64,000 nt of DNA, taken from assembly GCF_001194135.2 (NCBI RefSeq), contig NC_068985.1, positions 30,890,829-30,954,828 of the forward strand, read 5' to 3'. Both the position numbers and the translations under genes were made by a program. This document shows, one piece after another, positions 1 to 64,000 of the stretch (position 1 is the stretch's first letter; the number at the start of each line of letters is the position of its first letter). A model generated the notes under the pieces. That model searched no databases. It saw only the letters and a list, made by a program, of their open reading frames with translations, and had not been told where the DNA came from. Origin of the DNA: Octopus bimaculoides (lineage: Eukaryota).

Positions 1-351
1 CATGCAGAAGATGGGTTGCACCGGAATGCCACTAGCTCTAATGTCATTAGAGTTGCACCTTTCTAGCCAGCCCACCTGGCATCACCCTCTTCTGCTCGGA
101 TCAATCATTGAGTTCAGGGACCAAACATTCTAGTAGGTATCTTTAAGATATTAGAATAAAATGGTACTACAGAGTTTGAACACATAAATCACAAACTATG
201 AATTCAATACCTATGTCATTAAAAATACTTTTGGTATAACCCTATCATAAAGAGTTAAAAATAAACTTTTCTTTTACAATTTTAGAATTATTCAGAGTAA
301 CATGTGGCTTGTTGATTTTGGTATTACTTTGGATTTTTTTTTTTGTTTCAG

Positions 352-419
352 TTATATTTAACAAAGAATTTTGGAGATTCTTGGACTCTAGTGCAAGAAA
401 ATGTGAAAGCCTTCTTTTG
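352..419 (+). CDS. SORL1: SORL1 exon, VPS10P (LYLTKNFGDSWTLVQENVKAFFW)
   Basis: tttcag acceptor, gtaact donor, phase 0-2, BNR/Asp-box-like FGDSW; 68 nt. Confidence 0.9.
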
Positions 420-799
420 GTAACTAATTATGAACTTTTATGCTCTCTTGTATTTATTTACTTATTTATCTTTGTTAGTTTTGGTTGAATGTTTCTGCAA
501 ATCTTGATGATTATTTACAAAACTTACAGGTAATTGTCTTTATTTTCAGCTAGGTTGGGCATAACAATTTTATTCTCACTGGGCCAGTTTATTTATAACA
601 CACAGTTCATTGCAGCTGGAGTGCTATTATTATTGATAAATTTATGTTAACTTGCTATTTAGACATTAGATTAGAGTTTAAGACCTGTTTTGATTCCTGA
701 CAAAAGTTTATCCATTTCACATATTTGCTAACATTCTTAAGAAAGGCATTAATATTAAATCATTTGATCTTTCTCCTATCCTTTCTAGACAATGAGATA

Positions 800-960
800 G
801 TGATAGTTGAATAAGATTACTCTTCAGTTTGAACTCTTGAAGGTCAAGTATAGGTAGAAAAACTTGGGCTGGTAAGGAGTTCCCAAGTTCTTGAGTGGAA
901 TGATCTTATTAAGTGCTTATTATGAAGTAAGAGGAGAAACAGATGAGATGATTGGCTCTA
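800..960 (-). mobile_element. Degenerate LINE (CR1/L2-like) ORF2 C-terminal relic
   Basis: Minus frame reads LGNSLPAQVFLPILDLQEFKLKSN, resembling the WNSLP...FK C-terminal motif; frameshifted, approximate ends. Confidence 0.4.
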
Positions 961-1960
961 CGTGAATGTTATATATTGTTAGCAAGTTCAGACTTCACAT
1001 TGGGCTACTTTCTTAGCCATTTGGGCTACTTTCTTATCATACAATATAACTGTGATAAAAAATTTGAGATTTAGATTTAGTAAGACAAATAATTTCTGAG
1101 ATAGGATAGTAACCTAAGACTATCAATGAAATATTTCAACATATTAAACATTTCAGATTGTTAAATCTTTGTTTAAAATGTTGTTTTATTATTAATTCTT
1201 GAACAAGGATTTCTTTTGCAGTTGAAAAATCCTTTTTGTAAAGAGAGGGGTATAGTGAGTTGTAAAATCCCAGTATCTTATGGTATTTATTTCAGTAACA
1301 ATAAGCAGCTAAAAAGTAAAAGAAATTTTTGCATAACTGTCAAGAATCTAGCAATTATTTTAACAAGTCAAATCAAAAACATGAAGGCATTGCCCATGAT
1401 ATGTAAACACTCACAAACTGGTGAATTTGTTATGGCTTATGCTTGTGTCAATGTTTACAGGAAAAACATAATTGTTGAAAACACTAGGATCTAGTCTAAA
1501 TTCTTGCAACAGAATGAATTAAAAGCAATCTGGCTTCATGTTGACTGCACCAAGAAAATACTAAATGTTTCTTGCATCATTGTTTATAATAAAGAATATA
1601 TATATTTTTTTATTACTATCAAAATTACTGATAAGGCAATGGAGACAGTTAAAACAATGGCACTGGATTAAATGATTTATAGTTGTAAACTAAGTCAATT
1701 TTTCTTTTATCCTTCTGTGATCAAGGAAATAAATATTAGTCAAGTCCCAGGGTTAATGAAATTGACAACATCTCACTCCCTCAAAATATATGATATTTTG
1801 GATTCCATCATTGAACAGATTTCTCTTTTCCCTCTCACATTGTTGCTTTATCATTATGTATAATATCATTTTACGTAAAAAAATATTAGCAGTTATTTCA
1901 TGTTCACATGAACAAACCTATTACTTGATTCAATGTCCTTTTATTTTTCCTTTATTATAG

Positions 1961-2135
1961 GGGTCAAGGGAAATATGATAATCCCAACAATATCTACGTG
2001 GAACGAATAGAACCCAATGGCCACAGTACTGTTGTCCTTTCAACAAACTTTTTCTTAGGAAGTCAACTGGCCCTTATATCAGGAGTTGAAGATTTTGAGA
2101 TCAAGGACAACTACATGTTTGCAACAAAGAAAATT
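1961..2135 (+). CDS. SORL1: SORL1 exon, VPS10P (GQGKYDNPNNIYVERIEPNG...DNYMFATKKI)
   Basis: ttatag / gttagt, phase 2-0; 175 nt. Confidence 0.93.
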
Positions 2136-2421
2136 GTTAGTATATTTTAAGTTGCCTTAAATGACTTGAGAAAGATTTTTTTTATCATTAATTGATATAA
2201 ATTTTTTAATTTTAAATTAAAAGTATACCTTTCTTAGGCTTAAATGATAGAAAAATGCATGAGGAATTCAGAATCACTGGTCGCATTGAACAAAATTTAG
2301 TAGAAGAAGAGTTATGAGTAAAATGTTACAAAATTTCATGTCAGTAAGTAAGAGAGTAAGGGAGTAATTCTTCACCTATAAGAATAAGGAATATATTTCT
2401 AAAATTAATGTTTACTTTCTA

Positions 2422-2860
2422 AGGTGGCAGGCTGGCAGAAACATTAGTGCGCCGGGTGAAATGCTTAACAGTATTTTCGTATGTCTTTACGTTTTTGAGT
2501 TCAAATTTTGCCAAGGTCAACTTTTGATGTACAGATTATTTAATTAATTTTTTTAACTAAACACTTTCAAACTTCCGATACTGGTAGAATATGTCACATA
2601 GAACAGGGTTTATTCTTAACGTTTTTGACAAAATTTTGTATTTTAGAAGCGGTATTTCGTCTGTCTTTACATTCTGATTTCAAATTCTGCCGAGATCGAC
2701 TTTGCCTTTCATCCATTTCGGATCTATTCAATTAGACGTATCGATTATTTAATTAAATTTTTTTAGCTAAACACTTTCAAGCTTCCAATACTGGTAGAAT
2801 GTGTCACATAGAGCAGGGTTTACTCTTAACGTTTTTGACAAAATTTTATATTTTAGAAGT
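2422..2860 (+). mobile_element. tRNA-derived SINE head/body followed by locally duplicated DNA-transposon-like segment
   Basis: ggtggcaggctggcagaaacattagtgcgccggg...gagttcaaatt (A/B-box-like); segment 2531-2648 repeats at about 2742-2860. Confidence 0.65.
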
Positions 2861-3734
2861 TATTTCGTCAGAAGTTACAGTGACAATGGACAAATTCGTG
2901 TTTGATAAGTGCCAATACACGAAACTCTCAGTTTTTGACTTACTCTCTAACTTCTGCCAATGATGTATATACATATTACATATATGTGTAAAAAAATTTC
3001 ATCATGCAATCGAACCAATGAAAGAGCCTCTACCTGGTCGCTTGACACGCTAAAAATAGCAGCCAAAGTATCCCCCTACCTAAATCACATGCCCATTGTA
3101 TGTAATGTCCTAGATTATCCCTAAAAAGACAGTTTGCTGTCTTTGGAATGTCTTTGATGATACGTTTGCAGTATCAGGGTTTATTTGAGGCTAAATAACA
3201 ACAACATTATGGTCAATTTCTATATTAACACCACCACAATTTTCACTTAGAAAAAAAAAAATTGATTTTTTGCATGGAATCAAGTACCCTGACCTCCTAA
3301 TATGCTGCAAATCCTTTATTTTGGTTTGGAAAAAATGAAGTGGCGGGGTTCCCTCCTAATCCCGGAATCATTGGGAATTTTTTTTTTTTGTTGAATGAAT
3401 TCCTGTGACCTCCTAATATTGCAAAATTAGGTTACTTAAAGTGAGCCTGGTAACTGATGGTTTTGGGGTCTTGTTGTTTGTAACTTTTGGTGAGCCATGG
3501 TGCAACCAACAACATGGTAAAAATCCCTGTCATTAATTTGGTGTGGAAGGGTAATATCAAATAATTCGATCACAACATATATTTAAATTAAACATGAAAA
3601 AAATTGAAATATTATCATCACTTACATGGAAAAATTGAAATATTATCTTTCAGTATTTTATAAAGTAAAATCTTAAATTATTAGTTGACACATTATTAAT
3701 TATCTTATAACAGCAATGCCTGTAAAAATCATGG

Positions 3735-4254
3735 ATTACATGGAAAAATGCAAGCATGAAAAGTAATATTCTTAAGACTATAAACCTGGAAAAGTACAGG
3801 ACAAGTTATTACACCTGTAAAAGTATAGGACAAGCTATTACTTCTAGTAAAGTAAAGAATAAGAAACTTTTTAGTTAAAATATTGCAGCTAAAATTAAAA
3901 TTTGAATATTAAAAATTATTTTATTATAGTTTACAAATAACACTATACTTATTTAAATACAATTTGGCTAATTTACTACCTTAAATACAGAAAAAAGTGA
4001 CTAATTAGACAAACTTACAAATTAGGCGAACAGTTTTGTACAATAAATTTAAAAGATGAGAACTGTAAAGAGTGATAAATTAGAAGAACTGGCATTCTTT
4101 GCCGCAATATTTTAAGTAAAAAGTTTCTTATTCTTTACTTTACTAGAACTAATAGCTTGTTCTATACTTTTACAGGTGTAATAACTTGTCCTGTACTTTT
4201 CCAGGTTTATAATCTTAAGAATATGACTTTTGTGCTTGCATTTTTCCATGTAAT
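3735..4254. repeat. Foldback / long-TIR MITE-like inverted repeat
   Basis: Arms 3735-3889 and 4101-4254 are reverse complements with about 8 differences in 155 nt; 211-nt AT-rich spacer. Confidence 0.9.
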
Positions 4255-5172
4255 AACATCTAGATTACCTCCAATTACAGTACATCAGGAAAGAATACTA
4301 TAGATAATGTTGTTCTCCATATCCCTAAAAGAAAGTGATGGTTGCAGCTGAAATATTTATAACCAAATGTCTGCTCAAGCAAGGTTTCATATAAAGAGCC
4401 AAGGTGAATTTTGCTATCATGTTGGCTTGACTGGAATCTGACTATTCACTTCCTTTCTTTCTATTTTTATAAGGTTGAAAAAAAAAATCATTTTGTTTCT
4501 ACTATTGAAATGCTTGTCATAGCACTCAGAACTTGAATGCATCGGCCCCTGCATGTAAGTCTTAGGAAAAAGATTTGGCAACTGTATTCAATTATTTGAA
4601 TGATATAAGTTGAGAGGATTCAACAAGAAAAGTAGCATTCATATAACATGTCAATTGAAAAAATGTTGCCTGACAACTAGAAAAGCCTTTCTGTTTAAAC
4701 AGTAGTCATTGGTAGATGTTATGTAGTATTGTAGGAATTTATGTCAGGATTAGAATAACATGGCAGTATATGAATTAGGAGTTGTTGACAGGTTCAAGTA
4801 CATAATGCAGTTGACTGTAGTGCAGTATGGTTATTTAGACAAAGATCGGCTCTAACTAAGCCAATGGTATTGCTGTTGTCATCATCCTGTCTTTTATTCA
4901 GACATAATGTATCTAGACTAAATATACTTTCAGCTTTAAGACAGAATGATATAATTTGAGAGAGATTTGACTGCTATTTCTACCAGGTCAAACAATTATA
5001 GAGAAGTTCTTTCATTACGTTGTAGTTATAATACATGGTCAAGTCTTGTTTGATAAAAGTGATTTTGTCAACGGCAGATTTGAGTGTCACATAATATGTA
5101 AGAGTCAGTGACCAGGTACAGTACAAGTATTGTGTCAGTTATAGATTGAATATATTATGGTAGAAAAATATT

Positions 5173-5382
5173 GGTTTCAAATTTTAGCACAAGGCCAGCA
5201 ATTTCAGTGGAGAGGGTAAATCAATTATAATGGCCCTAGTGTTCAACTGCTACTTATTGACCCTAAAAGGATGAAAGGCAAAGTCAACCTCAGTGGAATT
5301 TGAACTCAGAATGTAAAGACAGACAAAATGTTACTAAGCATTTTGCTCATCCAGCTATTAATTCTGCCAGCTCTTTGCTTTA
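5173..5382 (-). mobile_element. tRNA-derived SINE copy
   Basis: aaaggatgaaaggcaaagtcaacctcagtggaatttgaactcagaa...ttctgccagc; same family at 10871, 42413, 53756. Confidence 0.75.
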
Positions 5383-6500
5383 TAGTTTAAAAAAATATTA
5401 ATGACATTATTACATTGATGAAAGAAAAATGTTAGAAACCATGCCAAAGAAGACAGTAGAGCTTGGCGCAATCCTCTAGCTTGCCAGCTCCTGTCAAACC
5501 ATCCAACCCATGCCAGCATAGAATATGGATGTTAATAGTAGTAGTAGTAGTAGTAGTTAATAATGATGATGGATATATGTATATATATATAGTGTGTGCT
5601 TACATAGGTCAGACAGGAATCGTTGAGGTAGATTTTCTATAGCTGGATGCTTTTTTTGTTACCATCTCTGACCTGTTTCCAGGCAAGGTAGTATTTCCCC
5701 TTAGTTTGACTTGGGTATGTCCTTGCAAAAGATTGCAAACAGAATTGCACCACCTGCATGATGCTAATGTTTGTTCGCAATTAGTGTGCAATATCAAGAG
5801 AAAGAGACAAATGCATGGCTGCTCATATGCACACAGACACACATGCACATGATGGGTTTCTTTCAGTTCCTGTCTAAATTCACAATCAAAGCTTTCTGTT
5901 TGCATGGGGTTATAGTAGAAAGCACTTACATGAGGTGCCATACAGAGGAATTGAACCCAGAACCCTGTGGCTGCAATACAAACTTCTTAGCCACATCACT
6001 ATGCCTGTACCTATACATGCATGTATGATTGTATGGTTCAAAACTTTGCTTCCCAGCTATATGGTTTTCTAAGTATTTGGTTTTGAGTTCAGTCCCACTG
6101 TGTAGCACCGAGCAAGTGTGTTTTACTACAGCCGAAACCAATCAATGCTTTGTGAGTGGATATGGTCGTTGGAAACTGAAAGAAGCCTGTCATATGTAAG
6201 CACACACATGCATCTGTGTGTGTGTGTCTCCTTGTTTTGACATCACATGATAGTTGTAAAACAAGTGTTATAATCACAGAAGTGATGTCCTTCATTTCCA
6301 ATCTTCCAAGAAAACATTACTATGTGGAAATAAGACCTTACTTGGAAAGAGGTAAGAGTTGACAACTGGAAGGGTATCCATTCATAGCCTCAGAAAATTC
6401 CATGTGATTCATGCAAACATGGAAAAGTTAATATTAAAATGATGATATATGCACACACACACACACACACACAATGCATGCATGCATGCACACATACAGG

Positions 6501-6546
<46 letters not shown>
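6501..6546. repeat. (GATA)n microsatellite (adjacent (CA)n at about 6452-6472)
   Basis: Direct reading. Confidence 0.95.
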
Positions 6547-6548
<2 letters not shown>

Positions 6549-8164
6549 TTGATTCCTGTAGGCATCGAATTTAAGTGTTTACATTAAGTAAGGAAGTATA
6601 TCAAGACATTATTTAAGTAGTATTTATATATTGAATGAATTACGACAGTTGCCTCAAGTGCTTATGTTTACTGATAGGAAATAAAATTGTACTAGAAAAC
6701 CTCTTGACAGATCTCTCTAGATAACAGGCTGTGGAAGTTAAAGATATATGGCTTTATGTCTGACACTCCTTCATTTCCCTCCATTTTTGTCTTGTCTCTT
6801 ATTTTTTATTATTTTTTTGTTTTGTGTATTCTTTGTCTGTTGTTTCATATATCATCTTATCACCATCGTTCTCTCTTTCTATCATGGTTAATCTTTTTGC
6901 TTCTACTAGTCTCCTTCTCTCACAATCTTTTATAACACATGCAGTCTCACTCTTTATTTCCCTCTCTCTTACATAAATTCCTTCATGAGCTACAACACAA
7001 CCCTCAGGCTCATTGATAATGTCAGAATATTGCAATATGAATTTATAATCTGAGTTACCTTACTGTTACACAGACATTTTCATTGCATAGCAAAGAGTGT
7101 AGGAAATTTGTAAGAAATCAATATTATACAAAAGACCAATAATTTAGGTTTCTAATATCCAGCTGTTGGTTTTATCCTACTGGTTGGTTTGTTTGGATAA
7201 TAATGATGGTTATTTAAGTCCTTTACATAATTATTTACATGTATTCTCTCATTTGAGCACAAATCCAAACATGTAGTAGAGGTCAGGGGAATTTTAATAC
7301 CACCACCTAACCTTAATGCTTTGATATATACACATTTAAAATCTTCTGTTCAATATATACACACATATATATATATACTCAGTAAATTGTAAATCCGAAA
7401 GAGACGCATACTCTAAGTTGTAGAGTATATAGATAAAGATAGATATGGCTCCTCTATGGCCAAGACCGGCCATATCTATCTTTATAGTTATACACACACT
7501 CACACACACACACACACACACACAAATCAAAATAAGCAACAAGGATATCCAAAGTTAATGCAGTACGATCGTTTCCTGCGACTCCATTTATTTAAGCAAT
7601 GTGAACATTACATCAAATGTAAAATGCATACACACACACACACACATACAGACAAACATAAATATATATTCTTTTATTCGTTTCAGTCATCGACCCCAGA
7701 ATTTATTCTTTGTAAGACTAGTACTTATTCTATCAGGCTCTTTTGCTGAACCACTAAGTTACGGGGGCGTAAACACATCATGTTGTCAAGCAATGGTGGG
7801 GGTACAAACACATATACATGCATATATCGCCAAACAGAGAAAACCAGAAGATGTTTTTTTTTCTACCTAACACACATCTAAACCTCTTTTTTCAGCGCAG
7901 ATCATAATTATCTTATTATTTCATTTCATTATTCTATTTCATTATGTGCCTATGTAAACACAGTTTCGTCTTCCACACTTTATGTTTAGAGAAAAAACAA
8001 AACAAACTTTAGATCCCTTCCCTCAATCCAACTCTCCCTCTTTCTCCCTCTCTTTCTTACTCATTTATTATTGTCATTTATTCATTCATTTATCTAATTT
8101 TGTCACAGCTTGGCTGACTGAAAACTCTTGGTTATAGCTCTAGTTAAGAATGCAAATGCCCAAT

Positions 8165-9694
8165 TCTATCTTATTCATCATAGTCCTCCAGGCAATAATA
8201 GAGGAATTCAAAACAGGATGCCCCTGGGAGCTTCTCTATGCTGATGACTTTGCTCTAATAGCTGAATTACTATCAGAAGTAGAGAAGTTTCAGGTGTGGA
8301 AGCAAGGTCTAGAATCGAAGGGCACGATAGTCAATCTAGCAAAAAACAAAATCTTAATAAGTAGGAAGGCAGATAAATCACAAATTCCTTTAGGTAGATG
8401 GCCCTGCTCAATCTGTAGAAAAGTTGTAGGTAGAAACTCCATAAGATGTGCCTGGTGTAAACTATGGACACATAAGAGGTGCAGCAATATCAAAGGAAGG
8501 CTAAGTAGCAAGATAGTTTTTGTATGAGGGAAATGCTCAGGGGCAATAAACACTGAAAATGTGCAGAAAACAGCTTCTGTCACATTCCAGGGGTAAAAAC
8601 TAGAAACAGTTGATAACTTCTGTTACCTAGGTGACCAAGTCAGTAGCGGTGGGTGGATGCTCTGAGAGTGTAGCTGCTAGAATAAGAATATTCTGGGTAA
8701 AGTTCAGAGAGCTCCTACTTCTGCTGGTGACAAAGGGCCTCTCGCTCAGAGTAAAAGGCAGACTGTATGACACATGTGTACAAACATCCATGCTACATGG
8801 CAGTGAAACATGGGCCGTGACTGCTGAGGACATGCATAACCTTGCAAAGAATGAATCTAGTATGCTCCGCTGGATGTGCAATGTCAGTGTGCATACACGC
8901 CAGAGTGTAAGCACCCTGAGAGAAAAGTTAGGCATAAGAAGCATCGGATGTGGTGTGCAAGAGAGACAATTGTGCTGGTATGGTCATGTGTTGCGTATGG
9001 ATAAGAACAGCTGTGTGAAAAAGTGTCACACCCTAGCAGTAGAGGGAATCTGTGGAAGAGGTAGACCCAGGAAGACCTGGGATGAGGTGGTGAAGCACGA
9101 CCTTCAAATGTTGGGCCTCACCAAGGCAATGACAAGTGACTGAGATCTTTGGAGATATGATATGCTTGAGAAGACCCAGCAAGCCAAGTGAGACCATAAC
9201 CATGGCAGATGCCAGTGCAGCATAACCAGCCCATTTAAGAGTACCCTTCAATCATTGAGCAATAAACTGCACTTGGAAAGACCTGTTGAGGCAAGTGAAG
9301 TTGTTGCCGTGGCCGATGACAGTACCGCCTGATTGTCACCCTTGCTGGTGGCATGTAAAAAGCACCATTCGAGCATGGTCGATGCCAGTGCCAGCTGACT
9401 GGTCCCTTGCAGGTTGCACGTAAGAAGCACCATTCGAGCGTAGTCGTTGCCAGTGCCGCCTGTTCCGCTCCCATGCTGGTGGCACGTAAAAAGCACCATT
9501 CAAGCGTGGTCGATGCCAGTACTGCCTAACTGACCCTTGTGCCAGTGGAACATAGAAAGCACCCACTACACTCTCGGAGTGGTTGGCGTAAGGAAGGGCA
9601 TCCAGCTGTAGAAACTTTGCCAGATCAGATTGGAGCCTTGAGCAGCCTTCTGGCTTGCCAGCCCTCAGTCAAACTGTCCAACCTATGGCAGCAT
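8165..9694 (+). mobile_element. 5'-truncated RTE-clade LINE (RT end, PHD-like finger, C-terminus, repeat-bearing 3' UTR)
   Basis: ORFs 8150..8527 (PWELLYADD) and 8631..9143 (MLHGSETW, RQLCWYGHVLRM, GRGRPRKTW); stops and frameshifts; 3' UTR matches tails at 24.7k and 25.6k. Confidence 0.92.
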
Positions 9695-9793
9695 TTGGTT
9701 GGCCTGAGGCTATAGTAAAAGACGCCCAAGATACCACGCAGTGGGATTGAACCTGGAACCATGTGGTTGGTAAACATCATTCAAGCGTGTATG

Positions 9794-10366
9794 TCATCAT
9801 CATCAACCTCCAGTGTTTTAGATCTAGGTTTTGTCCCCGTTAACAGGAGTGGCCGGATCTACCTCAGTGCCATAGCAACTGCCCTCACACTGTCTCGCCA
9901 TCTTGCCCAGTTTTGGGCGTTCTCCCTTCTCAAGCCAACCCTCCCAATCTCCTCCTCCACATGTCCATTCTATGTTTTCCTCAGTCTATCATGATTTCAT
10001 GGTCCATTTACCTCAAACTCAAGCACCTTCCTCAGAACATGTTCCTCATCCTTCCTCAAAACATGTCCATACCACTGCACTCCATTCGCCCTTGTCAGCC
10101 ATTCCACCGATTCCCCCAACCCCAGCATTCCCATCAAGTCTTCAGCCCACCTCTTATCAAACAGTTTCCCTCCATACATTTCTCTCTTGGTCCATCTCAA
10201 AATTGCCATCTCTGCCCCCCACAAACACCATGTCTCATTCCCATACAGCATTGCAGCCCCCACACAACCCCCATAGACCTACCCTTTCATCTCCAAAGAA
10301 AACCTTTTCCCATATAACAACACCCCACGCTTCCTGAACTTAACCCAGACAAGTCTCACTCTTGCT
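9794..10366 (-). mobile_element. RTE-clade LINE 3' fragment, second subfamily
   Basis: ORF 9997..10263 (AMLYGNETW...WYGHVLRKDEEHVLRK); (GAT)n tail; truncated at microsatellite 10369. Confidence 0.85.
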
Positions 10367-10368
10367 GA

Positions 10369-10416
10369 ACACACACACACACGCACGCACGCACGCACGC
10401 CATCGCACACGCACGC

Positions 10417-10456
<40 letters not shown>

Positions 10457-10468
10457 GCACACACACAC
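10369..10468. repeat. (CA)n/(CACG)n compound microsatellite
   Basis: Direct reading. Confidence 0.95.
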
Positions 10469-10870
10469 TTGTATGTATAATCATTTTGTGTCTATTGTCT
10501 ATGCTGACATGGGTTGGATAGGACTGTGATTCTGTTCTTTAATCTCCACTTTAGACAGTTGAAAACCACATTTTTGTCATGATTTCTCTGGCTGGATGCC
10601 TTTCCTTACAGAGTGTTCTAGGTGCTTTGTATTGTACCACTAACACTACAAAGGTTTTTTAGTCTTCAGCAAGACTGAAGTGTTCTTTCTATTCTACATT
10701 TCCATCATTCACTAACCAATTTACAGAATATAGAGCAGTTGCCATCTCCCCAGCAAGAGTAAGAACTCCTCTCTGCTGTACATTGTCTACCTTCATTCAA
10801 GACAACATAACCAAGTGTAGGTGATAGAGGAGGTATTAGTGGAGAAAACACACACAGACATATTTAATAT

Positions 10871-11084
10871 TCCTTTCTACTGTAGGCACAAGGCCTGAAA
10901 TTTTGGCAGAGGGGACAAGTCAATTACATCAACCTGTGTTTGACTGGTACTTATTTTATCAATCCTGAAAGGATGAAAGGCAAAGTCAACCCCAGTGGAA
11001 TGTGAACTCAGAATGTTAAGATGGATAAAATACTACTAAGCATACTGCTCAGCATGCTAACAGTTCTGCCAGCTTGCTGCCTTA
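10871..11084 (-). mobile_element. tRNA-derived SINE copy
   Basis: Near full-length match to the 5173-5382 family. Confidence 0.75.
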
Positions 11085-11790
11085 AACTTATGTAATATTG
11101 AAGGCATGACTGCATTCAAATTGAATGTTTATTAAGATTTTTCCTTATTTATTAAAGATATTTCCTTATAAGTCCTTTTATGTTTAATATGGAACAGTAA
11201 TGTTCCTAATTCCATTACCATTTTAAGACCTTTTCAACTTTCTAAATGAAATAATAATAGAGGTACTCAGTAGGAGTGTTATGTAGGTGGCAGCTAAAGG
11301 ATTATAGAAGTGGTAATGTAATCAAGATTTAAAATTTACTGTAAACTTCTGATTACTATATACTATATCTGTATATTGATTTTTAGTTTGTATTTTGCTA
11401 TTAATAAAGTTTCTATAGTTAATTTTTTAGCTTTTGTGAAATTCTTGATAGATTAGGAGTGTTATCAATTAATGCTTTTCTATTTTGTTTTGATATTTTG
11501 TATTATAATGTACTATAGTGGCTCTTTTTTGCAAATGCATGGTCAGCTGGTGTGAAAGTTTTGTACTTGCGTGTTCACTATAACAGTTTGAGTCTTGAAG
11601 TTTACAATTTCCTTGCTTACACTGAAACATATATTAGTTGCTGAAGTACATTTTGTCGTGAAGGTTTGTAGTTTCATGTAGATGAGAAGGATTTTACTTT
11701 TGTTTGTTTTTATAAACTTTTGGTTCAAATTGTTACATTAGATGCATAAATACAACACCTTTCCTATTGGCTGTCCCTGCATTTGCAACA

Positions 11791-12150
11791 AGTGGCCATT
11801 ACAGCTATGTAGTTAAGAAGTTTTGCTTCTAAGCCACTTGGTTTCAGGTTCAGACCCACTTCATGGCACTTGGGACAAGTGTCTTCTACTATAGTCCTGG
11901 GCTGAGCAGAACCTTGTGAGTTGATTTGGTAGATGGAAACTGATAGAAACCCATCATGTGTTTGTTTGCATCTCCTTGTCTTGACATTGCACAAATGTGG
12001 TAAATAAGTGTTACTATCATACAAATAGTGTCATTCATTTCCAATATTCCATGAAAACATATCTAGCCAGGGGAAATATTATCTTACTTTTTAGCTGGTG
12101 AGGGTTAACAACAGAAAGGGTATTTACCTTAATAGACTCTGTCTAACCCA
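11791..12150 (+). mobile_element. tRNA-derived SINE (second family)
   Basis: gtagttaagaag...ggttcagacccac...gggacaagtgtcttctactatag...ggaaactga; related copies at about 6025, 29470, 58506. Confidence 0.7.
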
Positions 12151-13590
12151 TGAAAGAGTGGATGTTATAATAACAATATGTGTGTGTGTATTTTTCACAT
12201 GTTTTCCATACTGGCTCTTCCCCAGTTTATAATCCTAATCCTGTTTTAACCATATCCTTTTGGCTCACTATATCAATTTTACTATAACTTGCTCAGTTTT
12301 GTTACACATGAATTTGGTGTCCACTTCAGTTTTAACTGTGGACTTCTTGAACTTTTGTATGTTAATCTGGTCTTTGCATAGAGTCAGGGTTGTAATCCAC
12401 AAGGCATAGCTAAGATTGAAAATTATCCTGTGGTGTCTAAGGATATTTTCATATAGTAAACATCAAAGAAAAATTTTCATGGGTCTTTTAAAATTGGAAG
12501 TAAGTTCAAGAACAAAATGAGTTCAAAAAAGAAAGAAAGACTAAGTATGTGTCACTTCCATGATTGTTCACAAGGAGGTTATATTTAAATTTCAATAAAA
12601 GTTTAATGAGAAAAATCAGTATAAGTAGGATAGTCAAGTGATTTATAAGAAGTGTTTTATTATTCCTGTCAAACTGATAATATAACTCATATTTAAAGTG
12701 TTTAGACAAATGCTATTAGCAACGTAAGTAAAGTAGCTGGCTGTGGGTAGAAAATTTGTGTATATAAATTTCCATCACAAAGAAGTTTAACTCTTTAGCA
12801 TTTCAACTGGTCACATGTGGCCCAAATATTGATTCTGTGTTTAAAGTGGCCAAATCTGGCCTCCCACATCTACAATGTCATTCTAAAAATAAGCAGTCAC
12901 ATCATAGCTGTTTCAAGGCTACAAGATAATGCATTATTAATTAAAAAGAATGCAAATAAGCATTACATTTAACAATCGGAATGTTAACCCTTTTAATCTT
13001 AATCCTTTTGATATCAATCCACCTGATTCTACTTCTAGATCTATGATGCCAAGTCTCCCATTAAAAATGTTCATATCTAAATTAAAACCTTCTCTCATTT
13101 TCTTGAAGAACACCTCTCAGTTGCATTCTGAATATCAATTAATAAAGTTAATTTGCAAAATTCCTACAAATTTGTCATTATTTTCAAAATGAACTGAAAT
13201 GCCTAGGCATTGTATTTCATTAGAAATATTCTCATGAAAGTATTAAGATATTCTACTGAGTCTCAAGTATTATGATCTGCATCACCATCATTATCATTGA
13301 TTTAAAATCTACTTTTCCCTGCTAGCATGGGTGAGACAAATCTTATTGAGGTAGGTTTCTCTATGACTGGATACCCTTTCTGTTACCAACTCTCACCTAT
13401 TTCCAAGCAAAGTAATAACTTCCTTAGTCCTCTGAACAATAAACAGCTCAGTGTCTGACCATATTATAACAGAAGATATATATTATAACAGAAGAAAATA
13501 TATACTGTTTGCATGAATATGGTGACTGTTTACAATTAGAGTGTGCATGTCAAAGATAGACATATATGTATATATATGTGCATATGTGTA

Positions 13591-13833
13591 TTACTCTTTT
13601 ACTTGTTTCAGCCATTTGACTGTGGCCATGCTGGAGCACCGCCTTTAGTCAAGCAAATCGACCCCAGGACTTATTCTTTGTATGCCTAGTACTTATTCTA
13701 TCGGTCTCTTTTGCCAAACCGCTAAGTTACGGAGACATAAACACACCAGCATCAGTTGTCAAGTGATGCTGAGGGAACAAACGCAGACACACAAACACAC
13801 ACACAAACACACACACACACACACACACACACA
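13591..13833 (-). mobile_element. SINE 3' body ending in (CA)n at assembly gap
   Basis: ttactcttttacttgtttcagccatttgactgtggccatgctggagcaccgcc...; related copies at 7670, 32515, 43843, 61740, 62385. Confidence 0.75.
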
Positions 13834-14177
13834 NNNNNNNNNNNNNNNNNNNNNNNNNNNNNNNNNNNNNNNNNNNNNNNNNNNNNNNNNNNNNNNNNNN
13901 NNNNNNNNNNNNNNNNNNNNNNNNNNNNNNNNNNNNNNNNNNNNNNNNNNNNNNNNNNNNNNNNNNNNNNNNNNNNNNNNNNNNNNNNNNNNNNNNNNNN
14001 NNNNNNNNNNNNNNNNNNNNNNNNNNNNNNNNNNNNNNNNNNNNNNNNNNNNNNNNNNNNNNNNNNNNNNNNNNNNNNNNNNNNNNNNNNNNNNNNNNNN
14101 NNNNNNNNNNNNNNNNNNNNNNNNNNNNNNNNNNNNNNNNNNNNNNNNNNNNNNNNNNNNNNNNNNNNNNNNNNNNN
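13834..14177. other. Assembly gap (N run); other gaps at 29772-29781, 32799-33146, 44028-44072, 45460-45469
   Basis: N characters, mostly at microsatellites or repeats; the SORL1 frame splices cleanly across all of them. Confidence 1.
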
Positions 14178-14223
<46 letters not shown>

Positions 14224-14879
14224 GAGGATATTATTATTTATAATAATATCAGTGGTTTAGCAGATGTAAAAAAACTTATAACAGTATAAAATTTCAATTG
14301 ATAATTAAGGGTACTAGTAAGCAGTACCATGCTGACATAGAAGTCAAACTGACGAAACCAAAAGTTATCACTAAACACAAAGGTGAAATTGGGCAAACAA
14401 ATAAAGACCCTAAGAACCCCATCCCAATTACCAAAAAAATTGAAAGCCAGACATACCCAAATCACTGTGATCTTAGTATCTCTGGTTTTCAATTTTTGAT
14501 TTTTTTTTTTTTTTTTCATTATTGGGATGGGGTTTTTGAATTGTAAAAGATTGGTAAAGATTGCCTAGGATCCTGATGAATAGAGAATATATCTTAGAAA
14601 AGGATAACCAGTACTAATAAATTCTCGGTCTTTATATGTTATTCAGGTCATCTGAAATGAGTCAGATGGATTACATTTTAATTTCCCATAATATCTCTCT
14701 TCATTATTACTTATAGTCATTGTAAGACTATATAAGTTATTGCATTTAGCAAGTTGTTATAGTTTCTAAAGCTTTATGTATGTTTTTACTGTATGTTAAT
14801 TAACAAAGGAAATGTTATTCATTGACTATTTGCTGTTTGATTTGGATTCATGAAATTTCTATATCTTTGTTAATTTCAG

Positions 14880-14981
14880 CGTTATTTTGGATCATCTCAT
14901 CCTTTTCATCTCCAATTATGGGTTTCTCGCAATGGTGGTGAATTCAGACTGGCCCAGTTCTGGCCTCAAATGAACAATATG
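14880..14981 (+). CDS. SORL1: SORL1 exon, VPS10P (RYFGSSHPFHLQLWVSRNGG...MNNM)
   Basis: tttcag / gtaagt, phase 0-0; 102 nt. Confidence 0.92.
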
Positions 14982-15408
14982 GTAAGTGTTACTTATTTTA
15001 TTCACTATCTCATAGACAACTTTAGAGAGAATTCTAGAGAAATGAACTGAAAGGAAATAGATTTAACCAAGCATCAATCTTTCAACATGTTAGGTTATAG
15101 TTAAAAGGTAATGTTTATTTTATGATATTCCTCCATACTTTATAAAATTAATTAAGTGCATGCATGTGTGAGTATTTGTTTACTAGACATCCCCTGCAAG
15201 GCATTTAGTGGAAGTAAGAGAGATAGCAAGAGACAGAGCAGCCCTGCTTTTCTTATTTGTTTTCATTCTGATTTTTTCTCTTTTTTTTTTTCATGTGTAT
15301 TTAAAATGATGTTACTAATACTGTCAGTTCATTTATTTTTATAATTGACATCAGTGAAATACATGTACTGAAATATGTATTCACATAAAAATTTGACATT
15401 TTTTTCAG

Positions 15409-15578
15409 GACTACTACATAGCTGATGCTTCTGAAGACCAAGTTTTTGTGTGTGTTAACCATCATAATTATCTGAGCAATCTATTTGTTTCTGATGTCAA
15501 TGGGATCAAGTTCTCTTTATCCCTTGAAAGAATTATATACTTCAAGCCTAAAGGTCCAAATAAAGACACATGGCTAAG
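15409..15578 (+). CDS. SORL1: SORL1 exon, VPS10P (DYYIADASEDQVFVCVNH...KFSLSLE...)
   Basis: tttcag / gtaatt, phase 0-2; 170 nt. Confidence 0.96.
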
Positions 15579-15662
15579 GTAATTTCCTGTTCTTCTTCCT
15601 CCTTTTCCTCTTCTTATTTCATCATCTGTGTTATCTTATGAGATTCAGCTATAAAAGTGCTA

Positions 15663-16546
15663 AGGGCAGATTCAAAAATGAAAATAACACTGATATCTCA
15701 TTTCAGCAGATATATTTGCCAAAATTACATGAAAATATCTTGAAATACTAAGAAGTAAATTTATTCAATAAAATCACCATTGGCTTTCAACCACAGCCTC
15801 CAAACAACTTCAGAATCTCCTGCAACATTTCTGGACAGTCTCCTTGTTTAAGTTGGTGAATGCTGCCATAATCCTTGTCTTCAGTTCATCTTGGTGTTAC
15901 AAGAAGTTTTCTGGTCTCTTGCTCAACTGCGCCTCGCACATAATAATTAAGGGGGTTGCAGTCTGGGGAGTTAGGTGACCAGATGTTAGGAGTGATGTGG
16001 TTGCAGAAATTGTCTGACAGCCACGACTGGGTTCTCCTACTTGTGTGGCATGATGCAGAGTCCTGTTGCCAGACATAGGGTCTTCCAGCAGCCACCCTCT
16101 TGACCTAGAGTAACACTACCTCCTCCAGGCACTTGATGTAGACCTCCGTGTTGAGTCTGAGGCTGTGTGGTAAGATGAATGGAGGTATAACATCATGATC
16201 ACTAGTGATCAATCCAAACATCATGATCACTAGTGATCAATCCAAACATCATGATGTTGACTGGATGTTTGATTTTTATCACTCTCAGTACATGCACTGT
16301 CCTCTGATTGACACCCAAACATTCTAAAATGTTCATATTGGAGCTTCCAGCATGAATGCCAAGCAGTACAGCATACCGTTTTCAAATTTCTGGCAGAGTG
16401 AATTGCGTCATGGAGCTGTTTTTCTCCCACAGACAGTTCCTAACTGACCCTACCATACTGTGTAGTCGACAAAATCAAAAACAAATGATGCACATGCACA
16501 AAATTAAAAATATAAAAAGGCAACAATTTATCCATTGTACCCTGTA
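15663..16546 (-). mobile_element. Internally deleted Tc1/mariner element of the DD37D (maT) type, pseudogene transposase
   Basis: ATG at 16411 (MTQFTLPEI*KRYAVLLGI), then a jump to KHPVNIM; WQQDSASCHT...SPDCNPL[N]YY with 37-residue spacing; ends ANGDFIE* at 15761. TIR-like ggcaacaatttatccattgtaccctg+TA at right end only. Confidence 0.85.
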
Positions 16547-16597
16547 TATGTATATATATGTGCACATTTTCTAAAACTATTCATTTCTATTTTCTAG

Positions 16598-16796
16598 TGT
16601 TTATGCAGATAAATCATTTGCTGATATTCACAAAGTGAAAGGTGTACGTGGTGTTTATATTGCTTCACAGTTCATGAACAACTCCTTTAATGTTGATAAC
16701 CAAATTAGCTTGATAACATTTAATAAAGGGGGCACATGGCGTCCTCTGTTGGCTCCTGAAAAAACCAGAGACGGAACAGTTTTAAACTGCTCTGTT
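16598..16796 (+). CDS. SORL1: SORL1 exon, VPS10P (VYADKSFADIHKVKGVRGVYIA...ITFNKGGTW...NCSV)
   Basis: ttctag / gtaagt, phase 2-0; overlaps ORF 16635..16829. Confidence 0.95.
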
Positions 16797-19700
16797 GTAA
16801 GTAAGAATTTTCTTTTTTTTCATGTTTAGCTAATTATTCACAGAATATTTTTATTGTAAAAACAGAAAATGATGTTTTGTAAAATTTGGCTTCTGAGAGG
16901 AGAGTATGTTGCCAAGAATATCAATAACCTATGAAAAAGACTCACAGAATAGTATTGTTGTTAGTGGTGGTTATTGATATATCAATGTGAATTGAAGAAC
17001 GATTTTCAGTGGTAGCTCTTGTCTGTTATTTGTAGTTGCCTTTTTTATCTTCTAAAATGTAAAATTTCTTTACTTGGAGGAGATAACACATTGTCATGCA
17101 ATTAATAATGTTTGAAATTCGTTTCTTGTAATTCATTGTGGACTATATTCTTTACTCTCTTTGCCCACTAGAATTGCTTTTCTAAGAAGAATTTAACAAG
17201 GCAGACAAGAACATAGGCTAATTAATGACTGAAAGTTTATTAGTTAGATCAGTCATGGCCAAACAGCAGTCCAAGGGACTTTTTTAATGGCCTGCCTAAC
17301 AAAGTATTATCCTGAATTTTTTTTTTAGTAGTGCAGCCTGCCTGATGATTAACCATGTCTCATGCAGCTTGCTTCTTGAGAAATGTTACCCATGCCTGAG
17401 TTAGATTTTATCATTAGCAATATGCAGTACTTGTTTACTTCTGATAACATACATGAAAAATAAGAGAAATCAACGTAATGTTGCTCACATGATTGGGTAA
17501 CTAGTATTAAAAAGATTATCATCCTTCTGTAAAACCTTTTCTCTTTTTTTTTTTTGTGGCTTAGTCAAAGGGGGATTGGGCAGTGTTCATGATCTTTGCA
17601 GGCCTTTTGAGACTGGTGATGGGAGAAAGGGAATCAGAAATCATGACCAATATGTTTCTGTTTCTGTTAACTGATTTTTTTTTTAATCTTTGTAAATGGC
17701 CTAGCTGAAAATTTGTAACCAAGAGTGGGCCTACCAACAAATAGCTAGGCCTTTTGAGGAGTTACAGGGCCAGGCCTCTGCTGAAAAGTTATTTTAAATT
17801 CTTCCTTTTAATAAATTGTGACATTACGCAAGGATATTGCAGCTGGAAACATTGCATTAAGGTATAGAATTATTCTCAGAACAGAAACCTGGTTTGATTG
17901 CTTGCAACAGAATAGATTCTGCCAAAGGCATCCAAAGGATAAGTTGTATTGTTAAACCAGGTTAGATTATCAAAATCTAACTGCCAAGAAAATCAAGAGG
18001 CAAAAGTGCTCCAGCATGGCCACAGTCTTAGGATTGAAACATATAAAAGAATAAATAAATAAATAAATAAATAATAAAAATACACAAAATAAAAAATTAA
18101 AAAACTGAGAAAGAAATCTATTTGCACATACCTTTGAATATTTATAAATGCAATACCACCATTACTTACTGTCAAGCTTATCTTCCACAGCAACCAATAC
18201 AAGAGGGTTTATGTACAATTTACATATTATATCTGTAGATTCAGTTTTTGAGCAATAGCAAAATATAAACATTTCCAAATTTAACCAAACTCTCTCAGTT
18301 TTAGTAATCGTAGCTAAAATAACGCACATAAAGACTCTTTGAGCCTAAAATGTTCTTGCAAAAAAATACATCATGATGATGATGATAATGCTGGAGATGA
18401 TTTCATTCTCTGCTTATGCATTACCAGTTATTAAGAGATAGATTTTCTTTGAATGTCTTCTTTGTGTTAGTTGGTAGATGCATCTTTGTTTGAAGTTTTC
18501 CTTATATTGTCTGATAGCATTAACAACAGTAATTCAGTGTTTAGTAAAAGAATAGCATCATCTCTTGTACCATCAAAATTTTATAAGGCACTTAACATAA
18601 GTGAATCGCCAAAGAGGGACTTGAAGGGACTACTCTCTATACTTGGGTGTAAATTGATAAGATATATGATTTCCTAATGAAATCAAATGATAATAGCGCT
18701 AAAGAATTATCTAGCAATGCAAAACAACTACCCTTGTTAAGAGCTTTCAAAGGAACTTCTGAGTTCTATATCTTATATCTGTTTATCTCATACTCGTATG
18801 AGATAAACAGAAGTAAATAGAAGTGGTCTGAAAAATGTTTGACTTTGGAAATACTTTAGCAAGATAAAATAACAGAAAAAATTATTTATAAAAAAAGTCA
18901 AGGAGTTAGGTTAATTCTAATTCCGTATCTTCCTTCAAACACTAGTTATTATCTACTACAAGCCTTCATTTATATAACAATTTTCATCATGAATCCTAAC
19001 CACATAGAAATCCATGAAGTTATAATCATTGTGTCTTTTTAAAGCATGCATATGTTTTTTTTTTGTAATGTTATAAAAGAGTTAATTTCCCCCCTCTAAA
19101 TTTCAATGGATATTTAAATGAATGAAAAAAAATTAAAGAAACTGTTTTGTAATCTTTGTTTGAATGTATTTTTGTTTTTGTTTTTGTTTTAAATCACTTT
19201 GGATGTTTCCCCCACCACTTTAGTTCATACAATTTTGTTTAATAGTTTTTTTTTCTGTCTAAATATCTTTATTTTTCATTAAAAATGGCTGTGTTAATCT
19301 GTCTCTAGTAGAATGGTTATATTTACTACATATGATGACTATACATAGAAAGTAAGGCCTCATACAAAGTAAGGCCTCATTAGATAATGTAGTTCTTGAG
19401 AATTCTAAAAGGATGAGGGGGTCATGTCTGGGATACCTTTGACATTTGGTCTGTTCAATGAGAATTGACCTGGGGTTGAACAACAAAATAACAACAATCA
19501 TACCAACTGAAAATTTAACTGTAAAATGAAGAAGCCTTAAATATAATGGCAGCAAAGCTAAAATGGAAATCATTGATTTAGTATAGTGTTTTGTCTCAGT
19601 AGAATAAATAAGCTTATTCTTTATCCATCCATGGGCATGAGTTGAAAAGTTACCTTTTTTTTTTTAGTTGCTAAATACATCTCTACTCTCTCCTTTAGAG

Positions 19701-20654
19701 TAAGATAAAATGGTTAAGTTTTATCATTATCATGTCCACAATTATCATTTCTTCCGTCATTATTACTTTTTTAATTATGGTTAATAACTTGCAGGTGAGT
19801 TGTTTATAAGTAAACATTGTGTTGTAAAAAAAAAAAAAAAAAGGAAAACTACGTAACTTACTTTCACCTATTTTTATTCATTTCTTTGTGTAGTCATTTT
19901 ACACTCACTGGTTTAGAAAGAAGGTAATTCTTTCCATTTAGATCATCTTTGCATGACAATGATTAAAAAAAAAAAAACAACAGCATGACTTTCCATCCCT
20001 GCATATGAAGCTATTCCAGTGCTCTATAGATATATTCAGATACAGTTGTAAATCTTGTAAGGTTGTTCTATCTAACCCCTTAACTATGCCAGTCAACATT
20101 TCAATTTGCTGCTAAAATCTCAGTTGATAGCTTACTTGCAAAACATTAGTTTTGAATGCTCTGTCTTCATGCTGCATGAAGATAGAATTTTGCATATGTA
20201 AAATTCTGCATGTGTTTTGTTCAATCCTTTTGTTTTTGTTTTCATTTTTTCCTGGCTAAATTAATATTGCCTGCTAGTTTATTCTGGGATATTGCATCTA
20301 TATGTTTCATTTACTAAGGAGTTTGATTTCACTGATTTAATACCCTTAAGACTAAAATAAAACATTGAAGATCACTTGAAAAAAAAACTTTTTAAATACC
20401 ATTATTAATCTTATTGCTTGTCTGTTTTTGTTGTTTTAAAAACAATTGGGACTCAAACTGAAAATTATTTCCTGTTTGTTATTATATATTGCTTTCAGTA
20501 ATTTTTGTTTACAAATAAAATCCTGCATGATTCTTTCCAATTGAAAACATTTTTCAGAATTGCTTTAACAACATCATACATGACCGTAAATGTTTGTTTA
20601 CATAGGTTTCTGTAAATAATTCTAACTAGACTTTACTGTTATCAACAGAATTAA

Positions 20655-20867
20655 CCATTTTGTTACCATATTCCTTTTGAGATATTTTGTGTTTGTTTCA
20701 ATTAATTTTAAATATAACAAAGAATTTAGTAAAACAACTTTGGTATTATTAAGCTAGTGTTAGGAACATAAATTAAGACCAAATTCTAGTGGAAAATTTT
20801 AATTCAGAACTTTTGAATTTGTACTACAGAGCCAGGAGTGGTCTCAGGCAGGCTCATATCAAAAGGG
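20655..20867. mobile_element. piggyBac-type MITE
   Basis: TTAA at 20651-54 and 20868-71; termini ccattttgtta / tatcaaaaggg; inverted relative at about 52430-52610. Confidence 0.65.
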
Positions 20868-21887
20868 TTAAACAAACATGACTAACATTCAGAAATAATG
20901 TCCTCGTAGTCTAATAGTTAGGCTGTTGTCTAGAGATAGGTGTTTTTGCTATTCTAATTTTAAGATCAATGTATCTTCTTTTATTGGGTAAGTCATAGTT
21001 ATCAACCCTGAAAGTTTTAAAAACCTTTAGAAATAATATAGCAAATAATAAACATAAAATGGTAGGGTTATAGTGTGATTAAAGCAACCTAATCAAGTAC
21101 ATTACTGATACTCAAATTATGTATGTTACTGATAATGAATAAGGAAAGTATTTTGAATTAGATGATTATACAGATGACTCATTGAAAAGACAGACATGTA
21201 CAAAACTTTACTTTTTCATCAACAACTTTCAGTGGCTATAATACAAAGAAACATGACTTGTATAAGGAACAGCATACAACCCACATAATATTTGTTGGTG
21301 GGGGGAAATTCTCTAATCAAAGAAAGTATATATTTATAAAATGTGTCTCAGTCAATTTGACACTAAATAGTAAAAGTAATGTCAGGACAGCAGTGGTATA
21401 GCAGAATTGGTGAAGCTTCTTGCAGTATTTAGTTACAGTCCTTTTTATACAAAGAACACTGCATGAAAATCTCAGATAAAGCTTTCAGAACTACATAGCA
21501 GTAAGCTACAAGTGACCTAGAACTTATAAGTTATATATAGCATAAACATTTTGTAAATATTTTTGTTACTAAATGCCACTAAAATAAAAAGTTAATGTAG
21601 AACTATTTAAATATGAAAAAACTAAATTTATTTACATTAGCTCATTTCTTTTTACAGTAAGGCTTTAAAAAAAAAGCAATAGTTATGTCTTCATTATAAC
21701 TGACTCAGATTTTCTAAAAGATACCAAGTTGTGCATTAATATTAGTATAAATTGCTAAATAACTATTTAGCAAAGACACTAGTATGTCCCTTCTGATGAG
21801 TAATCAGTTAGTCTTGAAACAGCTTTATGGGAAATTCTGTTTATTTTTTCATGTGTGTATAGAAAACTAGATGTTTTTACATTAGAT

Positions 21888-22066
21888 CAGGGGTCCCCAA
21901 ACTTTTTAGACCATCGACCCCTTCATGGAATCTTTGACCTCTCATCGACCCCCAGGCATGTACAAGAAAATAAATAAATAATAATTAAGTAGATGTGCAT
22001 TTATCAACCCCTTGAATAGTCCCATCAACTCCCAAGGGTCGATATCAACCATTTTGGAGACCCCTG
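21888..22066. mobile_element. hAT-type MITE with perfect 8-bp TSD
   Basis: TIRs caggggtccccaaa / tttggagacccctg; TSD cattagat at 21880-87 and 22067-74. Confidence 0.92.
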
Positions 22067-22219
22067 CATTAGATCATACTTTTGTAGTGAGATTTTAAGC
22101 CAAACTGTAGGTATTGTACTTGTCGAAGTTTTTTTTTTTTTTATGACTCAACCAAAACCTCATAATTTCTATTTGTATTACAAAACTTATATTATATCCA
22201 GTTTTTTTTTATTTTGCAG

Positions 22220-22408
22220 TGGCTTCATTGTTCTTTGCATGTAAGCCAAGAACTTGAACATCTTTATCCCAATAGTCATTCCCAGCCAATCCTCTCAAGA
22301 GAATCAGCACCAGGACTTATAATTGCTGCTGGTACTGTTGGTAGTCGTATCAAACAGTATAACCAAAATGTATTCCTGTCAGTAGATGCTGGCCTTACTT
22401 GGCATGAG
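22220..22408 (+). CDS. SORL1: SORL1 exon, VPS10P (WLHCSLHVSQ...ILSRESAPGLIIAAG...DAGLTWHE)
   Basis: ttgcag / gtgaga, phase 0-0; ORF 22214..22420. Confidence 0.95.
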
Positions 22409-22858
22409 GTGAGAAAGTAATCTTATATTTCTTGCTCTAAAATGCATGCACACATGCACACATACACACACACACACACAGCCAGTTTGAGAGCAATAAA
22501 AATGTGTGAAGAAATTTTTTTTTAATCTTCCCCATCTCACTTGTTTTGTAAAGGTTACTTGTATTTTATAAAAGTAATTTAACCATGCTTATGAATTAAT
22601 AGCTCAAATTTTGGGGTCCTAAATTTGTTACTAGTGCTCTGAATGAGGCCTCAAAAGTTTCATTTGTTCTGTCACAGTAATGTTAATTTATGAAATGCTG
22701 AAGTTGCTACACACTGAGTAAAAGTTCTCAGGAAATAACAGCTGTTATTTAAAGTAGCCATTTTAATGAAATCACTTGTGCCAGCCAAGAAATATAAACT
22801 ACCAACAGGTAGATATGATTTTAGAATAAATTACATGCAGTGAGTTCTTGTGAAACTA

Positions 22859-24135
22859 TCAGGTCATCCCATAAGTTCTGTCTGATTTTACCTTTTTTTA
22901 AAATTGAATGAAATTTAATAGTATTTTAGAATGTTTAATGGAATTAATTATTTTTATGCATTTGTGTACATTTAAACTAATTAAATATTTTTCTACAGAA
23001 TAATAGAATTAAAATTTCTTTGATTAAAACCCTTTCTAACATGGAAGTATCCAAAGAGCATTTGAGGCACATAATGCTTTATGAGTACAAAAATGGAAAC
23101 TCTGCAGCCGAAGCGACTCAAAACATACACTCACTTTATGGGAAAGAATGCTTGAATGAAAGAACTTGCAGAAGATGGTTTGCAAAATTCAAAAGTGGAG
23201 ATTTCAGCCTTGAAGATGAAGATCAAACAGGACGTCCAGTTGAGTTTGATGATAAGCTCTTGATGCATTACTTGAAGAAAATCCTGCATTATCAGTTGAA
23301 GAATTGGCAACAAATCTTAGTTCAAACCATACCACTGTTCATCATCATCTTCAGCAACTTGGAAAGGTTCCTAAGCTTGGAAAATGGACGCCTCATGAAT
23401 TGTCCGAAAGCAACTGCAAATCCCCAGTTGACCTCTGCTCTTCTCTCCATTCTCGCGAACTCATTTCACCGTTTTTGGATAGACTTGTGACTGGTGACGA
23501 AAAATGGATCTTCTATCAAAATGTTAAACGTCGTAAACAGTGAAAGGGAAAAAGCTCAACCACAACTGAGAAGGGAACTTTATCGGAAAAAGGTTCTTCT
23601 CACTATCTGGTGGGATTGCAAAGGAGTAATTCACTTTGAATTGTTACCACCTAATGCAACAATCAATGCTCAAGTCTACTGTCAGCAATTAGAGCGTTTG
23701 AACCAAGCTTTGAAGAAAAAAAGACCCGCTTTAGTTAATCGTGAAGGAGTGATGTTTCATTAGGACAATGCATGACCCCACATTGCAATGATCACATCAC
23801 AGAAGATCAAAGAGCTTGGTTGGGAAAAAATTCCTCATCCACCTTATTCTCCCAACCTTGCTCCTTCAGACTACCATTTGTTTCGTAGTTTACAGAATCA
23901 TTTGGGAGACATAACTTTCACAAGCCAGGAAGAGGTTGAAACTGACATTTCAGAGTTTGTTGCTTTGAAACCAAAAGAGTTTTACATTGATGAGATTAAA
24001 AAGCTTGTAAAAAGATGGAAGGAAGTCATAGATAATCAGGGAAAGTACATTGATGATTAGATTTCAATTAAATATAACATTTGATCACTTGTTTTCTTTA
24101 TACAAAATTCGTACATGACTTATGGGATGACCTGA
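22859..24135 (+). mobile_element. Full-length mariner (DD34D) transposon, inactive
   Basis: TA TSD on both sides; TIR tcaggtcatcccataag (17 nt perfect, about 30 nt imperfect); 1277 bp. Confidence 0.96.
23041..24060 (+). pseudogene. Mariner transposase pseudogene
   Basis: MEVSKEHLRH...WTPHEL...VTGDEKW...H*DNA*PH...YSPNLAPSDY (D-34-D); frameshifts near 23262 and 23540, stops at 23761 and 23773. Confidence 0.95.
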
Positions 24136-24191
24136 TATCTCATTTTGTTTTTAATGTTCACTTAGCAATGTGTGTATTTCTTTCTTTATAG

Positions 24192-24280
24192 ATCTTACTG
24201 GACAAGCATTATTTCATCTTTGGGGACCATGGTGGACTTATTGTTGCCATTAAGCAGTCTGCACTTACAGACACAATACT
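24192..24280 (+). CDS. SORL1: SORL1 exon, VPS10P (ILLDKHYFIFGDHGGLIVAIKQ...)
   Basis: ttatag / gtacgt, phase 0-2; GDHGG motif; 89 nt. Confidence 0.93.
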
Positions 24281-24645
24281 GTACGTAAACAGTTTCTTTT
24301 TATTATTCACATGTCAATGTTGAACTTTTTGTTCTTTGGCTGCATAATTCTATAAAGCTTATACATATTTGTACATACTGTCTCACTTTAACTGTATAAA
24401 TTACATATAAGTGAGTATGTGCTAGATTCTGTTTAACTGAAGTTATATTCTAACCCTAAACTTAACTTATACTCAGACTCCAATGAGGTTGGTATTGGCT
24501 TGTGTCAACAAGACTTATGTAGTAAAATCAGTAAAAAGAGTACAGTGAATTTGCCATGGGAAATGGAAAATCCAACATTTTGTTCAGTCCTTTTTCAGGG
24601 AAAAGTTAACAGGAGAGAAATTGAGAGACAGCAAAGTTTTACATC

Positions 24646-24647
<2 letters not shown>

Positions 24648-24684
<37 letters not shown>

Positions 24685-24975
24685 GTTGTTTAACGTCTAC
24701 TTTCCATGCTAGCATGGGTTGGACGATTTGACTGAGGACTGGTGAAACCAGATAGCTACACCAGGCTCCAATCTGATTTGGCAGAGTTTCTACAGCTGGA
24801 TGCCCTTCCTAATGCCAACCACTCTGAGAGTGTAGTGGGTGCTTTTACGTGCCACCGGCACGAAGGCCAGTCAGGCGGTACTGGCAACGGCCACGCTCAA
24901 AATGGTGTATTTTATGTGCCACCCGCACAAGAGCCTGTCCAGGGGCACTGGCAATGATCTTGCTCGAAAGTCCTT
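24648..24975 (-). mobile_element. RTE LINE 3' tail with (GAT)n end
   Basis: Reverse complement of the 9.5-9.7k / 25.6k 3' UTR; (CAT)n at 24648-24684. Confidence 0.88.
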
Positions 24976-25582
24976 CTTAGTTAAAATAAAAATAAATAAA
25001 TAAATAACTCTTTCTTTTATGTGTAGATTTGACTTTCACTTTATGCATGTTTGTAAAATTCACCTTTCATGTGTGTCCATCCATCCATCCATGGCTTACT
25101 CATCTCTAACAGACAGCTTTTACCTTTTTCAGTTTTCCTTTACTTGCTCATGAAATGATACCTAAACTGCCATAAGCACATTCTAGTGTGTGTGTGTGTG
25201 TTAGCTCCACGAGGTAGCATATTTCAATAGATAACCTCAGTGATTTATTTATTTATTAAACATGCTAATTTTTCACAGCCACCTATGTACAATATTGTAC
25301 ATCTGCTAAGTACCTGGAAAAATATGCTTCACTGAGCACTCCTTTTCAGTTTAAATAGCAATTGATATTATAGATATTCAATGATATCTATCTTGTTAAA
25401 AATTATAGGCCTTTTAAACATGCTCTTTGGAAGAAATTTTTCTTCCAATAAAAAATTTAGGCTTTTTCATTTTTAGATTGTTTAATCTAAGAGTATTTTC
25501 TGCTACTGTGTTGAAAATGTCCAAGTTATACAAGAATATCAGATGCAATAATTTTTATACAGCTATTCATTTTTACAATCAT

Positions 25583-25770
25583 GTGCCGGTGGCACGTAAA
25601 AGCACCCACTACACTCTCGGAGTGGTTGGCGTTAGGAAGGGCATCCAGCTGTAGAAACTCTGCCAGATCAGATTGGAGCCTGGTGTAGCCATCTGGTTCA
25701 CCAGTCCTCAGTCAAATCGTCCAACCCATGCTAGCATGGAAAGCAGACGTTAAACGATGATGATGATGAT
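25583..25770 (+). mobile_element. RTE LINE 3' tail with (GAT)n end
   Basis: gtggttggcgttaggaagggcatccagctgtagaaac...gttaaacgatgatgat. Confidence 0.9.
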
Positions 25771-26084
25771 TGAAAGAGATTTTTTAAAAAAAACACATTT
25801 GAGAAAACCATCTCCTTTTTACTTACGAACAGCAATGAAAAATATGCCAAATATCATTGTATTAGAAAATGATTAATTTTATTTGTTTTATTTTGGTCAT
25901 TATTTGTATATTTATTTGAAAATGTCATCACACTTACATTAACAACTTGATTGCAAAGACTGGCCTGGAATATATCCAGGACCGAGGTGTGTGGCGAGTG
26001 GACTTTGTCACCTTGACCTGGGTTGGAAGCTGGCCTTTTAAAAAAAAAGAGATTATTTATTTGTTTATTTATTTTATATATCAG

Positions 26085-26260
26085 TTATTCCTGGAACAAT
26101 GGTGAAACCTGGACATCATTAAAATTTACTGACCGAAAGATTTGGGTGTATGGTTTATTGACTGAACCAGGTGAAAAAACCACAGTGTTTTCAATATTTG
26201 GATCATATGCAGAAAAACACGAGTGGCTAATTGTTCAAGTCAATCTGAGCTCTATCTTCA
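26085..26260 (+). CDS. SORL1: SORL1 exon, VPS10P end (YSWNNGETW...[11 protein letters not shown]...WLIVQVNL)
   Basis: tatcag / gtaagt, phase 2-1; ORF 26023..26289. Confidence 0.96.
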
Positions 26261-27416
26261 GTAAGTATATTTTTTATCACTTTTATTAATTTCTGTTTCA
26301 GTACAGTTTTGAAAAAATACCCCAGTATATATTATTGAACCACACTTTAAATCTGTTTACAATGAATTTCTTGTTGTTTTTAATAGACGCTGATATGTTC
26401 AATGTTTAATTTTAAATGTTGTTCTCCAGGTCAGCCTTGATTTAGCTGACTTATGATTGAAGGCATTCCAGTATTAACCATCCTCTTCCCCCTCCCCAAT
26501 TATGATGTCTTTTTTTGAAGATGGTAGGATGTAATTTGAGGTTGGTTTTGGCTACTATTTCTAGTAGATCAAGAAATTACATTGAGGTTAAGGAATGCAA
26601 GAGCAATGCAAGAAGGCAATTAACTCCAGGGAGATGCGGTGTTTAATACTGAGACTGGGGTGAGGCACTCTAAGGATGCAGAAACAGCAGATGCATCAAG
26701 TGGGCTTTCATTGGAAGCTAATGTAGAGTTTTGTAAGAGGAACAGATTGTCTAGGCTGTGATTTCAGGGAGATTTGGTTGCTAGTTCAAGCAGGTCAATC
26801 AACCATGTAGAGTTTCCATTGTTTGTTACAATCAGTTCATAGCAGTTTAGACCAAGGTCAGCTCTTATCAAACAGATTGATGATAAAAGGCATTCTATCC
26901 TTGACCATCCTCTCAATGTGGCTGCTGTACTAGTAGTTTAAGTCTATTTGCAAAAGTTGTCAACCCACCATTAACTCAACTGGTAATTCTCCCTTACCCA
27001 TACTTGACCTGACTATTTAATCAACTCAACATCATAATTACTCTTCTATGCTCATAACTCTACTGAACATTGTTGGTGTTTTCTTGTAATTTCTCAATAT
27101 TCTCCTTTTACAAATAGCTCAAAGCTGAAGGCACATGCTGGTCTTCTTAATCTTTGTTTGGAAATATGTGAAAACATACATGCTTATGCAGGTATATTCA
27201 CATGTAAAGTCACACAACTACAGATATGTACAGGTGCTCAATTACACATGCTCAAGTATGCACTACACCCTCTTTATCTCTCTCTCCCCTTCTTCTCTCT
27301 CACTGCCTCTCTCATTAATGTATTAATATAGGTATGAGAGTTTTTGAACAATTCAGTCCTTTGCTGTATCTGTAATTTATAGTCAAACTAATTTCTTTTT
27401 TTAATGTCATCCTCAG

Positions 27417-27618
27417 AGTCTGTTTGCAGCAAGGAAGATTACAAACTGTGGTCTTTGTCTGATACTCTGAAAGAAACTGAAGGAATCAGGGGGTGTCTAT
27501 TAGGAAGAAAAGATATCATTGAAAAACGTGTCCCACATGCAAAATGTTACAATGGAGAAGAATACATACGTCCAATAATTACAAAGAATTGCACTTGTAC
27601 AAGGGAAGATTTTGAATG
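27417..27618 (+). CDS. SORL1: SORL1 exon, 10CC domain (VCSKEDYKLWS...GCLLGRK...NCTCTREDFEC)
   Basis: cctcag / gtttgt, phase 1-2; ORF 27404..27733. Confidence 0.95.
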
Positions 27619-28349
27619 GTTTGTATGCAATTTGTTATTCAGTATTTCATTCAAAAATGCATTTTGTATTCAACTTATTGAATACAAGATGCAGTATGTA
27701 TTAAATGAGTTGTTAAATCTATTACATTACTAGTTGTTTTATTTCACTATTTCTTATTTGGGATACAGTATTATTCCATGTGTACCATATTGTGCATTCC
27801 AAGACTGGCAACAAGTGTGGAGTTGGAAATAACTTGCTTGTTTAATAAATTCTTCCTCACTTACAGTTGTTCCAGTGTGGACCCACCATCGGCACACGTC
27901 TTTGTTTCTTTTATCATTCAGGTGGCAGAAACAGTAAGAGCTGTATCGAATGTCATAGAGTGTTTTAGTTTTGTCTTCATGTTTCTTAATTGAAATCTTT
28001 ATGAGCCTGTCATTACTTTTTATTTTCCATCAATAATTTAACATATCAAACTAGAATCAATTAAGTTGACTGTACACCTTAAACCTCAAATTTTGATTGT
28101 AATCAAAATAAATTTACTACACAACTAAATATTGTTTTTTTTCTTACATTAAAGAGGAAAATGTCTGTCTCTTTAGGTTTTCTTGTGTCTCTCTCAATAT
28201 TCATACATTGCCCCACCACCCATCAGTGTGTCTCTGGCTCTCTTCTCTATCTTCATTTTTCATTCATATAACTAAATCTATAGTGTATATATATGGTGAT
28301 GATAATGATGATGATGATACATGTATGTTATTTTTATTTCCACTTTCAG

Positions 28350-28475
28350 TGATTATGGCTTTAAATTAAGATCTCGACACAGCTTGACCTGTGAAACTGA
28401 TCCCAATTCAGACCTTGATATACATAAGATACCAAGTCCTTGCTACCCTGGAACCTACTATTCTTACACCAAAGG
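28350..28475 (+). CDS. SORL1: SORL1 exon, 10CC (DYGFKLRSRHSLTCETDP...PCYPGTYYSYTKG)
   Basis: tttcag / gtttgt, phase 2-2. Confidence 0.93.
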
Positions 28476-28521
28476 GTTTGTACTTACATTTTTAAATTGA
28501 AATTTAATCATACACAATATA

Positions 28522-28903
28522 CAATAGAACCTTGCAGTACCAGTGCTCCATTGTACAAGTAATTTGCTGTACGAGCCGAGACTCGTGCAAATTTTTGTCT
28601 TGAAGTACAAGTGGAAATCTGCAATACAAGCACACAAATCGTCCCATCTTTAAGGTAATTCAGTTAATAAAACCAGTTTGCATATTTCTTATGCATTCTC
28701 TGTTTATAATTGTCATTTCACTTGTAACTACACCTTTTGTTTGAAAACGCATAAAAAATTATTTTTGAGTGGTTTTGTGGGGCTGGAAACGATTAATTAT
28801 ATTTTAATTAATTTCAATGGGGAAAATTGGTTTGTAAAATGAGTAAATCGTAAGACGAGCTTGGTCATGGAACAAATCAAACTCATACTGCGAGGTATCA
28901 CTG
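28522..28903. mobile_element. Tigger/pogo-like MITE
   Basis: TA flanks; imperfect TIRs caatagaaccttgcagta / tactgcgaggtatcactg (13/18 match). Confidence 0.6.
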
Positions 28904-29223
28904 TATTTTGTTTTGCTTTTTTACATTCTGTCCATTTGGGAAATATTTTCTCATCATTTTTATTTTTGAACAATTGAGATTAAACAGTGGTCTTAGGGAT
29001 TTAATTACTCAGAAATTATTAGATTGTATGTGCCATCCCCATTCCCAGTAACAATCTCTCTCTCTCTCTGTCTCACGCACATACACACAAACACTATATA
29101 CATTGATGTCTATTTACAAATTCACTCCTAACTCTGCTAAATACATTTGTGTCGTTTCATTCTCCCTTGCTTTCCCTTATCAACTAAGATGTATGCATAA
29201 CTATTTTATTTGTGTTTTGCCAG

Positions 29224-29306
29224 TTACCGTCGTATTGCTGGTGATAGCTGCAAAGGTGGAATGGAGGCAATATATGCCCCACAAATGAATTCTTGTCCAG
29301 TCAAAG
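29224..29306 (+). CDS. SORL1: SORL1 exon, 10CC end (YRRIAGDSCKGG...SCPVK)
   Basis: tgccag / gtaata, phase 2-1; GYRRIAGDSC motif typical of VPS10 family. Confidence 0.94.
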
Positions 29307-29731
29307 GTAATACAGCTTTTCTCTGTATGAAATAAACTTCAAATGCTAAAAAGCATTTGGGTTACTGTTTTTAATCATCCCACATGACTTCAGCTAGCCT
29401 TGTTTAAATAGATTGGTGACACCATAGTAACAAATCAAAGTAAATCTTAAATTTTTTCTTAATGACGCAGCTATGACTGTATATGTTTGAAAAGCCTGCT
29501 TCCCAACCTCATGGTTCTGGGTTCAGTCCCAACAAATGGTACTTTGGGCAAGCTGACCAAAGCTTTGTGGGAGGATTTGGTTGATAGAAACTGAAAGAAG
29601 CCTGTGATGAATGACACTACTTTTATGACAGTGACAGTCATTTACAACTATCATTCAATGTCAAGACAAAGAGACATAAACATTCAACCCCCATGCATCT
29701 GCATGTATGGGTGTGTGTGTGCTTGCGTGTA

Positions 29732-29771
<40 letters not shown>

Positions 29772-29781
29772 NNNNNNNNNN

Positions 29782-29815
<34 letters not shown>

Positions 29816-30296
29816 TCCTAGACATTAAATGATGATGATGATATATGGGTAGTGGAGTATGTTTGTGTCTCGACCTTGCATGATAGTTTTACATGATTGT
29901 CACTCTCATGCAAGCAGTGTTATTCATTTTCAATATTCTACAAAAACATGTTTGGCCATGGAAATATTACCTTGCTTGGAATCGGGTGAGAATTGGCAAT
30001 AGGAAGAGCATCTGCCTGTAGAAAATCTGCCTTCATAAATTCTGTCCAACCCTTGCAAACACGGAAAAATGGATGTTAAAATGATGATGATTACCATTTT
30101 TAGTTGTTGACTGTCTATGGAGTGCTGGACTATCATTGAAAGAGTAAACAGTGTTTGTCTTGAGATGTACTTCTATCAGTTTGGTGAATACTTAACTCCT
30201 AAATATATACCAATTGGAGGTACATTCACTGCTATAAGCAGGTGTCAACTAAATCCTTGTGAGTGGATTTGATTGAAGGAAACTGAAAGAAGCATG

Positions 30297-30342
<46 letters not shown>

Positions 30343-30899
30343 GTGTGTGTGTGTGTGTGTTACTGTCTCCCTGCCATGACATCACATGGTAGTTGTAAAT
30401 AAGTGTCACTGTCATCCAAATAGTGTCCTTTGTTTCTGATCTTTCCTTGGTCATAGGGAAATATTGCATTACTTGGAAGCAGGTGTGGTAATATTTCTCC
30501 ATGATCAGTGAAGGCATCTGGCCATAGAAAATCCACCCCAACAAATTCCATTTGACCCATATGAGCATGGTAAAGTGGACATTAAAATGATGGTAATGGT
30601 TGTTGTGTTTCTTATACATAATTTATAGAGACATAGATCTAGCTGAAATATTAAGGCTAGCAGTTTTGAAATATTTATAGAGTTATGCAGTAAGATGTAA
30701 GTAATGTTGTATAATATAGTGTTTTAGACTGTTATACTTCAAGTAAACATTAATTACAGCTTCAGGCTGTAATTCTTTCTAATATTACCAGTCCATGCTG
30801 TAAAGTGGTTGGCATTAGGAAGGACATTCTTGTTGTATAGGATATACATGCACACACACACACAATTATATATACAAGCATTAAATATTTTTATTTCAG

Positions 30900-31072
30900 A
30901 AATTCCTGAATTCCTTTTGTATGCTCAACGCAAAATGATTCATCGATATGAATTTGGTTCCCAGAAAAATGACATCCTTGTACAAAGAGGCATCCTTGAT
31001 GCTGTAGTTTTTGATTTTGACAAAGAAGACAACTGCATCTACTGGGGAGACTTGGCTTTGAACACTATAACG
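30900..31072 (+). CDS. SORL1: SORL1 exon, YWTD propeller (IPEFLLYAQRK...FDFDKEDNCIYWGDLAL)
   Basis: tttcag / gttggt, phase 1-0; 173 nt. Confidence 0.94.
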
Positions 31073-31384
31073 GTTGGTTAAATTGCCTTAATAACATTGT
31101 GTTTCTTCCTCTCAGTATAGCTATGCTTTTTAGTTATCCTCTCTCTTTATTAACTAACTTTCATGTGCTTTTGTTTTGCTCTTATGCTTTCTATTATCCT
31201 TTACAGTCCATTCATTTCCTCACATTCATGGTCTGTTCCAACTGCTTTTACTCTTACTAAGATATTATTTAGTAGTCTCGGTTCTTCTATTTTTTTTCTT
31301 CTTCTTCTCTCATCTCTTTTCTTCACTTGTCTTTATTTTCATATTCACAAAACCCACTAACTTTCAAACATACTCTACTTTCAG

Positions 31385-31611
31385 AGACTCTGTTTAGATG
31401 GAAATCATAGCCTTGAGGTTCTTATTGAAAAAGATGTTTCTGGCATTGAAGGAATGGCTTTTGACTGGAGTTCAGGCAATATCTATTGGATTGATTCTGG
31501 GGCTCGCAAGCTTGAAGTGGTGCATAAAACTGGCCGTTTCAGGAGAACACTTCTTAGAGGAGGTGATACCCTGGATAAACCTCGATCAATTACTCTTAAA
31601 CCACACTACGG
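31385..31611 (+). CDS. SORL1: SORL1 exon, YWTD propeller (RLCLDGN...IEGMAFDWSSGNIYWID...DKPRSI)
   Basis: tttcag / gtacat, phase 0-2; LDL-receptor class B repeats. Confidence 0.95.
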
Positions 31612-32083
31612 GTACATATATTTATTAATTTAACAAAGACGTGTGAATAACTTAGCTGAAATCAATAATTAGTAGATTTCAGATATCTCAAAGATCAATG
31701 TGGACACAGATCAGATACCTGTATGAAAGAGACCTAATGAAAACAATTTGTTTGAATAGTGTCTTCCATTTAGTAAAAGTATATATTTGGGGAAATTGCA
31801 TATTATTTCATTTGGCTACTGTATTATGTGACATAAGAATAAATGAATCAAGGCTCTCCCTTTAGATTGGCTCATGTAGCTTCAGGACAAAAAAAAAAAT
31901 GAAAAAAGCAATTTAATCATGTTGGTAGTTTGATTTTTTGGTTACATTATTAATGAGAGTGAGTGATGAGATTGACAGAGTTCTGAACTAATAGAACATG
32001 TAAATTGCATGTAAGGTTTGAACCCTGAAAATAAATCTTTGTTGATCTAACAAATGAATTATTATATTTGATTTTTCTAACAG

Positions 32084-32348
32084 CTACCTCTATTGGACAG
32101 ACTGGTCATCAACTAACCCACGTATAGTCAAAGCCAGTATGGACTGCCGTAACATCACCTATATAGTTCAGGGCAAAGATAATTTGGTATGGCCCAATGG
32201 CATTACTATTGATCACCAGATGGGACGATTGTACTGGACAGATGCCTTTCTGGATCAAATTGTCTCTTCAGATTTAGATGGCAATGACCGAAAGATCATA
32301 GTAAAAGGCAATGAAATCCCACACCCTTATGCTATTGTGGTATATAAG
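32084..32348 (+). CDS. SORL1: SORL1 exon, YWTD propeller (YLYWTDW...WPNGITID...LYWTDAF...PHPYAIVVYK)
   Basis: taacag / gtatgt, phase 2-0; ORF 32139..32393. Confidence 0.96.
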
Positions 32349-32467
32349 GTATGTAACCATAGTGTTGTCATTTCTATTCCTTTTGTTTTTTAACTGCCTG
32401 TTCAATCAAGCACACAAATAGAGTAACTCACAACATCATGGTTGAATTCATAAATCTATATTAATTC

Positions 32468-32514
32468 ACTAGTAGAGATACCTGGCGTTGCTCGGGGTTA
32501 AAATGGTATAGTTT
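32468..32514 (-). mobile_element. Solo Helitron 3' terminus
   Basis: 40/47 identical to the reverse complement of the Helitron end at 46491-46537, including CTAG. Confidence 0.7.
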
Positions 32515-33146
32515 TTTTTATTGTTTTACTTGTTTCAGTCATGTGACCATGGCCATGCTGCAGCAGCGCCTTTAGTCAAACAAATCGATCCCAGGATTTA
32601 TTCTTTGTAAGCCTAGTACTTATTCTATCGGTGTCTTTTGCTGAACCACTAAGTTATGGAAATGTAAACACTGCAACATTGGTTGTCAAGCGATGGTGGG
32701 GGTACAAACACAGACACACATACAAATATACACATATATATGACAGTCTTCTTTCAGTTTCCATGTATGAAAACCACTCACAAGGGTTTGGTCAGCCTNN
32801 NNNNNNNNNNNNNNNNNNNNNNNNNNNNNNNNNNNNNNNNNNNNNNNNNNNNNNNNNNNNNNNNNNNNNNNNNNNNNNNNNNNNNNNNNNNNNNNNNNNN
32901 NNNNNNNNNNNNNNNNNNNNNNNNNNNNNNNNNNNNNNNNNNNNNNNNNNNNNNNNNNNNNNNNNNNNNNNNNNNNNNNNNNNNNNNNNNNNNNNNNNNN
33001 NNNNNNNNNNNNNNNNNNNNNNNNNNNNNNNNNNNNNNNNNNNNNNNNNNNNNNNNNNNNNNNNNNNNNNNNNNNNNNNNNNNNNNNNNNNNNNNNNNNN
33101 NNNNNNNNNNNNNNNNNNNNNNNNNNNNNNNNNNNNNNNNNNNNNN

Positions 33147-33196
<50 letters not shown>

Positions 33197-33198
<2 letters not shown>

Positions 33199-33350
33199 TT
33201 GTTGTTGGCACTCCATCGATTACGATGTTGAGGGTTCCAGTTGATCCAATCAACGGAACAGCCTGCTCGTGAAATTAATGTGCAAGTGGCTGAGCACTCC
33301 ACAGACACGTATACCCTTAACGTAGTTCTCGGAGATATTCAGCGTAACAC
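33197..33350 (-). mobile_element. SINE 3' portion
   Basis: gttggcactccatcg...ggttccagttgatcc...gtggctgagcactccacagacacg; recognised from memory as a coleoid SINE tail. Confidence 0.55.
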
Positions 33351-33405
33351 CAAGAAAATAACATTCAAATTCTTTGTTCATTATCATTTAATTAATTGTT
33401 TTTAG

Positions 33406-33544
33406 GAAAATATTTACTGGACTGATCTCAGCAGACAAGCATTATTGACTGCTAACAAAAATACTGGTTATGGTGTGACTGCAATGCTAACCAATGTGAC
33501 TGGTATAACTGATTTGAAGGTTGTCCATCAATTGGCCCAAAGCA
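33406..33544 (+). CDS. SORL1: SORL1 exon, YWTD propeller end (ENIYWTDLSRQ...DLKVVHQLAQS)
   Basis: ttttag / gtaagt, phase 0-1; 139 nt. Confidence 0.94.
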
Positions 33545-33779
33545 GTAAGTATTGTTTTCTATTTTTCTCTAACATTTCTATTTCAAGTAGTGTTTTTGTT
33601 TTTTTTTAATTGGTCTTCAGTGATTTTAATTTATTGTAATGTAAAAGTATCAATTTTGTTGATGCTATATATAAGATATATTTAACAATAGAAGCCCTCT
33701 TTACGTTTCTTGACTAAGATGGTTATATATATAGACATAGTCACATTATTTGCTGCCCATTTTACTTCCAGCTCAACAC

Positions 33780-34330
33780 TGTACACAACAAAATTTGTCC
33801 CAAACCCCATCTCTCTCCAGTCCAATTTCAAATAAAGTACTGTTGAGCTCTTTACTCTTTTACTATCTACAAGATAATTTATCTTAGTCTGTTAAAACAC
33901 ACAATGATATGTTCCATTGCTAAAAGAGTCAACCTCTCTGATCCTGACAACTACTGTCTACCACTTTCACATCTGACATCTCATAAGAGCTAATGAAAGA
34001 GCTGCTAGGGTGGGGGTGGGGGTGTCTTCAACCTGCTAAAAATAACGGTCAAATTAGCCTCAAATCACATCCTACTGTCTTAAAGAAGGGAAGGATACAT
34101 TATGTAATGTAGACATAGATACCTGAATAAGAAAGACTGGACAGTCATAGATGGAATGCTTTTGATCACAAGTCTTCTTGATCAAGGATGACCTGGAGCT
34201 AAGCAACTTTTGCCACTGACTTACTCTCTCATGAAATGACCATTTGAGTCTGGCCTTTGAGAACTTTCAAGAAAGTAATGTTTCTGTCATTCATATTAGT
34301 AAAATCTTCAACCAGTTTGGGATGAGCCAA
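33780..34330 (+). mobile_element. Old LINE RT relic interrupted by a SINE (about 33990-34205)
   Basis: SIAKRVNLSDPDNY (cf. PIPKKGDxSDPxNYRPI) and SLAFENFQESNVSVIHISKIFN (cf. LDISKAFD). Confidence 0.5.
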
Positions 34331-34493
34331 CAAGAGAACTATGAAGATACTTAACTTGCTAGAAATAGCAGCCAATTCATCATCAGACCTCATACTGTAT
34401 TATCAAAGCTCATCTGGAGCAAAAGAAGAGCAAAACCTGTCTGACATGAATATCACTTTAAGTTACCTGCAAATGGACTCCACCTGTCTTCAA

Positions 34494-34690
34494 CCCTTTG
34501 GTATTTAAACTGGCCATATCCAACCAAAATATTGAACTTGTTTTATGTTCAAAATGGCCAGATCTAACCCTACCATATCATTCTAAAAATTAAAAGTTAC
34601 CTCATAGAAATTTCATGGCTACAAAATAATGCATGTTTAATACAAAACAAATAAGCATTACGTTTAATTGAATAATGTGAATGCTAAGGA
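34494..34690. mobile_element. piggyBac-type MITE (second family)
   Basis: ccctttggtatt...aatgctaagga followed by TTAA; related copy at about 12791-12987. Confidence 0.55.
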
Positions 34691-35027
34691 TTAATTTCTT
34701 GGACTAAAGTTTCCTGTGAGATTTGTGCATTTTTGTGGCTTCTCCTACCCACATTCTGTCAACTTCAGTGACTGCCTCTCCCACTTCCCCAAAGGTTTGC
34801 TTACTGTATGTCTTTTCTTTACATTAATGACCCATTTACTATCACCTCTAATTTCACTCACGACTATGTGGTGGTGAAAATTAATTTGGGAGGTTTTGTA
34901 GAAGCAACATTGAATGAAGAACTTGAAACACATTTTGCATTATGAAACAGAGGAAATTAAAACTTAACCCTGCAAAATATGTTTTTTTAACTAATATCAT
35001 GTATATTTTTTATTATTACTTTTACAG

Positions 35028-35228
35028 CTTTAAGTGCTTGTTCTTTCAAGAATGGGATGTGTTCACAGCTCTGTGTACCTCGACCTCATCATTTGCATAT
35101 TGGACACAACAACCGAACTTGTCTCTGTCAAAACTACATTGGACATATTCTAAAGCCTTCTGGAGATGAAGACTGTTACTGTCCTCATGGGGAAACTTAC
35201 CAAAATGGAATTTGCAAACCAAACAACA
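35028..35228 (+). CDS. SORL1: SORL1 exon, 8-cysteine EGF-like domain
   Basis: ttacag / gtaaat, phase 1-1; CSFKNGMCSQLC...CLC...PSGDEDCYC...GIC. Confidence 0.94.
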
Positions 35229-35800
35229 GTAAATATAATATTCCCCCTTATCCAATCTCTTCTCTTCAGCTTTGTTTTTCATTCATTATTCATTGTTATT
35301 CTTATAGCTTTCACCATGTTTACAAAATACTAATGTTAAATCACCTTGGATTAACCATTTTAGTTTTACTTCTGTAAAATCCTTCTTCCTTGTTTTCTAT
35401 GTTTTCCCACTTAGCTCAACAAAATGGGATAATAAGAACACCCTCTCAATGAAGGAAAAGGAATGAAATTAAACAAATTGTAGATTAAATTACATGGTAA
35501 CTTTTCAAAACTGTTAGAGCTCATTCTGATAGACTGTGAAATTGATAAGAGTTGTGAATAGAGTAACTGTGGTTAATACTGAAAAACTTGTACTTGAGTG
35601 TTGACAACAAAATTGTCAAAATTTTTTGATATAAGTCTACTGGCAGCTTCAAAACAATAGTAAGATTTTTTTGATATTTGTGGTTTCCATCAAGGACTAT
35701 CCTTATATTAGCTTATTTTTTAACCACCATATATTTTTCTGTGTAATCACTGAATGAATTCATACATAGTTTTGTTAATACTTATCTTCCTATTTGTCAG

Positions 35801-35911
35801 ATACTTGTGAACCTCATCAGTTTCAGTGTCACAACAGCCAATGTGTCTCAGCTGCTGTGAAATGTGACCATGATCCTGATTGTGTTGATGGCAGTGATGA
35901 ACTTAACTGTG
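35801..35911 (+). CDS. SORL1: SORL1 exon, LDL-A/CR repeat 1
   Basis: tgtcag / gttagt, phase 1-1; [35 protein letters not shown]. Confidence 0.95.
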
Positions 35912-36329
35912 GTTAGTATTACCAACATACTAGCATTATTTAATTGATCATGTAGTGTTTATATATATACAATGTTTATTCACACCATTTGCAAACAGAA
36001 TATTTCCTTAAGAGCAATATTCTAATACTAATATCATTTACTTTTTGTCTTGGCCATATTTTCATCACCAACAGCATCACTATCATCAGATTCACCTTTT
36101 TTTTTATCTTGGAATAGAAATTCTTGATACTTTACTATTTTCCTAGCTTCATGTCATTACTAATTAAGTAAATGAAATTGCAGGATATAACTATTTTTCA
36201 CTTTGTCAACCACACTACTACACATCATGCATTTAAACTATTGTTCCTTTGCCATTCAGGCTAATATTTCACTGCATCCATTCTTATACAAACTGCCCAG
36301 TGTTGAGTTTCTTCACATACCAATGTTGC

Positions 36330-36750
36330 AGACTGAGCATAGCAATTTTCCTGAGACTATTGAACTAAGAAAACTCTTTCAAATAACTACTCCATCAATC
36401 TTGTCTTTCAACTTTCAAACTTGCCAACACACTCCAACCACTGACCCACAAATATGCTGTCTCTTCACTCTGCCTTGCCTACCACTACTGCTGTGGCCTC
36501 TGCACCTTGGACCTGTCTTGTTCCATAACATTTTCAGTCAGGCACTCCCATCTTGCTTATGACTCCTTTTCTCTTTACTTGTATTGTGTATTCATCTCCC
36601 ATTGGCCCAACACTAACTACTTTGTTCTGTCCTTCCTTCCCAAAACATCTGGAATTCCCTACCTGCATATCTTCTTTGCAGTTAATAATTCTTCCAAGAG
36701 CAACATTAATGGCATCAATCCCACCAATCTCAGATGCAACCTCTTCATCT
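36330..36750 (+). mobile_element. Old LINE ORF2 C-terminal relic
   Basis: LQPLTH.YAVSSLCLAYHYYCGLC...YFVLSFLPKTS..NSLP...KSNIN across frames. Confidence 0.55.
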
Positions 36751-38319
36751 AGACTAAACCAATTAAAAGCAAAAAAAAAAGGTTACCATACTTAGGATTA
36801 ATATTTTATTGGCTTCAGGACTCATGAAAAAATAAGCAATTTAATACTGGAATCTTGGAAGATATCCATGTAACTTCCTCTGTTAGTTCACCACCAACCT
36901 TGCCAAGTTTTCTGAACCAGAACTCACACACCATTCAATCATTCCTAGCTTTCTTTTGTCCTGCAAACTATAGAATCTTCAGGAAAGCAATATATTATTT
37001 CTCTGATATTACACATTATCTTCTTCTTTAGCATGAGACCAGTTTTATAAGTGATGTGGATGTAATCAAACGATTCAACCTCTAGTACTATACCATTACT
37101 TATTTTACATCCTGAAACTTTAAATTAAGAATTCCAAACCTAAAAGTTGTAATGCATTTAGTCTAGCACATTCCTCTCAGACATCTACATTGCCAATTCT
37201 TGTAAACATGTTAGTATGATTTAATTGCTGGGTGTTCACTTAATAGCTAAGTTTTTGTTTCTTTCACATATCATAATATGGTGTTATTAAAATACTCTAA
37301 ATACATTAAAGTTTTTGTTTGAAGTTAAGGTTGTGATGTATCTAAGATATAGTTTCAATTTGACTAATAGTTGACAATTTTGTTTTCAACTGTATTACAT
37401 TTATCTCAAAATAAGTTAAAATCTGTCCTGGATTTGCAAAAGAAAATATTTTAGTGAATGTTGTCAAAATATTAAGATGGTAATTATCATACATTAAATG
37501 AAATAACATAACGTCTTGGTGCACCTTATTACTATTACACATTAATTTTTTTTTTTTTGTCATACAATGAAAATATTTACTACTTCTATCTCACAGTTTC
37601 TGTGATTAAGATTAAATAAGGTTTCCAACTATAAAAGTTCTTATTCTAATAATTTGTGTATTCAGTTTGCAAGAAGAACACTACTGCTTATTGAGAATAC
37701 TCAAAAAAAGAATTTAAAAAAAAGAAACTGTAAAGAAACTGAATAAGTCAGCTTTGTTGTAGCTCTAATCATAGTTATTACTGTTACAAAAGATAGATCC
37801 AGTTAGTCTTTTAAATGACACTAGCACAAAAAAAAGAGAGATTTCAACTGGAGATGATATTAGGTGATGATAGTTTTTATTATTGATCTCTTCTAAGCAA
37901 TCAAAGAAGAGGGGAATAGGTTATAATCATTTACTTTGTAATCATATATGGAACAGAAAGCTTGAAGATAATATCTAATTAAAATGGATATGTTCCATAA
38001 TGTAAGTAAAATTATATTTCTTTGTTTCTTAGACTTTTCTTTTAATTTCATAGTGAACATTCATTTCCCTTATACAAACAAACCTTTCCTTTTTCTTTTC
38101 TGTTTTGTACTTTGTTTTTTTTTTTTTTCCCCCTCCTGTTTCTGATCAGCATATTTAGATTGCATGAACTGCAAAGCTCCTCAGAAATAATTAATCGCAC
38201 TTGACTGCAACTGAATGGTTTGTTATCACCCAGTGTAGCTATCACATTCTCATTTCACTGAGATTTTACATCATACCAGCTCCTATCAGCTGCTCTATGT
38301 TAGTTTTGTTTCCCTGCAG

Positions 38320-38436
38320 AATATCATCCATGTTCTGAAGGTAACTTCCGTTGTCCTAACATGCAATGCATTCCACACCACTGGCTCTGTAACCATGAAA
38401 ATGACTGCAGTGATGGCTCTGATGAGAAAAATTGCA
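38320..38436 (+). CDS. SORL1: SORL1 exon, CR repeat 2
   Basis: ctgcag / gtgagt, phase 1-1; [35 protein letters not shown]. Confidence 0.94.
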
Positions 38437-38705
38437 GTGAGTATTTCTGTCTCATCTTCCTTAAATATTCCTGCGATTTTATTTTTTATTTTATTTTTTT
38501 GATATTTAAATATTTTTGTTACTATTTTATTTGTTTGTTGTTATTTTTTCTGAATTGATTAGCATAAAAAAATAGAAACACATACAGTATACATTATTAA
38601 CAACTTTTATTTTTGCATTAACATTCTATTGTGGCATGGGAATAATAACAAGGACAAAAATGTTGGATAAATTTGTATTAGAAGAATTTTGGAAATTAAC
38701 TTGAA

Positions 38706-39032
38706 ATAATAATAATAATAATAATAATAATCCTTTCTACTGTAGAGGCAGAAGGCCTGAACTTTTGGGGGTTGAAGCTAGTCAAATACATCAACCCCAG
38801 TGCTCAACTAGCACTATTTTATTGACTGCTAAGGGATGAAAAGTAAAGTTGAATGATTTAGTCACATAGCCAGCAGTTTTGAAGGAAAGAAAGCAGTTGA
38901 TTATATCAAACCCAGTATTTGTTTGGTAGTTTATTTTCTCAACTGGAATTCAAACTCAGGATTTATATGACTAAAACTAAATACTGCAAAAACATGGGTC
39001 TAACACTAACGATTCTGCCAGTCCCTGCCCGT

Positions 39033-39073
<41 letters not shown>

Positions 39074-39210
39074 GGGTTTTAAGTTTTGCCACAAGGGCAG
39101 CCATTTTGGGGGAGATGATGAGTTGATTACATCAACCCAGTATTTCACTGGTACTTAATTTATCGACCCCGAAAGGATGAAAGGCAAAGTCAACCTCGGT
39201 GGAATTTGAA
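38706..39210 (-). mobile_element. Cluster of three same-orientation partial SINE copies with (AAT)n tails
   Basis: Repeated ttgattacatcaacccag...gaaaggatgaaaggcaaagtc motif; (AAT)n at 38706-38727 and 39034-39072. Confidence 0.65.
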
Positions 39211-39639
39211 CTATAATAATGATAATAATTATAATAATAATTTTTTAAATAATGATAGCAGTAATAATGAAAGTTATGCATAGTTATGTAGGAATAGAAA
39301 TGCTTCTTATTTGAAGCAAAATCATCTACTGCTAGCGGGAGTGTTCTTCCATTTGGAACATATAAAAGTTAATATTTTCTCAATCCTTCAATATTTAGTT
39401 GTTAACCAAAGATTATAAGCTAGATAGGTGTTTGAAATCACACTGTCTGATAAATTACTTGACAGCCAAATAATAACAATTAGTTAAAGATATGGTTAGT
39501 ATTGACATGATTCTTAATACATTTTTTTTCTATTATAATCATAACTAGTAGAAATTAGATGTCTAAATATTTGAGATAAATTGCTAAGATTATAATTTTT
39601 TTTAGGTTATTAACCCACTTATTATTAAGTATCTGGTTC

Positions 39640-39672
<33 letters not shown>

Positions 39673-39679
39673 CATACAT

Positions 39680-40040
39680 ATATCATCATCATCATCGTTT
39701 AACATCTGTTTTCAATGCTAGCATGGGTTGGACAGTTCGACTGGGGTCTGGGAAGCCAGGAGGCTGCACCAGGCTCCAGTCTGATCTGGCAGTGTTTCTA
39801 CAGCTGGATGCCCTTCCTAACGCCAACCACTCCATGAGTGTAGTGGGTGCTTTTTACATGCCACTGGCACGGAAGCCAGTCAAGGCAGCACTGGCATGTT
39901 CGGATGGTGCTTTTTACATGCCACCGGCATGGGGATCACAACTACAATTTCCGTTTGATTTTCATTTTGATGTCGATGTACTTGACTCAATAGGTCTCCT
40001 CAAACACAGCATGTCACCCTATGATCCAAGGTACTTTTGA
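39680..40040 (-). mobile_element. RTE LINE 3' tail
   Basis: (CAT)n then gtttaacatctgttttc...ctggatgcccttcctaacgccaaccac. Confidence 0.82.
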
Positions 40041-40399
40041 ATGAGCTGGGGCTGTAATACCAGACTTGATTAAAACTAAGAATCTATGGTAGTTATGTTG
40101 TGGATAAGAATGTTATTACCTTTAGTGTAGAATTAAAGGTTTCTAGTTTGAATCTAATTTGATACTATATATGTAAATATAGAGTATGAAGATCAGAGAT
40201 CAATCTGATTGAAGCAGAGTGTAGATGTCAATATTTAAATTGTCTTATATATCTAATGATGGAATTAATAGTCCAAAAAATTATAACTGTTCTTTTGGTA
40301 TTTCACTCTTTAGCTGCAAAATTAAATTTCATGGTTATTCCAGTAATGGTGTTAAATATCTACCAAGAAATAGAATTGGTATTTTTTGCAAGTCATGCT

Positions 40400-40766
40400 C
40401 CCCAGTGCCATTTGACTGGCACCTGTGCTGGTGGCACATAAAAAGTACTGTTCGAGTGTTGGGCCTCATGAAGGCAGTGACAGGTGACCAAGATCTTTGG
40501 CAATATACCGTGCTTGTGTAGACCTGTCAAACCAAGTGAGACTGTAGTTGTGGTCATTGCCAGTGTCAGGTCAATGGCACCCATGCCAGTGGCATGTAAG
40601 AAAAACACCTGCTACACTCTTGGAGTGGTTGGCATTAGGAAGGGCATCCAACAGTAGAAACCTTGCCAAATCAGATCAGAACCTGGTACAGCTCCCCGGC
40701 TTACCAGTCAAACTGTCCAACCCATGCCAGCATGGAAAATGGATGTTAAAAGATGATGATGATGAT
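40400..40766 (+). mobile_element. RTE LINE C-terminus and 3' tail
   Basis: LGLMKAVTGDQDLWQYTVL then 3' UTR and (GAT)n. Confidence 0.8.
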
Positions 40767-42164
40767 GTTGCCTCAATGAACTTGATACATCTCAACAAAA
40801 TATAGTTTTAAATACAATGTCATTCCTCAGCAGAAGATAGATTGGTATATAAAACTGCTTTCCACTGTTAAGGGTAATGAAATTTTGAGTGGATATATCT
40901 GATTTCCACACTAAAAGGATGAAGTTAACCTCATTAAAAATATTGATTGGATTCATTTTTGATTTTTCAAATGAAGCTCTAAAACATTTGATTTTGCAGG
41001 TCAGATTAAAGCATAAACTAGATCTTGAGCATCAGATAGGGACAATTATTCATAAATTCCCTATTGATAATTAAACCAAAATAAATGGCTAAAGTGGTCA
41101 ATATAATCATAACAACTTTATTAACAATAAAGAAACAACTATGAGATGTAAGCAATGTTGTTTGCAGTGATGTATTGGAAAAGCTCATTCATATGGTATA
41201 CATACAATCCTATTAAATAAGAATCTATAGTGTGAGAGCAGAGATAGAAATTGCTTAAATGAATGCAGGCAGTTTTTTTGAGAAGACCAGTGCTTGGTAG
41301 AAAGCTTGCACTATTTCATTTTCAAGCCCTTTCAACACCATTCGTGTATCAGTTGAATCTATTCAAATGAACTCATACCTAAATTTGAAAAAGCAACTTT
41401 CACTTCCAATGTATAGACAAAGTGAAGGAAAAATAGGTCATATCTATTAATATTAAGAGTTATACACTTCTTTTTCAGTGGTTGAGAAAACAAAAGATTC
41501 TCTAAGGTGCACTAATTTGACTCAACTCTCATTTGGATTCCAACACTGAATGTATGCTAACAATATATATTTTATGGAATATTGTAAAAGTTAAAAAGTA
41601 ATTTAATACTTTACTAGAAAATTGAACTTGGAGGTGAGGTTAGACTAAACATTGTCATGAGCCAGATCCAGTTCACTGCTCATTTGTTTGACACACCTGC
41701 TTTCAAACATTTCAAGTGATTTCTTTCAAATTTTTGATTTAAAACATTAGTTATATTTGTTATCCCCTATTTTCTGCTTTTCTCACCTATAGATATCAAG
41801 CTTTATTTCATCATGTAATAAAGCTAGTAAAGAAAATCTTTCTTTTCAATTAAGGTAATAAATGAATTTAGTAAGATGAATTATTGTGATCTATCTGAAA
41901 TGAAACTCTACACTTAGTGAAGACATAATTGAATCAATTTGCCTAGATACTGATAATGTATATTATTGTCAGTTAAGAGCTGTTTTCACTTTTCTTTTCT
42001 GATATCTTAGCTAATTCATGATTACATGTACCAATTTATGTAATGTTAACTTCCTTCTGGTCTGTTAATTTTCTAGATATTTTTTTCTTCTTTTTATTGA
42101 AATATTGACGTTAAAAATAACTTATCTCTAATAATGTTGGTCTATTTTCCCTTCCATTTTCCAG

Positions 42165-42287
42165 CCTATCCACCTTGTTCTTCTGCTGAATTCACTTGCA
42201 ATAATGGCCGCTGCATTCCTTTGAATTGGACGTGTGACTTTGACGATGACTGCCATGATTATTCTGATGAAGCTAATTGTGAAGATG
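42165..42287 (+). CDS. SORL1: SORL1 exon, CR repeat 3
   Basis: ttccag / gtaagt, phase 1-1; [35 protein letters not shown]. Confidence 0.95.
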
Positions 42288-42412
42288 GTAAGTTGTTTTG
42301 GAATAACTTTTTTCCTGACTTTATCTGATTGCTAAATTACTTATGAAGTAAGATTTCTATGGGTTTTTTTTAAATCCAAACAGAATAATCTAGTACTGTA
42401 GACCAGATATTA

Positions 42413-42630
42413 TTGGCTACAAATTTTAGCACAAGGACTGCAAGTTTGGGGAAGTGGGTAAGTTGATTACATCAACCCTGTTTCTCAACTGGTGCTTATT
42501 TTTATCGACACTGAAAGAACAAAAATTAAAGTCGACCTTGACAGAATTTGAACTCAGAACATAAAGGTAGATGAAATGCCTCTAAGCATTTTGCTCAGCA
42601 TGCTGACAATTCCACTAGCTCACCACCTTA
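42413..42630 (-). mobile_element. tRNA-derived SINE copy
   Basis: Full-length match to the 5173/10871 family. Confidence 0.75.
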
Positions 42631-43637
42631 TAGACCAGGTATTATTGTACATGACTTGGAAAAAAGAGAATGCTTCATAATAGACACTGCAATTCTTTCA
42701 GAAAAAAACATTGCAAACAAAGAACTTCTAATACAAAATCTACAATACTAAAAGAACTGGTAATACATACATTACAAGTGTTCTATAAAGAGAACATAAA
42801 ATTGCTGCATAATTCAACGTGAATGTGAAATGACATTAAACATCATATAAGGTAAATGAACGTTTCTGCAGGAATGCCAAGTCATATTCACTTAGTGAGG
42901 ATGAATTTTGATGTCATTAGCGTTAGATGCAGTAAGAGCTGGTAGCAGCAATGAATTTCTTTGTCCTAATGCAGAGAAAGAAAGCAATAGCTTCCTGGAG
43001 GCAAATGCAAGCTAAACTTCTTAAATGGAGAAAAACTGACCTATTTAAGGAAATTGCTGGGCACCATTGCAATAGGTAAAAACTCCAAGCAGTGTAAAAT
43101 ATGGCTTGGACCATGATTACCAGCATGAACATCAAACTTCAAAAAGTAGTTAACCATTTAATGGTTTTAGTAAATTTATACAGAAAAAGTAAGCATTATA
43201 CCATAAAAGTCAACTTCATTATATTTTTTCTGTAAAATCTTATTCTGACATTAAATGAGTCAACTTCCTATACATCATTTTTCAAGAAAAAAAATTTCTA
43301 AAAAATTCTGAAAACAATATAAAGTTTATTTTTGTTTTTGCGGAAAAAGTGTGTAAATTACATGGATTTTTATGGTAGTCTAAAAGTCTCTACTCTTAAA
43401 TCATCCTAATACAAACTTGATAGAAAAGTAATGCACACTACTTTACATATTTATAACCCATCTAATTGCTTTTAACGTGATATAAATATGTCAATATTTG
43501 ATGCATGCAGGTCTCTATTTCTGCCTGTCTTTTCTAATGACATTTTTTAAATGCATAAGACTATAAATTTCATCAAAGCCATATTCTTTTTACCAAATTA
43601 TTAGCAGTTGCTTTATGTTTGTTTTATTTCTCTACAG

Positions 43638-43754
43638 AATTTAACCAGTGTTCTGAAGGTAATTTCCATTGCCCTAACATGCAGTGTATTCCAAGACATT
43701 GGATCTGTGATCATGAAAATGACTGTAGTGATGGTTCTGATGAGAAAAATTGCA
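43638..43754 (+). CDS. SORL1: SORL1 exon, CR repeat 4 (paralogue of CR2)
   Basis: ctacag / gtgagt, phase 1-1; [35 protein letters not shown]. Confidence 0.94.
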
Positions 43755-44378
43755 GTGAGTATTTCTGTCTCATCTTCCTCAAATATTCATAACAGATTCC
43801 TTTTCTTCAAAATGTTTTTCATGTTTTTTTTGTTTACTTTTTATCTTTTACTTGAGTCAATCATTGGACTGTGAATCTGCTGGGGCACCACCCTGAAGGG
43901 TCTGCTCAAACAAATCAACTCCAGGACTGAGTTTTAAGTCTGGTACTTATTCTATAAGTCTCTTTTGCCTAACTACTGTGGTATGAGGAGATAAACAAAC
44001 CAACATCAGTCGTCAAGTGATAGTGGTNNNNNNNNNNNNNNNNNNNNNNNNNNNNNNNNNNNNNNNNNNNNNNCATGCACACGTAAGGTGTCATGTGGTG
44101 GAGCTGATCCCAAAACCACATGGCTGCAAAGCAAGCTTCTAAACCACACAGCCATTACGAATGTTTATTTTTTTTTAATGATTTGTGAAAAATAAATTGT
44201 ATCTCACTACCACACAGGTATATGAGTATGTATGCATACACACAGTATTATAATTATACAGTTTGCTTTAAAAGTGAATATTGTGTTGCTATTTTCTCAT
44301 TATGATATCAGACCAAGAATATAATAATACTTTTCACTATCTAAAGTTTCATGCACTATTTTCATTTCCTTCTTCTAG

Positions 44379-44501
44379 CTTACCCATCATGTTCTCCTAA
44401 TGAATTCACATGTAAGAATGGTCGTTGTATTCTTTTGAATTGGACATGCGATTTTGATGACGATTGCCGTGATTATTCTGATGAAGTTAACTGTACAGAC
44501 G
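44379..44501 (+). CDS. SORL1: SORL1 exon, CR repeat 5 (paralogue of CR3)
   Basis: ttctag / gtaagc, phase 1-1; [35 protein letters not shown]. Confidence 0.94.
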
Positions 44502-44782
44502 GTAAGCCAATTTGACAATCACCCTATCCAACTGCTAAATCAACTATGACATCATTTATATAAAACATTGATATTTTCAGTTTGAGCTCATATTTTTCCC
44601 TCATTTCTTTATTTGCATATATTGCCTGATTAAAATATTAGCGTTTGATATGGATGGTGCACTATATGTTAAAACAATGGAATTTATCTTCAATCTGTTG
44701 ATAGCAGAGGTTTCTTTGCTTAATTATTTTAAATTAACCCTCATGAAGATGATGGATTTAGTTATTGGTTGACCCACTATTT

Positions 44783-46536
44783 TTTGTATATAAAATTCTT
44801 TGTCTCTCTCTCTGTCTGTCTGTTCTCTATGCATTCTCAAATGGCTCAACCAAATCAAATCAAATTTTACAAGGTAATAGTATCAGACCCTGTGAGTGTC
44901 AACATGTAATTGTTCTTTTCATTTGGATTAAAGCAATATAACATTGGCATGATTTGGTATTATGTGTGAAAAGTGAAAGAATAACATCTATATTGTAATG
45001 TGAGATAATAGTTTCACTTTTAATTCTAATGTGAAAACACTAAGATCATCTTATTTCTATTATATTTGAAATAAATGAATAATTTACATCCTAATGTGAG
45101 CAACATTACACGTCAGCAAACTTTCCATTTTTACAGCCACCACAGTGGAATGATGTATCAGAGAGTCTGAAGAGAGAGGGGAGATGAGATTTTCTCAAGA
45201 TCAGCAAATGCATACTGCAGCACATCAGATGGTGTTTCAATGCAAAAGGAAGATGAGTCTTTCCCAAGATCAGCAAAGGCATGCTGCAGCATGTCAAATG
45301 GAGTCTCAAGACAGAAGCGAGATGAGACTTTCTCAATATCAAGAAAGGCATGCTGTAGTACATCAGATGCAATCTCAATACAGAAGGGAGATGAGACTTT
45401 TTTTGTAGATCAGCAAATGCATGCTGCAGCACATCAAATGGAGTCACAAGACAGAAGCANNNNNNNNNNAAGCGAGATGAGACTTTTTCAATATCAAGAA
45501 AGGCATGCTGCAGTACATCAGATGCAATCTCAATACAGAAGGGAGATGAGACTTTCCCAAGATCAGCAAATGCATGCTGCAGCACATCAAATGGAGTCAC
45601 AAGACAGAAGCAAGATGAGACTTTCTTAAGAGTCTCCAGAGATGAAACTTTCTCAAGAGAGAAGGGGGATGAAACTTTCCCAAAATCAGCAAATGCATGC
45701 TGCAGCACTTAATGCTGGATCATTAAAACAACTTTTTAATGATTAGACAGCGGTCCAGTAGAATAGCTTCAGAAACAGACTACATACAAATTCATTCTTC
45801 ACAACTCCTGGAGCTGCTTTCAGATATGATCCATTCCGTTCTTATAAAAATGATAATTTTGCCCAAATTGGTGTGCTAAACTCAAATTGTCGTTTCTGCA
45901 AAGCTTTAAAATTTACAAATGAAACTAATAGCATGTGCTGCTCAGGTGGTAAGGTAAGATTGCCAGCACTACTAGCTCCTCCTCAACCTCTTATGGATCT
46001 TCTGGAAGGCACTTCCATCCAGTCAAAGGATTTTCTGAACAATATCAGACAATACAACCTTGCATTTCAAATGATATCATTTGGTGCATCTAAGAAGATA
46101 CTTGAACATTTAAGATCAAGGGCAAGTCTATCGCCTCATTGGTTCCCTGTTACCCACAAATGAACAAGCACAGTTCCTCTAAATTATCTTTATGAGTGAT
46201 GTAGGGCAACAAACACGAAGAAGGGGTCAAAACTTCAGACGATTGGTCGTGTTAGATGCAGCGCCGACTGCCGCAAAGGAGAGTATATTCACTGACAGCT
46301 TTTCGGTGTGTTCAAAAATCACATAACCCCCACCCCCAATTTTCCATGACAGGTTAGGACCTGCATACTCCAAATGGATGCATTGCATGTTGCTTAGTTG
46401 AATTAGCTCATCAATTACTTCACAAATGTTTTGTCGTCAATGCTGCACTTTCTCATATCACCTGTTTTAACATAACTGTGATATATATACAAGCTATGCT
46501 ATTTTAATCCCAAGCAACGCCAGATATCTCTGCTAG
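44783..46536 (+). mobile_element. Non-autonomous Helitron with RepHel N-terminal remnant
   Basis: ORF 45873..46163 CRFCKALKF.NE...CCSGGKVRLP...PPQPL...FLNNIRQYN.AFQM.SFGA is the typical Helitron Rep N-terminal Zn region; 3' end gcaacgcc...ctgCTAG|t; 5' boundary approximate. Confidence 0.82.
45181..45710 (+). repeat. 69-bp minisatellite (about 7 units, 23-aa EMRLSQDQQMHAAAHQMESQDRS) inside the Helitron
   Basis: Units start at 45181, 45250, 45319, 45388, about 45473, 45542, 45611; 10-N gap inside. Confidence 0.92.
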
Positions 46537-47093
46537 TTACAAATAAATATGTATAAATTTAGGAGTATAGTGTAATGTCAGGAGCCACGTAAAAATGTGT
46601 GTGCGTATATATATATATATATATTTAAATCCAAACCATATTTATTTTATTTCCAAAGGACAGTGGGTTGACTGAATCAGCATAGTGGCAAGCAAAATAC
46701 TTTACAATTTATTGTTACATCTACGCAGCCTGCCGTGCTAACAATTCTGCCAGCTTACTGCCAATGTTTGTTTGTGTATCAAATGTATATCTGTGTTTAT
46801 TTGTATATGTGCTTTAAATGTATGAAAGTAAACATGCTTTATCATGATTGGTTGTGCTTTGATGAAATCCTTGATAAAAACCATCAGTGAGGAAGTAAAG
46901 GAAAGCTAATTAATAACATTAGTTATGTGTGTATGTGGAGTGATGGAAGAGGGACAGTACTTTTTAATATCAGTTAATACATTTCATTCAAGTTTTAGTT
47001 AACAAAAAATTTTTTGTAGTATGTTTCACTTATTTATTCACAGCAAGAATTTTAGTTATGTATGTGGGGTTTTTTTTTTTTCATTCCATATAG

Positions 47094-47252
47094 TTTACAA
47101 AACTACAGCACCTGTTCCAACTACAACTAAGTCAAGTTCCTTGCCCAGATGTAATGGTGTAGAATTCCAGTGTGACAATGGCTTTTGTATTTTTGCCAGT
47201 GAACGTTGTGATGGCATCAATGACTGTGATGATAACTCAGATGAAGAAAACT
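47094..47252 (+). CDS. SORL1: SORL1 exon, Thr/Pro linker + CR repeat 6
   Basis: atatag / gtaagt, phase 1-1; [32 protein letters not shown]...[15 protein letters not shown](C). Confidence 0.92.
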
Positions 47253-48534
47253 GTAAGTAACAAATTGTATATTACAAAGTATAATTATTATAGTTCTAAG
47301 AATGTTAAAAAGAAAATAAAGATACTCAAGATTTTCCAAGTTAATTCAGGTGAGATACAAGAAAAATGTGAGTTCCAAATACTGAAGTAAAAAAAATAAA
47401 TTTAAAATATGGCAGCTTTAGACCAGTAATTCCATAACCATTTTAGGACACTGGTCCTCTTGTCTTCTTAAAGACAATATTTGCTATTAATTTCTTGTTC
47501 AGAATTGTACATATAGAAGATTATAATACTTCAAAATTCAAAACAGCAACAAATAGTTTCACAATTTATTCAAAATTAATTTTGCAAGGTGATGGTCAGT
47601 ATAAATAGACTAGATATAGTTTCACTGCTACTCACTAAGCTCTGAATTTCTGAAATACTCTGATGAATTTTTACCATATATTTTCCTTTATATTTCTATC
47701 ATGAGTCTTGTGAGTGAATTTGACAGGTGGAAACTGAAAGAAGTTTGTCACATATATACATTTATAATATACCTGTATATATATATGTGTGTGTATGTTT
47801 GCATCTCCTTGTCTTGACATCACATGATTTTTTTTTAAATGAAAGTCATTCATTTCCAATGTTTTAAGAAAACATGTCTAACCATAGGGAAATTATTACC
47901 TTGCTTGGAAACAGGTAAGGTTGACAACTGGAAGGGCAGCTGGCCATAGAAAATCTGCGTCTGTGTTGAAACAATGATCTGGATTTCTTTTTGTCGTTCA
48001 TGTATATTCCTCATAGTCTTCAGCATTTCATTGAGTTGTCTTGATGTTATTTGTCAAAGGTAAACCATCAGGACCAAGAAATGAAATTTGTGGCTTTAGG
48101 CCAATGTTAAAAATCATTGTTGAATTTGCTAATGGGCATGATTGGTGGAGCATCAGACAAAATATCTTGCAGTATTTAGCTATAATTCTGAGTTCAAACT
48201 TTGATGAGATCAGCTTTGTTTTTCATCATCATCATCATTGCTTATCATCCACCTTCCATGCTGGCATGGGTGGGACAGTTTGACAGGAGCCGGTGAGGCA
48301 GAAGCCTGCACCAGACTTCTGCAACTGTTTTGGCAGGATTTTTACAGCTGAATGCCCTTAAAATCTATATAACACCAGTCAACTACTGGGGAATGATTTA
48401 ATCAATTCTACTCTCTCGCTTAAATGTGTGGCCTTTTGCCATTATTGAAAATCAGTATTATAGTTTTCACTTATCTTTGTTTATATATTTTTTGGTATTA
48501 TTGCTACTATAACTGTTATTTTTACCTTTTCAAG

Positions 48535-48669
48535 GTTTTCTTTCTCCTCCACCACCAAGCTGTAAAGCAGATGAATTTCAGTGCACTACTGACAGGAAGT
48601 GCATCCTAACAAGGATGCAGTGTGATGGCCATGTAGACTGCTCTGATCGAAGTGATGAAGAATATTGTT
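48535..48669 (+). CDS. SORL1: SORL1 exon, CR repeat 7
   Basis: ttcaag / gtaagt, phase 1-1; FLSPPPPSCKADEFQCTTDRKC...CDGHVDCSDRSDEEYC. AAG acceptor supplies GT to finish the Cys codon of CR6. Confidence 0.9.
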
Positions 48670-49519
48670 GTAAGTAAAGAGAGCCCTTATTATACCAAAC
48701 TAGTACGAGAGTGGGTTGTCCATTTTCACTGATTGTGATGATATGGGTTGATATTGTATATGTGTATAAGGAAAAGAGATACATTATAAACAATAGCAAA
48801 ATTGCAGGGGAAAAGTTAATGGTAATGATGATGATTTTGATTATACGGAAGGTAAAAATTAACAAGTAAATTTTTAATTTCATTTACCTTTGGTATATGA
48901 TAGATGTGAAATATTATTCACCTTTTCTGTTCATTTATCCCTATTCTCTCTGTCACCTTGTACTTTGACCACACATCTGTCTCTCCTTCTGGGTGGGGAA
49001 GCCATGTATTCACCTCTTTGGCAAGACACCTGCTCTTGTCCCTCTATCACATTTTAATTTTCTTCAGTGCTTTACACCACTCAATCAAAGGGTCTATCTT
49101 CCCTTGTAAGTACTTGATCATCTCACTAGTGCTAGTGCTACAAAAAAAATATTCCCAGTACACTCTGTGAAGTGGTTGGTGTTAGGAATGGCATCCAGCT
49201 GTAGAAACCCTGCCAAAGCAAACCTTGGAGCTCAGCTGTCCAGTATAGAAAAAGGAGCGTTAAATGATGAAACAGTTCTCTTACAGCCTATTTTACAGTA
49301 TATAAATCACTGTTTGCACACAGTATATTTATTATTCAAGCATTTTATGACATTGTATCTTTAAATTGGGTGGAAAATGAAAAAAATAAGAACATGAAAA
49401 TGTATAAATGTCTTAACTGTTATAGCAAAAAAATTTATTAGTATCCAAAAGTTTGAGGAGCACATAAGTGGAACAGGCAATTCTTGAAGGCTAGCTGTAA
49501 CCATATTAGGTGTAGCCTA

Positions 49520-50913
49520 TGGCTGTGATCTCACTTTTTTTACCAGGTCTTCTCAATCACAGCATATCTCCAGAGGTCTCGGTCTTTCATTATTGCCTCT
49601 CGGAGGCCCAACGTTTGAAGGTCATGCTTCACCACCTCATCCCATGTTTTCCTGGGTCTCCCTCTTCCACAAGTTCCTTCCACTGTTAGGGAATGACACT
49701 TCTTCACACAGCTCTCCTCATCCATACATAATACATCACCATACCAGTGCAGTCATCTCTCTTGCACACCACATCTGATGCTTCTTAGGTCCAACTTTTC
49801 TCTCGGTGCTTACACTCTGTTGTGTATGCACACTGACATTACACATCCAGCAGAGCATACTAGTATCATTTCTTTCAAGCCTACGCATGTCTTCAGCAGT
49901 CACAGCCCATGTTTCACTGCTGTGTAGCATGGCAGTTCGCACACATGCATCGTATAATCTACCTTTCACTCTCAGCAAGAGGTCCTTTGTCACCAGTAGG
50001 GGTAGAAGCTTTCTGAACTTTGCCCAGGCTATTCTTATTCTAGTGGTAACGCTCTCTGAGCATCCACCCCCACTACAGACTTGGTCACCTAGGGAGAGGA
50101 AGCTATCAACTACTTCTAGTTTCTCCCCCTGGCATGTGATGGAATCAGTTTTCTGAGCATCTGCAGTGTTTATTGCCCCTGTGCATCTGCCGCACACAAA
50201 AGCTATCTTCCCAGTTAACTTTCCCTTGATGTTGCTGCATCTCTTATGCGTCTATATCTTACACTGGGTACAACTTATGGAGTTTCAACCTACACCTTTT
50301 CTACAGATCGAGCAGGGCTATCTACCTGAATGGATTTGTGATGTGTTCGCCTTCCTACTTACCAGGACTTTGGTTTTTGCAACATTGACTCTAAGGCCCT
50401 TAGATTCTAAACCTTGCTTCCACACTTGAGATTTCTTCTCTTGTTCTGGTAGTGATTCTGCTATGAGAGCAAGGTCATCAGCATAGAGGAGCTCCCAGGG
50501 GCAACCTGTCTTGAATTCCTCTGTTATTTCCTGAAGGACTATGATGAATAAGAGGGGGCTGAGAGCTGATCCTTGTTGAACCCCTACTTCTACCCGGAAT
50601 TTTTTGCTATACTCATTACCGACTCTTACCTTACTAACAGCATCCCTGTACAAGGCCTGTACAGCTCTTATTAACCACTCGTCAATCCCCAGTTTCCGCA
50701 TTGCCCACCAGATAAGGGATGGGAAGACCCTATCAAAGGCTTTCTCCAAGTCAACAAAAGCCAAGTATAGGGGTTTATCTTTCGCTAGGTATTTCTCCTG
50801 AAGTTGCCATACCAGGAATATAGCATCAGTGGTGCTTCTACCTGGCACAAAACTCTCCCTAATTAGTTGGGCTATGACCTTCTCCATGACCGTTATCACC
50901 TGATCCAGCAGTG
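49520..50913 (-). mobile_element. RTE-clade LINE, truncated at both ends
   Basis: ORFs 50318..50899 (DLEKAFDRV, GVQQGSALSP, YADD), 49736..50197 and 49540..49725; same family as 8165-9694. Confidence 0.93.
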
Positions 50914-51696
50914 ATGTATTTTACCTTCTCCAGACAAGGTAAAGCAAAGACAACACAAGTGGAACAAGCCAAAATGCTACCATCTTGCCTGTCTTTGCTA
51001 TCTGTTTTAACTCATGTATTGTTAATTTATACAAGCTGCTTATCCTATACAAGACTGGATTTTTTGTTTTTTTTGTTTTTGATGGGTGGGTGGGAAAGGA
51101 TATAGACAGCCAAACAATTTCTCTCTTTGTTCCTTTCCTTATTTCATAATTCATGTATATTTCCTTATTCTGAAACCCCTCCCCACCCTATTACACTATC
51201 CTTTCCTTTTGTAACCATTCCTGTAAGCTATTAGGGAAGTATAGCAAATACATAGGTGTGTGTGCAGTTCTAATATATTATATTTAGAAATAGATTCCAT
51301 TGTTTAATAAAATAAATAATTCTGTCATCCATGGTTGAAAAACAATAGCCAAATCAGTCTTTTATTTTTATTAAAGCCTTGGGATAGGTCAGTGAGTCAA
51401 TTGTATAGATTTGTGACTTCATGAGTTGAAGTTTGACGTCTATGAAAATTAATTGCACCAATCCTTAAGCACTAAAATAAAATAGGAAGTATCTATTAAT
51501 ATTTTGAGATAATTGGTGTGGATGAGAGGAAAACAAGTATAAAAATCACAATGGGAAAATATATTTGGAAAATAATGTCTATTTTTTATCTGATTTAAAA
51601 AATTTTAACATTTTAAAATTTTCTTTAACAATTGGTTAAAGTTTCAATGTCACTTTCTGTTTTTTGTTCTTTTTATTTATTTATTTTTTTAACTAG

Positions 51697-51966
51697 CATC
51701 AGGCAATGAACACAAATGTGAAGGATTTTCATTCCGCTGCACAAATGGTATGTGTATTCACATGTCATGGACTTGTGATGGTGAGAATGACTGCAATGAT
51801 AATTCTGATGAAGAAAATTGTCCAACGATTGAAAAATGTGGAGAAGGCATGTTTCACTGCTTACAATCCCCTGGTTGCATTCCACAAAGCTCTATTTGCA
51901 ATGGTATCAATGAATGCATTGATCATTCAGATGAAAGGGATTGTTACTACAACCACTCAACTAACG
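51697..51966 (+). CDS. SORL1: SORL1 exon, CR repeats 8 and 9
   Basis: aactag / gtcagt, phase 1-1; two 6-Cys modules (ORF 51750..51995). Confidence 0.94.
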
Positions 51967-53040
51967 GTCAGTATTTTACATCATGGCTATTTTGAGGGAG
52001 ACAACTGATTTGTCTGAACTTCTAGAAATTGTCATATTAATAGAGAACAGCTAGATCTTGATATGGTCTTGTCTGTCCTTCTAGATTAAATGCAAGAGAA
52101 AAAGTTTCAAGATGATTAGCTTCACAGGTATCAAGGAAAATATATCCTAATATGAAGCAACATTACAATTAATCATTATTTGTTTGGAATATTGAGAATG
52201 AAATTGGCAGAGTTGGGGAAGATAATGAAATGATAAAGAATAGGAACATTCTTTATTATTTAAGAGTTAGCCATTTGTGACCTGTCTAAATATGTTAAAT
52301 TGAGAACATTTCTGGAAAGTAGGATCCATGTTTAGTTACAGTAAAAGAAACTTAAAATTCACAACATTCAACAATATTTTGTTGTAACTGACAGCTCCTT
52401 TTTTTTTTTCTAAATCCCCCCCCCCCCCCCAGGCCACTTGGATCTTATTCAAACTTCCTGCTTTAAAGTAATCTAAATTAAAACCTTCTATCAAGATTTC
52501 TTATTAATCTATGTTCCAAACACAAAATTAGTACTGACAAAATTATTTTACTAAATTTTTCATTATTTTCAAAATTAATTGAAACAAAGTTAATGTATTT
52601 CAGTAGAAATATGGTAACAAAAGAGGGTAGAAGATTAGTTTTAGAGAGAGACTTGAACTATTTTTTTATGCCAACATAAGCCAGAGTTGGAATGGATTAT
52701 ATTTAAGGACACCTTCACTGATGTTAGTAATATAACAACAGTTGCCTGTATAATTATTATTTGAACAATTTTATCTAGATTGTTCATGTAGATAAAATAC
52801 TATAAGGACAAATACAGAGTTGATACCTTTTATTTTCTCTCATGATTTCTGTATATCAAAGCCACTTTGTTGTTAAGTGAAAATTTGTTTAAAAAGTAGA
52901 AAAAATAAATCAAATGTATTTCATTTTACTAAGATAAAAATGTATTATTAAATATGTTGAAGAAAAATCAGTCTATTGAATAGCTTTGTCCTCCTTAGCT
53001 ATGATCTCCAAACTACTACATTCCTTGTTTTGATTTTCAG

Positions 53041-53184
53041 GATTTAACAAGCCTCCAAAGAAATGTGCTGACTATGAGTTCTTATGTGAACCTGATAGTG
53101 ACAGGTGTTTACCTTACTGGAAAGCATGTGACAGTCATATTGATTGTCTTAATGGCCGGGATGAAGAATTTGGAATGTGTAAAG
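53041..53184 (+). CDS. SORL1: SORL1 exon, CR repeat 10
   Basis: tttcag / gttagt, phase 1-1; CADYEFLCEPDSDRCLPYWKACDSHIDCLNGRDEEFGMC. Confidence 0.92.
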
Positions 53185-53755
53185 GTTAGTGCCATTGTAT
53201 ATGATGAATGCATAAACTTCAATGGTTATTATATGGTAGTTGTGTAAATGAAGCTAGTGTTAATATGGATCTTTTATCTTTTACTTGTTTCAGTCATTAG
53301 ACTGTAACCATGCTGAGGCACTGCCATGGAGAATTTCTTTGAAGTCAAATGAATTGATCCCAATACTTATTTTGTTTTTAAAGCCTGATATTTATTCTAT
53401 CAGCATTGTGTATCTAGGGCGACTACATTATCCAATGTGCCCCCCCCCCAAAAAAAAAACTTTAAAAAATAAGTAGGATATGATTTTAAGAAAATTTGGC
53501 TGCTATTTCTAGCAGGTTGAATAATCATAGAAAGTCTCTGTTGTTAAATCTCTCAAGATGGGTTTTCAGTTGTTGAAAACTTATGTAGAGAAAGAAATCT
53601 GTGCACAACCTCAACATTTTAAAAACTTTTATCTAGGTTAATTTCGTAGACAATTCTACAGTTAATTATTCTTATCTGAAGTCCTTGTTCTCTGCCATCT
53701 TTTCTGTGCAACCATTGCTTACAGTGAATGTACAGTATTCAGTTTTCATCTGCAT

Positions 53756-53962
53756 AGTGGCTTCAAATTTTGGCACAAGGCTAGCAATTTTAGGTTTGGG
53801 AGATAGTTGATTACATTGACCCCAGTACTCATTTTATCAACTTGGAAAGAATGAAAGCAAAGTCAGTTTCAGTGGAATTTTAACTCAGAACATGAAGAGC
53901 TGAAAGAAATACCACTAAACATTTTATCGAATGTGCTAAAGATTCTGCCTGCTCACTGCCTT
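53756..53962 (-). mobile_element. tRNA-derived SINE copy
   Basis: Match to the 5173/10871/42413 family. Confidence 0.7.
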
Positions 53963-54126
53963 TCACTTACAATTTGATTTATGTTCCTTGTCAAATGGCA
54001 CAAGGATTTTGTCTTTTTCAGTTTCTAATTAGACTTTAGGACCTATTAGAGCAAAAAGATTATCTTCATTTGCTTTTTATGTGAAATTCTTGTTTAATAT
54101 GAAAAAAATTTTTTTTTTTTTTCAAG

Positions 54127-54241
54127 AGGAACTGCGTGTGCCTAATCTGTGGTATACCAAAGTGACCAGCAACAGTGTTTTACTTTCATGGGAAGCAACC
54201 AAACATTTCTCCAGCAATATATCCTATATGCCAAGTATTGT
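54127..54241 (+). CDS. SORL1: SORL1 exon, fibronectin type III repeat 1 (5' part)
   Basis: ttcaag / gtaagt, phase 1-2; LRVPNLWYTKVTSNSVLLSW. Confidence 0.88.
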
Positions 54242-54974
54242 GTAAGTTGAAATTTAACCTCTTAACGTACACATTTTTTTTTTCCAATTTCCATGCAAAA
54301 AATTTTTTATTTTTTTATTTTGAATTTATATATAAGGAACAATAAGTACACAAATTATTTTGGATTAGTTATGATTTATTATAAAATTAGTGATAGAAAG
54401 GATAGTTACTGATAGTTAATGATAGAAAACAGGAATAACATCATGAACAAAGTATTTCGGGTTAGAAATAAGTGACAGATATCTCAGAGTACAGTAAACA
54501 TATATTTTTGTTCAAATATATATTTACTAGACATTGCTGAACAAAAATATATGGGATATGTTAAGAGGGTAATGGAATTATCATGAACTTCCATCTTCCC
54601 TATTCTTTTTCTCTTTTGTGCATTTATGTGTATATATCATTTGTTCATTTGTTTTTATACTTATCTTTTTCCTCATGCTCGTATGAGTTAGGTGAATACA
54701 TATCATTGAAGAACTGTTTTACATTCAAATGCCCTTACCTGTTTTTCAAATAAAGGATTTTTTTGTTCCAGTCTCTTTGAAAGTGTAGAATGAGGGGTTG
54801 ATTTGTTGACTTTTCATGAGAAGCACAGAATATAAACTCACAAAGACACATGCACATACACCTATACTCCCCTCACATACATACATACAACAGTCTTCTG
54901 TACAGTTCTTGTCTCCCAAATTCACACTCACAAGGTATTGGTTGGTTCAATGCTTTAATAGGATATACTTGCAC

Positions 54975-55385
54975 AGAGCCACACTTTCACTTTCTCTCCT
55001 TCAAATTGGGTGTCAGCTGCCAAGTTATCCACAGTGCATACACTTCCCAATGTCCAGATTCTTCCCCCATCTTCTGTAGTATATTGTGACCACAGTCAGT
55101 TGTGCAGCAAACTCATACTGTGACTCGTTTGTCCACATGAATAAATATGTCTACTCACTGGAAATTCATGTCAGTGGTCACAGATGATCATTTCCCACTA
55201 CATGGTTTGTCTTCTTGCTGGTTTCATCTTGTTTAAACTTCATCAATCTGTGCATGTCAGTGGCATAAATTCCATACACAACCTTTAGTCTTCTGTGGAT
55301 GTTGGACAGCCTGCATGCCATTTTTGACAAAAACTGAATAAGTGAATGTTGCTTCTGCTTGGAACCCATTATTTGCCTGCAATTA
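54975..55385 (-). mobile_element. Degenerate mariner transposase N-terminal fragment
   Basis: MGSKQKQHSLIQFL...IHRRLKVVYG and VYALWITWQLTPNLKER (cf. VCARWVPRQLT). Confidence 0.6.
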
Positions 55386-56483
55386 AGAAGAACAGGAAGA
55401 AGAGTCATGAAAGAAAATGAATTACTTTGCTGACATATGCAATTTGAACAAATTTTGTGGTTAAAAATTCAAGTTATACCTGCTTTTGATTTATTTCTGG
55501 TACAACCCTCATATTTAAGTGTACATTGAGTGCTGTTGCTGATGCCACATAAAAAAGCACCAGTGTTGGTGCCATGTAATAAGCACCAGTGCTGGTGCCA
55601 CTTAAACAGTACCCAGTACACTCTGTGAAGTGGTTAGCATTAGGAAGGGCATCCAGCTGTAGAAACCATGCCAAAACAGATAATGGAGCTTACTACAGCT
55701 ACCAGCCTTGCCAGTTCCTGTCAAACTGTCCAACCCATGTCAGAATGGAAAACAAATGTTAAATGATGATGATGAGTATCATGTATTCAGTATGAGCAAT
55801 GGACGCACAGATAAAATAGTCAGTCCTAATACATTACAAGGACTGCAGATAGGCATAATTAACAGTAGAAATGCCTCCGAATTGAAGCCTATAAAAGATT
55901 AAAAAACAAGTGTGCTACAGAATAATATTTGATAATATCTGCTCTACCTTTATCAGCACAAATCATGTACCCACACACCTACCAGTCCATGCATATACAC
56001 ACACACACACACACATCTAGCAAGTATGAATTGGTTGTATATACCATGATTTCACTAATTGTTTTAGGTGTCTCTGTAGTCACAAGCAGACATAGGCACC
56101 TACTCACTACTTCCATTCATGACCCAGCAAGACATCCAGGATGTGACAACCAGAAGGGAAAGAGAGCCACACTAGTTAGTACTCAGCTGGCACTCATTTC
56201 AGCTAAGTAGACTAGAGTAATACAAAATGCAGTGTCTTGCTCAAGGACACAATATGCTGCCCCTACAAGAATCAAATCCACGGTCTTCTTATATTAAACC
56301 CAACACCCTAACCACTTGCTTATGTGCCTTCAACTCTAAATGTATAAGGTGAATGCATGGCTGGGAATTTGTGTGTGTTTGCGCATATGTGCGTGTTTCT
56401 TTGCTGTTGATTGGAAAAGAGTAAATATGAACATAATGTTATATGTGTTGTATAACTACATCTATGATTGTATCTTTCTGCAG

Positions 56484-56662
56484 AGAAGTGCCATCATATA
56501 CATGGCTGAACCGCAGCATCACCAGGAAAACCACCTACAACTTTACCAACCTAAAACCAGCAACTATCTACTATTTGTTTGTATCTGTGAAGGTCTCCAA
56601 TGCCACCGGTAGCCGTATCTACAGCCCTGTGCATTTTGTTTCAGTGAAGACAAATGATGGCA
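56484..56662 (+). CDS. SORL1: SORL1 exon, FN3 repeat 1 (3' part)
   Basis: ctgcag / gtaagc, phase 2-1; YNFTNLKPATIYYLFVSV (FN3 tyrosine-corner motif). Confidence 0.9.
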
Positions 56663-57552
56663 GTAAGCATTCTTCAATGTTGTTGTTGTAGTCATTGTTT
56701 AGCTTCAAATTAGACCTGATTGAGGAGAACTATGATGAAAGGCTTTCCAGCTATGTCCATCTCATCTTTTATTCACACATAGTATATCCAATACTTCATT
56801 ATCTAAAGTATCCCTTTGTCTTTTTTAATATGGTCAGATGTGATTTGAGGGAGACCCAACCACCATTTCCAGCAAGTTGAGCAGCCTCATAGAGGCTCTC
56901 TCTTTGGTTGATATTATTGTTGCTGCTGCTCTTGTTGTTGTTATTGTTTTATTATGTCAAGAACTACATTCAGTGTCCTTTTTTAAGCCTGGAAGCTATG
57001 ATTTGTTGATATCAATTGAACTTGATACTAGTATATGATTAACTTTTTCTCCTGTGCACATTTTGGGGCATCATTAGTCAAATATGATTAACTTGATCCC
57101 AATATTTTATTTCTGAAGAGAAAAAAAATTTGATTTTAATTAAGAAATATGAAACTCCTTAAGCTATACCATAGAGCCTCTTGGATATTTCTTTATCACT
57201 TATTTAAGCTACCTTGTACTTAGAGAGCTAATATTTAATAAGACTGTTGTGTTGGCCAAGGGCTAACATTAAAATTACCTCTATGATATATGCACAGACT
57301 GCAGAAAGTATATTCTGGACATAGGGCACAAGACCTATGACATACGAAAAGTGGAAATTGAGGTTTTTTTCTTGTGGACATAAGCAGCATAACTGAATTT
57401 ATATGATAAGAAGTGAATTGATTTCAATTGGGAATTGAAACTAAGCTATAGAATCAGCTTCATATATTTTAACCTGTACTCCATGGTTGAAAATTAATTA
57501 ATAATATAAGATTCTATCTTAGAATGTCTAATATTTTTCCTTTGTTTTGCAG

Positions 57553-57659
57553 TTCCTAGCAAACCTGTGCACTGTTCTGTCCACCAAGACGGAAATGGAG
57601 GTCTCATTGCCAGTTGGAAGAAACCAAATTATCCAAGAGGAAAGCTTATTTACTATCTA
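57553..57659 (+). CDS. SORL1: SORL1 exon, FN3 repeat 2 (5' part)
   Basis: ttgcag / gtgagt, phase 1-0; PSKP...LIASWKKPNYPRGKLIYY. Confidence 0.88.
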
Positions 57660-58139
57660 GTGAGTATGAAATTGCTTTGTAATTGAGGTGCAATTTTCCT
57701 CTCTAATAGTACTGATAACATTAGCATGAGTGTATAGTTAAAAACATTTCACTGATTAATTTCTACTTTATCATTGTATCTGAAGAAAAGAAACATTGTC
57801 TCTACTTTAAGAGGGAGGAGAGAGATGGGTAAAATTGGTGCGATTACTTTGAATAATTGAAGTTTAATGTAAAGTCTGAAACACATGAATAGAAATATAG
57901 AATCAAAGATTTTGTAATTCTTAGAATGAATGATTGCAACTATAAGTTACTGTCAGTGTTTTACTGAGAAGAGTGTACAGTTGATGTGAGGCAGATAGAT
58001 AACCATTGTTGGTCTTCTTGAGTAGAGACAAAATGCAGCCAGTCAGTTCTTAGAATGAGCAAAATAAAAATTATAAATAAGTTGGAGAATTATAATTTTC
58101 AGTAGGAAGGTTTATCAATCAAGCCTTTGACTGCCTTTA

Positions 58140-58400
58140 AATTAATACTATGATGTTTGATGGTAGATCTGCAAACAGCTCTCTATAGTCTAAGCATAAT
58201 TGAGCATTTCAAAGCAAACAGTCACTCAGTAATGCAACATTTCTTGGCTATTTATTGAAACAAAAAGCTTTAATATGGTTTGCAAAATAAAATTGTAATA
58301 GAACGAATGAGGTGTATTGTGAAAGAATATCATTGATGAAAAGTACAAAGAGAGATGATATGTCACTCTGGGGCATTTCAATGATGATCTGAATTAGAAT
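58140..58400 (-). mobile_element. Old LINE RT core relic
   Basis: EMPQSDISSLFVLFINDI and LFAD (cf. GVPQGSILSPLLFILFINDL...LFADD). Confidence 0.5.
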
Positions 58401-58457
58401 AATTACTAGAATAACAGTGCAACATGGCTTATGAAGAAACAAATGAATATTTGGCTA

Positions 58458-58690
58458 AGTGCAGGCATGGCTAGGCACAGGTATGGTTAGGCACAGGTAT
58501 GGCTAGGCACAGGCATGGTTGTGTGGTAAAAAGCTTGCTTCTAACCACATGGTTCCAAGTTCAGTCTCACTATGTGGCACCTTGAGCAAGTGTCTTCTAC
58601 TATAGCCTCAGGCTGACCAAAGCCTTGTGGGTGGATTTGGTAAACAGAAACTGAAAGAAGCCGATCAAATATATGTATATATATATATAT
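58458..58690 (+). mobile_element. tRNA-derived SINE with quadruplicated 16-bp 5' end
   Basis: 4 x ggcacaggYatggYta then tgtggtaaaaagcttgc...gttcagtctcac...ttgagcaagtgtcttctactatagcc. Confidence 0.8.
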
Positions 58691-58698
58691 TTTTTTTT

Positions 58699-58812
58699 AT
58701 TTGTGTGCCCTTTTCAAGCCTAGCCAGGCTCATGGACCTGGTTTCCCGGTTTCTATGGTGTATGTGTTCCTCCCCACCAGCTGGATGGGACGCCAGTCCA
58801 TCGCAGCGTTAT
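58699..58812 (-). mobile_element. SINE 3' half (same family as 61853-62118)
   Basis: Reverse complement of about 62005-62105. Confidence 0.8.
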
Positions 58813-58862
58813 TCAAGAAACAGGAAGATAGAGTGAGAGAAAGTTGGGGCAAAAGAGTACAC

Positions 58863-59670
58863 AAGAAACTAACTTTTGTATGTGGAAGGTGCACAGGCAT
58901 AATAAATACTGAACATGTGCAGAAAATAGACTCCATCAACTGCTAGGGGGACAAGCTAGAGGTAGTAGATAGCTTCCGGTATCTAGGCAACCAGGTTAGT
59001 AGTAGAGGTGGATGTTTGGAGAGCATAGCTGTGAAAATAAGATTAGGTTGGGCAAAGTTCAGAGAGCTACTACCTTTGCTGGCAACAAAGGACCTCTCTC
59101 TCAAGTGAAAGGCAGATTGTTTGATGCCTGCAGCTATGCTACATGGCAGTGAAACATGGGCTATAACAGCCAAGGACATGAGTAGGCTTGAGAGAAATGA
59201 AGGCAGTATGCTTTGCTGGATGTGCAACGACAGTGTGCATGTTCAACAGTGTAAGCATCTTGAGAGAAAAGTTGGGCATACAAGGCATCAAATGTGGTGT
59301 ACAAGAGAGACAACTACGCTGGTATGGTCATGTGATGCATATGGACAAGGATAGCTGTGTAAAGAAGTGCCAATCTCTAACTGTGGAGGGAACCTGTGGT
59401 AGAGGTAGACCCAGGAAGACATGGGTCAAGGTGGTGAAGCATGATCTTTGAACGTTGAACTTCACAAAGGCAATGAATAGTAACCGAGACCTTTGGTGAT
59501 ATGTTGTGCTTAAGAGGACCCATCAAGCCAAGTGCACCTATACTGGTGGCACATAAAGAGCACCTTTTGAATGTTGGGCCTGACAGAGGCAAAGTGGCTG
59601 AGTTCCTTTCGAGCATTGGGCCTCACGGAGGCAATGACCAAGACCTTTGGCATTATGTCATGCTTGAGAA
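58863..59670 (+). mobile_element. RTE-clade LINE 3' fragment
   Basis: FVCGRCTG...MLHGSETW...RQLRWYGHVM...GRGRPRKTW, multiple frameshifts. Confidence 0.88.
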
Positions 59671-59842
59671 GAAGACTCACTTGTTGGTTCATATCTGCAC
59701 ATTTAAAATCCAGTGTTCATCATCCATTTGCATAAAACATCTATGTTGAAGTTCTTGACTCTTTGCACACATTAACAAACTCCTTCAAAATTGCAGCATC
59801 AGTTTTTCATTATTCCTCCAATCTTGCCATTTTCTTTTGCAG

Positions 59843-59968
59843 GTTACCATTGAAGACACAAGCATTGGGAACCAATACAGTATTGGTGTCAAAGACACTA
59901 GTCAATCAAACTATTCAGTAACCCTGACTTCTCAGCCCTTAATAAAGAATCACACTTTTATCATAAAG
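59843..59968 (+). CDS. SORL1: SORL1 exon, FN3 repeat 2 (middle)
   Basis: ttgcag / gtaagc, phase 0-0, open 42 codons (VTIEDTS...NHTFIIK); weaker motif support. Confidence 0.8.
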
Positions 59969-61014
59969 GTAAGCCTGCTTTTTTAATTCGTCCTTCATAA
60001 CTAATGGCTGTGAGCTTGTCCATCTCTTCTGTCTCTTTTTTCCTTCTTTATGATTTCACTACATTAAATATTGTTTAAACATTGCAAAGTGTAAGAACTT
60101 TGAATTTTTAAAGAAAATATAATATATGTAACATAGAAGTGAAAAGACTGTTTGAATAAGATATTGAATAGATAACTAAAAACCTGTGCTCAAATCCATT
60201 ATGTATGTATCATTATCATCATCGTTTAACGTCCGCTTTCCATGTTGTAACTATAACTTTGCTTATCTTTGTCTGCCTGTCTGCCCCCTCTCTCTCCCCC
60301 TCTCCCTACTGTGGACTATTTCTTCCATCAATTTAGATGGGAATATCAAAATTTACAAAAAGCACCCTACACACTTGCACTTAAGAGGATGGGGCTCTCC
60401 AGACTTCAGTCAAACCGTCTAACCCATGCCAGCATGGAAAACGGATGTTAAACAATGATGATGATTATTTCATTTAATTTTCATTTTACCCTATCTCTTA
60501 CTAATTTCTACTTCTTTCTTGCGTTTGACTTCATTCTTCATTTTTATGAACTCATCATCTTCTTCCTTCAAGTTGAGACTCAGTAAAAAGAAAAAAAGCA
60601 ACACTTAAGTATTATTTATATTTGACAACCTGACAGGTTCATAAGAGAAATTGTGTAGAAGCCCATCCAATAGTCAGTACCTGTAATTAAAAGGACAAAC
60701 TCTAATTTACTTCCTCAATAGCTACCCCCTATCATTGCTTGTATAGTTAACTTGCCCAAAATGAACCTGAATCACTTATTCTAATTCTCACCATCTTATG
60801 GGACACATATCAATCACTTCACACTCTTCTTGTTTCCTTCAATCTCCATATTATCTTCAGTCTATTACTTTCTTACCTTTTTCTATCACATTTCTTTCCT
60901 CTCTCTCATAATTCTTCTCTCTTTCTTTCTCTCTCATCCCTTTCTATTCTTGTCTCTTTTCCTGTAAATTTCATTCTCTTTATATGCATGTACATTTTTG
61001 TATTTCTGTATTAG

Positions 61015-61240
61015 ATTCTTGCTGCAACCAGTTCGGGTGATGGTGTAGCCTGTGAAAACAATGTAACTTATGACAGAGATGGAGTGATTAGTCCAGTTAC
61101 AGGACTCACAAAGAAGTCTGAAAATTATCAAGTAACTCTTTCTTGGAATCGGGTACTTAAGGCAAAATCTTACAAAGTCATATACCTCGATATATGGAAT
61201 GCTGAACACCGCATTGATGTTCAGAAGGAAACTGTAACTA
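61015..61240 (+). CDS. SORL1: SORL1 exon, FN3 repeat 2 end / repeat 3 start
   Basis: tattag / gtaagt, phase 0-1; ILAATSSGDG...VTLSWNRV...YKVIY. Confidence 0.88.
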
Positions 61241-61852
61241 GTAAGTGAAATAATAATTTTTTTTTTAAATACCTCTTATACTGCTAAAGCTCCCCAGCTT
61301 ACCAGTTTTCAGTCACACCAACCATCCCATGCTGGCATGGGAAACAGCCATTAAATGATGATGATGATGAATATGACTACCACCACCACCACCACCACCT
61401 CTTATACTGCTAAGCTGAAGCAAAGTAACTAAGTGGTTTAAATTTTGAAGTATCAGTCTTTAGATTGAAATCTAAAAATAGGTGGGTTTTTTTGTATTGT
61501 TATTGGTTTAGTGCCAGACTAGCCTTGATTCAGCAGACATATGGTGAAAGGTGTTCAAACCTTGATCAATTTATTTTTTAAGGCTTAATAAATCTAGAAC
61601 TAAGCTATCTTGGATAACGCATATCCCCTATTTTTAAGTCTGTTGAAGATATCTTTTTATCTTGCACTCATTTATCATTGCACTGTGACTAAAATGGGCA
61701 TTGCATTGAAGAGTTTACTCAAACAATCAACCTCTGTACTTATGGGGGTTTTTTTTAAAGTCTGGTACGTATTCTATCGGTCACCTTTCTCCAAACTGCT
61801 AAGTTATAGGGTCGTAAACAAGCCAACATTAGTTGTCAAGTGGTATGGGGTG

Positions 61853-62118
61853 AAAGTGGAGGCATGTGGCTTAGTGGTTAGGGTGTCAGCATCATGATCG
61901 TAAGATTGTGGTTTCGATTCCTGGACTGAGCGACGCGTTGTGTTCTTGAGCAAAACACTTCATTTCACGTTGCTCCAGTCCACTCAGCTGGCAAAAATGA
62001 GTAACACTGCGATGGATCTGCGTCCCATCCAGCTGGGGAACACATACGCCATTGAAACCGGGAAACCTGGCCCATGAGCCAGGCTAGGCTTTAAAAGGGC
62101 GCATTTATTATTTTATTT
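61853..62118 (+). mobile_element. Full-length tRNA-derived SINE nested in an older SINE, 9-bp TSD
   Basis: A box tggcttagtgg, B box ggtttcgattcc, core ttgagcaaaacact...ttgctccagtccactcagctg; TSD tatggggtg at 61844-52 and 62119-27. Confidence 0.88.
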
Positions 62119-63467
62119 TATGGGGTGGCAAACACAAACATAGACATAAAGACACATACATACAGACACTTTGCATTACATTGCTTTATAATTGATTGCT
62201 ATGTGGACTGATAGCCAAATCCGTATGAAGTACTTACTGTGATAGCCACATGATTCTCTGAATCCATATCTTATACTACTCATATGAACCGCTGAAATCT
62301 CCAAGTTTTTTTTCGTTCCCTCTCTGTTTTATTTCTCTTACTCCTTTCTGTTGAAGAGCTTAGGCTCAAAACATAAAAAAACTTATCTTTGCAAGCCTAG
62401 TACTTATTCTATCAGTCTATTTTGCCGAACTGCTAAGTTACAGGGATCTAAACACACAGGCTTATTTTCAGTTTCCGTCTACCAAATCCACTAACAAGGC
62501 TTTGATCGGCCCAAGGCTATAGTAGAAGACACTTGCCCAAGGTGCCACACACTGGGACTGAACCTGGAACCATGTAGTTCTTCCCACACAGCCACACTTG
62601 CACCTATACATATATTTTTTTTTTCATTATAATTTCAATTATAGATTTTTAAAAACTGAATACTAAATGTGAAGTGAACCTATTTTGTGAAAAAATGCTA
62701 AATTTTCTTTTTCATTCTACCACTTTGGATTTAACAATTTGTATTATATACCTCTTAATTCCTGTGTTGCTAACAGAGTAGTGTAAAAGACTGTGTTTGG
62801 TTCTGGTATCTGTTCATCTTTAGTTCATAAATAAGTGAAATATCATTGTTCATTATCGTTTTAATGTCCACTTTTCCATGCTTGCATGGGACGGATGGAA
62901 TTTTTGTTTTTAGGTAAATTTTCAATGGCTAGATTCCCATTCTGTTGTCATTCCTTACCGGTTTCTAAGCAAGGTAATATTTTCCTATGACCAAAGATAT
63001 TTCCATGCAATATTGAAAATAAAGGACATTCATTTACAATCATGTGCTGTCAAGACCAGGAGACGCAAACACAGCAGACACACACTCACACATAAAACGT
63101 GTCCTTCAGTTTCTGTTTACCAAATCCACTCACAAGGCTTTGGTTACCCCGAGAACTATGGTAGAAGACACTTCCTCAAAGTACCATGCAGTGGGACTGA
63201 ACCTGAAACCATGGGTTTGGGATACAAGCTTCTTAACCACATATATTATTTTTCATAATTATTGTTATTTGAATTTAATGTTTTAAAACAATATTTTTCA
63301 TTTTCTCTTTGTCAGTTGTTTTATTTATTATATGAAATCTAAAAAAGGTTGGGAACCCTTGTTCTAATCACCCCTTGAATGTTTTTGATTAAGCGCTTGG
63401 CTCTGCTGGATATAAATTTTATCTGTTTATTCTTATGTTTTCTAATGATCTTACCTGTTTGTTTCAG

Positions 63468-63566
63468 TTAATAACTTGGCTCCTGGCTGTAGTTATTTGA
63501 TCCGGATCCAGGGTTACAATGATATATCAGCTGGTCCCCCTGTAGAGATATCTGTTCACACAAAAG
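63468..63566 (+). CDS. SORL1: SORL1 exon, FN3 repeat 3 end
   Basis: tttcag / gtacag, phase 1-1; NNLAPGCSYLIRIQGYNDISAGPP. Confidence 0.9.
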
Positions 63567-64000
63567 GTACAGGATCTTTGTTACTTGAACTATTTTTTTG
63601 TTCTCTGATTTGCTTTATTTACATTTTTTTATAATCATTATTTGTATTATTGTTATTGTTATTGTTTAGCCCCAAGTTAGCCTCAGTCAACCAGACCATT
63701 GGTTAGAGGTATCCAAACAATGATCATCTTGTCCTTTTTTTTTTTTTTCTGTGTGTGTCCTTTTCTTAAAAACTAGTTAAAAGAGATTTGGCTACTATTT
63801 CTAGCAGATTGAGTGACCATGAAATGGCTCTGTTGTTGGCTAGGTTAATTTTAGTTTTATGCTTCAGTGCAAGTATTGTCTAACTCAAGTTCAAATTTTA
63901 GTTAAAAGTATTTCTTCATTTACAACACTTGTACTCTTAGGAGAGAGAAGAGTATCACAAGAACTCCATCTATACCTAAAGGACAGAGGAAGAGAGACAT

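What the first reader, a model, noticed from the sequence alone, without database searches (positions are those of the whole stretch)
38320..44501. Tandem duplication of a two-exon ligand-binding module inside SORL1 (CR2-CR3 to CR4-CR5)
Exon 38320-38436 vs 43638-43754: both 117 nt, 98/117 nt and 32/39 aa identical. Exon 42165-42287 vs 44379-44501: both 123 nt, 97/123 nt and 33/41 aa identical. The A-B-A'-B' order, intact splice sites, all cysteines kept and many synonymous differences argue for a real, selected, lineage-specific duplication raising the CR count from 8 to 10 (human has 11). All four exons are phase 1-1, so any can be skipped or swapped in frame, giving a potential combinatorial ligand-binding cassette in a neuronal sorting receptor.
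Basis: partly seen in the sequence, partly recalled or inferred. Interest (0 to 1): 0.75.

Follow-up and report, generated by a model that had tools for sequence, protein, structure and literature searches.

The report
Octopod SorLA swapped two ligand-binding modules
In the octopus sorting-receptor gene SORL1, a two-exon pair of ligand-binding modules (CR2-CR3) was copied in an early octopod ancestor and now sits where modules CR4-CR5 are in cuttlefish, so the module count stays at ten; it is a real, expressed and conserved piece of gene evolution of an ordinary kind.

Summary
Exons A (38320-38436) and A' (43638-43754) share 98/117 nt. Exons B (42165-42287) and B' (44379-44501) share 97/123 nt. 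Other CR-module pairs in this gene average 57% (maximum 70%).

All four exons lie at single-copy depth in independent DNA data sets. They are spliced in the order CR1-A-B-A'-B'-CR6 in raw RNA reads and in transcript contigs from six runs (four of organism A, two of a sister species). The assembly gap lies in the A'-B' intron and is spliced out.

The gene is Octopus bimaculoides SORL1, and the public protein model already contains all four exons.

- Ten CR modules is the usual count in the invertebrates sampled, from coral to amphioxus and cuttlefish.
- Cuttlefish keeps distinct CR4 and CR5. Octopus and Argonauta have copies of CR2-CR3 there instead. This is a replacement on the octopod stem, not a rise from 8 to 10.
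- dN/dS is about 0.07, so both copies are under purifying selection.
- A 53-nt block that is nearly identical at the A/A' exon-intron boundary is absent in Argonauta. This points to later gene conversion in the Octopus lineage.

Inclusion of all four exons is the dominant form and I saw no skipping. Sister-species annotations list pair-skipping isoforms, which I could not verify. Interest is modest.

The parts
35801..35911 (+). Exon encoding CR1 of the SORL1 CR cluster; splices to exon A
   Evidence: AG..GT, phase 1-1. Joint 35911->38320 in 17 RNA reads and one transcript contig.
38320..38436 (+). Exon A = CR2, the parent-type copy. Asn replaces the first Ca2+-cage Asp (CNHEND), as in Argonauta
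   Evidence: Reads running past its 3' end all continue into exon B (15 reads, agreement 1). 71% aa identical to cuttlefish CR2.
42165..42287 (+). Exon B = CR3, the parent-type copy
   Evidence: Joint 42287->43638 in 27 reads. 77% aa identical to cuttlefish CR3 and 73% over the tblastn hit to oyster CR3.
43638..43754 (+). Exon A' = a second CR2-type module, sitting in the CR4 slot
   Evidence: 98/117 nt identical to A. Best match in cuttlefish is CR2 (71%), not CR4 (49%). Present with 0 mismatches in four transcript contigs.
44379..44501 (+). Exon B' = a second CR3-type module, sitting in the CR5 slot
   Evidence: 97/123 nt identical to B. Best match in cuttlefish is CR3 (74%), not CR5 (57%). 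Joint 43754->44379 in 32 reads; continues to 47094.
47094..47252 (+). Exon encoding the Thr/Pro-rich linker plus CR6. It marks the end of the five-module N-terminal block
   Evidence: The linker position is the same in the other invertebrate SORL1 proteins.
38284..38319 (+). Upstream intron flank of A, homologous to 43602-43637 (29/36 nt)
   Evidence: The Argonauta paralogues share only 18/36.
38418..38470 (+). 53-nt block (last 19 nt of exon A plus the first 34 nt of the intron) identical, bar one base, to 43736-43788. Inferred gene-conversion tract
   Evidence: The intron part is 33/34 between Octopus A and A', but 14-16/34 in every comparison involving Argonauta.
43736..43788 (+). Partner of the 53-nt block at exon A'; probably the recipient copy
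   Evidence: Both Octopus copies carry the A-type GTGAGTAT donor and the TCT/AAT codons, whereas Argonauta A' has GTAAGTGT and TCG/AAC.
44028..44073 (.). Assembly gap (N run) inside the A'-B' intron. It does not affect the coding sequence
   Evidence: The joint 43754->44379 spans it in RNA. DNA contigs stop in a repeat on both sides.

Best explanation
The window holds part of Octopus bimaculoides SORL1 (SorLA). On the octopod stem, a genomic segment carrying the two exons for modules CR2 and CR3 was duplicated in tandem. This happened after the split from the cuttlefish lineage and before the Octopus-Argonauta split. The ancestral exons for CR4 and CR5 were lost. The CR cluster therefore still has ten modules, but reads CR1-CR2-CR3-CR2'-CR3'-linker-CR6...CR10. 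Shown here: both copies are transcribed and spliced together in the dominant mRNA. Both keep all six cysteines, the Trp and the DxSDE calcium-cage residues, and both evolve under strong purifying selection. Inferred: each copy is a working ligand-binding module, so the octopod receptor offers the CR2-CR3 type of binding surface twice and has given up whatever CR4-CR5 bound. Also inferred: the two copies have since exchanged sequence by gene conversion in the Octopus lineage, which makes them look younger there than in Argonauta.
For: Gene identity: the CR cluster of XP_014768390.1 (P0238) is identical to the window translation, and Pfam finds Vps10, Sortilin_C, Ldl_recept_b, Ldl_recept_a and fn3. 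Real DNA: single-copy depth in three studies, and all four exons present in three related species. Expression and order: junction reads CR1->A 17, A->B 15, B->A' 27, A'->B' 32 and B'->CR6 26 or more. Four independent transcript contigs of organism A and two of a sister species carry A-B-A'-B'. Phylogeny: Argonauta hians has the same four exons with the same sizes and phases. The cuttlefish-type protein (its cluster includes Acanthosepion pharaonis) has distinct CR4 and CR5, like bivalves, gastropods, brachiopod, annelids, amphioxus and coral, nearly all with 10 CRs. Identity matrix: A' matches cuttlefish CR2 at 71% vs CR4 at 49%; B' matches CR3 at 74% vs CR5 at 57%. NJ tree: octopod (2+3) and (4+5) units form a clade at 97% bootstrap, sister to cuttlefish (2+3) at 80%; Oct23+Arg23 91%, Oct45+Arg45 57%. 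The nucleotide four-point test favours orthology (sums 0.311 vs 0.448 and 0.470). Selection: dN 0.09, dS about 1.4-1.5, dN/dS about 0.07. Loss: no relic of CR4/CR5 in the introns of either octopod. Conversion: Octopus paralogue distance is 0.18 against 0.27 in Argonauta, and the 53-nt block is 33/34 in the Octopus introns but about 15/34 against or within Argonauta.
Against: The order of events (duplication then deletion, or a single replacement event) cannot be recovered, because the introns share no similarity beyond about 36 nt. Only three cephalopod lineages were available (Octopus spp., Argonauta, a sepiid). No squid, Vampyroteuthis, cirrate octopod or Nautilus was found, so the node is bracketed only coarsely. 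The Oct45+Arg45 grouping has just 57% bootstrap, and modules of 35-41 aa carry little signal. Function of the modules is inferred from conserved residues only. Exon A has Asn at the first calcium-cage Asp position.
Confidence: 0.85

Rival explanations
1. One reading: a duplication that added two modules (8 to 10) and created an in-frame cassette whose exons are skipped or swapped combinatorially.
For: All four exons are phase 1-1 and any adjacent pair is 240 nt. Annotated isoforms exist in sister species: O. sinensis X3 (P0374) lacks A'+B', and O. vulgaris P0373/P0372 join A directly to B'.
Against: Ten CRs is the ancestral count, and the cuttlefish type has ten with distinct CR4/CR5. In O. 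bimaculoides, no skip joint reached 3 reads in three raw RNA runs, while 15-32 reads supported each inclusive junction. Transcript contigs from six runs in two species are fully inclusive. The A->B' junction of the O. vulgaris models could be a mapping ambiguity, because the last 19 nt of A and A' are identical.
Confidence: 0.1
2. No duplication or deletion took place. The resident CR4 and CR5 exons were overwritten in place by non-allelic gene conversion from CR2 and CR3.
For: Module count and position are exactly preserved. Conversion between these exons does occur in the Octopus lineage. No relic of CR4/CR5 is left.
Against: Conversion needs prior homology, yet cuttlefish CR2 vs CR4 and CR3 vs CR5 are only about 49-57% identical in protein. 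Module lengths are the other way round (cuttlefish CR4 41 aa and CR5 39 aa, against A' 39 and B' 41). The homology covers the splice flanks of both exons as well.
Confidence: 0.12
3. Assembly artefact: the two pairs are alleles or haplotigs, or a mis-joined scaffold around the N gap.
For: An N gap lies between A' and B', and short-read contigs do not bridge the repeats in the introns.
Against: Each exon is at the same depth as the unique flanks in three DNA studies. RNA junctions link all four exons in order. The same arrangement is present in an independent Argonauta genome assembly without N.
Confidence: 0.01
4. Octopus and Argonauta duplicated CR2-CR3 independently.
For: Octopus B is closer in protein to Argonauta B' (89%) than to Argonauta B (80%), and Oct45+Arg45 has only 57% bootstrap.
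Against: The four-point nucleotide test supports orthology. Shared derived residues also do: A has N21 and H16 in both genera; A' has H7 and an EFN linker in both; B' has lost P15 and H27 in both. Exon sizes are the same and both genera lost CR4/CR5.
Confidence: 0.03

Closest known systems
SORL1 / SorLA (LR11) CR cluster of other animals
   Same: Same gene and architecture: Vps10, 10CC, YWTD/EGF, CR cluster, FN3 cassette, and a tail ending PMITGFSDDEPLVIA. There are ten CR modules with a Thr/Pro-rich linker after the fifth.
   Different: In octopods, slots 4 and 5 hold paralogues of modules 2 and 3 instead of the CR4/CR5 types kept from coral to cuttlefish. Vertebrates have 11 modules.
Exon duplication and shuffling of phase 1-1 LDL-receptor class A modules (LDLR, LRP, VLDLR family; established knowledge)
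   Same: One module per symmetric phase 1-1 exon; tandem duplication of exon units; retention of the cysteine and calcium-cage residues.
   Different: Here a two-exon unit was copied and two neighbouring modules disappeared, so the repeat number did not change.
Concerted evolution by non-allelic gene conversion between tandem paralogues (for example globin genes; established knowledge)
   Same: A short tract of near identity (52/53 nt) crosses an exon-intron border, is bounded by diverged sequence, and is lineage-specific.
   Different: It occurs between exons of a single gene, not between genes. Only one short tract is clear, plus a general excess of similarity in Octopus over Argonauta.
Alternative splicing of LA-repeat exons in ApoER2/LRP8 and VLDLR, and mutually exclusive tandem exons (Dscam type); recalled from memory as a lead only
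   Same: In-frame module exons that could be skipped, and duplicated exons of equal length and phase.
   Different: Both members of each pair are included together in the dominant mRNA, so it is not mutually exclusive splicing. Skipping is seen only in unverified annotations of sister species.

Membership tests
SORL1 / SorLA | N-terminal Vps10 beta-propeller followed by the 10CC module | tested here: met
   Pfam Sortilin-Vps10 (1.4e-97) and Sortilin_C (4.8e-37) on P0238, whose sequence matches the window exons.
SORL1 / SorLA | YWTD (LDL-receptor class B) propeller and an EGF-like module before the CR cluster | tested here: met
   Ldl_recept_b hits. Window exons at 30893-33546 and 35027-35227 align to SORL1 fragments.
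SORL1 / SorLA | Cluster of about 10-11 complement-type (LDLa) repeats followed by an FN3 cassette, a transmembrane helix and a conserved acidic tail | tested here: met
   Ten LDLa modules, fn3 hits, and a tail ...SPMITGFSDDEPLVIA shared with Argonauta, the cuttlefish type and a bivalve-like sequence. The resemblance to the human tail is recalled from memory.
LDL-receptor class A (complement-type) module | Six cysteines, a conserved Trp/aromatic residue and a C-terminal acidic D-x-S-D-E calcium cage, in each of A, B, A' and B' | tested here: met
   Four Ldl_recept_a stretches, 3e-53; sequences. Exon A has Asn at the first cage Asp (CNHEND), as does Argonauta A.
Tandem segmental (two-exon) duplication | Copies in A-B-A'-B' order, with equal exon sizes and phases, and homology reaching into the splice flanks | tested here: met
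   the same in Argonauta.
Tandem segmental (two-exon) duplication | Homology through the intron between the copied exons | tested here: not met
   No similarity between intron A-B and intron A'-B' beyond the flanks. This is expected if the event is old (dS about 1.4) and does not separate duplication from conversion.
Mutually exclusive tandem exons | Only one member of each duplicated pair is present in any one mRNA | tested here: not met
   Junctions B->A' (27 reads) and A'->B' (32 reads), and contigs carrying all four exons.
Cassette (skipped) exons | Junction reads that join the flanking exons directly | tested here: inconclusive
   No such joint with 3 or more reads, and the A->B loose-end agreement is 1.0. 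But depth was only 15-32 reads per junction. The loose-end rows that would have shown what joins to the B' and CR6 acceptors in the raw reads were not printed. Sister-species annotations list pair-skipping isoforms.
Gene-conversion tract | A sharply bounded block of near identity between paralogues that is absent from the orthologous paralogues of an outgroup | tested here: met
   52/53 nt in Octopus. The intron part is 33/34 in Octopus against 14/34 between Argonauta A and A', and 14-16/34 across genera.

The most novel reading that the evidence does not exclude
The octopod receptor may be made in two or more forms. One is a ten-module form with the CR2-CR3 surface doubled. The others are eight-module forms lacking one exon pair, as annotated in O. 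sinensis (A'+B' skipped) and O. vulgaris (B+A' skipped). These could be regulated by tissue or cell type. The duplicated pair would then act as an optional avidity unit in a neuronal sorting receptor, and the strict conservation of ten modules across animals would be relaxed only in octopods.
Probability: 0.15. Interest if true: 0.5.

Novelty: new member of a known kind. Interest (0 to 1): 0.35.

Why it matters
SorLA is a well-studied sorting receptor (APP trafficking, Alzheimer risk), and its CR cluster is its main ligand-binding region. Nearly all the invertebrates sampled here, from coral to amphioxus, have ten modules in the same order. This suggests that both the number and the identity of the modules are constrained. 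Octopods are a natural experiment: two modules were exchanged for copies of their neighbours while the number stayed the same. That points to a spacing or number constraint that is separable from module identity. It could be tested by comparing ligand binding of octopod CR2'-CR3' with cuttlefish CR4-CR5. It is also a clean example of exon-level concerted evolution inside a single gene. It does not change any major view, and the exons are already in the public gene models.

Tried and rejected
1. Two protein searches with short queries (432 aa and 602 aa) returned only LDLR-family proteins and no cephalopod. Listed hits were no longer than about 1.75 times the query, so full-length SORL1 could not appear. 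A 1515-aa query assembled from the window exons solved this.
2. The PDB sequence search found no SORL1 entry, so no human CR sequences were taken from it.
3. Laying reads on long stretches was swamped by highly repeated elements in intron A-B. Short exon-centred stretches and loose-end consensus were used instead.
4. A piece of the X28 transcript contig was shown on exon A with '0 other letters'. That briefly suggested an allele in which A' had been converted to A. One search showed it is the A' part cross-laid (14 mismatches the other way round) and that A' itself is present with 0 mismatches. Rejected.
5. I searched for relics of ancestral CR4/CR5 in the introns between CR1 and CR6 of Octopus and Argonauta. 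None were found.
6. I considered whether the 34-nt identical intron start is a conserved splicing element or a docking/selector sequence. Rejected, because it is not conserved in Argonauta and the exons are not mutually exclusive.
7. I tried to bound minor isoforms from loose ends at the B' and CR6 acceptors.
8. Literature searches found nothing on cephalopod SORL1.
9. I did not use the representative-protein search, the structure prediction or the RNA-family tools, as none of them bears on the question.


Full report
**Observation.**
- A (38320-38436) and A' (43638-43754) are both 117 nt and share 98 positions.
- B (42165-42287) and B' (44379-44501) are both 123 nt and share 97 positions.
- Each exon is bordered by AG and GT, has a length divisible by three and is in phase 1-1.
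- Joined with their neighbours, the exons read through in one frame as LDL-receptor class A (complement-type, CR) modules with six cysteines each. Pfam finds four Ldl_recept_a stretches in the 160-residue translation.
- The similarity is far above background. In the Cys1-Cys6 cores, A/A' are 87% and B/B' 82% identical in nucleotides. The 34 other pairs of CR modules in the window average 57.1% (s.d. 4.7, maximum 70.5).
- Homology reaches only a little into the introns: 36 nt before and 34 nt after A, and 23 nt before and 5 nt after B.

**Assembly gap and reality of the DNA.** The N run at 44028-44073 lies inside the intron between A' and B'.
- Thirty-two RNA reads from three runs join 43754 to 44379 across it, with GT..AG ends. 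The two sides therefore belong to one transcript and are in frame.
- The gap sits in a repeat that short-read contigs do not bridge, so only the intron length is uncertain.
- Contigs from three separate DNA studies of the same species cover each of the four exons with no mismatch. Their depth equals that of the unique flanks (for example 57.1, 57.5, 56.9 and 55.7 in X1). This excludes haplotigs and collapsed or expanded repeats.
- Three related species, about 5% diverged, also carry all four exons at single-copy depth.

**The gene.**
- Upstream window exons encode Vps10, 10CC, YWTD and EGF parts; downstream exons encode FN3 modules.
- A 1515-residue query assembled from these exons retrieved full-length sortilin-related receptors.
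- The best hit is Octopus bimaculoides XP_014768390.1, whose CR cluster is identical to the window translation.
- Pfam on that protein gives Sortilin-Vps10, Sortilin_C, Ldl_recept_b, Ldl_recept_a and fn3.
- So the window is O. bimaculoides SORL1, and the public model already contains A, B, A' and B'.

**Expression and splicing.** In three raw RNA-seq runs, the junction counts were:

| Junction | Reads |
|---|---|
| CR1->A | 17 |
| A->B | 15 (loose-end consensus equals the start of B, agreement 1.0) |
| B->A' | 27 |
| A'->B' | 32 |
| B'->CR6 | at least 26 |

- No exon-skipping joint reached the three-read threshold.
- De novo transcript contigs from four runs of at least three studies carry A, then 122 letters (B), then A' with no mismatch, then the start of B'.
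- Contigs from a sister species do the same.
- The fully inclusive mRNA is therefore the dominant form.
- However, annotated isoforms of sister species omit exon pairs. O. sinensis isoform X3 goes from B straight to CR6. Two O. vulgaris models go from A straight to B'.
- I could not verify these. The A->B' junction could be a mapping ambiguity, because the last 19 nt of A and A' are identical.
- With 15-32 reads per junction, skipping below roughly 5-10% cannot be excluded.

**Evolutionary origin.** I segmented the CR clusters of 25 SORL1 proteins with a profile.
- Nearly all the invertebrates have ten modules in the same layout (coral, amphioxus, starfish, annelids, nemertean, brachiopod, bivalves, gastropods, cephalopods); Penaeus and Tachypleus show nine.
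- The layout is five modules, a Thr/Pro-rich linker, then five more. Vertebrates have eleven.
- A cephalopod sequence 65% identical to Octopus has CR1, an A-like CR2 and a B-like CR3, followed by two different modules, CR4 and CR5, like the other invertebrates. Its 90% cluster includes the cuttlefish Acanthosepion pharaonis.
- Octopus and Argonauta hians instead have A' and B' in slots 4 and 5.
- A' matches cuttlefish CR2 at 71% and CR4 at 49%. B' matches CR3 at 74% and CR5 at 57%.
- In a neighbour-joining tree of two-module units, the octopod (2+3) and (4+5) units form one clade (97% bootstrap). That clade is sister to cuttlefish (2+3) (80%). Cuttlefish (4+5) groups with the CR4-5 units of other phyla.
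- The event therefore did not raise the count from eight to ten. It replaced ancestral CR4-CR5 by a copy of CR2-CR3, leaving ten.
- No relic of CR4/CR5 is detectable in the introns between CR1 and CR6 of either octopod.

**Timing.**
- The Argonauta genome locus (L001) has the four exons with identical sizes (117, 123, 117, 123) and phases.
- Octopus and Argonauta share derived residues within each copy. A has Asn at the first calcium-cage position and His16. A' has His7 and the EFN linker. B' has lost Pro15 and His27.
- The nucleotide four-point test favours orthology of the copies (0.311 against 0.448 and 0.470).
- So there was one event, after the split from the cuttlefish lineage and before the Octopus-Argonauta split.
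- Synonymous sites between the copies are near saturation (pS 0.63-0.65, dS about 1.4-1.5), with dN about 0.09 and dN/dS about 0.07. This means an old event with strong purifying selection on both copies.
- From memory, this bracket is of the order of 100-270 million years. I did not test dates.

**Later gene conversion.**
- In Octopus the paralogues are closer (nucleotide distance 0.18) than in Argonauta (0.27), and closer than the A'B' orthologues are between the two genera (0.19).
- A 53-nt block is identical between A and A' except for one base. It covers the last 19 nt of the exon and the first 34 nt of the intron.
- The intron part is 33/34 between the two Octopus copies. It is only 14/34 between the two Argonauta copies and 14-16/34 across genera.
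- A conserved splicing element would be shared with Argonauta, and it is not. The block is best read as a conversion tract in the Octopus lineage.
- The direction was probably A to A'. Both Octopus copies carry the A-type donor (GTGAGTAT) and A-type synonymous states, where Argonauta A' differs.

**How it most likely works.**
- Shown: two extra CR2/CR3-type modules are encoded, spliced into the main mRNA, and conserved for a long time with all structural residues.
- Inferred from what is established for LDL-receptor class A modules: each module offers a calcium-stabilised acidic pocket for basic residues of ligands, and tandem modules bind cooperatively.
- The octopod receptor would therefore present the CR2-CR3 binding surface twice and lack the CR4-CR5 surfaces. 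The preserved number of ten suggests a constraint on the length or spacing of the cluster.
- The mechanism of replacement is not resolved. Tandem duplication followed by deletion is my preferred reading. In-place conversion is less likely because of low prior homology and swapped module lengths.

**Verdict.** This is a real octopod-specific module replacement with later concerted evolution. It is an instance of well-known processes (phase 1-1 exon duplication, gene conversion) in a well-known receptor, and the exons are already in public gene models. I found no paper describing it. Interest is modest.

Noticed in passing
window 38418-38470 and 43736-43788: A 53-nt block crossing the exon-intron border of A and A' differs by one base, while the rest of the exons differ by about 16%. 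It is not conserved in Argonauta, so it looks like a gene-conversion tract specific to the Octopus lineage.
   Followed up: yes
window 19894-19923 (+): A 30-nt stretch encodes SFYTHWFRKK. These are the ten residues that distinguish annotated SORL1 isoform X1 (2206 aa) from X2 (2196 aa) within the Vps10 domain, so it is probably an alternative micro-exon. The cuttlefish-type sequence has a similar insert (SFYNQWFLKK); the Argonauta model lacks it.
   Followed up: partly
proteins P0374, P0373, P0372 (sister species); junctions would be window 42287->47094 and 38436->44379: Annotated isoforms of O. sinensis (lacking A'+B') and O. vulgaris (lacking B+A') are exactly 80 residues shorter. No supporting junction was seen in O. 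bimaculoides reads at the depth available.
   Followed up: partly
window 38331-38435 (exon A), residue N in CNHEND: The first calcium-cage Asp of the LDLa consensus is Asn in exon A of both Octopus and Argonauta. A' and cuttlefish CR2 keep Asp. This is a fixed change in the parent-slot copy after the duplication.
   Followed up: partly
window 38681-40950 and 42313-42766 (introns A-B and B-A'): Interspersed repeats with enormous copy number: word depth up to millions in DNA contigs and hundreds of RNA reads. Copies at about 39067-39212 and 42407-42554 are 74-76% alike. They swamp read-laying and break short-read contigs.
   Followed up: no
window 45163-45625 (intron B'-CR6): A tandem array with a 69-bp period (about 6-7 copies, 76-82% matches), interrupted by the 10-nt N gap at 45460-45469.
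   Followed up: no
window about 8219-8879 (+) and 23158-23537 (+): Open reading frames inside SORL1 introns that look transposon-derived, judged by eye from the translations. One is a reverse-transcriptase-like fragment (…YADDFALIAE…). The other is a mariner-type transposase fragment (…CRRWFAKFKSGDFSLEDE…, …DEKWIFYQNVKRRK…).
   Followed up: no
locus L001 66577-68715 (Argonauta hians): The same four exons lie within 2.1 kb in Argonauta (introns 361, 666 and 632 nt), against 6.2 kb in Octopus (3728, 1350 and 624 nt). The Octopus introns were expanded mainly by repeats.
   Followed up: partly
window 43718-43753: A 13.5-kb transcript contig from another locus matches 36 nt of exon A' with 5 mismatches in four RNA runs. 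It is presumably another LDLa-repeat gene sharing the DGSDE-coding stretch.
   Followed up: no
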